A stretch of DNA of 60,761 nucleotides, counting the filler, from Squatina squatina (taxonomy: Eukaryota), in NCBI GenBank assembly GCA_031763465.1. It is 4 parts of 4 records of this genome, joined end to end, with 100 filler letters (N's around TTAATTAATTAA, not from the genome) between each part and the next. Parts side by side here need not be neighbours in the genome. Positions count along the whole stretch, not along the records: positions 1 to 16,460 come from JARFOE010000080.1; 3 more parts are not named here. The stretch is one strand, 5' to 3'. Every line of letters starts with the position of its first letter. Position 1 is the first letter of the stretch. This document shows, one piece after another, positions 1 through 60,761 of this stretch. The translations under genes and the position numbers were made by a program. Under the pieces are notes generated by a model that was not told the DNA's origin, searched no databases, and saw only the letters and a program-made list of their open reading frames with translations.

Positions 1-39
1 AACATTATTGCTCTGAAATTCTGAGTCTTACAATAATGG

Positions 40-575
40 GAGTGGAAGGCAAGAGAGCTGCCAATAAAACAGTCTGGACCATGTGGCGCAGGTGGGAAAT
101 GGCAACTCCTTAACCAGTGCAGGGTGAGGTCTAATAACCTCACAAGGTCACCAAAAGTCAGTGAGAAGGCCACAAGCTGGCTTTAATTTATATTTTGTAC
201 ATTTTGGACAGTACCTTAAAAATGCATTACCTAATCCAAGGGTATCGCCCTGTGTGTGAAGTGTTCTGANNNNNNNNNNGGAAGACTTCAATTAAATGAA
301 CGCGCCATTGCTGCAATTCATGCATGCTTATTGAGACATCACTACTTTGATGGAAATTACATAAGTGAAAAGATTTTTAAATAGTCAAATTTAAACAGTC
401 CGTGACTGACAATAATGAGCATTCTTTTTTTGTGCAGGTAAAGATTTTGCACAATTCTAGAGAAGGGCAGGCTATAGGAGCAGGGACAGCAAGTGGATGA
501 GGCAAAGCAAGTCTTGGGAAGTCAGCTAATTCTATAGGAGATGGAGATATGGGAGGGCCTACACCCACAGAAGGT
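40..575 (+). mobile_element. Degraded PIF/Harbinger ORF2 (Myb/SANT-like DNA-binding protein) remnant, two exon-like pieces
   Basis: Translation QCRVRSNNLTRSPK (~114-160) resembles the QCRKRFNDLTR motif. After a ttttttgtgcag acceptor, VKILHNSREGQAIGAG...SIGDGDMGG resembles the K.AHN.RER..TGGG...GDGE segment of Harbinger Myb proteins. Confidence 0.5.
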
Positions 576-787
576 TTGTGCTGACTAAGCACTAATAGTC
601 AATGACCAGAAATGGTTTCTTTTTTGAGGCTCATATTCCAAGAAGGCACTTACATGTGATTAACAGGAAGGAAAATGTGTACAACAANNNNNNNNNNNNN
701 NNNNNNNNNNNNNNNNNNNNNNNNNNNNNNNNNNNNNNNNNNNNNNNNNNNNNNNNNNNNNNNNNNNNNNNNNNNNNNNNNNNNNNN

Positions 788-1780
788 AGAAAAATTTTAT
801 GAGAAACTGCTAAAAGAGATGGTCCGGCAATTTTATGAGAAGAATTATGGGGACGAAAGTTGGGGAGATTTATATAAACTGGTAAATAACAGTCATACGG
901 GCTTGAGGAGACAAAAAAGGGGGTTATTCAATGACGCGGCCACGGTATTTAATACAGGGACGTCCCAATCAATAGTATGGATAACACTCAGTTGCAAATA
1001 CAAGTAAATACCTTAAAGGACCAGCTAAAGAAAATACTGGGGGAGGGTAATAATATTGGGGGGACAAGTATTGCAGGAAGACCAAGTGATGACAATTCAC
1101 CTGAAGGAAATAATAGCTGAGTTGGAGACTCGCACCCAGACCATAAACAAACTAATAAAGGAAGTACGAAATGCTTCGGACCGGGCCGCCCAAAATGACG
1201 CATGTGTCATGTACGGTGCCTGGTTGTTAAACGAAGGGTGTAGTAATTTAGAGGATTTGAAACAAGGCCACATATCGTCATGGATTGGCAACTGGCACCT
1301 AAAGGCTATAAGGGCACATAACGAGCTTATGAATCCGTGTCAGCTGCGGTCGACCTCCGATCAACTGTGGTCAAAATAAACAAACTATAGGGGAGGTACA
1401 CATGTGGTATTGTGCCCATACCACCTGAATCTTTTCGATCGGCCAGTATGTGAGTTTGATTTTGGAAGCGGACAGCCTATCAACTGTATCATGAGGGTGA
1501 TGGCTCAGAGCCATGTCTCACTCCAAGTCGCATATAAGGGTGATGGAACCTACTGTATTACCACTAATGAGAGCCGGTATAGGGTACACAATGATACCTG
1601 GTGTCCAGTTCAAGACACTACCTCTTGCTTCAGACCCCAGATAGAGGTCCAGGTAGCACAGGAATCACATCCCAATCAATATCACGGTTAACGGTACTTT
1701 GCCAAACCTCCAGGAATACATATCTCGTTTTGGATATGATATGCCGCCAATACCCGACCACTTGAATAAACTAGTAAAGG
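788..1780 (+). mobile_element. env: Endogenous viral env pseudogene fragment (class I fusion protein, lokiretrovirus/foamy-like)
   Basis: Furin site RRQKR|GLF at 906-920, then a fusion-peptide-like GLFNDAATVFNTGTS. Heptad helices INSMDNTQLQIQVNTLKDQLKKIL and LKEIIAELETRTQTINKLIKEV follow, then a Cys-rich region (LCPYH, PVCEF, INCIM, GTYCITTN, WCPV, TTSCF) and N-glycosylation sequons (NNS, NAS, NES, NDT, NIT, NGT). Disrupted by frameshifts near 967, 1057 and 1665 and a stop at 1377. Confidence 0.8.
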
Positions 1781-3226
1781 NNNNNNNNNNNNNNNNNNNN
1801 NNNNNNNNNNNNNNNNNNNNNNNNNNNNNNNNNNNNNNNNNNNNNNNNNNNNNNNNNNNNNNNNNNNNNNNNNNNNNNNNTTTAATTGATATCATCTTTC
1901 ATGGTTGAGTAGTGCTTAATGTGCTGACAAGCACCCTTTGCAGAGCATTTTTAAGGACAATGTGCAGCTCAGTGGTATTTAGAGTTTTCTTTTAATTAGG
2001 AACCCATTCTGCACTTCTTCCGTAAACTCGGTAGGTATGATTCCCCGCCGCGGAGCTGTCTGACAGATTATGTTTGTCTTAATTTAATATAACTGAGGGC
2101 AAGCTCATTTAATCAGTTATACTTGCATATAGACTGAAAATTCAAATCACATGACTTCGGAAGACACAACAGTCAACACTTCCTTCTGTCAGTCTTATGA
2201 TTCATTGAAGCTCTGTTGAGATAACAGGTGGCTCATTTGTTTGTATAATTAAAATACACCGATAGGTGTTTTTGTATAAATGCAGCCTTGTATTACTGTT
2301 TCTCAGCAATTGTGAAACAACCGCCATCAGTGCGATATGTACTTTTCTATTACCCTTTGCCTTATTTTGCGTTGTGTTTTAAAGCCCACGTACTCGACCA
2401 ATTCTAATTCAGTTCGAAATCAGGTTACAGTTATGTAGCAGCTATATTTTGTTTTTTGTTTTTTAAATTGTCACAAATATTGTTCTCATGAAAGTCAAAT
2501 GTGTCAGAGCTGAAAATTATTGTCATACGCTTGTCACCTAGGGACCAAAATTGGCTGTCGTCACGTTTCAAACGCTGCAACTCTTTTTAGCGCCAAAACA
2601 GCACCCGGCGTTGATAGTGNNNNNNNNNNNNNNNNNNNNNNNNNNNNNNNNNNNNNNNNNNNNNNNNNNNNNNNNNNNNNNNNNNNNNNNNNNNNNNNNN
2701 NNNNNNNNNNNNNNNNNNNGGACAATATAATTTATTAATGTGCCCGGGACGAAAATTCTATATGCGATTAGATCAACAATTATATCGTGTGAAGAAGTCG
2801 TTTTCACTGCTATATACAAATGAACAGCAATATTCAGTTAAGGTCAGTAACCAGTGGAATACAGACTATGCCGGTATCACAAAACACAGTCAACAGGTGG
2901 CTTCGAACAGTTGGAAAAGTTTCTTACTTTTAAAAATAAATGTAAGCCCAATTGTGCAATCAAACTATTTTGACTGCATTTAAAAAGTGAAAAGTATGCA
3001 ATAATGTTCTTAGTTTCTGACCTGAGCCATTCTAAACTTTCGGTGAATTCTGTCTCAATGGTTTGCCAACAGAGACCTCCACGAAAGTTAATCGCTTTTT
3101 CGAGCGCTTTTGGATTTGACTCATTTAAAAACATATAAGATAACATCGGCCAATTAAAGAATTTACCGACAGATTTTCAGACTGAAAGATCTGAAAACGG
3201 TGTATTAATCAAACTGTGCGGCTTAC

Positions 3227-4097
3227 CTTGTCAAACCACTGTAGTGAGAGTAACCTTGCGAATAATTGTCCGCCATTGCTTTAGTTCCACCTTGATAGCC
3301 CAGGTATGTAATGGGTTGGTACCAGGTCACAGGGGCTGAAGAAGTAGACGGCATGGTATCATCTTGAACCAAGAAGCTGCAATTAAGTCCTGATTCATGG
3401 TGGGACAGACCATATGAATCTATAGGTTCAGTCTTAAACATTACAGCATCTTCCAGTGGCTCGCCTCTCATGCTGGGTCTTTGCTGTTGAGGGGAAACGG
3501 TATAGTCAGTATATGGGGAATAGCCAGTGGGCATATAACCGAAGGTGTTGCTGGGTTCCTGGCTCATGTTCATTGCCGGGTGCACTTCGGGTTGGAAATT
3601 CCTCTCGCCTTTCGAATTGGGGGAGCCGCCAGTCTCGGCAAAACCGTACGAGCTGGAGATGTCCGGGATGTAAGGTGCGTGGTCGCAATCGTCCGTGGTG
3701 AGAAGTTGGTGAGTACGTGCGGCCAGGTAGATCGGATTGAGCGGCAGGAAAGGAAAACGGAAAATGTTCAGAGGTGACAACTGGCCCCGGGGGTTTGGGT
3801 GACAGCCATCGTCTGTGTCTTGGCAGATTTCGGATTTCATGGAATGCAGAGTGGCGGCCGCTCCGCCGTGCTCCACTGAACCTAGACTGTGTCCAGCGCA
3901 CACTTTGCGCAATTTGGGCTCTGTGGGAATATTCCTATCTGTGCTGATCAGCGACCAGGAAGTCCCAGGGTCAGTGGGGATGGACTGCTTGCCCGGCCCC
4001 AGCCCCTCGGAACTGCTTTCACTTAAACTTAAATCGCAATTTGTCCACGTAGTGGGCTCCGCCGCCTCACTCAGACTGGACACTAAGGATATGCCCA
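3227..4097 (-). CDS. PGR: Progesterone receptor, exon 1 (3' part of N-terminal A/B domain; 5' part lost in gap)
   Basis: Open frame of about 290 codons up to the gap. FPFLPLNPIYLAARTHQLL matches the PR motif (human VPILPLNHALLAARTRQLL). The end LGYQ...YSGLTR aligns with human LGYQ...YLNYLR and stops at a phase-2 AG|GTAAGC donor (GT at 3226-3225). TRPC6 lies nearby on the same strand, as in other vertebrates. Confidence 0.88.
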
Positions 4098-5010
4098 NNN
4101 NNNNNNNNNNNNNNNNNNNNNNNNNNNNNNNNNNNNNNNNNNNNNNNNNNNNNNNNNNNNNNNNNNNNNNNNNNNNNNNNNNNNNNNNNNNNNNNNNNNN
4201 NNNNNNNNNNNNNNNNNNNNNNNNNNNNNNNNNNNNNNNNNNNNNNNNNNNNNNNNNNNNNNNNNNNNNNNNNNNNNNNNNNNNNNNNNNNNNNNNNNNN
4301 NNNNNNNNNNNNNNNNNNNNNNNNNNNNNNNNNNNNNNNNNNNNNNNNNNNNNNNNNNNNNNNNNNNNNNNNNNNNNNNNNNNNNNNNNNNNNNNNNNNN
4401 NNNNNNNNNNNNNNNNNNNNNNNNNNNNNNNNNNNNNNNNNNNNNNNNNNNNNNNNNNNNNNNNNNNNNNNNNNNNNNNNNNNNNNNNNNNNNNNNNNNN
4501 NNNNNNNNNNNNNNNNNNNNNNNNNNNNNNNNNNNNNNNNNNNNNNNNNNNNNNNNNNNNNNNNNNNNNNNNNNNNNNNNNNNNNNNNNNNNNNNNNNNN
4601 NNNNNNNNNNNNNNNNNNNNNNNNNNNNNNNNNNNNNNNNNNNNNNNNNNNNNNNNNNNNNNNNNNNNNNNNNNNNNNNNNNNNNNNNNNNNNNNNNNNN
4701 NNNNNNNNNNNNNNNNNNNNNNNNNNNNNNNNNNNNNNNNNNNNNNNNNNNNNNNNNNNNNNNNNNNNNNNNNNNNNNNNNNNNNNNNNNNNNNNNNNNN
4801 NNNNNNNNNNNNNNNNNNNNNNNNNNNNNNNNNNNNNNNNNNNNNNNNNNNNNNNNNNNNNNNNNNNNNNNNNNNNNNNNNNNNNNNNNNNNNNNNNNNN
4901 NNNNNNNNNNNNNNNNNNNNNNNNNNNNNNNNNNNNNNNNNNNNNNNNNNNNNNNNNNNNNNNNNNNNNNNNNNNNNNNNNNNNNNNNNNNNNNNNNNNN
5001 NNNNNNNNNN

Positions 5011-5742
5011 GCGTGATCGCAGCCGTCCTCCTCTGCCGTTTTGTTTCTCCTTCCCTCACTGTCTCGGCTCTCCGTCTATCACGTGTTAGTGAAGATGTGA
5101 GACTTTACGTACTGTACAGCGATCATCACACGTCACAAAAAGTTTACTCCTGAAAGTTTTAACTTACAAGGTAGAAACATCCGGGGTCATTTTCCCCTCC
5201 TCCTCTCTTGTCTTAAAGCTGCTTTGTCTCTTTATTTCGCCACCAAGAGCGTCGAGCTTGTCAATCTCTGGTCAATAGCATTAGACCATTGAAACAGTCA
5301 GGCCATTGACGCAGGCACTGATGTACTCGGGCTGAATTAAGGTGAAAGTGGCGCTAACTTAACGCGCGTTTCCAGATTCAGAAAAAGCCGCACGGGAGTC
5401 CTTTCGGATACCAATCCCAAACGGCACTTAGTGCTTTCTCAAAAAAAAATCTCGAAATAGTAATGAATTTGTTAAAGGAGGAGGAGCCAATTCAGCTGCT
5501 GGAGTCCTTCATAGGTCACTGGAAAGGAATCACCAACTACTACATTGTGACCACAGGTATGGCCCCGTGGTTACATTCAACTATGCTTCAACTGCCTGCC
5601 AGTCACTGCAGCAGAATGTTAGATTTTTAAAAAAGGTGTTTGATGAGCGAGGTGGAATGACTTGTGGTTCCAGTGCACTGTTATACAAAGCAATTGAACA
5701 CTTCAAATAGAATTACAGCGGGGATTATTTACAACACAGATT
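5011..5742 (-). promoter_or_regulatory. Probable PGR 5' UTR/promoter region
   Basis: CpG-enriched non-repeat contig directly upstream of PGR exon 1 across a sized gap. Contains CCAAT (5487-5491) and GGTCA half-sites (5185, 5270, 5514). Confidence 0.4.
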
Positions 5743-5842
5743 NNNNNNNNNNNNNNNNNNNNNNNNNNNNNNNNNNNNNNNNNNNNNNNNNNNNNNNNNN
5801 NNNNNNNNNNNNNNNNNNNNNNNNNNNNNNNNNNNNNNNNNN

Positions 5843-6155
5843 CTACCACCTTCAAAGATTTGTGCACATACACCCTCACGTCGCTATGTTCCTACACCCC
5901 CTTTAAAATTGTACCATTTAGCTTATATTGCCTCTCCTCGTTCTTCCAACCAAAATGTATCACTTCATACTTCTCTGCGTTAAATTTCATCTGCCATGTG
6001 TCTGCCCATTTCACCAGTCTGTCTATGTCCTCCTGAAGTATGTTACTATTCTCCACGTTGTTTACTACAAGTTTCATGTCATCTGCAAATTTCAAAATTA
6101 TGCCCTGTCCAGGTTACTAACACATATCAAAAAAGCAGTGGTCTTAATACTGACC
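5843..6155 (-). mobile_element. CR1 LINE ORF2 RT fragment
   Basis: KFADDMKL...LQEDIDRLVKWADTWQMKFNAEKYEVIHFG, typical of CR1 RT. Confidence 0.9.
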
Positions 6156-8824
6156 AAATGATGCAATGTTGCTTTGAATTGGTCAACACAGATAGACTTA
6201 ATCTTCTGAGTGTCAGCTTTCAAAATTCTAGTCACATATTCTGTTGTGATTTCAGCAAAAAATACATTCTCTAAATTCCCCATAAATAAACCCATTGACT
6301 GCCACTGGCGAGAAATATTCATCTCAGTTTGCTGAAGAAATCACATATTGTAACACAAATTCTAATACAGCATTTATTTTACCTAATTAATGTGTTCAAA
6401 ACTGTTGTAAACACCAAATGTAATTTGCAACAAATATACAGATATGATAAAAACAACTTTAACAAATGACATCAAGCCAAAATAAATCTCCAACAGATTC
6501 AAGACAANNNNNNNNNNNNNNNNNNNNNNNNNNNNNNNNNNNNNNNNNNNNNNNNNNNNNNNNNNNNNNNNNNNNNNNNNNNNNNNNNNNNNNNNNNNNN
6601 NNNNNNNTAGTAACGAATTCTGATGATGAATCTCCTGCCATCTTGCTTTGTTTAGTATTCCCTTTTATTTTGTCTAATCTTTTGTTTTTTTGTTTTTTTA
6701 CACAACAGGAAACAAGCATTTTAAACTTAGTTGCAAAAATGACTACAGCAAAAAATAAATGTGATTGAATGCTTCTTCTGCTAAATTATGATGTAAATAA
6801 AATAGTAAATGAATCTTTTGCCCTCCCCTTGCTGAAGAGGTTGCACCCAAGGGGCACTTAATTTGCTGCCTCCTATTCTAACATAGAGCCTGCTCAATTG
6901 AACACAATAGCCTCATTAAAGCGATGTTCTGAGGAATATTTTTAATGGTTTACTTGGATTCTACTTAAAGTTGCACCTCAAATACATTCATCACTGCTGA
7001 AAGCTCAATCAGAATTTGATTGCTTTCCATCATCCACATAGAATTGCTTCTAAAGCTGTCTAGAGCTGAGGGGAGTAGTGGAATTAGGTTGTGTGTTTTT
7101 TTTGTTCTACCCATTATCTGCATACAATGAAATACTTACTCAGGAATATATTAATATTAAATTATCTGTGATTTGCCACCAAAGAGTTTACCAAAATCAT
7201 AGGTCCCAATAAAGTCTTCAGCAGTGTGGACTGTTGATTCAAAAGTGTTGGTGCTGAAAGTACTTAAGGGATTTCTTGAAAATTGCAATACAGTGTGGTT
7301 TTTGCNNNNNNNNNNNNNNNNNNNNNNNNNNNNNNNNNNNNNNNNNNNNNNNNNNNNNNNNNNNNNNNNNNNNNNNNNNNNNNNNNNNNNNNNNNNNNNN
7401 NNNNNTATTAAGTGGAAAATATTTAAGGACTAACATTTTTGGAAGAACATTAAAATTTCACCTGTACCTTTATTCTATTCAATTGCTAAATCAATATCAC
7501 GGCAATATTTTCGAGACTAAATCATCAATATAGCATCAGAAGGAAAGATGAAGGATGATGTAAACTTTCAGTAAATAGCTAAAAGTCTGTCCATTAACAC
7601 TTCTTTAAAAGATGTGCAGGAAGGATGATAAGAGCTTGAATGATATCTGAAATAGCATTGTTAAGATCTACAAAATGGAAAATAAATGAATAGTTCTTTT
7701 CACACATCTTTAGCTCAGTCTCACCTCATTATGGAAGATGTTCATATGATCTTAAAAAGAGGCAGATCAGAGATGATCACATTATAGAAGTGCGAATGAA
7801 TAGTTTTAGCTATTCTTACAACCAGTGGAACCTACTGAACTTCAAATCTGATAAAATCAAAGCTAATTAAAAATTAATCTTTTATATCCCAAACCATTTT
7901 TATTCAGGGTAATGGAAAATATTGTAGTTAAGNNNNNNNNNNTACCAGATTGGAATTTTTAGTGAATGCTCCGCATCCTCCCAAAGCACAATAACTAAAT
8001 CAAAAACTGCACAGATTAATCAAATCACTCTGTGAATTGGGTTGTACAGCTTCTGCCACATATCAAGGCTTCAACACTTCTAATTATTCAACATTAATGT
8101 GAAAATAACATTATCAACATGCTCTGATACACAGATGAAAAATTAACAAATTAACAAGTACAATGGTGAGAATGGGAGCTNNNNNNNNNNNNNNNNNNNN
8201 NNNNNNNNNNNNNNNNNNNNNNNNNNNNNNNNNNNNNNNNNNNNNNNNNNNNNNNNNNNNNNNNNNNNNNNNNNNNNNNNATGTTTTCAGTACACGTCCT
8301 ATTGATTGTAACAAACTTGTGCTCTTAATTAGCGTCATATCTCATTACCTCTGACTTCAAGCCTTCTGGGTCACACTGACCATATGACAAATCGTCACCA
8401 AGGGAGATTTAATTTTCTCAGTCATGTGAAATAGCCAAATCATTATATATATTCCATTTATCTGTTGAAATATAACGAGTGCAATCTTTCTCTTACTGAG
8501 CAACTGAGAAAGTATCAATTGTTAAGTGACAACCAGAGCCTTTAAAAAAAACAAGACTGTCTTCTTTTTATGCAAATTACTTGCTTGAAGCTTGAAGCTG
8601 TCAGTTGGTAAACAAGGTAGCAAAACCAACATTATATTTTGTGATGACTTAAAATGCACACATAAAGGAACCTTAAATAACAACTACGAAGACTAGATTT
8701 TCACCTGTCTCTGTGACTGTTGAGTACAAATGGTGAAATATGCTCCCGTACAGAATTTTTCACCTGGAATGACACTGTATTTAAATAATCAAATGGTTGC
8801 AAAGTAAACTTTATTTGCTATGGT

Positions 8825-9033
8825 AGCAGTGACTGGTCATTAGTGTTCAGTGACTGGTCATTAGTATTCAGTGACTGGTCAGTAATACTCAGTGGCTGGA
8901 CAGTAGTATTCAGTGGCTGGTCATTAGTATTCAGTGACTGGACAGTAGTATTCAGTGACTGGTCAGTAGTACTCAGTGGCTGGACAGTAGTATTCAGTGA
9001 CTGGTCAGTCGTACTCAGTGGCTGGACAGTAGT
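8825..9033. repeat. 21-bp minisatellite, about 10 copies (tcagtg[a/g]ctgg[t/a]cagtagtat), truncated by gap
   Basis: Direct tandem repetition. Produces the periodic ORFs TTVQPLSTTDQSLN and FSDWSVV. Confidence 0.95.
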
Positions 9034-9859
9034 NNNNNNNNNNNNNNNNNNNNNNNNNNNNNNNNNNNNNNNNNNNNNNNNNNNNNNNNNNNNNNNNNNN
9101 NNNNNNNNNNNNNNNNNNNNNNNNNNNNNNNNNGCCATTCGGCCCACTGAGCCTGTGCTTGATCTTTGAAAGAGCTATCCAATGAGTTGATACCTAAATT
9201 AATCTAAGTTGATAACTTGAATATGGAAACTACCCAGACATAATCTCCACTTCCCACCCTCCTGCCTTTGAATAACGCCCTCCAGTAACTCGGAACCATA
9301 TCACATTCTTTCACGTTTATGCACATTGTGTAGCTTTTACAGCCACATAAAGAAATGATGTTGCCCTCTAGTATTTAAGGGAATGTTTCTCGACTAACTG
9401 AAAGGATGCAGCTCATATGTTTAGTTTTGACAACTTGCAGCTGTTTTCTTCCTCATGAAGTGTCTACCCAGACTTGCGAAACAATCCTGCGAAAACTTGT
9501 TGGAACCATTACTCGGGTGAGAGAGAAAAAAAAGAGATCTAAAATTGTGGCAGCTACAGACTTCACTGTGATCTTTTTCTATTGTGTCTTTCAATCTATT
9601 TTAAAAATGCAATACAAATATTCCCAAATCAATCCATTGAGTTTCTGACTCAGCTATTTATCCCTTCAGATAACAAAGAATTACCAAGGACTATTCCTGT
9701 TGATTCAGATAATTAGCTAAAATGCTAATGAATATTGTTACTTAGGATTCTGTCTAGCTAATAGTATTAACACCCTCTGATAATAAAACATATCTATTGG
9801 ACTGGAAACAAAGATTGGCCAGGAAAACAGTAACTGAACAATGGCATGTCTTCAAGGCA

Positions 9860-10718
9860 GAGATAGATCAGGTAAAAACCAAGTATATTCCCATACGGAG
9901 GTAAGATGGGGCATCCAAAGCTAGAGCTCCCTGGATGACAAGAGGAATACAGGTTAAAATAAAACAGAAAAAGGAGGTTTATGTCAAATGTCAAATACAG
10001 TTGAAAGCCAGGTTGAATATTGAGAGCGTAGGGGGAAATTATAAAAAAATATTATTAGGGCAAAGGGAGAGTATGAGAAAAGATTAGCAGGTAATGTAAA
10101 AAGGAACCTAGAAATCTTTTATAAACATATAAAACATGAAAGGATAGCTAAAGGAATGGTGGCGCCGATTTAGGACTAAAAAGGAAATCTTGTGGAGGCA
10201 GAGGGCATGACTGAAGTACTGAATAAGTACTTTGCATCTGTCTTCACAAAAGAAGAGGATGAAGTTAATGAAGTTGAGGGGGGAGTAAAGATGGGCTAAA
10301 AATAGATAGAAAGGAGGTGCTAAATAGGTTGGCGTCACTCAAAGTTAACAAGTCACCCGGTCCAGATGGGATTCATCCTCAGTTCCTGAGGGATGCAAGG
10401 GTGGAGATATCAGAAGCTCTGACTATAATCTTTCAATCTTCCTTGAATATGGGAGTGGTGCCAGTCCTGTTTAAAAAAAAGGGGAGGGATAAACCTGGAA
10501 ATTACAGGCCAGTCAAACGTCTGTGGTACAAAAATAGTCGAGACAATTGCCAAGGACAAAATTAATTCTCACCCAGAGAAGCATAGGTTAATAGACAGCC
10601 AGCACAAATTTGTTAAAGGCAAATCATCTGACTTACCTGATTCTTTGATAAAGTAACAGACAAGGTTGATGAAGGTATTGCGGTAGATGTATGTAAAGCA
10701 CCACATAACAGATTTATT
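9860..10718 (+). mobile_element. CR1 LINE ORF2 fragment
   Basis: EVLNKYFASVFTKE and LKVNKSPGPDGIHP...LFKKKGRDKPGNYRPV motifs, frameshifted. Confidence 0.9.
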
Positions 10719-11503
10719 NNNNNNNNNNNNNNNNNNNNNNNNNNNNNNNNNNNNNNNNNNNNNNNNNNNNNNNNNNNNNNNNNNNNNNNNNNNNNNNNNN
10801 NNNNNNNNNNNNNNNNNNNNNNNNNNNNNNNNNNNNNNNNNNNNNNNNNNNNNNNNNNNNNNNNNNNNNNNNNNNNNNNNNNNNNNNNNNNNNNNNNNNN
10901 NNNNNNNNNNNNNNNNNNNNNNNNNNNNNNNNNNNNNNNNNNNNNNNNNNNNNNNNNNNNNNNNNNNNNNNNNNNNNNNNNNNNNNNNNNNNNNNNNNNN
11001 NNNNNNNNNNNNNNNNNNNNNNNNNNNNNNNNNNNNNNNNNNNNNNNNNNNNNNNNNNNNNNNNNNNNNNNNNNNNNNNNNNNNNNNNNNNNNNNNNNNN
11101 NNNNNNNNNNNNNNNNNNNNNNNNNNNNNNNNNNNNNNNNNNNNNNNNNNNNNNNNNNNNNNNNNNNNNNNNNNNNNNNNNNNNNNNNNNNNNNNNNNNN
11201 NNNNNNNNNNNNNNNNNNNNNNNNNNNNNNNNNNNNNNNNNNNNNNNNNNNNNNNNNNNNNNNNNNNNNNNNNNNNNNNNNNNNNNNNNNNNNNNNNNNN
11301 NNNNNNNNNNNNNNNNNNNNNNNNNNNNNNNNNNNNNNNNNNNNNNNNNNNNNNNNNNNNNNNNNNNNNNNNNNNNNNNNNNNNNNNNNNNNNNNNNNNN
11401 NNNNNNNNNNNNNNNNNNNNNNNNNNNNNNNNNNNNNNNNNNNNNNNNNNNNNNNNNNNNNNNNNNNNNNNNNNNNNNNNNNNNNNNNNNNNNNNNNNNN
11501 NNA

Positions 11504-11860
11504 CCACTGCGTAAGAACAGTATGACAGTCACTAAGGGACTGCATAAGGGTGATAGTTGATATTTTGATGTAATATTGGATGGATATATAGATAAAGTTG
11601 GATTGGAAAGTTTGCTTTTTCCAGCATTGTGGCCAAGAGGACGCTGTGATGGTCAGTAACAGAGGGAAGGTAAGGTGTGGGACTAATGTTGAAAAGGGAA
11701 TTGGGGTTGTGGTCACTGGGACTGCAGGTGGATGATTCCATTGCGGATATCCTGGCCACAAAGGGGCTGTCTGGGATGCATCCTTCTATCTGATTCCTCA
11801 TCTTCTGCTTCCTCCTCTTTTATGTTCCTCTTCCCTCTGTGAGCAGATGCTGTAAATGTG
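11504..11860 (-). mobile_element. PIF/Harbinger transposase C-terminal/3' remnant
   Basis: KEEEAEDEESDRRMHPRQPLCGQDIRNGIIHLQ resembles the acidic tail plus R.R..LI ending of HARBI-type transposases. Confidence 0.5.
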
Positions 11861-11899
11861 AAATGACAGCATAAAATGCTGATCAGGCAGCATCTCAAC

Positions 11900-11980
11900 C
11901 GAAGATGTGAACTGTGTTTTCCTTTCCACGGATGTTGCCTCACCTGCTGAGTATTTGCAGCATGTTCTGTCTTCTCAAAG
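11900..11980 (+). mobile_element. Penelope-type terminal fragment
   Basis: gatgttgcctcacctgctgagtatttgcagcatgttctgt matches the common shark PLE tail (gatgctgcctgacctgctgagtatttccagcattttctg). Confidence 0.5.
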
Positions 11981-12989
11981 GCCTTCATTCACTAACCATG
12001 CTCTTACAAGCACCCAACAGCACTCCCTACACATTTAAAAATCTTTTCACATCTATTGCACCACTTCAATAAAATTGAAAAAAAACCCAGGCCAAAATCT
12101 TAAATCCAAACTTACCTGAACGATATATGTGTCCCTTTAAGAGGTGCAAACATTGCCACTGACAGCCTGGTATTGAAGTTCGTGCTTATGACGTAAAGTC
12201 GGCATTGCACGTCAATTGATGTCACACCGCCTCGATTTTGTTGGGGATGGCGCTGCCAGTTACCAGCAGCAGGACCCGTCACCAGCTAGCGCAAGAGCGG
12301 TGGCCGCTGTTTTAGCGGCATTTAATGGCACCATGGAGAGGTGCTAATGCCACAAATTTCTCGCCCATAGATTCTTTTCTATGATTCAGTTTGATATGTG
12401 GAATAGGGAGTAAAATTGTATGTTACCAATAAAACTAAAAGAATTGCATGCAGTCTGTGCAATGTATAAAAGAGAAAATCCAAACAGAACTTTCATATGC
12501 TAAGCATTAGCCGTTACAATGACATTTGGAAACAGGGTAGCTTGGTAGACAACCACTAGTTATACAGCTTGTTGTTTCTGATGGATGGCATAATTTGTGC
12601 TGCCATTTGTTTAAATCACTGTTTTATTTATTGTACTTACAAATGATGGAAGGCAACACACTAATTCTAACAGTGAATCTATGTGCAGCTTTTGCCTCTG
12701 TGTGGTAGTTTGGAGCTATTGCATTTTACATAAAGACTATCTGGAATAACTAAATAGTGTAGACACCACTCGGTGTAATAGGCCTTTTTTTCCTCCAGTT
12801 ATTTCCCCTTTACATGTCTCCTCTTCAAAGAGATTGACTCCTGGTGAGATACAGGTCCAAAAGCGTGGCCGGTTTTCTGGTAGCCATTCTTCATATATGA
12901 GCCTATAATGGTATGGGCTGTAAATCTGCTTTCGCAGAGGAGCTGATGAGAATCAGTAAATAGACAAAGATTGATCTGAATGATAGTGG

Positions 12990-13377
12990 TGAATATTACC
13001 CCCCAAAAACAGGTGGGTTTGGGGCGTGTGTAAAGTTATAATTTAAAAAATTTCAAGCCCAATCCCAGACCACCTTGAACCGCCCACTTCTGGCTTTAAA
13101 GGAGGCTGAACGTGGCGGTGGGGCGGGTGACCAGTCCACTCTCAGGAGGCGGGTTAGTTGTTGAAACCTTTTAAGGAGGCTGTGTGCCTTCATTTTAAAA
13201 AGGTTTGTTTTTTTAACCTATGTCGGCTGAGTTTCCCGAACTGCAGGTAAACCGGCAGGTAAAAGGAGGCAAGAAGGACCGGATCCATAAGATAAGTACC
13301 TTTACAGCACTGCTTGTGGGCCAGAAGGAGCAGGAGTGTTTCCTCCTGACCCAACAGGCTAACTCTCTAAAACTACA
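12990..13377 (+). mobile_element. Non-autonomous Harbinger-like DNA transposon (same family as 54770-55480)
   Basis: Shares ccccaaaaa..ggtgggtttggg...ccactc.caggaggcg...gaggctgtg with 54776-54970. Confidence 0.65.
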
Positions 13378-13889
13378 NNNNNNNNNNNNNNNNNNNNNNN
13401 NNNNNNNNNNNNNNNNNNNNNNNNNNNNNNNNNNNNNNNNNNNNNNNNNNNNNNNNNNNNNNNNNNNNNNNNNNNNNTATATTGCTAACAGTTGTTCAAT
13501 AAACTAACTGTACCCTGGTAACATAAAATAAAAGCCATCATAATAACATACTATCCACTTGACTATCCCTTTTAGACTAATCTAGTAATTATTTTACTAG
13601 TTTGTCCTTTTGCTGCTGTAAATACTATAAATCAGAAGTCTTAGCACAAATGAAATCCACCCACCTGGGTGATATTTATGGGGATATTAGTATTTACATT
13701 TTCTGCCATTTCTTTAAATATTTAAGAAGATTAAAGGAGCTTTCTCCTCTCAAGCTATTTGATGTAGTTTTTGGCTTTTTTCATTTTTACACTATTGATT
13801 TATTTTGTTTAAAGTCTTGGGTGAATTTTGTGCTCATTACAGTGAAACATATTAATGCTGGGGAATGTGATATTTTTCTTCATTGAATG

Positions 13890-14033
13890 TTGGCATTAAG
13901 TACTCCCAGGACAGGTATAGCAGTATTAAATACGGACAAAATCTCGCTTTACTCTTTCCCATCAATGTTCCAAAGTTCCAATCTTAGAATAACACTCCGA
14001 CCTGCATCATCATGTCACTTTTCCACTTCTCAT
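13890..14033 (-). mobile_element. Old SINE fragment, possibly LF-SINE-related 3' part; second copy at about 29685-29880
   Basis: Both copies share aag.actccca..acaggt.t.g.. This recalls the reverse complement of the LF-SINE 3' region. Confidence 0.35.
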
Positions 14034-14142
14034 NNNNNNNNNNNNNNNNNNNNNNNNNNNNNNNNNNNNNNNNNNNNNNNNNNNNNNNNNNNNNNNNNNN
14101 NNNNNNNNNNNNNNNNNNNNNNNNNNNNNNNNNAAACATTAC

Positions 14143-14346
14143 CTTTTCCATTTCTGCATTTTCCTGATACTGTCCTTTTCTACACCTTAACAGACTGATT
14201 AGCGATTTTTTAATTCTCAGCAGGAGATAGAAGATGGACTTCGGGCTCGGCACCAAGTTAAATGGCACTGCAAGTGTGCGTCCCTCTTCAAAATAGGAAA
14301 TCCATAGTTTGGCTCTGGAAAACTTCCATTCCACATCAGCATCATT
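14143..14346 (-). CDS. TRPC6: TRPC6 internal exon (TRP helix/TRP box; equivalent of human exon 9)
   Basis: 204-nt exon with ttttgtag acceptor and AAG|gtaatg donor. [47 protein letters not shown]...QENAEMEK closely matches human TRPC6 [43 protein letters not shown]...QEDAEMNK. Confidence 0.93.
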
Positions 14347-14617
14347 CTACAAAATCATGAAAATATGAGGTTAATAATAAAGGAATAGAAAAGCACGAGC
14401 ATCTAACTGTGTGGCCGTATACAGGTGTGTCTCATAGGCAATTTAAACGTAGAGACCTGAGACCAAGAAGTTTCCACTGACCAGTTTTGTGTAGTTTCCA
14501 GCCCACAAAAATGGACTTTAATATTGCTATTAAGGCATTTCCTATTAAAGTGCAGAGTTAGCAGTCATGATTACAGTTTACTGTAACATCCAAAGTTACC
14601 ATGACTGGAGTCTCAAA

Positions 14618-14880
14618 GGGGTCAAAATTCAGTTTTTTTTTTTTACCCTGTTAACACCTCCAAGGGGCGCTAACAGGGCAAAAAAGTGAAATTCGGTGTG
14701 GCGAGGCGGTGACCTCGCCTGCCGGAAAATTCACCAGGGGGTTCCAGAGGCACAAAGGCCTCTGTTCCCTCTAAGCTGCCTGCAGGCGCACAGCCGTCTT
14801 AAAGATACCGCGCAGCCTACTCACAAGCTCTTAAATAACACGCATGTGAGGCCACTGTGCAAAAATTTACAGGTACTGCA
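14618..14880 (+). mobile_element. Harbinger-like MITE left end
   Basis: Starts ggggtcaaaattc. The same terminal motif recurs at 23643 and 29066 and, reversed, near 12360, 21935, 26810, 30815 and 57355. GC-rich body. Confidence 0.55.
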
Positions 14881-14926
14881 TGAAAGCTCACACTCTAGGC
14901 TCTCTGCAATACTTCTCTCCTTCCAG

Positions 14927-15098
14927 CCGTGCAAATATTACAACAAACGTAAATGCAAGGACAGGAACTGCATGTACCTGCACGTTTGCAAATATTACTT
15001 CAACGGAAACTGCAAATATGGGGAAAATTGTAGATTGAGCCACAGGATGAGTCCCAACACTGAATCCTCCTCGTCATCGGATCAAGACACACCAAGAA
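14927..15098 (+). CDS. Exon (or pseudo-exon) encoding two tandem CCCH zinc fingers, PARP12/ZC3HAV1-like, antisense within a TRPC6 intron
   Basis: Strong acceptor ttctctccttccag followed by PCKYYNKRKCKDRNCMYLH-VCKYYFNGNCKYGENCRLSH (C-x7-C-x4-C-x3-H and C-x7-C-x5-C-x3-H) and a Ser-rich linker. Possible donor A|gtgagg at 15099, otherwise TAG at 15125. Confidence 0.72.
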
Positions 15099-15164
15099 GT
15101 GAGGTTCTGTTTATTGATGAAGAATAGGATGGTGGCTATCGAAACCATCAGCGGTGACTTTTGT

Positions 15165-15418
15165 AAAGATTCTCTCCTTGTTTTCAAATCCCTCCATGGC
15201 CTCACCCCTGCCTATCTTTGTAATCTCCTCCAGTCCTACAGCTCTCCGAGATCTCTGCGCTCCTCCAATTCTGGCCTCTTGCACATCCCCGATTATCGTT
15301 GCTCCACCATTGGCAGCCGTACCTTCAGCTGCCGGGGCCCTAAGCTCTGGAATTCTGCCCCTAAACCTCTCAGCCCTCTACCTCTCTCTACCGTTCTTTA
15401 AGATACTCCTTAAAACCG
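15165..15418 (+). mobile_element. L2 LINE 3' fragment
   Basis: LLVFKSLHGLTPAYLCNLLQ...RSLRSS...FSCRGPKLWNS. Confidence 0.9.
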
Positions 15419-16088
15419 NNNNNNNNNNNNNNNNNNNNNNNNNNNNNNNNNNNNNNNNNNNNNNNNNNNNNNNNNNNNNNNNNNNNNNNNNNNNNNNNNN
15501 NNNNNNNNNNNNNNNNNNAACAGAACAGCTCAAGTAGTACAGGCAATGAATTTGCACAATATATTCGGGACTGCTTTCTAGAACAATCTGTTTCAGAAAT
15601 GACAAGCAAACAGGCCACACCAAATTTAGTGATGAGTAATGAACCAGAATTAGTTAACAATCTGATGGCAAGGGATCTTTTGCAAATATTGACTACAATA
15701 TTTGATATTAGGTTGAGAGGGAGAAGACAAAGTCACAAATCAAGGTTTTAAATTGAGGGAAACTTTGAAGGAATGAGAAATAACTTACTTAACAGATTAA
15801 AATAAATAGGCTAACACCACTAGTAAAATTGCAGAGAAAAATTTTTTGATTAAGCATACTAATCATATCATTTATACTACAGAAGGAGATTATTCAGCCC
15901 ATTGTGCCTGTGCCCATGGTAACCCTTCAAAGTTGTGTCTGGTTGATGATCTAGCATCAGCATTAAATTTGCATATTAAAATGTTAGTATTCCACAACAT
16001 AATTTCAAAGCCATTATATTTAGATTTTTCACTACAGCATCCAACGATGGTCTTTTTTTTTACCATTAACAATAAATTTAAAGCATTA

Positions 16089-16358
<270 letters not shown>

Positions 16359-16504
16359 TCAAAACATACGCTTCTTAGAAATTTCAATTAAAATAACCCA
16401 GCATCCCATTTGGGAGAGAAATTTCCAAATTTTCACCAATCTTTGTGAGAAAAAATGGTTNNNNNNNNNNNNNNNNNNNNNNNNNNNNNNNNNNNNNNNN
16501 NNNN

Positions 16505-16516
16505 TTAATTAATTAA
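16505..16516. other. Assembly linker TTAATTAATTAA inside N gap (also 32211-32222 and 45239-45250)
   Basis: Identical 12-mer with stops in all six frames, centred in a 100-nt gap three times. Confidence 0.9.
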
Positions 16517-17126
16517 NNNNNNNNNNNNNNNNNNNNNNNNNNNNNNNNNNNNNNNNNNNNAGCTTACTTACAGTTTTGTCAGATTTTCTGTCTTGAATGC
16601 AACTCAAGGATTTTTTTCTACTCTCAGAACGCTGCTTCGAATTAAATGCTGATAGAGGTGGGGATTAAGGTTGTTCTCTTGAAAGGTCAAAAGATGAATG
16701 AATTCTGGCAGTCTCAATTCAGCTTACATTAGATACAAATTCTGCAGCTTTTGGGAGCTATTAGTCCTTAAGTCAATCAATGTTTCAGTTCCCTGTAAAA
16801 CACTGTTCCCTATTGTTTATCCTACCCGTATAATGTCAATCAATCACTCTGAGACAGGAAAGACAGCTCTCTGCTACTCAAAGGGATTAGCTCAAAAGAA
16901 TTTATCCCAGATTAGGAACGTACCGTGTGGGAATAGAAAACATTAGCTATGAAAGGATATTCCCCCACCACACTACCCTAGTACATTTTAGCAAACAGTG
17001 AATCTGCTGGCTAATTTGAAAATAGGTTTGGGGAATTCGGAAGAGTCTGAATAGGAACTTGGCTTCTATGAGTATTGAAGTACCAACCAGAGGAAATCTC
17101 CATCACTGCATTTACCAGGTTGACCA

Positions 17127-17144
17127 CAGCGCCCCCTGATGCCA
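17127..17144 (-). promoter_or_regulatory. Candidate CTCF site
   Basis: Minus strand TGGCATCAGGGGGCGCTG is a near-match to the CTCF core CCACCAGGGGGCGCT. Confidence 0.35.
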
Positions 17145-17457
17145 CGTCTGTATTTCTGACACAGGTGTTAGATGCCACTGCACTTTTGACCTGACCTGCA
17201 ACCAAGGGCCAACATCTGCACCTCTATCATCCTTAGCTGCCTCTCCCTTTTCTATCCCCATCCACTTATGTATGCACGCACACACACACTCCCCCAATGT
17301 GTCCTTGGGTTGTAACTTTCTGAGTTTTAAATTCCCACTGTCTCACCTATATNNNNNNNNNNNNNNNNNNNNNNNNNNNNNNNNNNNNNNNNNNNNNNNN
17401 NNNNNNNNNNNNNNNNNNNNNNNNNNNNNNNNNNNNNNNNNNNNNNNNNNNNAGTGA

Positions 17458-17520
17458 GGATGTGGTTATAATGTGGATGCTGTGGTTATAATGTTGATGA
17501 TGTGGTTATAATGTGGATGC
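17458..17520. repeat. Short 20-bp tandem repeat (gatgtggttataatgtggat), about 3 copies
   Basis: tgtggttataatgt occurs three times at 20-bp period. Confidence 0.85.
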
Positions 17521-18807
17521 ACCCTAACACAGTTTCCATCTGCTGCAGAAGGTAATAAAAGCAAATTAGAGCAGAATGCTGAGGCAGGGGCAATTACTGT
17601 AAGGCAATCTGCTGTAAAATGGAGTTGTATTTTCTGCAGTTGCCTGCTCTCTGAACTCAAGTGTCGAGCCTGCATTGCGCACAGTGTATTGAAGTCTAAT
17701 CTCAAAGAGAAGGACCATTGTTTTCTCTCTTGAATCTGGGTAATCCTGTAAGGGCTTTTGGAAGTTAATTACTGTACTTGTTCAGCTGCAGTGAGGGTTT
17801 GCAGAATGTGATGATGGAGAGCAATTTGCTCACAAAAATGCCCATTGACCAGAAAATGTCATGTGGTTGGCAGGCGAAGCCTGAGTACCATAGCACATTG
17901 TACCTCATCTGAGCATTTGGAACTCAGGTGAGAGGTTTCAATGGAGGTCATCAGTGAAATATTGAAGAATAAATGCTGGAATATCTAACTCATACTTTGT
18001 TTCAGTCCTTTCCAGTCTAATCATCGTAAAGTTCCATTATAGATCATCACAGAGCCCTTAACCAACCAGGAGTGCCACTTGCTGAAATCAAAAGATATTT
18101 GCAACCAGCAGAGAGAAGCATAGAGTGTGCACTCTCAGCCAGAGGTTGCTCTNNNNNNNNNNNNNNNNNNNNNNNNNNNNNNNNNNNNNNNNNNNNNNNN
18201 NNNNNNNNNNNNNNNNNNNNNNNNNNNNNNNNNNNNNNNNNNNNNNNNNNNNAAACTGTCTGCTAGGGACTACATATTTGGCATCATTGTAAAACACTAT
18301 AACTTTGCTTATTTACAGCTTTAAGTGTTGGTCATTCTCCTAGCATATGTGGGAAAACAGAAAGGACTCCTAAACATTTAACCTACAAAAAATGTTCCTG
18401 CTTTTGTGGGCGGGAGCAAAAGCAGCACCATATTCCATTTTTTTTTGGTGTGGGAATACTTGGAAAACTGCAGGTACGGTGGAGTTACAGTCAATACTTT
18501 TATTCAGAATTGCAATTGATAAGCTTATCTCGGGTGACGTTGCCACTGGTAGCCTGGGGTCTGCAGTATGATGGTGATGTTTACCTACATCAAGGAGGGA
18601 GCTGTGGTTAATATTACCTGCCTCTTTTAAGGCCACTCAAGTACCCTCGTTGGGAAGTGGGTCAAAATAGGCACATCCCAACACTAAGTAGAGGCACGGG
18701 AGTTGCAATCTTGTTCCGCACCTCTGGGTTAGGAAAGGGAACATCAGCTGAGGAAGGATCATGGTTGGAGATGCTTGTATGTGAGAATTGGGTGAGAATT
18801 TGACTGA

Positions 18808-19006
18808 ATCATAGAACTTTACAGCACAGAAGGAGACCATTCGGCCCATCGTGTCAGTTGACCAAAAAGAGCCATCCAGCCTAATCCCACTATCCAGCTC
18901 TTGGTCTGTAGCCATGTAGGTTATGGCACTGAAGTGCATATCCAAGTACTTTTTAAATGCGATGAGGTTTTCTGCCTCTACCACCCTTTCAGGCAGTGAG
19001 TTCCAG
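18808..19006 (-). mobile_element. CR1 LINE 3' end
   Basis: WNSLPERVVEAENLIAFKKYLD followed by the gggccgaatgg 3' UTR and tail. Confidence 0.85.
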
Positions 19007-19089
19007 ACCAGACCCCCACCGTCTCTCTGCTCTGGTGTGTTTGTCTTTCCTTTTTCTTTGAACACTTGTTTATTCATTATAAAAATATT

Positions 19090-19295
19090 GGACAAGGTGG
19101 GGGGAGGGGTGGGGAAAGGCTGTTGGCTGATGTGAAAAATCATCCAATCTGGTAATAAAGATTCTATTCACTGTCCGATTGGCATAGGATGATGGACAGG
19201 TCAGGTGGCCAAAACTGGAGTGTGGGGACACGGCAGGGGAAGGCAGGAGGTCAAGAAACCTCCAAGAATATATCCAATCAGAGTTGGCAACCCTA
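19090..19295. mobile_element. Probable hAT-type MITE remnant
   Basis: Ends gagttggcaacccta, the reverse complement of a TAGGGTTGCCA-type terminal inverted repeat. Confidence 0.35.
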
Positions 19296-20149
19296 TGTCC
19301 ACATGTCATTTTGTTTTTCATATGTGTACAAGATATATTTCTACCTTATTTGCCTTCTTGAAACTTGATAATACATCGGAGTGAGGAAGCCTTTAATAAT
19401 TAACAGTTTGTGTGTGAGGCAGTGAATATTATTATTGATACACAGGTAAGGCATGAATTACTGCAAAATGATAATAATGGAACATTACCTTTGGAAAAGT
19501 TATACCAAATAAAGCCTCTTCAGCACAAACAAATAGGTTGCATATAGTAATCTGAGGCAAATTACATTATACCTGTCATTGAAGAGAGATACACCATAGA
19601 AAGCAAATTCCACAGACAAAGTCACCTTGTCTCAATCCTCGCTGCTGTATGTTTAAAAGACAACACGAGCACTTAATGCTAGTGTCCCCACAACATAAAT
19701 CACTGATTCTATATAAGTTATTGTGCAGCCATTTGAGAGGGGAATCTTTCAAAGCTGGGGTCTGTACAGGTTGGAGAGTGTAGAACCATGCTCCGTATTA
19801 TTGATTTGTACAATATGTTGCATAAACATGTAAATATGTCCAGGTGCATCTCATGGCAATGCATAGTCATACAGATAATTTTGCTAATTTATTCTTAATG
19901 TACTGTCTGCTCTCTTCATAGAACAAGGAGAAGCTAGCCATCCTTAAGCAACACCCAACCTGAATCAAATGCTGGCACAGATACAAGGGAAGTGCATAAC
20001 AATGTTCAGAAGGAATTACAAAGTGAGTCACTGAGCACTGTTAGTGAAAGGATTAGCAGTGCTGATAAGAAGCCAGTTGATGTCAGGTGCTGGTTTGACC
20101 TGCTGCATATCGCTCTTGAATCACAGGAGAAAAGAAACCTTAGTGGGTC

Positions 20150-20590
20150 TACTTTAGAACTGATTCTCTCGCCTCTTAAACAGAAGGTCATGAGCTCAAG
20201 TCCCACTCCAGATACTTGAGCACAAAATCCAGGCTAACACTTCAGATCAATGCAGAGGGAGAGTTGTGCTGTAGGAGGTGCCGTCTTTCAGGTGAGGCGT
20301 TAAACCCAGACCTTATCTATCTTCTCAGTTGGACGTAAAAGATCCTATGGCACTATTTCAAAGAAGAACAGGCAGGTTCTCCATAGTGTCCTACCCAATA
20401 TTTATCCCTCAACCAACTTACCTTGTCATTATCTCATGCATATTTGTGGGACCTTGCTGTATGCAAATTCCTTGCCGCGATTCCTATATTACAACAATGA
20501 CTACACTTCAAAAAGTACTTCATTGGTTGTAAAGTGCTTTGGAACATCCTGTGATCATGCAAGGTGCTATATAAATGCAAATCTTTCACG
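20150..20590 (+). mobile_element. Near full-length tRNA-derived Deu-domain SINE (SacSINE1/AmnSINE1-like)
   Basis: B-box-like gagctcaagtccc, Deu core gtctttcaggtgaggcgttaaacc...ggacgtaaaagatcctatggcactatttc...atatttatccctcaacc, and L2-type tail gtgctatataaatgcaa. Confidence 0.8.
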
Positions 20591-21028
20591 TTTTTTTTTA
20601 GCCCCGCTCCCTATCCTTCAACCAATATCTTATCCTTCCCCATTAAGTTGATGCCTCAAGGCTTAACCGATAGTTTTTTGTGCTTGTTGGAAGTTAATGT
20701 ACACCAGGTGGCAGGGCTTTTTGGCCTCCATTTGGGGCATAATTTCATGAAGAAGGGTAACGATGTATTTCTGACCCTTAAGATATGTGGTACCAGTTAA
20801 CCAAAATGATATGTTTTGTTCCAGCAACAGATGACCAAGAAATAATCTGCACACCACTTATTATAAAGTGTTATTTTACATAGTTCATGATCAAACCAAA
20901 AAAATTTGTAATTTTGTAATGTTGTTTGNNNNNNNNNNNNNNNNNNNNNNNNNNNNNNNNNNNNNNNNNNNNNNNNNNNNNNNNNNNNNNNNNNNNNNNN
21001 NNNNNNNNNNNNNNNNNNNNNNNNNNNN

Positions 21029-21540
21029 TGGTTTGGGTAAAGAGTAGATACAGTCCTATTACACAGGGAAAGGAAAAGCATCCAAAGCTAGAGCTCCGTG
21101 GATGACTAAAGATATAGAGGTTAAAATGAAACAGAAAAAGGAGGCTATTGATGAATGTAAGGCTCATAATACAGTAGAGAGCCAGTCTGAATATAGAAAG
21201 TACAGAGGAGATCTAAAAAAGGGACTAAGTAGGGCAAAGAGAGAGTCTGAGAATAGATCAACGGCCAACATAAAAGGGAACCCAAAAGACTATTATAACA
21301 CACAAATAGTAAAAGGCAAGCCAAAGGAAGGGTGGGGCCGAAGGAGATCTTCTTGAGGCAGAGGGCATGGCTGAGTTACTAAATGAGTGCTTTGCATCAG
21401 TCTTCACTAGAGAAGAGGATGTTGCCAATGCAGCAGTAAAGGAGGAGGCAGTAGCAATATTGGATAGGATAAAAATAAAGAAGGTACTTAAAAGATTGGC
21501 AGTGCTCAAAGTAGAAAAGTCCCTAAGTCCAGATGGGATG
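21029..21540 (+). mobile_element. CR1 LINE ORF2 fragment
   Basis: PWMTKDI...MAELLNECFASVFTRE...LKVEKSLSPDGM. Confidence 0.9.
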
Positions 21541-21640
21541 NNNNNNNNNNNNNNNNNNNNNNNNNNNNNNNNNNNNNNNNNNNNNNNNNNNNNNNNNNNN
21601 NNNNNNNNNNNNNNNNNNNNNNNNNNNNNNNNNNNNNNNN

Positions 21641-21940
21641 TGGCTGGCAGCTTCAGGCCCCGGGAGGCTGTATATGCATCGCCGCCCGGTGACCTCATGT
21701 CCCCATGGGTCAATTTCATCCACGGAGTGCAAAGGGGTCACCATGGGGCGGTGATGGATCGGTGCGCATGTTGATAGCGTTGCGCGCCAGCCTGGGGCGA
21801 TAATCACGAGATGTGGCAAAAAGGGGCGAGCACCTCTGCGACCTCCCGAGCAATTTCCCAGGGGGAGATCTACCCCCCGCCCCGGGCAAACCGTTTATCG
21901 CCTCATTAGTGCCCCTTTAGCGCGGCTAAAGAAATGGCCC
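21641..21940. mobile_element. Harbinger-like MITE right end
   Basis: GC-rich body ending aaatggccc, with internal motifs shared with the 14618-14880 element. Confidence 0.5.
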
Positions 21941-24900
21941 ATAATTATTCCTGCAATGGCTCCCTCACAAGCATCTAAGTAAACAATAAAATGGATTTAT
22001 TGAATTCAGTGTATTGAGCAGTCTTTGACTTTGTTCCCAAGCTCGTTAAAAGCGCAGATGTTAAAACAACTTCCAAAGATCATAATTGGATACAGAGGTT
22101 ATGTCCTGGATCATTCAATCTGAACAGGCTTTATTTTCTCCTTTCCCTCTGTCCATTATTAGATCTTAATGCCAACAAGTTTTCATGACAAGTCAATATA
22201 ATTCAGGAATTTCAAAGTCATTGCTTAATGGTCCTCCGGGTCTGTGTTGTGTTAGATTTAACAACAGCACTTCACATAACTGGGCCTTATAAAACGATTT
22301 GGTTACTTGATTCCCAAAAGGATGTTAAACACAGGAGTCAGATTTAATGTGTTAAATACCACTGAACGGTTCCCAAAGTCCTAATAAAACGCTTACGAAT
22401 CTTACCCGTTTATAGATTCTGGGATGTGTCTACAATGTTTCTGGTCTCAGCCTCAGGAACCAAGCAATGCTGTACCACCTGTTGAATGGCTTCTCAGTCA
22501 AAGTTAGCTTCTCAGCAGTCCCATTGTGAGATTCCCACCGGGCAAAGTAACTACAATCAACACCAGTTGTCCTGGCCTGCGCCCCTAGCTCAGTCCACGC
22601 TCTCAACATCCCTTTCTGTCTATACACATTGCACGCATTAGACTGTGACACAAGACAAAGCTCACAATGCTATTCAGGCATTGGAGGAAGAACAAATCAC
22701 AAACACACAGGGGGTTGTAATTAGCCTTCGTCAGTAGTGCGTGACAGGTCAGTAGTGAAGTGGCAGCCATTTTACACTGTGCCCAATTTTCTTTTCCATT
22801 GACTTCCAGATCTCTTTGGGGTTAAAAATTCCTTATACTTTNNNNNNNNNNNNNNNNNNNNNNNNNNNNNNNNNNNNNNNNNNNNNNNNNNNNNNNNNNN
22901 NNNNNNNNNNNNNNNNNNNNNNNNNNNNNNNNNNNNNNNNNCAATTTAATAACAAAAAGCAAATGTATAGAAGTATTATCCGCACTCCAAATAAATTACA
23001 GATTTATCGTGCTCTGTAAATGTCGAATGCTAAAATGCTTCGTAGATAAATAATCTCGTACTGCAACCATACCTGTTTCCCTAAGGGCCACAGGGACATT
23101 CCCTCTTGTACAGTGGAGTATGGCAATGTGTGAAATACGGCGAACTACAGCAAATCAAACTCGCTACGGATGAAAGACCTCACAGCATACTTGGCCTCAC
23201 AGCACCATTTATGTTCCAGCATAAACATCATTTTGATGTCGGCTGAAGATGCTTGTTTCACGTTTCTATCCAACTAAATCAGCTTCTCCTTGCAGACGAG
23301 ATCTAGGTCAAATCACCTACTGTGGCAGTCAGACTTTGATGGATCAGAATTAATTAATTCTGCCATGCACACCAGTACAAAGAAAATTCATTTGATCTCT
23401 TTGAATAATGACGGCTTTCTTCTTTTTTTCTCCCCCTCACCAATTTTCTTTGCCAAATTTCTCACAAACCCTGCTCTCCTGAAGGTGTCGACTCCTCGCT
23501 GAGGTTCAATTCCTGGACCACAGTCCACCTTGCAGCATTTTGCTTACCCATTATTGAGCTACGGGCCTTTGAAATGAATGTTGGCAAATGTAGGGTCCAT
23601 CGTAACCTACCTTGATTTTGTCCACATAAGTGTGCGCTCCTTGGGGCTGAAATTCCTTTGCCCCATGTTCACGGCGCTAATTCAAAAATGTCCACCCCAT
23701 TAGTGCCCAGCGCTGACTTCCGGAAAAAATTGGCAAATTCAGCACTTACAAAAAAAAGAGGCGAAGCATTGTTGCAGGTCCTGACGGCCTCCACGAGGTG
23801 CTGGAGAAGCACTCTTGTTCACCCTGTAAGGAACTTCATGTGAGTGTCATGCAGTGCTATCAGCTTCCACTCCATTGCANNNNNNNNNNNNNNNNNNNNN
23901 NNNNNNNNNNNNNNNNNNNNNNNNNNNNNNNNNNNNNNNNNNNNNNNNNNNNNNNNNNNNNNNNNNNNNNNNNNNNNNNTGTAACTGCAGTCAGTGACGT
24001 CAAAAAAACAAACACTGTATGAAAAACAGTACTCGTCCTTTGCACCTTCAGCAAGTGCACACTCAAGTCACGTTTATCAAGTGCAGCCCATTTTACTGCC
24101 CCGATTCTGCTTTAGGGAAGTGCCAAGTGGATACTGAGTCTCCTGACTGATGAGAGAGTTCTGCTTTAAGTGGTGATATGATGATAATGAGTAGTTGTAT
24201 CGTCCATGACCCGCAACCAAACTGGTTGTTAAATTGCAAACAGCCGTACTCTGTACTCTAAGGCTTNNNNNNNNNNTAAGGCTTGGGATTTGAGTTTTGA
24301 ATGTGATGTGCAAGTCTCTTCAGTTGAGTTCTATTTTACTATGACTCGGGGCTAAATTGAATGTATTTTAGGGACAGTCAGTCCTTCTTGTGATGTACAC
24401 ATTATCCAGAGAACCAGACATTAACTGAATGTTTATTGTTTTAATGTTTCACATTTTGTAGGCCTTCTGAACTCAAGGCATTTCTCCCTGACCAGGGGAC
24501 TGGACTGTTTAGCCAGTCTACATGGGCGCAGTCAATGTCCGTCCTCATTCAGCTGTTCAAAGGTGCCACATTGGAGGGACATATTTCCCTTCTGCCCATC
24601 TCCCTGATTCCCTTTGGTGCAGACCTGAGCATGAGCGGCTTGGTCAAGAGTGGTCATCTCGGATAAGTGTCCAAGCTGGCGTCTTGGATTCCAGCATTGT
24701 GCTATGGCACTGGGCTAGACCTACAGCTTCATGGATCAGACTCTCTGATTATAAAGTGAGTNNNNNNNNNNNNNNNNNNNNNNNNNNNNNNNNNNNNNNN
24801 NNNNNNNNNNNNNNNNNNNNNNNNNNNNNNNNNNNNNNNNNNNNNNNNNNNNNNNNNNNNNATCAATGATATCAGCTTTAGCCACTCCATGTGGCAGCGA

Positions 24901-27156
24901 GTTTCACAGCGAGAAAGCAAAATTGACAATCTTAAGCTTTGGGTTGCGTGTTTACAAACACGCGCCCAGACCATGCACGATCGCATCAGTTGTCCACCGT
25001 GTAGCCTTGACAACAATAGCACATTGCACTCCTGGTCCTACATTTACTCCCTGATCCAAAAGAGAGACGTCAAACACACTTTTCAGGAGGAAATTAAACT
25101 CGAGAGTTCAATTAATTTCTGGTCCATGTACAACTTACTCTCAGTCCTTCCACTCGGTTTCCCTTTTCTTTTAATTGTACTTTATTGTTCAGTAATCTTA
25201 TAGTTGGCGGGATTAATCCAGATGGAAGGGTTTCAAGGGTGCTTTCACTGTTAATGAGAAAGTAACTCGTCAATTACGTGGACTCCGCCGCCTTTGTGAG
25301 ACCTTAATCAAATAAAATAAAAACCACACGCAGCATTTGGAGGGATATTTGGGAAGGCTGTGTGCAGTTTACTAATTCAGCTATTCACACTTTGATTGCA
25401 CCGCTTCTGGTCATCTGTTCAAGAGCAGCTGCTGCTGAGAAACACAAATAAGAACTATTATTCACCAGCTGTCCCGTCTCACACTTGTTTTGTGTTGGGC
25501 AGAATTCAGGTCAGGCACAGCTTTACAGACAGGGAAACAAAAAGAGATTGGGAGGTTTTTGGTTTTGCTGTTGAGCTGCGGCATAATTGGAGCTTTCTGT
25601 CATTTACCGTACAACCCAAGCTCCAAAAACTAAAATCTCATCAGCTCTTCCGTTCGCAGAACGGTGTGGAACCAGAACTGATTGAAACCGCAGCAGGGAA
25701 AGGACCACAGGGCAGATTGTTTTGAACATATATTTGTCAGAAACCTGTAGAACTGGGGGCAAAGAGAAAGCAAAGCCCCAGTAAGTAGTATTAGCAGGAG
25801 AAAATATAACTGAGATAAAAAAACAGGCGGTTCTTCAACTCCATTGGGAACTGAAGTTCGACAAAGCGGTTAACCTTGGGGGAAATCCGAGCAAGTACAC
25901 TTTTTTTTGATTTTCGTATCCAGACTCGCCCACCGAGAACACCCATCGAAAAATCATCAAAACACTCCCCACGAGTTTCATTTTTACTACTTTGGATGTG
26001 GCCAATGATCTCCTGGACCATCAGAGAGGAGCTTTGCAGAACCTCGCCACCCTTTTTCCCCTCTCCCAGGAGATAGCATAGTTGCTGGGTGGGAAGAAGG
26101 GTAAGGAAGGGTTTAGTCCTGATGTTCCAGCCACCATGGTGCGGAGCAGCATTTGTTGCCCGTCCTCAGTTGCNNNNNNNNNNNNNNNNNNNNNNNNNNN
26201 NNNNNNNNNNNNNNNNNNNNNNNNNNNNNNNNNNNNNNNNNNNNNNNNNNNNNNNNNNNNNNNNNNNNNNNNNCGGAGCTTACATTTTCACCTGTGATAA
26301 ATCATGTGATGACAGTGGAGCTCAAAGTCCACCACTAGAGCTGCACCCATAGTATTAAATGTCCTACGACAATTTAATGAAATTGCAACTGCACTTCAAA
26401 TAACTATGTCCCACAAAGCAAAATGCACCTTTGTCACTCCAGAAATGTAATTCGCAGCTGCACAACTCTGGGAGCCAGAGTTGTCGATTTAAAATGGCCA
26501 CCATCCAGGCCCCTTAAAATAGCACCATGCTGGTAACCATGCAGCCTTTCAGCACTGAAAAAAAATGGGCACGGGCACCACATCCTTTCACATTGGGCGC
26601 TGACCAACACTGCAACAGTGGCACACTCTCGTCATCAGCACCTGGTGCTGCCACAAACCCCGCCACCGCCACCCAATCTCCAATGCTGGGTTGAAGCTGA
26701 CGTCCAGCCAAATCCAAATCTCCATCATATACTTTTCCCGCCACCAGCAGGTATTAGACCTCAAATGCACATTTTACGCCTGATTGGAGCCAACTCTCAA
26801 CCACCAATTGGGCCCCTATATTTGTGGTCCCTACATTTACTAGACAATGTTACTAAATACTATCTACTTAATCTGGTGTCGAATCTGCACAAGTAAAACA
26901 GTGAAAAGGCAACTATAAGCAAAGCCAGAGACAGCTGTTCGATGTGACTAACATCTGGAGTGCAGTCCATGACCATAGCAAAATATCTTACACTATGGAC
27001 TCATTTGACTATGACTTAAAGGATTCTGCCGCACTCCGTCATTCTGAAGGACATTGGAAAATCGTGGCCAATGGGGTACCGACACCGCAACAACATTCTC
27101 AGGAGCCAACTGATGGTATTGGCCAGTTGGCTTGGGGTCCTGGTCCAGCAATGCCC

Positions 27157-27525
27157 CAATTTTAAAATTCTCAACGTCTGTTCAAATCGTCCATGGCCTT
27201 GCCCCTCCCAAACTCTGTAACCTCCTCCAGCACTACAACCCTCTTGTGATCTCTGCGCTCCTCCAATTCGGGCCTCTTGCACATCTCCAATTTCCTTCAC
27301 CCACCACTGGCAGCCGTGCCTTCAGCTGCCTACACCCTAAGCTCTGGAATTCACTCCCTAAATCTCTTTGTATCTCTACCTCTCTCTCATCCTTTAAGTC
27401 ATTCCTTAAAACCAACCTCCTTAACTAACCTTTATTGACCTGTCCTACTATCGCCTTCCTCTCCTATGAAGCACCTTGGGATATTTTACTGCACTAAAGG
27501 CACTATAGAAATGCAACTTAGTGTT
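27157..27525 (+). mobile_element. L2 LINE 3' end
   Basis: HGLAPPKLCNLLQ...AFSCLHPKLWNSLP...SFKSFLKT plus tail gaagcaccttggg...ggcactatagaaatgcaa. Confidence 0.9.
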
Positions 27526-28294
27526 GGTTGAAGATCAGAAATGATTCTGAAAACCTCTGTATATAACCATCTAAGAAATAGAATCAACTAAAATATTTGT
27601 TGCATAAACATTAGTGGATTTAGTTACACGTATGTAGTATTGGATGCTAATTTTTCATTTTGTAATTCCTACTTACCTACATATATTGAGTAAAATAATT
27701 CAATACGGTGGTGAATATTTCAGAATTGTGTAATTCAAAATCAAATTTTCCACATCTACAATGCTGGACCACTTCAATTTAAAATAACAAAGGATTTGAA
27801 TAACATTAAAATCATAGTCAAAGATAGCATGAGCATCACATAGAAATTACAACACGGAAACAGTTCAGCCCAACCAGTCTGTGTTGGTGCTTATCCTTCA
27901 CACCAGCAGTAGTCCTAATCCCATGTGCCCCCCCTGTTCACATAGTAAATTTCCCTATGACATTTCTTTGTCTGCTATTTTAACAGAGCTGCTAAATTCA
28001 TTTAAGAGAAACAGGTTGATGCCTGAATGTATTAAGCAAATGTGTCAAGCGCTCACTCTGCTAACAATTATTTCAAGGTTTTGCCATTAATAGTCCAATG
28101 CTTAGGAGCACATGAGAGAGCGGAACAATGTTGAGTTACAGGGGTTCACTCCCAATGATTACTATATTAAAAAATAGTGGCCTCCGGGCGATTCAAGTAA
28201 TGTTTTTATTCAATTTAGAGCTCAAAGAGAGCACTTAAGAGATGGTCTCTAACTAACGCAAAGACACTCTAGCTCTGATTTTCCAGTGATGGTC

Positions 28295-28446
28295 CAACAA
28301 CAACTTGCATTTATATAGTGCCTTTAACATAAAGAAATGGATTTATATAGAGCCTTTCACGACATCTTAAAGCGCTTTACAGCCAATGAAGTACCTTTGG
28401 AGTATCGTAACTGGTGTAATGTAGGAAACGCAGCCGGCAGCCAATT
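28295..28446 (-). mobile_element. Deu-SINE/L2 3' tail
   Basis: caacaacaacttgcatttatatagtgcctt...aaagcgctttacagccaatgaagtac. Confidence 0.75.
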
Positions 28447-30820
28447 NNNNNNNNNNNNNNNNNNNNNNNNNNNNNNNNNNNNNNNNNNNNNNNNNNNNNN
28501 NNNNNNNNNNNNNNNNNNNNNNNNNNNNNNNNNNNNNNNNNNNNNNACATTGGCAGCCTGTTACGGAAACCACCATTGAAATCTGTCAAAATGAAAATCC
28601 GACGGTTTCTAGAACAGACAGCTGATCGTAATGCTGGTTTTGCATCCCAGTGGTCAGTGGCAAATGTACCTCAGTGTCATTGTCCAGGGCCAGAGAAACA
28701 CTCCCATGCCAAAGGGGTGCAAAATATTTGACTTGACTTATCTGCATCTCAGTGAAGGTGGAGACTTACTTCCTGTGATGTAAGGTCAGCTCAGACTGTT
28801 AATAGCTGTAAATATAGGGACAGAATACATTTATATTTCTTCATATAGACAGACTAAGGCTGGTTTCTGTTTGCAGTACAGTCAATCAGTACTTCAGAGA
28901 CAGCTATTTATGTCATCATGGAGAGGGCTGATTGCACTCTCAGTATGTTGAGACAGAATAATCAGTTCTTACACTCTGCAATTTGCATATGCTATTTATT
29001 GCATCTTGTTAGGAAGTTATGGTTTTTCTCCTTTCTCTCCCTTTTTTCTCCTTTTTGAAGACACTGGGGTAGAAATCGGTATGTGTTGTGCCCGTTTCTT
29101 GGTCGTAAAATGGGCGCAAATTGTACCAATTTAGTTGTGGAATGGCCTGCGCTGAATCTGTGTAGGAGCTGGTCCCACTGCCAATTTTTTCAGGCATCCC
29201 AGGAGGATGCCCCAAACAGGCATTATGCCCGTCCTGCTTAGCATTCTACAGCTGCCCCCGTGGTCACCAATTAAAGGTAAGTTTCAAATAATTTTTTCAA
29301 AATGAACTCTGCCACAACTGTTGCAATCAGCGCCTCCCACCTCCCACCAGCTTCCCCCCTCGACCCGCCTCCCCCCACTCCCCAGCCTGCTCCAAACCCA
29401 CCCCTTGGACTAACGTGAGGGCTGATGCTGCAGTTTCCCGTCGGACGAGCAGCCTGTGGAGACACTGCTGGCAACAGTAGTTCACTCCAAGTGAGCAGGT
29501 AAGGCCTGAGGACCAATTTCTAGTGCTCCTCAGGCCCCCGGCTAGGGCCCAAAAGGCGGCGAAAAAGGAAAAAAATCATTTAGCCAATTAATTCTAAAGC
29601 TCTAGCTACAGATTTTCCTTTCCTTAAAAATATATTTCTGTACTCATTAAGAGGGGGGATCCCAGTAGTCCTACCTTTGTTACCCATCAAGCACTCCCAA
29701 TACAGGTGTATGTGCCTAGATAAAAAAAGTAAAGATTGTTATACTAACCCAACCATATCTTAAACCAAGCCTCAGAGAAGGACCCCTGCGACACTGTGCA
29801 CATCTTTCCACTTGTTGCATCTTTGACGTGTGTCTCAGTGAAAGATTGCTAATTTAATGCCAATCTATGGCAAATTGTTGCCAGTCTTAAGCCATGGGCC
29901 TATGACTACAGGAGGAGGCCTTCACCTTGCCTGTGTGGTTTGAATTCAAAAGGGGAAAGGGCTGTGTAATCCACTGGGTCACCCAGTTCTTGCGTCTATA
30001 GATTTTTCTCATCACCACAAGAACACCTTATCGATGGTGACAAGGTACAGCAATGACAAACCAACATTCTGACACTACATCAATGTCCTTCCAGACTCCT
30101 TATTAATGCTATACAGCGACCAGAGGCCAAACAGTATATTCATTATCTACTTGGCTAAAGCGTTTCTCTCAAGGTGCTCCGTTAGGCTAGGCATTATCCA
30201 TCAAGCATATCAGAGATAAAAAAAATCTTGTTAACTGCTGTCAAAGCTTCCAGTTGACTGCTTTTTAGAATCGACATCAGTGTCGCAATACCGACGTAGT
30301 CACAAGTGAAGGGAAATTTTCTTTTATAACTATCATTACACATTTTGCCCAATTCACAAGGAATGTTTCTTCCGGTTAGGCTCATGATGGAGCTTAAGCT
30401 TTTAGGAACAGAGCTGTAAAATCCCAAGCTATGACACTTGGTGGCCGAAGGTGGCTGTAGCCACATTTGAAATGCTGCAGCACTGATTAACGCCCAAACT
30501 GCTCCTGGCATCAATAGCGACTTGGAGGTCTGAAATTCGTTTGCGTTTCTCTCCTGACCAGGCGTGGCGTGTTAGAGTCGCTGTTAGGGGTGCTCTCGTG
30601 ACTGTCCAGNNNNNNNNNNNNNNNNNNNNNNNNNNNNNNNNNNNNNNNNNNNNNNNNNNNNNNNNNNNNNNNNNNNNNNNNNNNNNNNNNNNNNNNNNNN
30701 NNNNNNNNNATTTCCGGCGTGGCGTCAGACCTGCCGACAACACCAAAAAAACTGTTTGCACCACTATAACGCTTAAACCTGGCGGTGTAGAGGTGCCTAA
30801 AGGCACCCAATTTCAGCCCC

Positions 30821-31365
30821 CATATGTTTTATTAACTGCTTTGTTAACCTGTCTTGTCACCTTCAAAGATTTGTGCACAAACACCACCAGATCTCCCTGT
30901 TGCTGCGCCCCCTTTAAAATTGCACCATTTAGTGTGTATAATCTCTCCTCATTCTTCCTACCAAAATGTGTCACCTCACACGTCTCTGCATTGTAATTCA
31001 TCTGCCATGTGTCCACCCAGTCCCACCAGCCTGTCTTTGTCTTCTTGAAGACTATGACCATCTTCCTCACTGTTTACTACACTTCCAAGTTATGTGTCAT
31101 CTGCAAATTTTGAAATTGTGCCCTGTACCCGCAATTCCAAGTCATTAATGTATATCAAAAACAGTGGCCCTAGTACTGAATCTTGGGGAATGCCACTGCA
31201 TACCTCCCTCCAGTCCGAAAGCAGACATTCACCAAAACTCTCTGCTTTCTATCCTTTAGCCAATTTTGTATCCGTGCGGTTACTGCCCCTTTTATCCCAT
31301 GGCCTTCAATTTTGCTAAAAAGCCTATTATGTGGAACTTTATCAAAAAGCCTTTTGAAAATCCAT
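30821..31365 (-). mobile_element. CR1 LINE RT fragment
   Basis: FDKVPHNRL...WLKDRKQRV and TWQMNYNAETCEVTHFG. Confidence 0.9.
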
Positions 31366-31394
31366 GGGATCTTTTTTATGTCCAAGTGAGAGAC

Positions 31395-31545
31395 TAGACG
31401 GGGCCTCGGTTTAACGTCCCACCTGAAAGACTACTCCTTAGACAGAGCAGCACTTCCTCAGTACTGCACTGGAGTGTCAGCCTAGATTTTGTACTCATGT
31501 TTTTAGAGTGGGACCTGACCCCATAACCTTCTGACTCAAAAGTGT
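31395..31545 (-). mobile_element. Deu-SINE 5' part
   Basis: Reverse complement of the tRNA-derived head (gagtcagaaggttatgggg...cccactc) and the start of the Deu core. Confidence 0.75.
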
Positions 31546-33825
31546 AGCAATTTCTTTAGGGGCGGGGCAGTGGGATCAATATTTTGAAAAATACATGTGC
31601 TCCTAAATATTTATTACTTTTTGCACAGACGAAAGCGTACTATAGACTAGAATGAAATGGCATGTAATAATTGTGCGTCGACTCACAGTGGGGGTAACAT
31701 CTGTCTTCCACGGGATAAATATGGAAGCCAAAATCATTGTAGTGACATTTTATTAGCTTGGGTTTCTGATATCATTTCATTCTTAGGAGGGAATGTGCTG
31801 GAGGCCTTTAATTCTTATCACCTCTGTCAAAACTCTTTTTGATTCCAACATATGTCAAAAAACATAGTGTCTCAAACAAAGATGTTAATAAGTGACATTT
31901 CGCGTGTTTGGGAACTGCTGTAAATACCACTTGATTGCACTGCTTGTGAATTATTCAGCGTTTTTAATAACCCTCACAGCTTATCATTCCTTTAGCCTGT
32001 CATTTCTATTCTCCTTTAATTAACTATCAACGTCGCATTGATGTGTCTGACAGCTTCATCACGATTATTATGCTAATATTTTAGCTAACTTTGTTATTTT
32101 GAATTATGAGGCCTGCACATTTTGGTTGATGATGCAGGACTACCAGACAAAACCACATAAGCTCCCNNNNNNNNNNNNNNNNNNNNNNNNNNNNNNNNNN
32201 NNNNNNNNNNTTAATTAATTAANNNNNNNNNNNNNNNNNNNNNNNNNNNNNNNNNNNNNNNNNNNNCCAAAAAGGTTGCTGGAAATGATCAACAGAGTTC
32301 AGGATTTAAAAAAAATATTTGCCTCATTTACGCATAATCCGATTTCTCTATTCCTTATAGTTTATGAATCCTAAAGTTATCTTAAAAGTCTGCAGTACTG
32401 ATATTCAACTAAGGTACTTTTACTAGATGCCTTTCCTTTTCACTCTGCGTATCTGTTTTTGATTTTTTTTTTGTCCTGTACATATTTATTTCTTTGGTAG
32501 GTTCGGGGAGGAGACAGCACACAATACTCTGAATTGCAGGCATTGAGGTTGTGTGACATGAAATGCCTCCTTCACTTATCACCCAACCAGGTGCAGTTCA
32601 ATTTTTAACGTGCTTATTGCACATGTTGCACCATGTGTCAGTGTGATGGGAAAATCATTGGCCCAGATTTTCCTGGGGACCTGTGCCATTGTAATGTTGT
32701 AGAGACCCTTGAAGACGCGAAAGAAAGAGGAAATTATGGAGTAAACAACTCTTGTGATTAATTTTTCTTTCACTCGGTTGTTACCTTTGCTGAAAAGTTA
32801 GAAGGTAATTATCATGGCTCCGCCCCCATTAAAATCAATGATGATTGCGATTTTCCTGCACCAAAGGCAGTTTTTAGGCCACTGCCATTGAGACTGAATG
32901 ATAATAGTGCCGGTGACCTGTCAGTGGCATGATTAATTGACTGAGAAGAGGGTTCCTGTGAAAATGCTCCTAACATTTGAAAATTAGAAAAGCCAATTCT
33001 TTGTGAAGTTAAATTCAGAAAGTGCAACTTGTACTGTCCGTGTTAGAAAGGAGTGGATTAATCACCCATGAATGCTCACTGTTTGATTTGGATTCCTATT
33101 GTGCCGTCGCTTCTCGGAGTAAATTAATGGAAATGGCTTCCGATAACATTGCGTTTATTATAGATAGCTGGCTGAATGCTGCACACAGTAAACTGCAGTA
33201 AATCACTTGAATTGTAAATCGCAAATTTATACTTTTAAATTTTACAGTTTAAACATTCACCCTCTCAACATGCTTTGCAGAATTCTATCCATTTGCACCC
33301 TCCAGCCACCAGCCTACAAGTTCTATAATGGCAGTAGCAAACAAATGAAACAAAACAGGCCACACCTTTGAATTATTCCTGATTAATTTTAATGGGAAGC
33401 AAACTCATCTGATTCAATTTAAAGGTAGTTAATGCCAGCCACGTGCAAAGGTTCTTACACAAACATACATTATGGGTATGCATAGGAAATAATAAACAAT
33501 CTGTAAAAACAGTCTGTAAATGACCATTGGCTTTGTTGCCTCTGATTCACTGTTATGCTCACTGTGGCATATTTCAACGAGAAAACCAGAAAAATTTGGA
33601 GTAAGTTAGCAACGGTGACATTGGTGCACTGGATGGCAAAATTTATGGCGTGCGTTGCCAATATTGAAGTTGCAGAAAATTCTGGACTTAAATGTAAGCG
33701 ATTATTTATATAGGATTACATAGGGNNNNNNNNNNNNNNNNNNNNNNNNNNNNNNNNNNNNNNNNNNNNNNNNNNNNNNNNNNNNNNNNNNNNNNNNNNN
33801 NNNNNNNNNNNNNNNNNNNNNNNNN

Positions 33826-34544
33826 AAAAAATAGGGGCAGTGATTATGGTCTGAAATTTTTGAACTCAATGTTGAGTCCAGAAGGCTGTGAAGTACCTAA
33901 TTCAAAGATAAGGTGCTGTTCCTCGAGCTTATGTTGAACTTCATTGGAAGACTGTAAGAGGTCAAGGATGGAGAGATCAGAGTGGGAGTGGAATGCAGTG
34001 GAGAATTAAAATGACAGATGACCGGAAGCTCAGGGTAAAACCTACGGACTGAATGGAGGTGTTCTGCAAAGCAGTCACCCAATCTGCGTTTAGTCTCCCC
34101 AACGTAGAGGAAACCGCATCGTGCGCAGCAAGTACAGTATACTAAATTGCAAGAAGTACAAGCAAATCCTCAACCGAGCATTCCCCTCTACCATGATTGA
34201 CATGGCCCTCGACCATGTTCGTTCTATTTCCCGCACTTCTGCTCTCATCTCTTCTCCTCCCTCCCACCAGTCTCCACATTCAACGTATCATCCTCCGCCA
34301 TTTTCGTCACCTCTAGCGTGATCCCACCAACCAAACACATCCTCCCCTCCCTTCCCTTTTCAGTATTCCAAAGGAACCACTCCCTCCGCGATATCCTCAT
34401 CCACTCCTCAATCACCCCCAACACCCCTTCCCATACACCTTCCTGTGAAAGTGCAGGAGATGCAAGAACTGCCCTTTTACCTCCTCCCTTCCCACTGTCC
34501 CGTGCCCCAAACATTTCTTCCAGGTGAAACAGCGATTTACTTGT
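33826..34544. mobile_element. Penelope-like element with inverted segment: GIY-YIG part on minus (33826-34167), upstream part on plus (34168-34544)
   Basis: Minus strand reads CTSCNLVYCTCCARCGFLYVGETKRRLGDCFAEH (GIY-YIG nuclease). Plus strand reads LNRAFPSTMIDMAL...FQVKQRFTC. Confidence 0.85.
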
Positions 34545-34549
34545 TTTTG

Positions 34550-34740
34550 CTTGCAGCAACAGAGGTCTTGGTGGTGGAGGAGGTGGAAAGGAGGAGAAAT
34601 GTCCTGCATCCTCAGGGGGCACAGGCACATGTGGGAACAGATAGCCGTGATGGTTAATGCTAGGTGTGCGCCCCAAGGACCTGGTTGCAGTGCCAGAAGA
34701 AGTTTAATGACCTCACATAAGTAGTCAAGGTCAATTAATG
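34550..34740 (+). mobile_element. Harbinger ORF2 Myb/SANT-like domain remnant
   Basis: EVLVVEEVERRRNVLHP...WEQIAVMVNA...RTWLQCQKKFNDLT, frameshifted. Confidence 0.75.
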
Positions 34741-37700
34741 CATCTTGACATGCCATATCCTACCAACTGCACCACTAGCCTCAGCCTCTGCTTAATTAAT
34801 GACACCCCCATCAGTATGTTGGAGGCAGGATAGGAAATTTGAGAAAAAAGATTAAACATTGATACACTGCAATTTGTCGAAACTGTTGAACTGTCTAGCA
34901 AAATGTAAAAGATAAGATTAATGAACCTTCCTCCTCTTCATCAATGCCTCTTAACAAGAAACAGTGGATAGCCCATCTACCCTAATGCATTCTTTAAATT
35001 TGTTTCATTCAGCAGCAGAAGGGTGCTTATGCAAACAAACTTAGAGTGGCTCGTGGTGCAGACCAAATTTAAAATCTTCACCCAGGAGGTGGGAGGTTTT
35101 GCACAGCATTAAGTTCACAGCAAGCAAATGCAGTGTTTACATGGTTGCAACTAATGTGGTACAGCTGCTAAGTCATAAACATAATCAAATTAGTTGCTGC
35201 TGTGTAAATGTAGCAACCAAATAGTTCTGTTCTGTTTACTATAGTAGCACATGGGGTCCTTCCAAAAACTGCTTTAAGCTTACATTTGACATAAATAGGG
35301 CACTCATTTGTGGCAAATTCAATATATTACCATTTAGAGTTTCAGCATGTTCTTATGACTTGTTTACTTTCTAGTTTGAAGTGGTGAGTCAATACTTTTA
35401 TAATGTGTTCAAAAATATATGCACCTATTGTTANNNNNNNNNNNNNNNNNNNNNNNNNNNNNNNNNNNNNNNNNNNNNNNNNNNNNNNNNNNNNNNNNNN
35501 NNNNNNNNNNNNNNNNNNNNNNNNNNNNNNNNNTTAGACCCAATCTCCCTAAGTAATTGTGCTTATCTGCTCCATATTGTTACCAGCTCCAACTCTTCTC
35601 ATATAGCCTCATCTAGAATTATAAGCTTACATCAATTGCCAACTTCACTTTGGCCTTTTTCCAATTTATATAACATTATACTACTCATTGGCAGAACATT
35701 TAGGTCGCATACTGTAGGGTTCCTGGAATTCTGACTGTTTTCCATGCTGCTTTCCCTACTATTACTCCATGAAAGCTGTATTAGATCATTTTACTGTAAT
35801 GTGGAGTCTTCAGCAGTTACAATCGTGCTTCAATTATCTTTTGTGTGCTAACTAATCTTGATGATGTCACAAGTGCTATTAGAAGAAAATGTTGAAAAAA
35901 ATCAAAAGAAACAGGAAAAACACAGCCAAGTTGCTTATTGTTCTTTGTTTAATTCCTTTAATTGTTTTGAGGATATGTGATCCCTCCATTTTCTCTACTG
36001 TTGAACAGGGCTTCCCCAGATTATGCACTCACAGCAGCTAAGAGGGCAGGTCGTCAATCTGTTTCCATGCATCTGCCAATGCCACTGTGAGGTACAGAAA
36101 ACTGGCCCAGGGATGGCTGTGCCTGCAAGTTTATCAACCCTCTGCACTTCTCCTCAGCATCTGAGACTGAGTGCCAAGTGGAGTAGGAGGCTGAGTCTGC
36201 TTTTCACCGCTNNNNNNNNNNNNNNNNNNNNNNNNNNNNNNNNNNNNNNNNNNNNNNNNNNNNNNNNNNNNNNNNNNNNNNNNNNNNNNNNNNNNNNNNN
36301 NNNNNNNNNNNTCATATGATCCTTACACCATGATCTCAGAACATGGTTCTTCCACTTATGGTTAATCAAATCACCTGATGTTCTTTTTCTGAGATATTTA
36401 TCAGTTTTTAATTTCCCATTTATATTCCAAAACTTCACAGCCTGCAAAATGTGTCTCCTGTGCTTCACTGTCTTTCCGTAAGCATTGTAGTATGCCATAT
36501 TATACGTGCATGTCGAGAATATGATTTTGCAAATTGACTTTTTTGATATATATGAATCACGAAGTGGGAATGAACATCATCATAAAAGATTCATTTGGTA
36601 GATTTGTGCATGACAACAGCTTATAAGTTGTGATTTTTTTTCAGCGTCTGAAAACTTGCCTTTTCTTGATCAACTTTAGTTATCAGCAGAAAATTGCAAG
36701 TCTGGTATGATTAGAATTATCAGGTCTATTTCGGATACAATGTTTCATGCTGATGCTAATGAAAAAAAGGAGGGGACTTGGATATATTTTGAAAATTACC
36801 CTCAAATGCAAAAGAAATTTAAATTGTGTATTTTTGGTAATGATGCAAAACCTGAATTATAAAATACTTGCAGATTCTCCAGAACACTGCAAACTCAAAC
36901 TAGATAAATGTACATTGAATGACATGAATGCTGCAAGTGAGTGTTTCCACTGAAGTCAAAACTGGTTGGCAAGTTTCACAATTTACAATTGGTAAATGAT
37001 GATGCTTTGGAACCGAAATGCTAAAAATAGCTTGAAATTCACTCTATCAAAATCTTTAACCTATAAAATGTTCTTGCAAATTTCATGGCATTCAGCAACC
37101 TCATAGCAGTGCACTCAAAATTGCCATATAAGGGAATATGTAAGAAAGCACTTTACATAATTCAATGTCAAACANNNNNNNNNNNNNNNNNNNNNNNNNN
37201 NNNNNNNNNNNNNNNNNNNNNNNNNNNNNNNNNNNNNNNNNNNNNNNNNNNNNNNNNNNNNNNNNNNNNNNNNNAGATATACAATTAACTTTAGCATGCA
37301 CCTATTCAGACCATTTTCCCACATATACCAGTGGCCTTAAAGGAAAGGCCAGATTAGCGTCTAAATTTCACAACTGCGTTCAAGACCCTAAACTCTCCAT
37401 GAGTAAAACCAATGGAAGCTCATGCAGCAGATGCTAACACAACAGGGGAAACATCTGCTCACAGCAATAAAAAAGTTGCAAGTGCCATCTGGCTCTCACA
37501 CTAACAGAATACAAGAGGCTGAAGTGATAGTCAGGGCATCACTATCATCAATCTTCCAAATTTCCTGGATCAGGTTCAGGAACATTCAAGTCATTCTCTA
37601 CTCTTGGAACATCAACATGAAGAAGGAAATCCCAAATAAAAGTCACTACACAGAAATATACTTCATTAAAAATATGGACATTTTAACACAATTTTATTTA

Positions 37701-40700
37701 TGCTTCATTTGAGAGTTATATTTATTTGGAGGTGAAGGAAGAGATACATTAGAATGCATAATAACACAAGACTTGTATACATACATGCCCAGGTACAATA
37801 AACCAGATTAGACAGTGACTTGCCAAAAAATGAAAAATCAACAGGAAATGACTCTCCGTTTTGTAAATATCCTGAGTGGTTCAGTTTCTGTTAGGTTTAG
37901 ACTGGCATGGATACTTGACATTTGACTGTGAATCTCTAAGATGTTCCATTTTTATATTCTGAAGCCAGTTTTATTCTTGTTTGATAAATTCTTCAAGCAC
38001 TATGTGCAATAGTCTTATAGTACAAAGTGCAAAATGGACTGATAGTGCAAAATTGTAGCTGTCTGAAACCTTTCCAATCACTGGTAGCACCAAAGAAAAT
38101 AGTCTCTTTCATTGGAAAGATTCCATACTGCTACTGCTATCATCCCTATTAATGATAAAGGAGGGAGGAACAAGGACATTTTAGGAAAATAGCTACTACT
38201 AATTACACTATAATTTTCTTATCTTCCCAGAAAATTCCCTAACTTCCATGCCTATGCTATTGTTTTACTCCAAAAAGTCAACACTCCCCTGCTCATGAAA
38301 GCATCACTGCTTTCCTCCTCAATGCTACCATTAGCAGTTACTATATTTCAATACAAATTACTTAAAATACACACATCCAGGAATTACTGTACATTTATAT
38401 CTGTCCAGTGGGAAAACATGACTGAATAATATGACTGACAAAGTTACAAAGCTATAATGATTTTAGGTCTGTCTTTTAGATAAATACCACATCTATTAGT
38501 TCACTAATATTGTTTGAATTGCTAGAATATGTTAATAAAGAACAATAAAACCCAGGCTTACTTACCCCAGATGAAGGTGATGCAGCAGATAAGTTATAGC
38601 TTTTGTGTTGATGCAAAGCAGTTTTGGAGGTGTATTGATGTGAAACTGTCAGATAACTTGAAGTAATTTAACTCCTGAGCACACAGTAGTTAAGAGGCGT
38701 GTGAGATCACTTCCAGAAGGTGCCACTTGGGCTTCAGAACATGTTTCGTATAATTCTAATCCAGTGCAAAGCTATACTTTCAAGTGCCCAAATGCTCCGT
38801 TGATCTTCCTAGGAACTTTTTAAACTTAGTTAAGAAAACTTTTCAATAATAGGAGAAAGCAGGCATGTTTTTCTTAAATTTAAAAAAACTATTCAGGAAT
38901 AAGCTCTATGTACACATACAAAGCTCATTGTGAGATGCAGCCAACAGTGTAACTTCAGTCTGCAACACAGTATACAGGAACAAATCCGAGGATAATAGTT
39001 CTATGGTAATGACAACGTTGATAATGTCATGTTATTACAGAAGGCAATGTTGCCTGGAATAGTTCTGTTAAAATTGTACTTAATGTATCATGGGCTGAAT
39101 AACCAAGTCCAGGGTTTAAAATTACTATAAAGATTCTTAAAAATCAGCATCAACTACCTTTAGACATCTGCACAACCAACAGTTATGGTACTTAAACTCA
39201 TTGTGTTCCTGCCAAAACATTATTAATCTGACAATACATCACAGAAAATTAACTCCATTCCTAAACTTTAATCTTGCATATGTGTGTTACAAAGAGGAAA
39301 AGGCTTAAAAATGAAATAAAGTTAATTGACGGTTGATGTGAAGAAACGAATCAAGAAAGAAAAAATATAAAAAAGTAAAAGGAAAGAAAAAATATGAATG
39401 GTATTAATTGAAAATGAAATCAGCAAGATAAGTATCGCTGAGGGGGTCCATTCTTACCACCTATTTCATCTTTCTATAGAAACCTAAAATTGCCCCATCA
39501 CAGTATCTAACTCTTGACTCATTGAAGAGTTTTTGCCTTCCATTAATTATATTGGGTNNNNNNNNNNNNNNNNNNNNNNNNNNNNNNNNNNNNNNNNNNN
39601 NNNNNNNNNNNNNNNNNNNNNNNNNNNNNNNNNNNNNNNNNNNNNNNNNNNNNNNNNTATGGTTTTGTAGTGTTATTTATTTAGATGCAAGTTTCAAAAC
39701 TCAGCCATTCCACATCAAAAGGTCTAACATATTTTGCGGCATCACTCGGATAACCTGCTGCAATTACTTATGAAAATAACTTTATAATCTCAGGAGGTGG
39801 CAGACTTTACCAGGCCATCATCTCGGCATTTAAGTTTCAACAAAAAAGGGCCCATTTTAGTCTCCAAATTCATAAACATTGAAGGCATTCTTCTGATTTT
39901 TTTTTAAGTTACAAGCCAATTTGCAGAGTTAGGGAGGTTTCTTCTTTAATTTAGGTATGTGGCAAAGTACAGTAATAAGTTATTTTATCACAGTTATATA
40001 TTTTAAAATATTCTTAGGCAGAATTTTTGGAAGCAATTGACCTGAAGTTATATGGAAAATCACATTTTACAACTGCTGACTAGCTTAATTTACAAAAAAA
40101 ATTAAATAACTTCTAATTTGTAAAATGTAATAACAATTTCTCTTTAAAAGAATATATTTCAAGAAAGATTACAATAACATAATATTTGAAACTGTAGTTA
40201 CAAAGAGATTTAGGAAACATCCTGATGTGTGAGCTTTCCTGTTTGCACTGAGATGTTGTTGCCGTCGTTGACGACATCCAGTGGACGAGCTACAGCTGAC
40301 TTTACAGAACTAGAAAAGAAACAGTGGATAAATCAATTTAAAAAATCAAAATCAGTTGGGAGTTCAGACCACTCAGAGTGGCAAAATCTCCCTTTCCAGA
40401 AATGTTTCAGCAGTTTAATTCCACGGGGCAATCGGAAACCCGCTCCGAAAGTTATTCTCGATAGCTGCACACTGCTTGCAGCCAAAGTTTGTATTACACC
40501 AGGTACAACGTCATGTCATTTCACAGGTCACTTTCCAACCACCTGATACACGATTGGAATCATTTCACCAGCACAAGACCTTTAAATTATTTTTTTTTAA
40601 AAGCAAGACCTTTAAAAAAATTTTAAATGGCCTTTAAATTAAAAAAAAAACTTTTAATAAATAGAAAACTGAAAATCGCTTAATTCAAGTGTTGGCAACA

Positions 40701-40719
40701 AGATACATGTGAGAATAGG

Positions 40720-42150
40720 GTTTTGGGGCTGAGCCCTGTGGCTCCGTGACGTCACGGACGAACAGGTTGAATGACGTCAGCGCTGTTTTTTGACCCGCCG
40801 CCTCGCGCTTCCCAACAAACGGTAAGTTTGGAATTCCACCCTCGCGCGCCTTTAAATGTTGGCGGAAAACGGTCAGAGTCTGTCGGCAAAGAGTGCGGCT
40901 TTGGTCGGTGTGCGCCTCCCCGCTAATTGCACTGTGTGTGTTTCTTTCTCCTGTGTATGAGAGAGTTCGGGGGTGAAGCGGGGTCGCCGACGCGTCTCTC
41001 TCGGAGTTAATCCGGACTGTGGTGGCGGCTCCCGTCTCACTGACTGACTGACTGATGAAGCTCCCAGGGCGGAGGTACAAGACACTGTTCCTCTCCCCAC
41101 CTACCTCACTTTTACAATAATATTTTTTGAAACAAAATACCAGCGCTCTTTCAGACAACAAAAAAAAACATCACTCACTTCCAGTCTCTTCAGCAAATAA
41201 ATTAAAACTATCGTCTGTATCTTCTCCCTCAATCCCTATGCGTTTCTATTTTATTTTAGTTCTACATTGTATCTATAGAGTTTTATTATTTTAGAAAGAA
41301 ATAACGGAGCTGTTGAGTCACTTTTTTTTAAACAAAGAGAAATAATTCTGGGGGTTTAACTTTTCAGTTGTATTTTCCTACTTGGGGCTTTATTTGTACC
41401 TGTTTGGCTTTGTTCTGTCTGAGTGTGATTGAGGCCTTTTTCCCCTCAGGCTGGAAGTGAGTAGGCCACTGGATTTTAGGCCGTTTTATTTATAAGCTGT
41501 CACCTGCCGCTTCGAGGCGTCGAGAGCCGTCGGGGAAAAGACATAATACAAAACACAAAATGCGTAGAAACTAAACAGGCGACGGACGGCGCCAACCTAA
41601 CTTGATGTCGGAGCGAAAAAAAATCGACTCGGAATTTCCGCGGCTGATTGACGTGGAGCGCGACCAATGGAGCGCGTGCTCCATTTGATTGACGTGGCGC
41701 GCGGCCAATGGGGCGCGCGTTCCCTGTGATTGACGTGGCGCGCGGACAATGCCCGGGTGATTGATAGGTGACAAAGCCAGTCACTGCNNNNNNNNNNNNN
41801 NNNNNNNNNNNNNNNNNNNNNNNNNNNNNNNNNNNNNNNNNNNNNNNNNNNNNNNNNNNNNNNNNNNNNNNNNNNNNNNNNNNNNNNNNNNNNNNNNNNN
41901 NNNNNNNNNNNNNNNNNNNNNNNNNNNNNNNNNNNNNNNNNNNNNNNNNNNNNNNNNNNNNNNTTGGGCTATTAGCAACGAGACTCCTGGTGCGATGCTG
42001 CACCAATCGGTGTAGTCTCGGGGCGGGATGTCTGGTTATCATGTTAGGTTGTCTTTTGTGTATACAGAAGATGGATACAGTATTCAAAGTGTCTACTTTG
42101 GAAATGTGTTTTATTTCTGGAAATATATCTCTGTACTTGGCCAAGTAAGG
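40720..42150. promoter_or_regulatory. CpG-island-like, probably bidirectional promoter
   Basis: High CpG density. CREs TGACGTCA at 40747 and 40772. Three TGATTGACGTGG-N7-(C/A)CAAT repeats at 41645-41750. X-box-like ggctattagcaac near 41967-41979, CCAAT at 42003 and GC box near 42020. Splice donors occur on both strands. Confidence 0.75.
42041..42144 (+). CDS. Speculative first coding exon of the plus-strand gene (CEP126 expected by synteny)
   Basis: In-frame ATGs at 42041 and 42071 lie just after the X-box/CCAAT/GC box and are followed by an AA|gtaagg phase-2 donor. No recognisable protein similarity; the identity is a synteny inference only. Confidence 0.2.
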
Positions 42151-42944
42151 TATGTGACTTTTAAAAATAATAGTAGTAATGTCAAATAATTTAGAAACTT
42201 GAGTATTTTTTCCGCCTTGACTATCATGATCAAGTGAAATTTTAGATTAATTTGCGACTTTAGATGGTCGCTTCAGTGAATTATGGGGTTTTGAGGGCTG
42301 TAATAATCCGGTATTTGTGTCGAGCACTTTTTTTCCAATAGAGTCCTTAGGGAAAAGGTGATGGAGATTTGGGTGGGTATGATATGGAGGGGGGAGGGGG
42401 GAGAGTTGGCACGTTGGCGCGATTCTGAACAGCTGGTCAGGAATCCTGTCATGTGTCCAGGAAATGTTAGCTCAGGAATTTGAAAGAGGTTCGCGAGGGG
42501 GCCGTGGCTGTTAGTCCCAGGCACAGAGGGGGCTGGAGAGCGTCCAACTCGAGAGAGAGAGAAACACACACACACACACACAATCAATGCTGTGCGTGTG
42601 TATCTCCTGACCTCTTCACCCTCTCTGAACTGGGGCAGGAATTGAACCCAGGTCCCGGAGGGTGAAAGGTCATGACCCCGTGCTCCTGTCCTGGGCCAAG
42701 GGCTGGGACCATGCGTGCCCGAGCAGAGGCTGCAAGGCGTTGCCTGACTCCAGATTGCCCTGTGATTATGGGCTGGGCGTGCCTGGAATTGGAGACAGCT
42801 GTGCACCCAGAGCTGAGCACCCGGCCAATTTTTCAGGTGCCTGGCTCTGGGCTGTAAAGGAGGTTCCATCGAAATCAAGAGCTCCGACACTTGCCAACCC
42901 CGTATGAATCGTTCAGTGTTAATATTCACATATATGGACAAATT

Positions 42945-43091
42945 AAGCAAACGTGAAAAACTGTGGCAAATGGATTTCAATGTGAGGTCATCCACTTTGG
43001 ACCTAAAAAGGACAGAACAGGGTATTTTCTAAATGGTGAAAAGCTAAAAACAGTGGATGTCCAAAGAGACTCGGGGGGTCCGGGTACATCG
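42945..43091 (+). mobile_element. CR1 LINE RT fragment
   Basis: KLWQMDFN/CEVIHFGPKKDR...LNGEKL. Confidence 0.85.
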
Positions 43092-43191
43092 NNNNNNNNN
43101 NNNNNNNNNNNNNNNNNNNNNNNNNNNNNNNNNNNNNNNNNNNNNNNNNNNNNNNNNNNNNNNNNNNNNNNNNNNNNNNNNNNNNNNNNNN

Positions 43192-43585
43192 CAAAACTTC
43201 CTCCCCTTTATATTCCAGACTTCTAGTTATAAAGACTAATATTCCCTTAGCCAACTTTTATTGTCTTTTCTATCTGAATAATATATTATAGTGATCGGTG
43301 TACGTGGACCCCTAAATCTCTTTGGAGCTCCACTGGTCCTGGCTTTTCACCATTTAAATAATACTCGGATCTATCCTTTTTTGGTCCAAAATAGATGACC
43401 TCACGCTTACTTACATTGAAATCCATCTGCCACAGTTTCACCCACTCACTTAATCTATCAATGTCTCTTTGTAATTTTATGCTCCCGTCTACACTACTTA
43501 TTAGGCCACCAATCTTTGTGTCATTGGCAAACTTAGATAAAGGGCTCTCTATTGCATTATCTAAGTCATTAATAAATATCATGAC
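43192..43585 (-). mobile_element. CR1 LINE RT fragment
   Basis: IFINDLD...SKFANDTKIGG...LQRDIDRLSEWVKLWQMDFNV. Confidence 0.9.
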
Positions 43586-44959
43586 CAGTATCTGGTATGG
43601 TAGTGTTGTGGTCATGTTACTGGACCTGGACTAATAATCTGGAGACGTGAGTTCAAATCTCACATTGGCAGTTTGTGAATTTGGATTCAGTTTTTAAAGA
43701 AAATAATTAAAATGACACACTTTTTTAGAAATATTTTGGTCGATATTTAATGTATTCTATTCTGACTTTTTGGAAGAATTCTAGGTTACTCACTATTTTG
43801 GTGTCTACCTACAGTACATATTTTAATAAACCAGTGCAGTAATTAATTACAAACTTCTAGATGTTGTCTAACTATATTTTGTACTCTCTTTCAGTTTATA
43901 AGTTGTTTCAGACAGTGCTGCTGTTATAGGCAATGCACAGTGTATGTTAGAGTTTGTCCAAAGGAATAGATCAAATTCTAGGGAATCAGTGGCATTACTT
44001 CTCTATTGAACCTAGGATTATAAATAAAACTCTAATGAGGAAAAACACTTATGACAGTTATAGCATCTTTGCTACTACAATAATATGAATATTCTCAATT
44101 TTTTAATGCAACACTATCCTTTTAAATAAGTTGCTTATATAAATTTAACAGCAACATCATTTAAAAAAAAAAGTAAAATATTGCAATTTAGAGTTTTGTT
44201 TCTTGAATGGAGGTCTGTTACAAATGAATACTGTTACAATGAATTTTTTTTAGGCTTGTATCAGGAAATCAGTAACCTTATGGATTGCATTAAAAGTTTT
44301 TATCACAGATCTGTTACCATAAGATATCAAATATATGAACAAGTTGAATGTTACTTCACCCTATGGTTTTACACCTCCCTCCCCCTTGACTAAGTTTTGG
44401 ACATGTAAGTAATTTTTGTACTGTGAAGGATGTTTAAGGTAATGGGGCCTTGCAACAATATTCTGCATCTTCAAAAAGCAAGCCATGCAATCATTCTTTA
44501 AAAATTCATGGATTCCAATTTCTTCTCTTTCCCCACCCCGCCTCTTTCGTCTTCCCCTGCTTGCAAACATTTGTTTCCAGGTTGGAATTTGCCTTTGGTC
44601 CTACGTTGCAATTTACACACAAGACCTACCGAAAGAAAAGCTGAATACAAGAACTGGGATTTTATTTTGAATTTAGGAACATGCATCCATTTACTTGCAC
44701 ATGCTCAGCTGAAAATAGTTGGTCAGCATAACCTGTATTTTAATTAATATAATTGCTGATTTGACAATTTAAAAACTTCTTAAAGTTAAAAACTAGTGAC
44801 ATAACACTCCTTCTAGTCCACCAAAATCATCATTTTAAACAGGAGGGTTGAACAGACTTCAGTTGCACAATGCTGGGACCAATATCATGAAAAACCGAAT
44901 AAATAGTGCTAAAAACTGAATAGTGGCAGGGCGGGGAGGAGCATTCACAAGATCAGGAA

Positions 44960-45194
44960 CTTAGAATGCCAAAGAGAAATGATGCGGCAAGAATGCAAGG
45001 TAGCTATATGGGGAAAGGCAACCAGAGTCAGACAGGAAGGGACAGAGGGTATGCATATAACAGAGCAACAAAAAATAGTGTGAAAGTGAGGAAGAAAGTT
45101 CTTTATCTAAATGCACGCAGCATTCATAACAAAATAAATGCATTTACTGCACAAATAGAACTAAATGGGCATGATAGCCATTACGGAGACGTGG
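44960..45194 (+). mobile_element. CR1 LINE ORF1 end/ORF2 start (APE)
   Basis: KVLYLNARSIHNK...AITETW motif. Confidence 0.8.
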
Positions 45195-45294
45195 NNNNNN
45201 NNNNNNNNNNNNNNNNNNNNNNNNNNNNNNNNNNNNNNTTAATTAATTAANNNNNNNNNNNNNNNNNNNNNNNNNNNNNNNNNNNNNNNNNNNN

Positions 45295-45668
45295 AGAGGA
45301 GATTTGACAGGTGTTTAAAATCGTGAAGAATAAATAAAGAAACTTCCCAATGGCTGATGGATCGATAATCAGAGAGCACAGAATTAGGGTGATTAGCAAA
45401 GGAACCAGAAGCGACATGAGGACAAACTTTTTTCGGCAACGAGTGGCTAGGATTTGGAATGCGCTGCCTGATAGGGTGGTGGCAGATTCAATAGTAGCCT
45501 TCACAAGGGGAATTGGATGAATACTTGAAGGAGAAAAAGATTGCAGGGATATGGGGAAAGTACAAGGGAGTGGGACTAACTGGATTGCTCCTCAAAAGAG
45601 CCGGTGCAGACTCGATGGGCCGAATGGCCTCCTTCTGTGGTGTATTATTCTGATTCTATGATTCTATA
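45295..45668 (+). mobile_element. CR1 LINE 3' end with (attct) tail
   Basis: RVARIWNALPDRVVADS, then gggccgaatggcctccttctg and tgattctatgattctat. Confidence 0.9.
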
Positions 45669-45691
45669 ATCATATAATAATTCTATAATGG

Positions 45692-46025
45692 CAGTAGGCC
45701 ATTCAGCCCCTCGAGCCTGCTCCGCATTCAATGAGATCATGGCTGATCTTCGCCCTCACCTTCACTTTCCCGCCTTATCCCCATATCCCTGGAGTCCAAA
45801 AATTATTGATCTGAGTCTTGAATGTTCTCAACGATTCAGCATCCACAGCTCTCTGGTGTAGAGAATTCTAAAGATTCACAACCCTCTGAATGAAGAAATT
45901 TCTCCTTATCTCGGTCCTAAATGGCCGACCCCTTATCTTGAGACCCCGAATTCTAGACTCTCCAGCTAGAACAGCCTATCAGCATCGAACCTGTCAAGTC
46001 TTCTAAGAATTTTATGTTTCAATGT
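45692..46025 (-). mobile_element. CR1 LINE 3' end
   Basis: ggccattcagcccctcgagcctgctccgcattc 3' UTR and aagaaatttctcctt (RRNFF). Confidence 0.85.
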
Positions 46026-46959
46026 TCCATCTGTGTTGTAAACTCCTACGATTTCTAATTTACAATGGCCAGTTTCAAACCTCCTTCCTCCCACAGAGAA
46101 CTGGGCATTGTGTTAAAGTCAGTAGCAGAATTAAGGTGCACCACACAGAAGAAGCGGTTTATCCAGGGGTCGAGGAGTGAAACCTGTGCACTTGTCCATC
46201 TATGGGAAGGAAGGATCCATGGAAGTGACTTTCTACAGAGAAGGCAGGGTCCATAGGGACATACCAAGAATGAAGAGTGAAGGAACAAGTGCATAAGAAG
46301 AGACACACTGAAGCCCGTGTTAATGAATACCATTACTAAAGTGTTTTTTTTGTCGACAATCCGCCAAATCCCAAACACTCACGAGATGAGCGAGAAGTGG
46401 CCATTTAATGATCAGGCTGCTGATTGAAGACAGCTCATCAAGAACCCCTGTTTACAAACACAGAAACAAGACTCAGCCATCTCCATTCTCACATCAACTT
46501 ACCAGTAACAGCAGGGTCATCGAACTGGTCAGGCCTTCTGCAAACAAAAGTCGCCCACATAACCCTCACTGCATCTATCATTGTTTTAAGATATACCTTC
46601 TGGGTTATTTTCTGGAGTTTCCTCTAAACCTGATTCTGCACATACATAATGCTATGTGTCTTTCTCTTGTCTATCTGCCTTTATATTTCTTTGAATGTTC
46701 CTTTTCTCTACCTTTGCACTTTTGTAATGCTTCTGGTCTTTGTTCTTGACCTACAAACAATGATTCTTATTACATGTCCTTTTCTGTTGAGGCAAACTCT
46801 CCTTGCTTTCCTGTTACTGCATCTCACTTGAGTGTGTGCGTGTGTGTGTGTGCTTCTTAGCTTGCGTTTGCAGTTTCAAATCCTTATCATAAACATTGGC
46901 TGGGAATTTCCTCAGAATTCCTCTTGCTCCATTGCCATAAAGTCACTGGAAGTGTGCTG

Positions 46960-47275
46960 GAAACATAGAAACATGGGAGCAGGAGTAGGCCATTCGGCCC
47001 TTCGAGCCTGCTCCGCCATTCAATATGATCATGGCTGATCATCCAAATTCAGTACCCTGTTCCTGCTTTCTCCCCATATCCCTTGATCTCTTTAGCCATA
47101 AGAACTGTATCTAACTCCTTCTTGAATATATTTAATGATTTGGCCTCAACTGCCTTCTGTGGTAGAGAATTCCACACTCTGGGTGAAGAAATTTCTCCTC
47201 ATCTCAGTCCTAAATGGCTTACCTTGTATCCTTAGGCTGTGACCCCTGGTTTTGGACTTCCCCACCATCGGGAAC
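46960..47275 (-). mobile_element. CR1 LINE 3' end
   Basis: gaaacatagaaacat tail and KTRGHSLRIQGKPFRTEMRRNFFTQ. Confidence 0.9.
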
Positions 47276-47479
47276 CCTAGGGTTTCAGCTGCACTTCCTT
47301 CAAAGTTACGGCAGCGGAGTAGAATCAGCTCCAAGGAAATTCCCGGCCATAATGTTTGACTTTCTTATATTCTAGTACCTTCCTGGCTAAGCTTACCTTA
47401 ATGCGTTCAAATGTATTACAAAGTATACTTCCCCTCATGAGTCAGGGGCTAAATGCACTGCTTGCAATGCTCTTGAATC

Positions 47480-47690
47480 ATACAGCCCAGGGAGGTCCCA
47501 GACTCAATGATCCCTGGCCTCTGCACTCAATTTTCTGATCTCAGCTGGGGTAGATGTCAGATGAAGACAGAATTGGGCTTGGCTGTGATGCTTTCTTGTG
47601 GTCAAAAAGTCTTTGAATACTCACCATCTGAACTAGTACATGAAGAACGGCTTTTTTGGTAAGGTAATGGAAGGCTGCTTGCCCAATGGC
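47480..47690 (+). mobile_element. Old shark SINE-like dispersed repeat (related minus copies near 12800-12905 and 51370-51480)
   Basis: Shared motifs ttggctgtgatgc...atgaagaa(c/t)ggc and their reverse complement gccattcttca. Confidence 0.5.
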
Positions 47691-47878
47691 CCATAACTTC
47701 AGGCAGAAAAGGGACAAGGGGAAACCGAACCTATTTAGTCCTACAAAAGTCTCTAAGAGAAACGGAACATTCTAGATTTGTATGTGGAGGTAACATTTGT
47801 AATGTAGACTGTCCTTATTTTATCAGTGAAACTTTTGGTGATATGTTCTTTCCAGGAAATGACTCCCGCCTCCATCCG

Positions 47879-47880
<2 letters not shown>

Positions 47881-47917
<37 letters not shown>
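47881..47917. repeat. (AC)n microsatellite
   Basis: About 18 AC units. Confidence 0.98.
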
Positions 47918-47919
<2 letters not shown>

Positions 47920-47920
<1 letters not shown>

Positions 47921-48406
47921 GTAAGATGTGGGAGTCCTCCCCGAGGAGCTCGCACTCCAGGCTCGGACTGTTACTCTGGGCACAATGAAGGAGTGCAACC
48001 AATATATCCGCTAAATGCGGTCACCTTTATTTAAAATGGCTCAAGACCTGACAGCTCAAATGATACGTGTCGCAAGCAGCGCGCAGGCCCTCCCCCGCTG
48101 GTAGTGCACTTAATATTTACTCAAGTCTCTGAGTCACCCTTTGCGTGGGGGCGGATTCCGTCGGTTGGTCACTCTATCATCGTCATGTCTCTCCACGTCT
48201 TCCAGTGATTGACCAAATCACTCGTTCACGACTGCAGTGCCGTCCGCCAGCGGGCCAGCCCCTTTTAAGCCCGATTCCGGCTGTCAGCCAGCCCCACCTC
48301 TTCTTGAACACATGGTCTCGGTGAGCAGGGGTGGGCTTGTTGATTAGCTCGTTTCTGCTGACAAAGGTATCTCTGGCACACACGCTATTCTCCTGATCAT
48401 CTTCTC
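47920..48406 (-). mobile_element. Probable retroviral/LTR-retrotransposon LTR (3' end at 47920, truncated by gap)
   Basis: Minus strand ends ...catcttaCA and has AATAAA at 48031-48026 and TATA-like TTAAAA at 48268-48263. The block is CpG-rich with a sharp boundary at the microsatellite. Confidence 0.5.
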
Positions 48407-48506
48407 NNNNNNNNNNNNNNNNNNNNNNNNNNNNNNNNNNNNNNNNNNNNNNNNNNNNNNNNNNNNNNNNNNNNNNNNNNNNNNNNNNNNNNNNNNNNNN
48501 NNNNNN

Positions 48507-48810
48507 CCGTCTTTCAGATGAGCTGTTAAACCAAGGTGGATTTAAAGATCACATGGCACTATTTTGAAAAAAAGCAGGGGAGTTGTTCCCGGTGTCTTGG
48601 GGCCAATACTTATCCCTCAGTCAACATTACTAAAACAAATTAACTGATCATTATCACATTTTGTCTGTGGGAGCTTGCTGTGTGCAAATTGGCTGCTGTG
48701 TTTCTTACATTACAACAGCGAATACCCTTCAAAATGCACTTCATTGGCTGTAAAGCGCTTTGGGGCGTCCGGTGGTCGTGAAAGGTGCTATCGAAACGCA
48801 AGTCTTTCAA
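48507..48810 (+). mobile_element. Deu-domain SINE (core plus tail)
   Basis: gtctttcagatgag...atggcactattttgaa...tatccctca...gggagcttgctgtgtgcaaattggctgc...aaggtgctat. Confidence 0.8.
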
Positions 48811-49289
48811 TCTGTGAGCTTTATCAGTTTTATATGTGTAAACAGGTTTTGATCACGAAGGGCATTACAGCTAAGCCTGAAAACTACACATTTCCAGAAG
48901 TTACGAGGACATGGAGACCCTGGCCAAATGTCCCCTCCCTAATCCAGAGCACTAAGACCTATTTTAGAACCCTACAGCTGCCTTTAGGGAACTCAGCACA
49001 ATTTAGGGACTGAATCTGGGACTCTCCCCCTGTCGAACTGAGTCAACTATTTACTGCAGCTGCTCGCTGAGTCATCAAGAAAACTGGGTCGAGTATGGCA
49101 CACCCAAGTGCTCCCTTAACATGTGGTCCAGCAATGTTCCTTCAGAAGAACGATGTCCCAGAAGAANNNNNNNNNNNNNNNNNNNNNNNNNNNNNNNNNN
49201 NNNNNNNNNNNNNNNNNNNNNNNNNNNNNNNNNNNNNNNNNNNNNNNNNNNNNNNNNNNNNNNNNNGGACACCCAGGTCTCGTTGCACC

Positions 49290-50198
49290 TCTCCCTTTCC
49301 CAATCTATCACCATTCAGATAATAATCTGAAGATACCCCACTCTACCTCTCCTCCACCCTCTCTATAATATCAGACTGCTTGTCCGACATCTAACGCTGG
49401 TTGAGTAGAAATTTCCCCCAATTAAATATAGACCAAAGCCATTGTCTTTCTACTGACTCCATCTCTCTCCCCAGCAACTGCCTAATGCTGACCAAATTTG
49501 TTTGCAAGCTTGGTGTCACATTCATTCTGTCACTAAGACTGCCTATTTTCACATTCGTAATATCGCCTGTCTCCCCCCTTACCTTAATTTGTCTGCTGTT
49601 GAAACCCACATCCATGCCTTTATCACCTCTAGACTTGACTATTCCAATGCACTCCTAGTTGGCCCCTCTTGTTCTACCCTCCATGAACTTGAAGTCATCC
49701 AAAACTCTGCCGCCCCTGTGCTAACTCATACGAAGTTCCGCTTACCCATCTCCCCTGTACTTACTGAACTACATTGGCTCCCGGTTAAGCAATGCCTTGA
49801 TTTTAAAATTATCATCCTTGTTTTCAAATCCCTCTATGGCCTCACCTCTCCTTATCTCTGTCATCTCCTCCAGCCCTATAGTCACACTCGACTTCTGCCC
49901 TCCGCCTATTCTGGCCTTTTGAACATCTCCAACTTTAAATGCTCCACCATTGGTGGTCATGCCTTCAGCTGTCTAGGTCCTAAGCTTTGAATTCCCTCTC
50001 GAAATCTCTCCACTTATTTTTCCTCCTTTAAAATGCTCATTAAAACCTACCTCTTTGACCAAGCTTTTGGTCATCTGCCCAACATCTCCTTGTATGACTC
50101 AGTATCAAATTTTTTTTTTTTTTGGCAACAGTCCTGAGAAGCACCTTGGAATGTTTTATTACTTTAAAGGCACTATCGAAATAAAAGTTGTTGTTGTT
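49290..50198 (+). mobile_element. L2 LINE ORF2 3' part and tail
   Basis: AYFHIRNIA...HAFITSRLDYSNALL...LHWLPVKQCLDFKI...GPKL with a gttgttgttg tail. Confidence 0.92.
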
Positions 50199-50420
50199 GA
50201 GATGAGGAGAAATTTCTTCACTCAGAGGATTGAGAATCTTTGGAATTCTCTATTCCCAGAAGGCTGTGGATGCTTAGTCGTTGAGTGCTTTCGAAACTGA
50301 GATCGATAGATTGATAAGGGAATCAAGGGATATGGGGAAAGGGCTAGAAAGTAGAGTTGATGTAGAAGTCCAGCCATGCTCTTATTGAATAGCTCTTTCT
50401 CCTACATCTTACGTTCTTAT
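50199..50420 (+). mobile_element. CR1 LINE 3' end
   Basis: EMRRNFFTQRIENLWNSL. Confidence 0.85.
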
Positions 50421-50927
50421 CGCATGCCAACACAACTGTTATCCTGTATACTGCAGTGAGGCATCTGCAGGGACTTGCCACAAGGAAATAAGTCATTTTC
50501 AGCCATTAAGTTGGAAACCTAAGTGACACTGCTGAGAGGATCAAACGTACTTTTTGCATAAGTGAGGGGCTTATAATGCAAGGTAGATATGAAAAGAAAG
50601 AAGTCAGTATGAAAGAAAGGCCATCCCGATCAACCGGTCATGAAGATCCTCCTTCAACCCTTACAGCTCTCCCCTGCCACGCGTCAACCACGTATCCCTC
50701 TACTCCTGGCACTGAGTAGCTGTCCAATGCGTATGTTAGTAAGTTCAATATCTCAGTCTGTTAACAGTTGACAATAACAGACTTACCAAGCTCTTCCGCA
50801 CGACAATGTAAAGGACTGTGATGAAATGCCATCTGCACAAGCTTTACTGAAGCCAGAATGAGCGGCGGCAGTCAAAGTGCCCAAGCTGATGAATTGGCAC
50901 CAGGATCTCACAATGACCATTGCAGTC

Positions 50928-51195
50928 ATAGAAACATAGAAACATAGAAAATAGGTGCAGGAGTAAGCCATTCGGCCCTTCGAGCCTGCACCGCCATTCA
51001 ACACGATCATGGCTGATCTTTCAACTCAGTACCCCGTACCTGCTTTCTCTCCATACCCCGTGATCCCCCTTGCTGTAAGGGGGATCTAACTCCCTTTTGA
51101 ATATAGCTAATGAACTGGCCTCAACAGCTTCCTGTGGTAGAGAGTTCCACAGGTTCACCACTCTCTGGGTGAACAAGTTTTTCCTCATCTCGGCA
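50928..51195 (-). mobile_element. CR1 LINE 3' end
   Basis: (catagaaa)n tail and ccattcggcccttcgagcctgc. Confidence 0.9.
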
Positions 51196-52154
51196 AATAC
51201 CTCAGTAGTTTTACAGTGCCGACCTTATGTTGTTCAGAGCATGTCCATGTGATTTAAGGGCGTGTAAAATGTTCTGCAGTACAAGTGAAAGGCTTTTTTC
51301 TTTGAATTTTCTCCCCCCCCACCCCTGCACTCGCGAAATAGTCATATTTGTTGGAGTTTGATTTTGGTAGACCAACAGCCCTCCAATACCTTGTGCAAGT
51401 GGCCATTCTTCACAAACAATCTCCAGACACTGAGCATCTGTAAACTATTTGACCAAGGAGGGTATCACAACCAAGCTGACTTTCTTTTCATGTGACATCA
51501 ATACATGCCTGCTTTTCATTAGGGTGAACTTCTTCACAGTAAGCAGGAACTTTGGCTGTTTTTTCCACCCCTTGGCCCAGGGCATAACTGCTGGACTGAC
51601 CGACTGATCAGTGAAAATGGCAAGGAACAGAGGTAAAACCAGTGACCTTCAGCTCTGCACGGCTTTGTGAATACATGGGGATTTTCATAACATGCTTCTT
51701 TTAGTGTGGCGCCCTAGATCATGGCAGGCAATGATATTTCATGTCTCTTAACCAATATTTCTAAATGTACTTAACTGTCTCTTGCATACATTTTCACATT
51801 AATGCATTGAAATAATTGAGTGCAATGTTGAGGAAATGGCCCTACATTGAACAATGGACCATGTTATTCCCAGTTTCAGTGTTACAAGAAAAAGTGGAAA
51901 TGACTTCATAAAATAGGTAACCAAATGTAAACAGCTGAAAATACAANNNNNNNNNNNNNNNNNNNNNNNNNNNNNNNNNNNNNNNNNNNNNNNNNNNNNN
52001 NNNNNNNNNNNNNNNNNNNNNNNNNNNNNNNNNNNNNNNNNNNNNNTGGATGTTCCTACCCCATCCCAACAAAAGTGCCCTGCATCTCAATTTATTGTTT
52101 AATTCATGAGACAGAAAAAATCTTATACTAGCAGAAAAACCAGCACAAATATGC

Positions 52155-52366
52155 AAAAATCTATCGATCTCAGTCTTGAAAGCTTCAATTGACCCAAAGC
52201 ATCCACAGCCTTTTTGGGGGAGACAGTTCCAGATTTCCACCACCAATTGTGTGAGGAAGTACTTCCTGACATCAACTTTGAATGGCCTCGCTCTAATTTT
52301 AAGTTTATTTCCCCTTGTTCTGGACTCCCCCCACCAGAGGAAATAGTTTCTCTCTATATAACCTGT
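52155..52366 (-). mobile_element. CR1 LINE 3' fragment
   Basis: ESRTRGNKLKIRARPFKVDVRKYFLTQLVVEIWNCLPQK. Confidence 0.85.
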
Positions 52367-53359
52367 NNNNNNNNNNTCACTCCTCAATCTTCTATACTCA
52401 AGCCTCAATCTTGATTGGGTGAGATGAAAGGGGTGGGCGGAGGCTTATGTGGAGCATAAACACCGGCATGGACCAGCTGTGCCGATTGGCCTGTTTCTGT
52501 GCTGTTAATGGTTTGTAATTCTTTGAAATGTAATTCTATACTCAAGCCTCAATCTTCTATACCCAAGAGATTACTGGGAGTTGGGGAGCATCCTTGAAGG
52601 AGACTCTAATCATCCAGCATCTGAATGGTCACGGCATAAAACCTGCTCGTGAAGGCCTGAGGGAACGCGTCGCAGAAACAGGACAACTTTGAAAGGCAGA
52701 TTATCAAAGATGCGTCTACATTTCTCAAGGTTGTGCCCTTGTGCAAGTCTCTGGAGTTGTACCAAGTATGTAGATAGCAGTGATATGTCGCATACAAGGG
52801 TGCAGGATGTGGTTTGAGNNNNNNNNNNGAAGGCGGTTCTCCACTCCCCTCTGCACCAGAGAGGAGATGAAACTGACCCGGAAGAAAAATAAGAGATTGA
52901 TTGATTGCAAGGCAATTGCAGCAATTCAGGGACATTGCAGCGTTGTGGGTCGTGATTAATCTTATCTCGGCATTACTTTATATCACTAACAAAAAAAAGT
53001 TGGCTGTACAGTTAGACTATGTTATTAAAGAGAACAAAGGGGAGGCACCAAGGGCGGATGCCTGAGTGTTAGCAAATTGTTTACTTTCACTTCGTTTGCC
53101 ATGATGCTTTCTCTAACTTGTGGTCAGAGCAACTACTTACAAAGGTCTTGGAGATCGGCGAGCCGGAGATTTCCTGTTAGAAATTACTATGATTGAGTGT
53201 GAGATTGATTCTCAAATCCACATGGTGAGAATACAAAACTGCCAGATTGAAGACACACTCATCGAAGAGCCTCACATTCTCTGTAACTGAGCACTGACAC
53301 TGTGGTCTAGATTTTTTACCAGGGGCGGGCGGGAAGGGTGTGGGGGAACCCAGAAGCAG

Positions 53360-53475
53360 GCAGCGTCCTGGCTGATATTTATCCCTCAACGAATGTCAAT
53401 AAAATAGTTTGTCTGGCTATTATCACTTTGCTGTTTGTGGGAGCTTGCTGTGCGCAAATTGGCTGCCTTTTTCCT
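53360..53475 (+). mobile_element. Deu-SINE core fragment
   Basis: gtcctggctgatatttatccctcaac...gtgggagcttgctgtgcgcaaattggctgcc. Confidence 0.75.
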
Positions 53476-53889
53476 NNNNNNNNNNNNNNNNNNNNNNNNN
53501 NNNNNNNNNNNNNNNNNNNNNNNNNNNNNNNNNNNNNNNNNNNNNNNNNNNNNNNNNNNNNNNNNNNNNNNNNNNACCCCCCAAGCCTCAACAGCGCAGG
53601 AATCATCGTCACTCCTGAAACAATTCCTCTCGGTCTATAACCTACAACCCCAGTGCTAAGTAGGTATTTATCCAGCCCCTTTTTTGAAGGATTTTATTGG
53701 CGTCAGCCTGTAGCTCTCTCGCTCCTGGGTCAGAAGGTTGTGGGTTCAAGTCCCACTCCAGAGACTCGAGCACATAAATCTAGACTGACACTCTGGTGCA
53801 TTACTTTACATTTTACTAATTAAATAAAATGTCCCTTTCATGTCTTTCTTCACCAATATAAACAAATTCAGCAAACAAAAACAAAAAAA

Positions 53890-54070
53890 GGGGTGGTGGA
53901 GGCAGATTCAATCACGGCTTTCGAAAGGGAGTTGGATAAGTACCTGAAAGAAAAAAAATGTGCAGGGCTAGGGGGAAAGAGACGAGCTGAAGTGCTCTTT
54001 CAGAGAGCCGGCACGGGCTCGACGGGCCGAATGGCCTCCTTCTGTGCTGTAACCATTCTACGATTCTTCA
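53890..54070 (+). mobile_element. CR1 LINE 3' end
   Basis: VVEADSITAFERELDKYL followed by gggccgaatggcctccttctg. Confidence 0.85.
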
Positions 54071-54528
54071 TTCGTGACTGGAGAGCAAGGTCACAGAATC
54101 CTGCTCGCCGCTCTTCGAGCGCACCATAGAATCATGGAAGGTTATGGTACAGAAGGAGGCCATTCAGCCCATCGTGTCTGTGCCGGTGTAGGATGCCCAA
54201 AACCTGGGCACAATTGATCTGGAGTGCCCTGAAAGGGTGGCGGAAGTAGATTGAGTAGCGACTTTCAAAAGGGAACTGCAGTGGGACTAAATGGATCGTT
54301 CGTTCAAAGAGCCAGCAGAGGCATGATGGGCCTAATGGCCTTGGTTTGTGCAGTGAGGTTCGATATCAGCTGTGGCTCAGTGGGCAGCATTCTTGCCTTT
54401 GAGTCAGAAGGTTGTGGGTTCAAGTCCCNNNNNNNNNNNNNNNNNNNNNNNNNNNNNNNNNNNNNNNNNNNNNNNNNNNNNNNNNNNNNNNNNNNNNNNN
54501 NNNNNNNNNNNNNNNNNNNNNNNNNNNN

Positions 54529-54750
54529 TATACTCTGGGTGGGGGACATCAATGTCCATCACTAAGAGTGGCTCGGGAGCACCATTACTGACCGAGCTGG
54601 GTGAGTCCTGAAGGACATAGCTGCCAGACTGGGCCTACGGCAGGTGGTGAGAGAACCAACACGAGGGAATAATCTACTTGACCATGTTCTTGCCAATCTA
54701 CCTGTCACAGATGCGTCTCTCCATAATGGTATTGGTAGCAGTGACCAATG
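54529..54750 (+). mobile_element. LINE APE endonuclease fragment (CR1/L2-group, distinct family)
   Basis: ILWVGDINVHH*EWLGS...LGLRQVVREPTRGNNLLDHVLAN...IGSSD. Confidence 0.85.
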
Positions 54751-54769
54751 CAGAGTCCCTGGGAGACCA

Positions 54770-55480
54770 AGGGAGAATTTTTAACCCCCAAAAATAGGTG
54801 GGTTTGGGTTGGGTGGGATGTAAAAATGTAAAAAATCTGAAACCCGTCCCCAACCCGCCTCCAACCCACTCACCTCTGGTTTTAACAAAGGCGGGACAGA
54901 GGGTGGGCAACCAACCCACTCGCAGGAGGCGAGTTGGTCATTGAAATATTATAATGAGGCTGTGCACCTCAGAATTAACCACAATTTTAAGTTGAGACCC
55001 ATCCAATCTCTCCCCCAACTCTTCCGACTTCCTCCACCTGACCCTTCCAATCTCCCCCCACCCAACCCCAACCCTTCCGATCTCCCTCCCAGACCCTTCT
55101 GATCTCCCCTCTGGCCTCCAATCTTCCCTCTGCTCCGGACCCTGATCTTCACCTGATCCCAGTCTCCGATCTCCCCTCTGGCCTCCAATCTCTTCCCCGC
55201 CTCCCACCCCACCATCACAACTTCTCTGGCCTTCCCAATCCCTCCCTCCCTCCTCTCTGCTCCCCGGCTGCGGCCTGGTGCCGCAGGCCTACCCACCCGA
55301 CAGCAAGCCAGCCTCTGCATCTGGCTCGCTGTGGGCGGAAAGCAGAGAATCAAAATGCTAATCAGGACCTGCCGTTAAATTTGGCAGGGCCGAAGGGAAA
55401 CCCGTTCTCCTGGTTTTCCAGCTGCCTCCGCCCCACCGTCCCAGTCCACTCCCCACCACCACCATATTAAAATTCCAACT
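54770..55480 (+). mobile_element. Harbinger-like non-autonomous DNA transposon with TIRs and internal C-rich tandem tract
   Basis: Left end ggagaatttttaa and right end ttaaaattcc. Related to 12990-13377. Internal ccgatctcccc repeats at 55000-55270. Confidence 0.6.
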
Positions 55481-56504
55481 TAAGTGTCAGCAACCTATTC
55501 AACTAGAGGTTTCATAGTCGACTCAATCATGCGACATTTACACATCTACTGCCAGCAACAGACACTGGATAACTATGAGCAGCAGCAGACCCTGATACAT
55601 TTCCCCTTTCCTTACCCAGCGGCACTGAGGCTAACAGTAACCACCCATTGACCTTCATGACACAAACCAGCTGACTGAGCACTGTTTGAGGATCNNNNNN
55701 NNNNNNNNNNNNNNNNNNNNNNNNNNNNNNNNNNNNNNNNNNNNNNNNNNNNNNNNNNNNNNNNNNNNNNNNNNNNNNNNNNNNNNNNNNNNNNAAGGAC
55801 CAATCTGTTTAATTTTCATGTCAAAGCTCTGTGCTGGGGATGAGCTTCGCAGCCTAGGCGTTGGATCTGTTCGGAAGTTTTTGGACAGATCGCAAATGCC
55901 GGTTTGCGGGCTTACGATTAACAGCCCCTTAACCGGCTTTTGTGATGTTCCCACGCACCCAGGGAGATCGCAATTTCAGGGCCAATATAAACACAAGCCC
56001 TAGCGTGGTGCTTGAACCCTTGACCTTCTAACCCACAGGTGAGAGTGCTATTAATTGAGCCAAGATGAAAGATTTGGGGGAAAGTTGAATTGGAGCAACC
56101 ATCTGAAGTAAAATTAAGAATAATAAAAATACTTTTCACCTCTTATGCTTGCTTATAGTGTTAATTTATCGTGGGATGATCTGCCTCCACTTACAACTGT
56201 TCCAAAGTCTTTTCACACCATGCCAGCTCCTACGCAGGGCTGTACTGAATTCTGATTCAGTCACTGAATGTCAAGTATGCAACAGCCATAAACTCTGTAG
56301 GGGTTGTGTAGGTCCCTCAAGGCTGTAACCATATCCCATCCAACACACAGCCCAGTCACGTGCACCAACTCAAACAGATGCCTCCTTTCTAGCTAGTTCT
56401 CCATTTCACAGATCCCCAGCCACCAACTGTGGCCTGGAATTCTTGCCTCAAAGGTAAGCTGGATTAAAAAAACTTTCGTATTTTTGTGCATTGGGTAAGA
56501 AAGA

Positions 56505-56600
56505 TTTGCATTTCTACAGTGCAGTCTCTGTTGTAATGTAGGAATCGCAGCAGCCAATTTGCGCACAGCAAGCTCCCACAAACAGAAATGTGATAATGAG
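56505..56600 (-). mobile_element. Deu-SINE 3' fragment
   Basis: gcagccaatttgcgcacagcaagctcccacaaacag. Confidence 0.75.
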
Positions 56601-58494
56601 GCTGAATTTGTGATCCCCTCAGGTCCCTCTGGGTGCGTACGATGTTCGCAATCACCCGTAGGGACCCTGCAAGTTCCGGATCTAGGGTAGCACTGCCCAT
56701 AGATTCGGAACTTGCGATCTGTCAAGATTTCTCTTGACAGATCATTCACCTGGACAGGAAAAAAGCTTTCCTGGGTGGAGAGTTGTGCTATTTGCCCAAC
56801 TCCTGCCGATGGAAAGCTCTTTAATTTCTTATGCATGGTAAAAGCAAGCGTACAGGCTTACTGTTACCAGCGTAAGAGTTTTTAGAAATATAAAAATAAT
56901 TTAAATTACTGGAACATTCGTTAAACACCATGTCCATTAAGGTAAGTATATTTTTACATACTTTAAAAGATATTAAAAACATTTTCAAAAAAAAATGTTT
57001 GTATTAGTTATCTAATTATATATAATTTTATTCAATTTTAATGCTTGACTCGTTTTAAAAAATGTATTTTTATGTAATTGTGCAGTTTATAGTATCTCCC
57101 ATTCATACTTCTACTAATCTCCATATATGGCAGAGATCTGCAGAAGTATGAATGGGAGATACTCCTACCTGATTGGTTGGGGCCTCCCATGTGATCTCAC
57201 CAGTNNNNNNNNNNGAGATCCCTGGGCCGCTCCGCCTACGTTTCTGTGGAGGCCCAGGAAGACAGGGTTACAAACCTCCCGGGCCACCAGGTAAGTTCGT
57301 ACGGATCTTTCCGGTCGGAGGCCTGCACCCGCGGGAAGGCTTTGACCGGAATTTCAGCTCCAATCTGTTTTTAGTGAAGTTGATTTGATGGATAAATATT
57401 GGCCAGGAGTGGCTTAGTTACAGAAGTGTCGATTGTTCCACTTACTACCTTCTGGGCTCACTTGACAAGATGGCTTCTGGAATGTCAATTTGGTTTGAAT
57501 TAATGGATAGATAAGGACACAAGTAAGCATGGAATGAAAAATGCAATTCAATCCACCCTTCTGGAGACCATGACATTTTTTTTTTGCCAGAAACTGTGCT
57601 GAGCTCCCCCAAAGTAATTTCACTCAGGATTCTTAAATCCATCAGCACAACACACCTTCATGCCATCAGTCTGGACTTCGCTTAAAATAGTTGCAGGATG
57701 AGACACGAGAGGTTAAAGCAACAGTAACACCTACTGGTCGGACATGGAGATACTTGCTGTCCACTTTGATCTCTGGAATTCTCTACCTCAGAGGGCTGTG
57801 GATGCTCAGTTGTTGAGTATATTCAAGGCTGAAATCGATAGATTTTTGGACTCTAANNNNNNNNNNNNNNNNNNNNNNNNNNNNNNNNNNNNNNNNNNNN
57901 NNNNNNNNNNNNNNNNNNNNNNNNNNNNNNNNNNNNNNNNNNNNNNNNNNNNNNNNGTGCTAAGTGTGGCTCGCTTGGGAGGAGCAGGTGACTTTGGGCC
58001 TCTGGTTCCCAAAGCTCTTCACCCCTGGAGTTTACTCGCCTCACGTCTGGGTCTGTTGTGGACTAATTGATAGAGATTGATTGCAATAATTAGTGAAGAA
58101 CTCCATTATTGCTGTATCATGTGACTACTGGGATGGGAGAAGGCGATGGACCTTGGTCTTCTTTCGTGCAGCAATTCCAAACTTCTTATGATTGCTGAAA
58201 GGAGAGTCTTTTCAATGAATTGTCAGTCGTGAGTCTTTTTTTCTCGATTTTTTTTTTATGGGATGTGGGTGACACTGCCAAAGCTGCAGTGATGGTCTAC
58301 CCCTAGTTGCCATGACAACTGAAAGGCCTTAGGGGCATGAAGAGTCATGGAGGGGTGAATGTCAGCAGGGCTGTTCTCAAGCGTCTGCTGTAACTTTGGC
58401 GGAAAAGCTCATCAAATAAGCGGGAGAAAGCCTGCTGAAATTCCCCCCCCATAGTGTGAGATTGAAGTGACATATTGGCAGGTTTCCTCACTGA

Positions 58495-58679
58495 GAGAGT
58501 GCTGCACTGTCAGAGGTGCCGCCTTTCAAACTAGACGATAAACCCAGGCTCTGTCTGCCCTCTCAGGTGGACGTAAAATATCCCAGGCAAGGAGCACGGA
58601 AGTTCTCCCTGGTGTCCCGGAAAATATTTGTCCCTCAAGCAACATCACTATAAACAGATTATCCGGTCATTTATCTCAT
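58495..58679 (+). mobile_element. Deu-SINE core fragment
   Basis: gagtgctgcactgtcagaggtgccgcc...ctctcaggtggacgtaaaa. Confidence 0.75.
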
Positions 58680-58779
58680 NNNNNNNNNNNNNNNNNNNNN
58701 NNNNNNNNNNNNNNNNNNNNNNNNNNNNNNNNNNNNNNNNNNNNNNNNNNNNNNNNNNNNNNNNNNNNNNNNNNNNNNN

Positions 58780-59340
58780 CCGGCCAGGCTACTCTATCTA
58801 TTTCCAAGTTCTTAATTCTTTTTAAAACAATATGTTTATCTATGTTAATGTTACTAACAAAACTAGTAATATTAAATTCTAATAATCGAGCATCATCTTC
58901 AAGGGTGAAGACCAATGCAAAGTACTCATTTAATATTTCTGCCATACCCAGTGAGTCCTTTGTAACCTGTCCTTGAACACCCTTCAGTGGCCCAATTCAG
59001 TCTTTGATAGTTCTCTGACTCTTCGCATAACTAAAAAACCTCTTCCCATTACTGCCACAGTTGTCTACAATCCTTTTTTCCATTCACCTTTTTTCTGATC
59101 TCATAACAGCCTTCGTTTTCTTTAGTTGTTCCTTGAATTCAACCCTGTTTATTTGAGCACTAAATGCTTTTAACTTATAGAAACATTTCTGCTTACACCT
59201 TATTTATCTTTGTACAGAGCCAGTCAGCCACTTTGGCTTTTTCTTACCATATTTCCATCTTTTGATTTTGGGTACGTGGTTTGTTTTTCTCCACATTATT
59301 AATCTTGTTCTTAAAATCTTTCCATTTACATTCAACATCG
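58780..59340 (-). mobile_element. CR1-type LINE ORF2 fragment
   Basis: PKWLT...MAEILNEYFALVFT motifs. Confidence 0.75.
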
Positions 59341-59534
59341 GTCTCATCACCACCGAGGAGGGTTAGCTAATTTAAAAAAGGTGGTAGAGAGAAAACAGGG
59401 AATTATAGACCAGTTAGCCTGACATCAGTAGTGGNNNNNNNNNNNNNNNNNNNNNNNNNNNNNNNNNNNNNNNNNNNNNNNNNNNNNNNNNNNNNNNNNN
59501 NNNNNNNNNNNNNNNNNNNNNNNNNNNNNNNNNN

Positions 59535-60245
59535 CACTGTGTTACACAGCGAGCTGAGTGTGCTGATCATGCGTTACTCACAGAGCTGTGAGTACTAGAC
59601 AGTTTGTTGCACCAGCAGAGCTGTGTGTACAGGACAATGTGTTAGACAGAGAGCTGTGATTACTGCAGAGTGCATTAAATAGGAGGAGCTGTGTGCACTG
59701 AACTGCTAATTACACTGCGAGAGCTGTGTGAACTGAACAGTGTGTTAAGCAGGAAGAGCTGTGCGTACTGAACTGCATGTTACACAGAGAGAGCTGTGTT
59801 TACTGAACTGTGCAGGTCACAGGGAGAGCTGTGTGTACTGAACAGTGATTTACACAGAGAGAGCTGTGTGTACTGAACAGTGTGTTACACAGACAACAGT
59901 GTGTACTGAACAGTCTGTTACACAGAGAGAGCTGTGTGTTCGGAATAGTGTGTTACACAGAGAGAGCTGTGTGTACTTAACAGTGTGTTACACAGAGAAC
60001 AATGTGTATGGAACAGTATCTTACACAGAGAGAGCTGTGTGTAATGAATTGTGTGTTACTGAGACAGCTGTGTGCACTGAACAGTGTGGTACACAGGAGA
60101 GCTGTGTGTACTGGACAGTGTTTTACACAGTGAGAGCTGTATATATTGAACAGTGCTTTACACAGAGACAGCTCTGTGTACTGAACAGTCTGTTACTCAG
60201 TGAGAACCCTGTATGGTAAACACTGCGTTACACAGGGAGAGCTGT
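59535..60245. repeat. ~35-bp minisatellite/satellite, about 20 diverged copies (acacagagagagctgtgtgtactgaacagtgtgtt)
   Basis: Direct tandem repetition. Confidence 0.95.
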
Positions 60246-60246
60246 A

Positions 60247-60761
60247 TTTTAAAAAAGAGGGTAAGGGAAAATGCGGATTATAGACTGGTGAGCCTGACAT
60301 CAGTAGTGGGGAAAATACTGAAGTCCATTATTAAAATGTAATAGCAGAGCATTTGGAAAATAGTGACAGGATCAGTCAACATCGGCATGGATTTACAAAA
60401 GGAAAGTTTTGCTTGAGATATCTACTGGAATGTTTTGAGGGTGTAACTTGTAGAGTGGATAGGGGAGAACTAGTGGACTTTCAAAAGGCTTTCGACAAGG
60501 TGTCCACATAAGGGATTATGTGCAAAATTAAAGCACATGGGATTGGGGGTAAAGTACTGACATGGATAGAGAACTGGTTGGCAGTCAGGAAACAAAGAGT
60601 AAGAATAAACGGGTCATTTTCTGAGTGGCAGGCAGTGACTAGTGGGGCACCACAGGGTTCAGTAGTAGGACCCCAGCCATTCATAATATATATTAATGAT
60701 TTAGATGAGGGAATTAAATGTAATATCTCCAAGTTTGCGGATGACACAAAGCTGGGTGGGA
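60247..60761 (+). mobile_element. CR1 LINE RT fragment
   Basis: YRLVSLTSVVGKILK...DFQKAFDKVS...[13 protein letters not shown]...YINDLD...[10 protein letters not shown]. Confidence 0.92.

Follow-up and report, generated by a model that had tools for sequence, protein, structure and literature searches.

The origin of retroviral envelope (env) genes is an open question, for which four scenarios have been set out (PMC7947760). Envelopes of the F type are already known on retroelements, namely in lokiretroviruses and foamy viruses, and the class I hairpin route of membrane fusion has been described for F proteins and for foamy Env (PMC11468914). In foamy Env, a receptor-binding domain (RBD, residues 217-543) of roughly 330 residues is placed between the HRC helix and the furin site (Fernandez et al. 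2024, PMC11468914; PDB 8rm0, 8rm1). Foamy-like endogenous retroviruses (ERVs) of cartilaginous fish are reported with pol present and env undetected (PMC5512871, PMC10699275, PMC5210030).

Here we describe an env-like locus of Squatina squatina, located in a stretch of 60,761 nt (assembly GCA_031763465.1) that was analysed as a whole and is called the window below. We read the contig at 788-1780 as a broken, internally deleted env-like copy from a repeated shark family, likely the env of an ERV, whose intact product is predicted to be a paramyxovirus-F-type class I fusogen; we put the probability of this reading at about 0.82.

The Broken Env-Like Copy

The env-like sequence forms a single 993-nt contig (788-1780), flanked by a 100-N gap on each side in a fragmentary assembly. 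It comprises 328 codons over four frame pieces (about 789-965, 968-1078, 1083-1670, and 1672-1779), with one stop codon at 1377-1379 and six N-X-S/T sequons; the third frame piece contains nine Cys residues, and CX6CC is found in none of the pieces. The original prediction of an env-like contig of about 330 aa with three frameshifts and one stop was borne out, and the furin site, heptads, Cys-rich block, and six sequons lie where it had placed them. All five stop-free pieces are collinear with natural relatives (E 1e-9 to 1e-41), and their identity to the closest shark relatives is 43-68%.

A cellular coiled-coil gene fragment or a chance reading could be suspected from some Pfam coiled-coil noise matches and from two relatives annotated as cadherin- or Niban-like, but in both cases the gene model runs an env part together with an unrelated host protein. 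The relative P0016 scores 135 bits against the real contig DNA versus at most 22.3 bits against 200 shuffles, and the fold searches reported below return viral fusogens. This reading, refuted by the ordered alignments, the Foldseek fold search, and the shuffles, deserves hardly any weight.

All parts of the env-like copy are on the plus strand. A pre-cleavage amphipathic helix at 789-839, likely the HRC of an F2-like N-terminal subunit, aligns with residues 115-171 of P0015 and 76-134 of P0021, and its equivalent in the P0013 model is helix H231-254; the remainder of that subunit would lie inside or past the gap at 688-787. About 22 codons downstream of the helix, the sequence reads RRQKR (906-920), a polybasic furin-type site, and all 11 relatives covering this position have R-X-K/R-R there. 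The segment at 921-990, with a frame change near 966, is assigned as fusion-peptide-like by its position, and it is weakly hydrophobic, as are its counterparts (mean hydropathy of the first 25 residues past the furin site from -0.06 to 0.88 in relatives). It is followed by a long, HRA-like heptad helix at 968-1246, which has a frame change near 1080, ends in a conserved Cys, and corresponds to helices H267-391 of the P0013 model; the order of furin site, fusion-peptide-like segment, and long HRA helix is thus present. A conserved LEDLKQG..WI motif (the stretch LEDLKQG..WIG is read at 1248-1289) and the next helix, together 1248-1361, are domain III-like, with 59-68% identity to P0016, P0017, and P0021.

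At 1362-1394, which includes the stop at 1377-1379, 11 codons stand against 75-76 residues in P0004, P0016, and P0017, with deletion ends at residues 181 to 258, 145 to 222, and 179 to 255, respectively. These alignments show that the internal deletion anticipated near 1377-1400 is real, with about 65 codons lost. Beyond it, a Cys-rich beta region at 1395-1670 (49-66% identity to P0003, P0016, and P0017; beta strands in the P0013 model) likely represents domains I/II of an F-type fold. A linker and the start of an HRB-like segment come last, at 1672-1779 (38-46% identity to the same three relatives), with a frame change near 1671 and a cut by the gap at 1781.

With three frame changes, a stop, and a deletion, this copy is unable to make a protein; it is a dead fragment that adds a marker and no function. 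A nearly identical short word, from a 39-nt direct repeat family (72% identity), was observed at 960-998 and 1667-1705, the sites of two of the three frame changes; the coincidence may reflect a motif prone to slippage, an effect of the assembly, or chance.

No hydrophobic 19-residue window above 0.75 was found in any env piece of the contig. The original prediction had pointed to the lack of an anchor more than 280 aa past the cleavage site. The long ectodomain stands, since the hydrophobic anchor of the relatives lies about 400 residues past that site, whereas the absence from the contig does not count, because the assembly gap at 1781 precedes the relatives' transmembrane position: the contig ends at the level of residue 356 of P0016, and the transmembrane segment lies at about residue 402. 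A C-terminal hydrophobic segment is present in the relatives that reach that far (P0013, P0014, P0016, P0018, and P0019).

The Host Region

The host region is identified by TRPC6 exons at 14134-14346 and 16089-16358 and by a PGR-like first exon at 3226-4095, all on the minus strand, with TRPC6 upstream of the latter. The PGR-like feature is the 3' part of a long steroid-receptor coding exon, a 290-aa open frame ending in a splice donor (AG/GTAAG), and its Pfam Prog_receptor match (E 0.01) is below the cut-off. Its likely name, PGR, comes from this weak match together with the adjacency of TRPC6 and PGR, which we take to be the normal arrangement; our literature search found no paper on TRPC6-PGR synteny. 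As scaffolded, the env piece is antisense in the intron after the PGR-like exon, and for so small a contig, set between placeholder gaps, this placement is uncertain.

Other features of the window were also recorded. An open frame at 14690-15124 (+), antisense within a TRPC6 intron, encodes CCCH zinc fingers in tandem (Pfam zf-CCCH_4, E 1.5e-7; zf-CCCH_PARP12, E 3e-6) and continues into LINE-like sequence; it may be a PARP12/ZAP-like fragment that was captured or retroposed. LINE-type reverse transcriptase fragments, unrelated to the env piece, occur at 60512-60760 (+) and elsewhere, and minisatellite-like tandem arrays at 8789-9033 and 59842-60219 were seen as repetitive open frames.

A Shark-Wide Envelope Family

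A HMMER search of 1.84 billion representative proteins gave 13 relatives at E<=0.001, and a profile search yielded six further proteins. For eleven of the 13 a species is given, and these are without exception sharks, of six species: Pristiophorus japonicus, Scyliorhinus torazame, Heterodontus francisci, Chiloscyllium punctatum, Mustelus asterias, and Heptranchias perlo; the other two are without a species name. At least six distinct family proteins occur in P. japonicus. None of 17 relatives contains CX6CC. The DTTSCF and LPNLQ words, which had been taken for echoes of foamy virus segments, are not preserved as such in the closest relatives.

A 98-residue piece of the window shares 44-63% identity with a close group and 19-29% with more distant subfamilies. 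In a tree of 14 rows built on this piece, 1 of 11 inner branches was well supported, and the window sequence grouped loosely (89/93) with eight close relatives. One DNA run gave 16 matching contigs, mostly below 95% identity and covering 25 of 30 bins, several of which overlap with different letters; such diverged contigs would be the pattern expected of a multi-copy family, and the bins left uncovered at the deletion are no proof of anything. In the codon-position count, 40 of 46 differences were used, minus five near frame changes; of the 35 scored, 17 fell on third and 5 on second positions (p 0.044), a weak hint that the copies may have diverged while env was under selection. The proposal that the contig is a fossil in cartilaginous fish agrees with what was found, namely a dead copy of a multi-copy shark family.

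Pfam and PDB sequence searches gave no fusogen match for family members or env pieces, the PDB search returning noise only (FGF1, E 0.56), and a word-indexed search of the middle env piece against longer proteins gave 0 of 258 candidates. No description of this family was found in our literature search; work of 2023 on cartilaginous-fish foamy viruses, cited in the accessible part of PMC11468914, lay outside the search and may bear on it. A shark F-type Env family is thus apparently undescribed so far.

Several gene models deserve separate mention. P0013, from C. punctatum, is an uninterrupted 739-residue env-like frame with a head, furin site, and anchor, and may represent either a recent insertion or a gene that has been retained. 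In the P. japonicus models P0008 and P0015, env pieces are joined to cadherin-like and Niban-like host proteins; these fusions are likely annotation artefacts, with exonisation as the alternative.

Predicted Fold

The model of P0013 (739 residues, 17 sequences) reached a mean pLDDT of 48.7. Foldseek nevertheless gave 123 PDB matches at E<=0.001 (best E 7e-8), and 40 of the 41 among those listed are titled as pneumo/paramyxovirus F or foamy Env. The original prediction had proposed a Foldseek comparison of the repaired protein, and on this low-confidence model of a relative the outcome agreed with the expected F and foamy Env matches. With VIA-align, an independent aligner run on 48,161 chains, F or foamy Env made up 10 of the best 11 rows (Z 5.7-7.6). 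Residues 207-450 of the model compare with F at an rmsd of 3.7-7.7 over 110-143 residues and superpose on the domain III region (HRC, HRA-C, and core sheet) at an rmsd of about 4-6 and Z of 6-7.3. TM-scores range from 0.08 to 0.16, and the VIA Z values stay below 8. Beta domains I/II consist of low-confidence strands, spanned by the Foldseek alignments and barely tested by VIA.

P0013 is a distant relative of the window piece (19% identity over 98 residues; tblastn E 6e-6). The closer relative P0016 gave a model with a pLDDT of 40.9 and no structural match at E<=0.001. The F-type fold may therefore be called well supported but predicted, and it would extend to the window through sequence homology. 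As for the class I fusogen label, the non-gamma character and the long Cys-rich ectodomain held up and an F-type protein is supported, whereas the narrowing to foamy virus or lokiretrovirus is unsupported (no RBD in the former case, 0 of 6 genomes in the latter).

Candidate Carrier Lineages

The lineage that carries the envelope is judged on indirect evidence, because no gag, pol, or LTR is linked to it. None of 91 ORF pieces of the window matches an LTR-element domain, a count to be read with the fact that gaps of unknown true length bound the env contig. The env flanks contain no long direct repeat, and the sole reverse transcriptase (RT) in the window is LINE-like and 59 kb from the env piece. 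Among 8000 candidate long gene models searched for an env-pol fusion, the one match was a cadherin fusion, and env loci with flanks were found in neither viral contigs, metagenome contigs, nor phages. Multiple diverged genomic copies, a trait of LTR retroelements, are present, and the antisense intronic position was counted in favor of an ERV env. The accessible portions of PMC12583693 and PMC6001957 hold nothing decisive on the carrier lineage.

A search of BFVD with the P0013 model placed the Env of the walleye epsilonretrovirus WDSV at rank 2 (E 4.3e-8), that of WEHV-1 at rank 13, and feline foamy Env at rank 32. An epsilon-like ERV env, of an F type shared with the walleye viruses, is a serious candidate, at less than even odds. 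The original prediction had set epsilonretroviruses aside on the ground that their TM subunit carries an immunosuppressive domain (ISD) and CX6CC; this exclusion fails because the WDSV and WEHV Envs, the best retroviral structure matches, are without these gamma hallmarks according to PMC9967133. Epsilon-like ERVs are present in a chimaera (PMC4422223). Against this stand an identity of 10-11%, TM-scores of about 0.1, and target lengths of 1159-1317 residues versus 739. Moreover, the top BFVD match is an arthropod RNA-virus glycoprotein, ranks obtained with a poor model are not a phylogeny, and many fish epsilon-like ERVs carry a gamma-type env (PMC9967133). In the same search, the glycoprotein of the Wenling thamnaconus filovirus was observed beside the WDSV and WEHV-1 Envs among the matches to the F-type model (E 4e-8 to 5e-6), which suggests that F-type envelopes may occur in epsilonretroviruses and a fish filovirus.

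A foamy or foamy-like ERV env is suggested by the shared F fold (P0013 model match E 6e-7, Z 7.2), and the env undetected beside foamy-like pol in a chimaera and a catshark (PMC5512871, PMC10699275) could be one that went unrecognised. Several observations speak against it, and we regard it as unlikely. The RBD insert between HRC and furin site is absent: besides the short distance seen in the contig, the last Cys upstream of the furin site lies 36-45 residues away in 6 of 6 relatives examined. The full-length relative P0013 has a single furin-type site; R-X-K/R-R was counted once in P0013 and once in P0010, both with N-termini from predicted gene starts and with minimal RXXR unscored. The structural alignment covers foamy residues 162-853 using only 399 model residues, and the family profile retrieved no foamy Env chain from the PDB at E<=10.

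The RNA-virus glycoproteins among the top BFVD matches draw attention to an errantivirus-like (Ty3/gypsy) F-type env or to a negative-strand virus glycoprotein, endogenised and amplified by a host retroelement. So do language-model features from the Atlas, whose top clusters comprise Baculo_F/Gypsy envs of arthropods and viral F: P0016 scored 0.94 for Baculo_F, 0.93 for Fusion_gly, and 0.91 for Gypsy env, with a low recognition value, and these features also agree with the F-type fold of the main reading. P0013 met a single chordate cluster, without a name, at 0.82, to be taken as no more than a lead. An errantivirus-like carrier is less likely because a broad screen, in the accessible part of PMC13524379, reports no intact homologues of invertebrate errantiviruses among vertebrate elements, and a one-off capture explains many diverged copies in at least six shark species less well than an integrating element does. 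These two origins are improbable when pooled, and each of them, Ty3/gypsy or non-retroviral, is very unlikely when taken singly.

Lokiretroviruses are marked by an RT that is sister to all retroviruses, a tether plus RNase H, and a CGIN1-like integrase. A lokiretrovirus env, with the lineage extended to cartilaginous fish, is suggested by the published Env, which is F-like, has one RXKR site, and carries nothing inserted ahead of it (PMC7947760); compared by eye, the published Envs have their conserved blocks in an order parallel to that of the shark family. However, the RT screen in the accessible text of that paper was negative in 6 of 6 chondrichthyan genomes, including those of S. torazame and C. 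punctatum, which carry the family. In the published Envs, the F core follows directly on the signal peptide, the fusion peptide is strongly hydrophobic, and PF00523 is matched, whereas the shark relatives have a head of 150-190 residues and a weak fusion peptide. PF00523 was detected at E<=1 in 0 of 13 relatives, and in none of the window pieces at E<=10. We consider this carrier very unlikely. A snakehead-like or other class III carrier is quite unlikely. Snakehead-like ERVs are present in a chimaera (PMC4422223); no snakehead retrovirus Env appeared among the named BFVD rows listed, an absence that carries no weight against such a carrier.

Proposed Working of the Intact Protein

The ancestral product would have been a type I membrane glycoprotein in which an F2-like strand and helix were followed by a fusion peptide, the HRA, Cys-rich beta domains, the HRB, and a membrane anchor. 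Its precursor would have measured roughly 700 residues, including an N-terminal head, and furin cleavage at RQKR would have yielded two subunits, one peripheral and one, of about 450 residues, anchored in the membrane. A Cys upstream of the furin site and the one that ends the heptad helix are putative partners in a link between the two subunits, which are Cys-linked in like manner in paramyxovirus F. Once triggered, the heptad helix is predicted to extend so that the fusion peptide is inserted, and then to form a six-helix bundle by folding back with the C-terminal helix; membranes would thus be fused by the class I hairpin route.

Full-length relatives carry 150-190 residues ahead of the F-type core. 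The head of P0013 bears the UniRef name Ig-like and has six weak matches to antibody heavy chains (E 0.054-0.85), and that of P0010 is a different, Cys-rich sequence. Receptor binding may have resided in this head, which is outside the window, rather than in a foamy-type insert; this is a guess.

Meaning and Comparison with Known Systems

We tentatively propose, as a possibility that we hold to be doubtful, that an undescribed family of retroviral envelopes is present in both major branches of sharks and has a third F-type layout, in which a paramyxovirus-like core is joined to a swappable head (Ig-like or Cys-rich by subfamily) that replaces the foamy insert. A shark-wide family together with the structural matches to walleye Envs makes the origin of env testable through the RT upstream of env. 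If the proposal is true and the pol is epsilon-like, F-type envelopes (those of loki, foamy, epsilon, and the shark family) would be found to either side of the root of the retroviruses, which would favor an F-type ancestral retroviral Env, later replaced by gamma and beta types.

Gamma-type Env differs clearly, with its short TM subunit carrying an ISD and CX6CC, whereas the ectodomain of the shark relatives is about 400 residues long and lacks CX6CC. The errantivirus and baculovirus F-type envelopes (PF12259, PF07253; PMC13524379) resemble the family as envelopes of LTR retroelements and are its nearest Atlas clusters, but their hosts are invertebrates, the screen reported there names no vertebrate homologues, and the shark family has no Pfam match. 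The walleye epsilonretrovirus Envs (WDSV A4GTG3, WEHV-1 Q9WHI8) are likewise non-gamma fish retroviral Envs and the best retroviral structural matches; they are much longer (1159-1317 residues in BFVD) and share 10-11% identity.

The F proteins of paramyxo/pneumoviruses (RSV, hMPV, hPIV3, NDV, and henipaviruses) share with the shark family the predicted fold and the order of strand/HRC, furin site, fusion peptide, HRA, Cys-rich beta domains, HRB, and TM. They differ in sequence (7-14% identity); the shark family is multi-copy in host DNA, and its full-length members have an extra head of 150-190 residues and a weakly hydrophobic fusion peptide. The lokiretrovirus Env (Wang and Han 2020, PMC7947760) is also an F-type retroelement envelope with one RXKR, no insert, and a similar post-cleavage length; in contrast to the shark family, it is without an N-terminal head, has a hydrophobic fusion peptide and a detectable PF00523, and is unreported in chondrichthyans (0 of 6) in the accessible text. 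Foamy Env likewise combines F-type domains I-III in a retroviral envelope with a long post-cleavage ectodomain, and it is set apart by an RBD insert, which the shark family lacks, and by two furin-type sites, where P0013 and P0010 show one R-X-K/R-R each. The shark family thus does not conform to the layout of either foamy or loki Env.

Follow-up and report, generated by a model that had tools for sequence, protein, structure and literature searches.

According to the available part of PMC8102003, PARP12 and ZAP (ZC3HAV1, or PARP13) carry five CCCH fingers and a PARP domain. In ZAP, as far as the accessible sections of the two papers go, CpG is read by finger 2 (PMC11414379), and poly(ADP-ribose) is bound by the pocket of the WWE domain (PMC8853533). 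In zebrafish, the gene si:ch211-244b2.4 is reported, in the accessible parts of two studies, to be up 2.2-fold and 4.7-fold after nodavirus infection (PMC8987509), and to show a log2 fold change of 1.93 in birnavirus-infected spleen (PMC11139271). In stickleback, si:ch211-244b2.4 is placed on group IV, near impdh1b and pcloa, in the available part of PMC8549617. Within the main texts retrieved by our literature search, the gene is named only in tables; no paper on the shark gene was found by the same search, and the supplements of a zebrafish ISG study (10.1101/693333) may list it.

The copying of short genomic pieces next to transposon ends is described for animal Pack-TIRs. In the accessible part of PMC8277862, 208 of 370 Pack-TIRs are hAT elements and the captured piece, about 224 bp long, is acquired mostly via gap filling; exonic sequence is held by 13.4% of them, and 59.8% of the single-copy ones copy from the same chromosome.

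The DNA analyzed here, indicated as the window, is a stretch of 60,761 nt from Squatina squatina (GCA_031763465.1), composed of four joined parts, the first of which (1-16,460) comes from JARFOE010000080.1; its assembly features 52 contigs, with a median length of 822 bp, for about 55 kb of assembled sequence. On the plus strand, the frame starting at 14927 reads PCKYYNKRKCKDRNCMYLHVCKYYFNGNCKYGENCRLSHRMSPNTESSSSSDQDTPR, followed by SEVLFIDEE*DGGYRNHQR*. The corresponding exon, 172 nt long and going from phase 0 to phase 1, encodes two CCCH fingers, with spacing C-x7-C-x4-C-x3-H and C-x7-C-x5-C-x3-H, and a Ser-rich linker. Its peptide scores above the Pfam cut-offs for zf-CCCH_4 (E 4.7e-8), zf-CCCH_PARP12 (E 7.1e-7) and zf-CCCH_tandem (E 6.5e-6); Rfam gave no matches. 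Of the 6,995 AG sites in the window, 51 score as well as the acceptor, at 14925-6, or better; the GTRAG form of the donor (GTGAG, at 15099) is shared by 205 of the 5,955 GT sites. Both splice sites coincide with the edges of homology to shark proteins. A TRPC6 exon encoded on the minus strand is found 581 nt away, within the same gap-free contig (14134-15418), and the host TRPC6 intron, bounded by the two TRPC6 exons reported in Table 1, covers 14347-16103, with one gap of unknown size.

The initial annotation had described a tandem-CCCH exon on an ungapped TRPC6 contig, provided with a strong acceptor, two intact fingers and a Ser-rich linker: all this is confirmed by the data above. It had also extended the exon to 15165, and had seen in the read-through stops a possible indication of decay. 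The end has to be moved back to 15098, where both the donor and the limit of homology are found; the stops are located past the donor, in intron sequence, and are therefore no sign of decay.

Table 1. Features of the TRPC6 intron region, with position in the window, strand and supporting evidence
Feature	Position	Strand	Evidence
TRPC6 exon with TRP box, profile positions 719-787	14143-14346	-	TRPC6 profile
Stretch richer in GC and able to form a hairpin, perhaps another small repeat	14618-14758	.	inverted repeat 14639-14685
Probable end of a DNA element with terminal inverted repeats (hAT-like); right boundary approximate	14760-14880	.	5' end shared with locus L010
Polypyrimidine tract and AG acceptor, likely inherited from the parent's upstream intron	14901-14926	+	homology begins at 14927
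Tandem-CCCH exon of the si:ch211-244b2.4 / PARP12-like CCCH-WWE gene	14927-15098	+	Pfam, shark protein homology
GTGAGG donor and short unique stretch with read-through stops, likely the start of the parent's next intron	15099-15160	+	homology ends at 15097-8
LINE (L2-like) 3' fragment, entering the gap 15419-15518	15161-15418	+	two further copies in the window
Preceding TRPC6 exon (pore/S6), profile positions 653-718	16104-16301	-	TRPC6 profile

By homology, the exon is identified as the finger exon of a known shark gene, si:ch211-244b2.4 ("PARP12-like"), and not as part of a new gene. A search with the exon peptide matched 7 of 13 candidates, all of them shark proteins, with identities of 68-89%; they are named PARP12, PARP12-like, si:ch211-244b2.4 or uncharacterised, in agreement with the PARP12/ZAP-related CCCH-WWE family originally proposed. 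The highest identity, 89%, is to the Heterodontus protein, of which the exon spans precisely the two fingers and the Ser linker. When the seven proteins are compared with the DNA by TBLASTN, homology is strong over the exon alone and stops at or before the donor. The gene is annotated in 10 shark species, as counted from the members of the matched clusters (representative records: XP_067906235.1, XP_041072314.1, XP_043564693.1). Its proteins are mostly 372-395 aa long and feature an acidic head, two CCCH fingers and three WWE matches; a PARP match was found by Pfam in none of the seven homologues scanned. The same layout of head, fingers and WWE is found in eel and trumpetfish proteins.

Other searches added little: the one for exon-sized homologues (36-116 aa) gave no candidate, a metagenome scan with the exon peptide produced 424 pattern matches, none of which was confirmed, and the best 150 of the 1,571 matches among representative proteins were mostly multi-finger repeat proteins, only teleost relatives being gained. 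Two models of the parent gene differ from the common layout. In Mustelus, XP_078077216.1 is a 1,055-aa model, in which the CCCH-WWE gene is joined to a start derived from a repeat and to a WWE-only unit located downstream. The model suggests that a gene with WWE domains only lies next to the parent; it may correspond to si:ch211-244b2.3 of zebrafish, also virus-induced. In Carcharodon, XP_041072315.1 is an annotated 271-aa isoform, WWE-only, lacking the head and the finger exon.

The term "antiviral-type", used for the exon in the initial annotation, is fair for the parent gene, because two different viruses induce its zebrafish namesake, according to the accessible parts of the two studies cited above. 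Zebrafish-shark orthology is here taken from NCBI naming, and the induction data are from zebrafish only.

The genomic localization of the parent gene bears on the proposal, also made in the initial annotation, of an undescribed nested antisense gene. To label the chromosomes, we took the size, in Mb, of the sequence encoding each protein; the comparison covers five of the 10 species, those having a TRPC6 record among the 15 of 28 cluster members listed. In all five, TRPC6 and si:ch211-244b2.4 are found on different chromosome-sized sequences, of 95.8 and 70.0 Mb, respectively, in Chiloscyllium plagiosum, 163.0 and 98.4 Mb in Heterodontus, 148.0 and 80.6 Mb in Cetorhinus, 126.7 and 80.2 Mb in Hemiscyllium, 108.6 and 58.8 Mb in Rhincodon. 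An undescribed nested gene is thus not supported by the comparison with other sharks, where the gene is both already annotated and located elsewhere. The alternative offered at the same time, a duplicated or captured fragment, turns out to be the best reading.

The exon is enclosed between two repeats, separated by about 280 bp of unique DNA, which comprise the exon and roughly 45 and 60 bp of intron. On the left side, the sequence at 14760 opens with the same bases as a 382-bp inverted-end element, present in L010, one of 13 loci featuring the motif; beyond the searched 19-mer, the similarity to this element is reached by 5 of 1000 shuffles. The remaining 12 loci feature a short motif or a simple-repeat extension only. 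The element in L010 is flanked by a decayed 8-bp match (5 of 8). The stretch at 14760-14880 is therefore likely to be a hAT-like transposon end, where the hAT label is tentative and based on this 5/8 flank match. No significant second TIR or target-site duplication was found in the assembled DNA; the other end could lie within the gap 15419-15518. A candidate right TIR with duplication at 15714-15734, presumably within a CR1 remnant, was rejected: 14 of 170 real stretches reach the same score, though only 25 of 1000 shuffles do so. On the right side, the repeat starting at 15161, which we take to be L2, is 79.5% identical to 27160-27413 and 77.5% identical to 49801-50010 of the window.

On balance, and with somewhat better than even confidence, we take the sequence to be a young orphan copy of one exon of si:ch211-244b2.4, located in a TRPC6 intron and likely inert. 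About 280 bp of genomic DNA, including the exon and both splice sites, would have been copied from the parent's chromosome into the TRPC6 intron; copying would have been DNA-based, because the intron ends came along. The likeliest route would be the repair, by template switching, of a break located within the likely transposon end or next to it, with gap filling of the Pack-TIR type, a route which carries about half of the weight of the orphan-exon reading. The LINE would have been inserted after the exon copy. Being antisense, the splice sites of the copy would not be seen by the TRPC6 pre-mRNA, and no protein would be produced from it, because a start codon and WWE exons are missing. An exon antisense to TRPC6, with neither start nor partner exons, is expected to be inert.

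The same reading makes the copy young, because little drift is observed. All 17 invariant finger columns are kept, and private changes are two, both in the linker (0-14 in 10 orthologues). In simulations, a dead copy keeps the frame, the splice sites and all 8 ligands in 56% of cases at 2% drift, in 22% at 5% and in 3% at 12%; the last value argues against an old dead copy. Intactness was also considered as an indication of function, and rejected as such for its low power, as it cannot separate a dead from a working copy. The absence of decay is a point against the orphan copy, and the same intact appearance would be expected of a genuine exon brought here by a mis-join.

The rest of the window was examined for TRPC6 and other features. 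Only two TRPC6 exons are found, so that the scaffold is either very incomplete or not collinear: the 3' exons expected before PGR and all upstream exons are absent from 4096-14133 and 16302-60761. The TRPC6 exon next to the CCCH exon features the TRP box EWKFSR, with a change at a position where Ala is present in 136 of 136 aligned TRPC6-like proteins; a variant, a base error and relaxed selection are all conceivable causes. As to the idea of a dead TRPC6 copy, the TRP-box change is the one private change, and departures are 12, compared with 8-14 in other cartilaginous fish. On the minus strand, a 290-codon open frame at 3226-4095, with a weak Pfam match to Prog_receptor (E 0.01), is likely to be progesterone receptor exon 1, in what we take to be the TRPC6-PGR neighbourhood; the window yielded no C4 zinc-finger exon.

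Three broken ORFs at 789-1688 (+), with a basic cleavage-like site, Cys-rich stretches and no significant Pfam match, resemble, in our view, what is left of an envelope gene, either viral or from a retroelement. At 42276-43028 (-), a 251-codon stop-free frame has no Pfam match. Islands of 12 bases, each between two runs of 44 N, are present at 16505-16516, 32211-32222 and 45239-45250; one is AT-only, with stops in several frames, and they are likely a scaffolding spacer.

A strong rival to the orphan copy, overlooked in the initial annotation, is a chimeric short-read contig, in which the TRPC6 intron would have been mis-joined to the actual locus of si:ch211-244b2.4 through a repeat common to both, at about 14618-14880; the exon would then be genuine, working and unrelated to TRPC6. 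We take this explanation seriously, even if we do not expect it to be the true one. The exon is as conserved as working orthologues and, among 10 sequences, is the closest to Heterodontus, with 6 differences; repeat-like DNA is present both between the two exons and at the right end of the contig. The fragmentation of the window into 52 short contigs, and the lack of the TRPC6 3' exons expected before PGR (about four, on our assumption), point in the same direction. Diverged repeats, on the other hand, seldom have in common exact words long enough to produce a mis-join; other contigs of the window run through diverged repeats, and, for those that separate the two exons, the window contains no further copy.

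Quite improbable, in our judgement, is a working CCCH-WWE gene, moved or duplicated into TRPC6 in this lineage, in antisense orientation, whose first exon would lie beyond the TRPC6 exon at 14143-14346, and whose WWE exons would fall in gaps; its product might be a virus-induced adaptor, binding RNA and poly(ADP-ribose). The frame, the ligands and both splice sites are intact, as such a gene would require, and partner exons could be hidden, because gap sizes are unknown and most TRPC6 exons are missing as well. The localization of the two genes in all five comparable sharks speaks against it, as does the content of the window. A profile of nine shark proteins, run against 2,468 six-frame pieces of the window, detects the CCCH exon alone (E 7e-34; next best 1.2), no other exon of the gene being found in the 55 kb assembled. 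The window has 320 stop-free pieces of at least 55 aa, and the longest 150 of them were scanned with Pfam. Besides the CCCH piece, one exon of TRPC6 and two pieces of reverse transcriptase were recognised; three more matches were weak and below cut-off, and none was to WWE or PARP. Nearby WWE or PARP exons, a check suggested with the initial annotation, are thus not found among the pieces scanned. This kind of evidence is weak in general, because the same profile test recovers, from 52 short contigs, just two TRPC6 exons (135 of 880 profile positions). More telling is the gap-free segment 14347-14926, where no acidic head is present (at most 4 D/E per 30 residues): the full gene, therefore, could not be contained in the intron, and would interleave with TRPC6 exons. 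Our literature search found no paper on a gene nested in TRPC6.

Very improbable is also that a real orphan exon has been recruited by a novel transcript running antisense across TRPC6, either non-coding or chimeric: both splice sites are strong, and 5 of 8 human exonic Pack-TIRs are transcribed, according to the accessible part of PMC8277862, but the transcript, its promoter and its partner exons would all be putative, and recent copying fully explains the splice sites. A virus-inducible CCCH-WWE gene, or its hAT-captured finger exon, moved into TRPC6 in this shark lineage and spliced into a working antisense transcript interleaved with the exons of the channel, so that infection would drive transcription head-on through TRPC6, is held to be improbable.

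If the exon is an orphan copy, or the product of a mis-join, the locus has little weight by itself, and serves as a caution for the annotation of fragmented shark assemblies; an orphan exon would be, at best, one more DNA-based exon capture, in a lineage for which no described case was found. An interleaved antisense gene, if true, would mean that an antiviral gene has become nested, specifically in this lineage, within the gene of an ion channel, and transcriptional interference could be tested on it; the arrangement, a CCCH exon within TRPC6, was not found in print by our literature search. The more useful by-product is the parent gene, a PARP-less relative of ZAP and PARP12, which encodes two fingers and three WWE and has been maintained in both sharks and teleosts.

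Compared with Pack-TIRs, as described in the accessible part of Tan et al. 2021 (PMC8277862), the orphan copy would likewise consist of a few hundred bases of genomic DNA, comprising an exon and intron ends, beside a TIR-like end; a Pack-TIR-like capture would fit in size and superfamily. Here, in contrast, only the putative left end is found in the assembled DNA, with no significant target-site duplication, and a source on another chromosome is the rarer case among those reported there.

Compared with the zinc-finger proteins, the fingers of the exon match the PARP12 family of Pfam, and align best with ZAP residues 163-198, corresponding to the end of finger 3 and to finger 4 in the numbering used in the accessible part of PMC11414379. 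The WWE region of the parent protein matches the ZAP central domain both by sequence and by fold, the latter in a predicted model; in the AlphaFold model, the finger region has pLDDT below 50 and no usable fold. CpG reading and poly(ADP-ribose) binding are features of ZAP, and would be putative for the shark protein. With two fingers, three WWE matches and no PARP match, as against the five fingers and the PARP domain of PARP12 and ZAP, the parent gene is to be seen as a relative of these proteins, rather than a member of their group, and may work like them.
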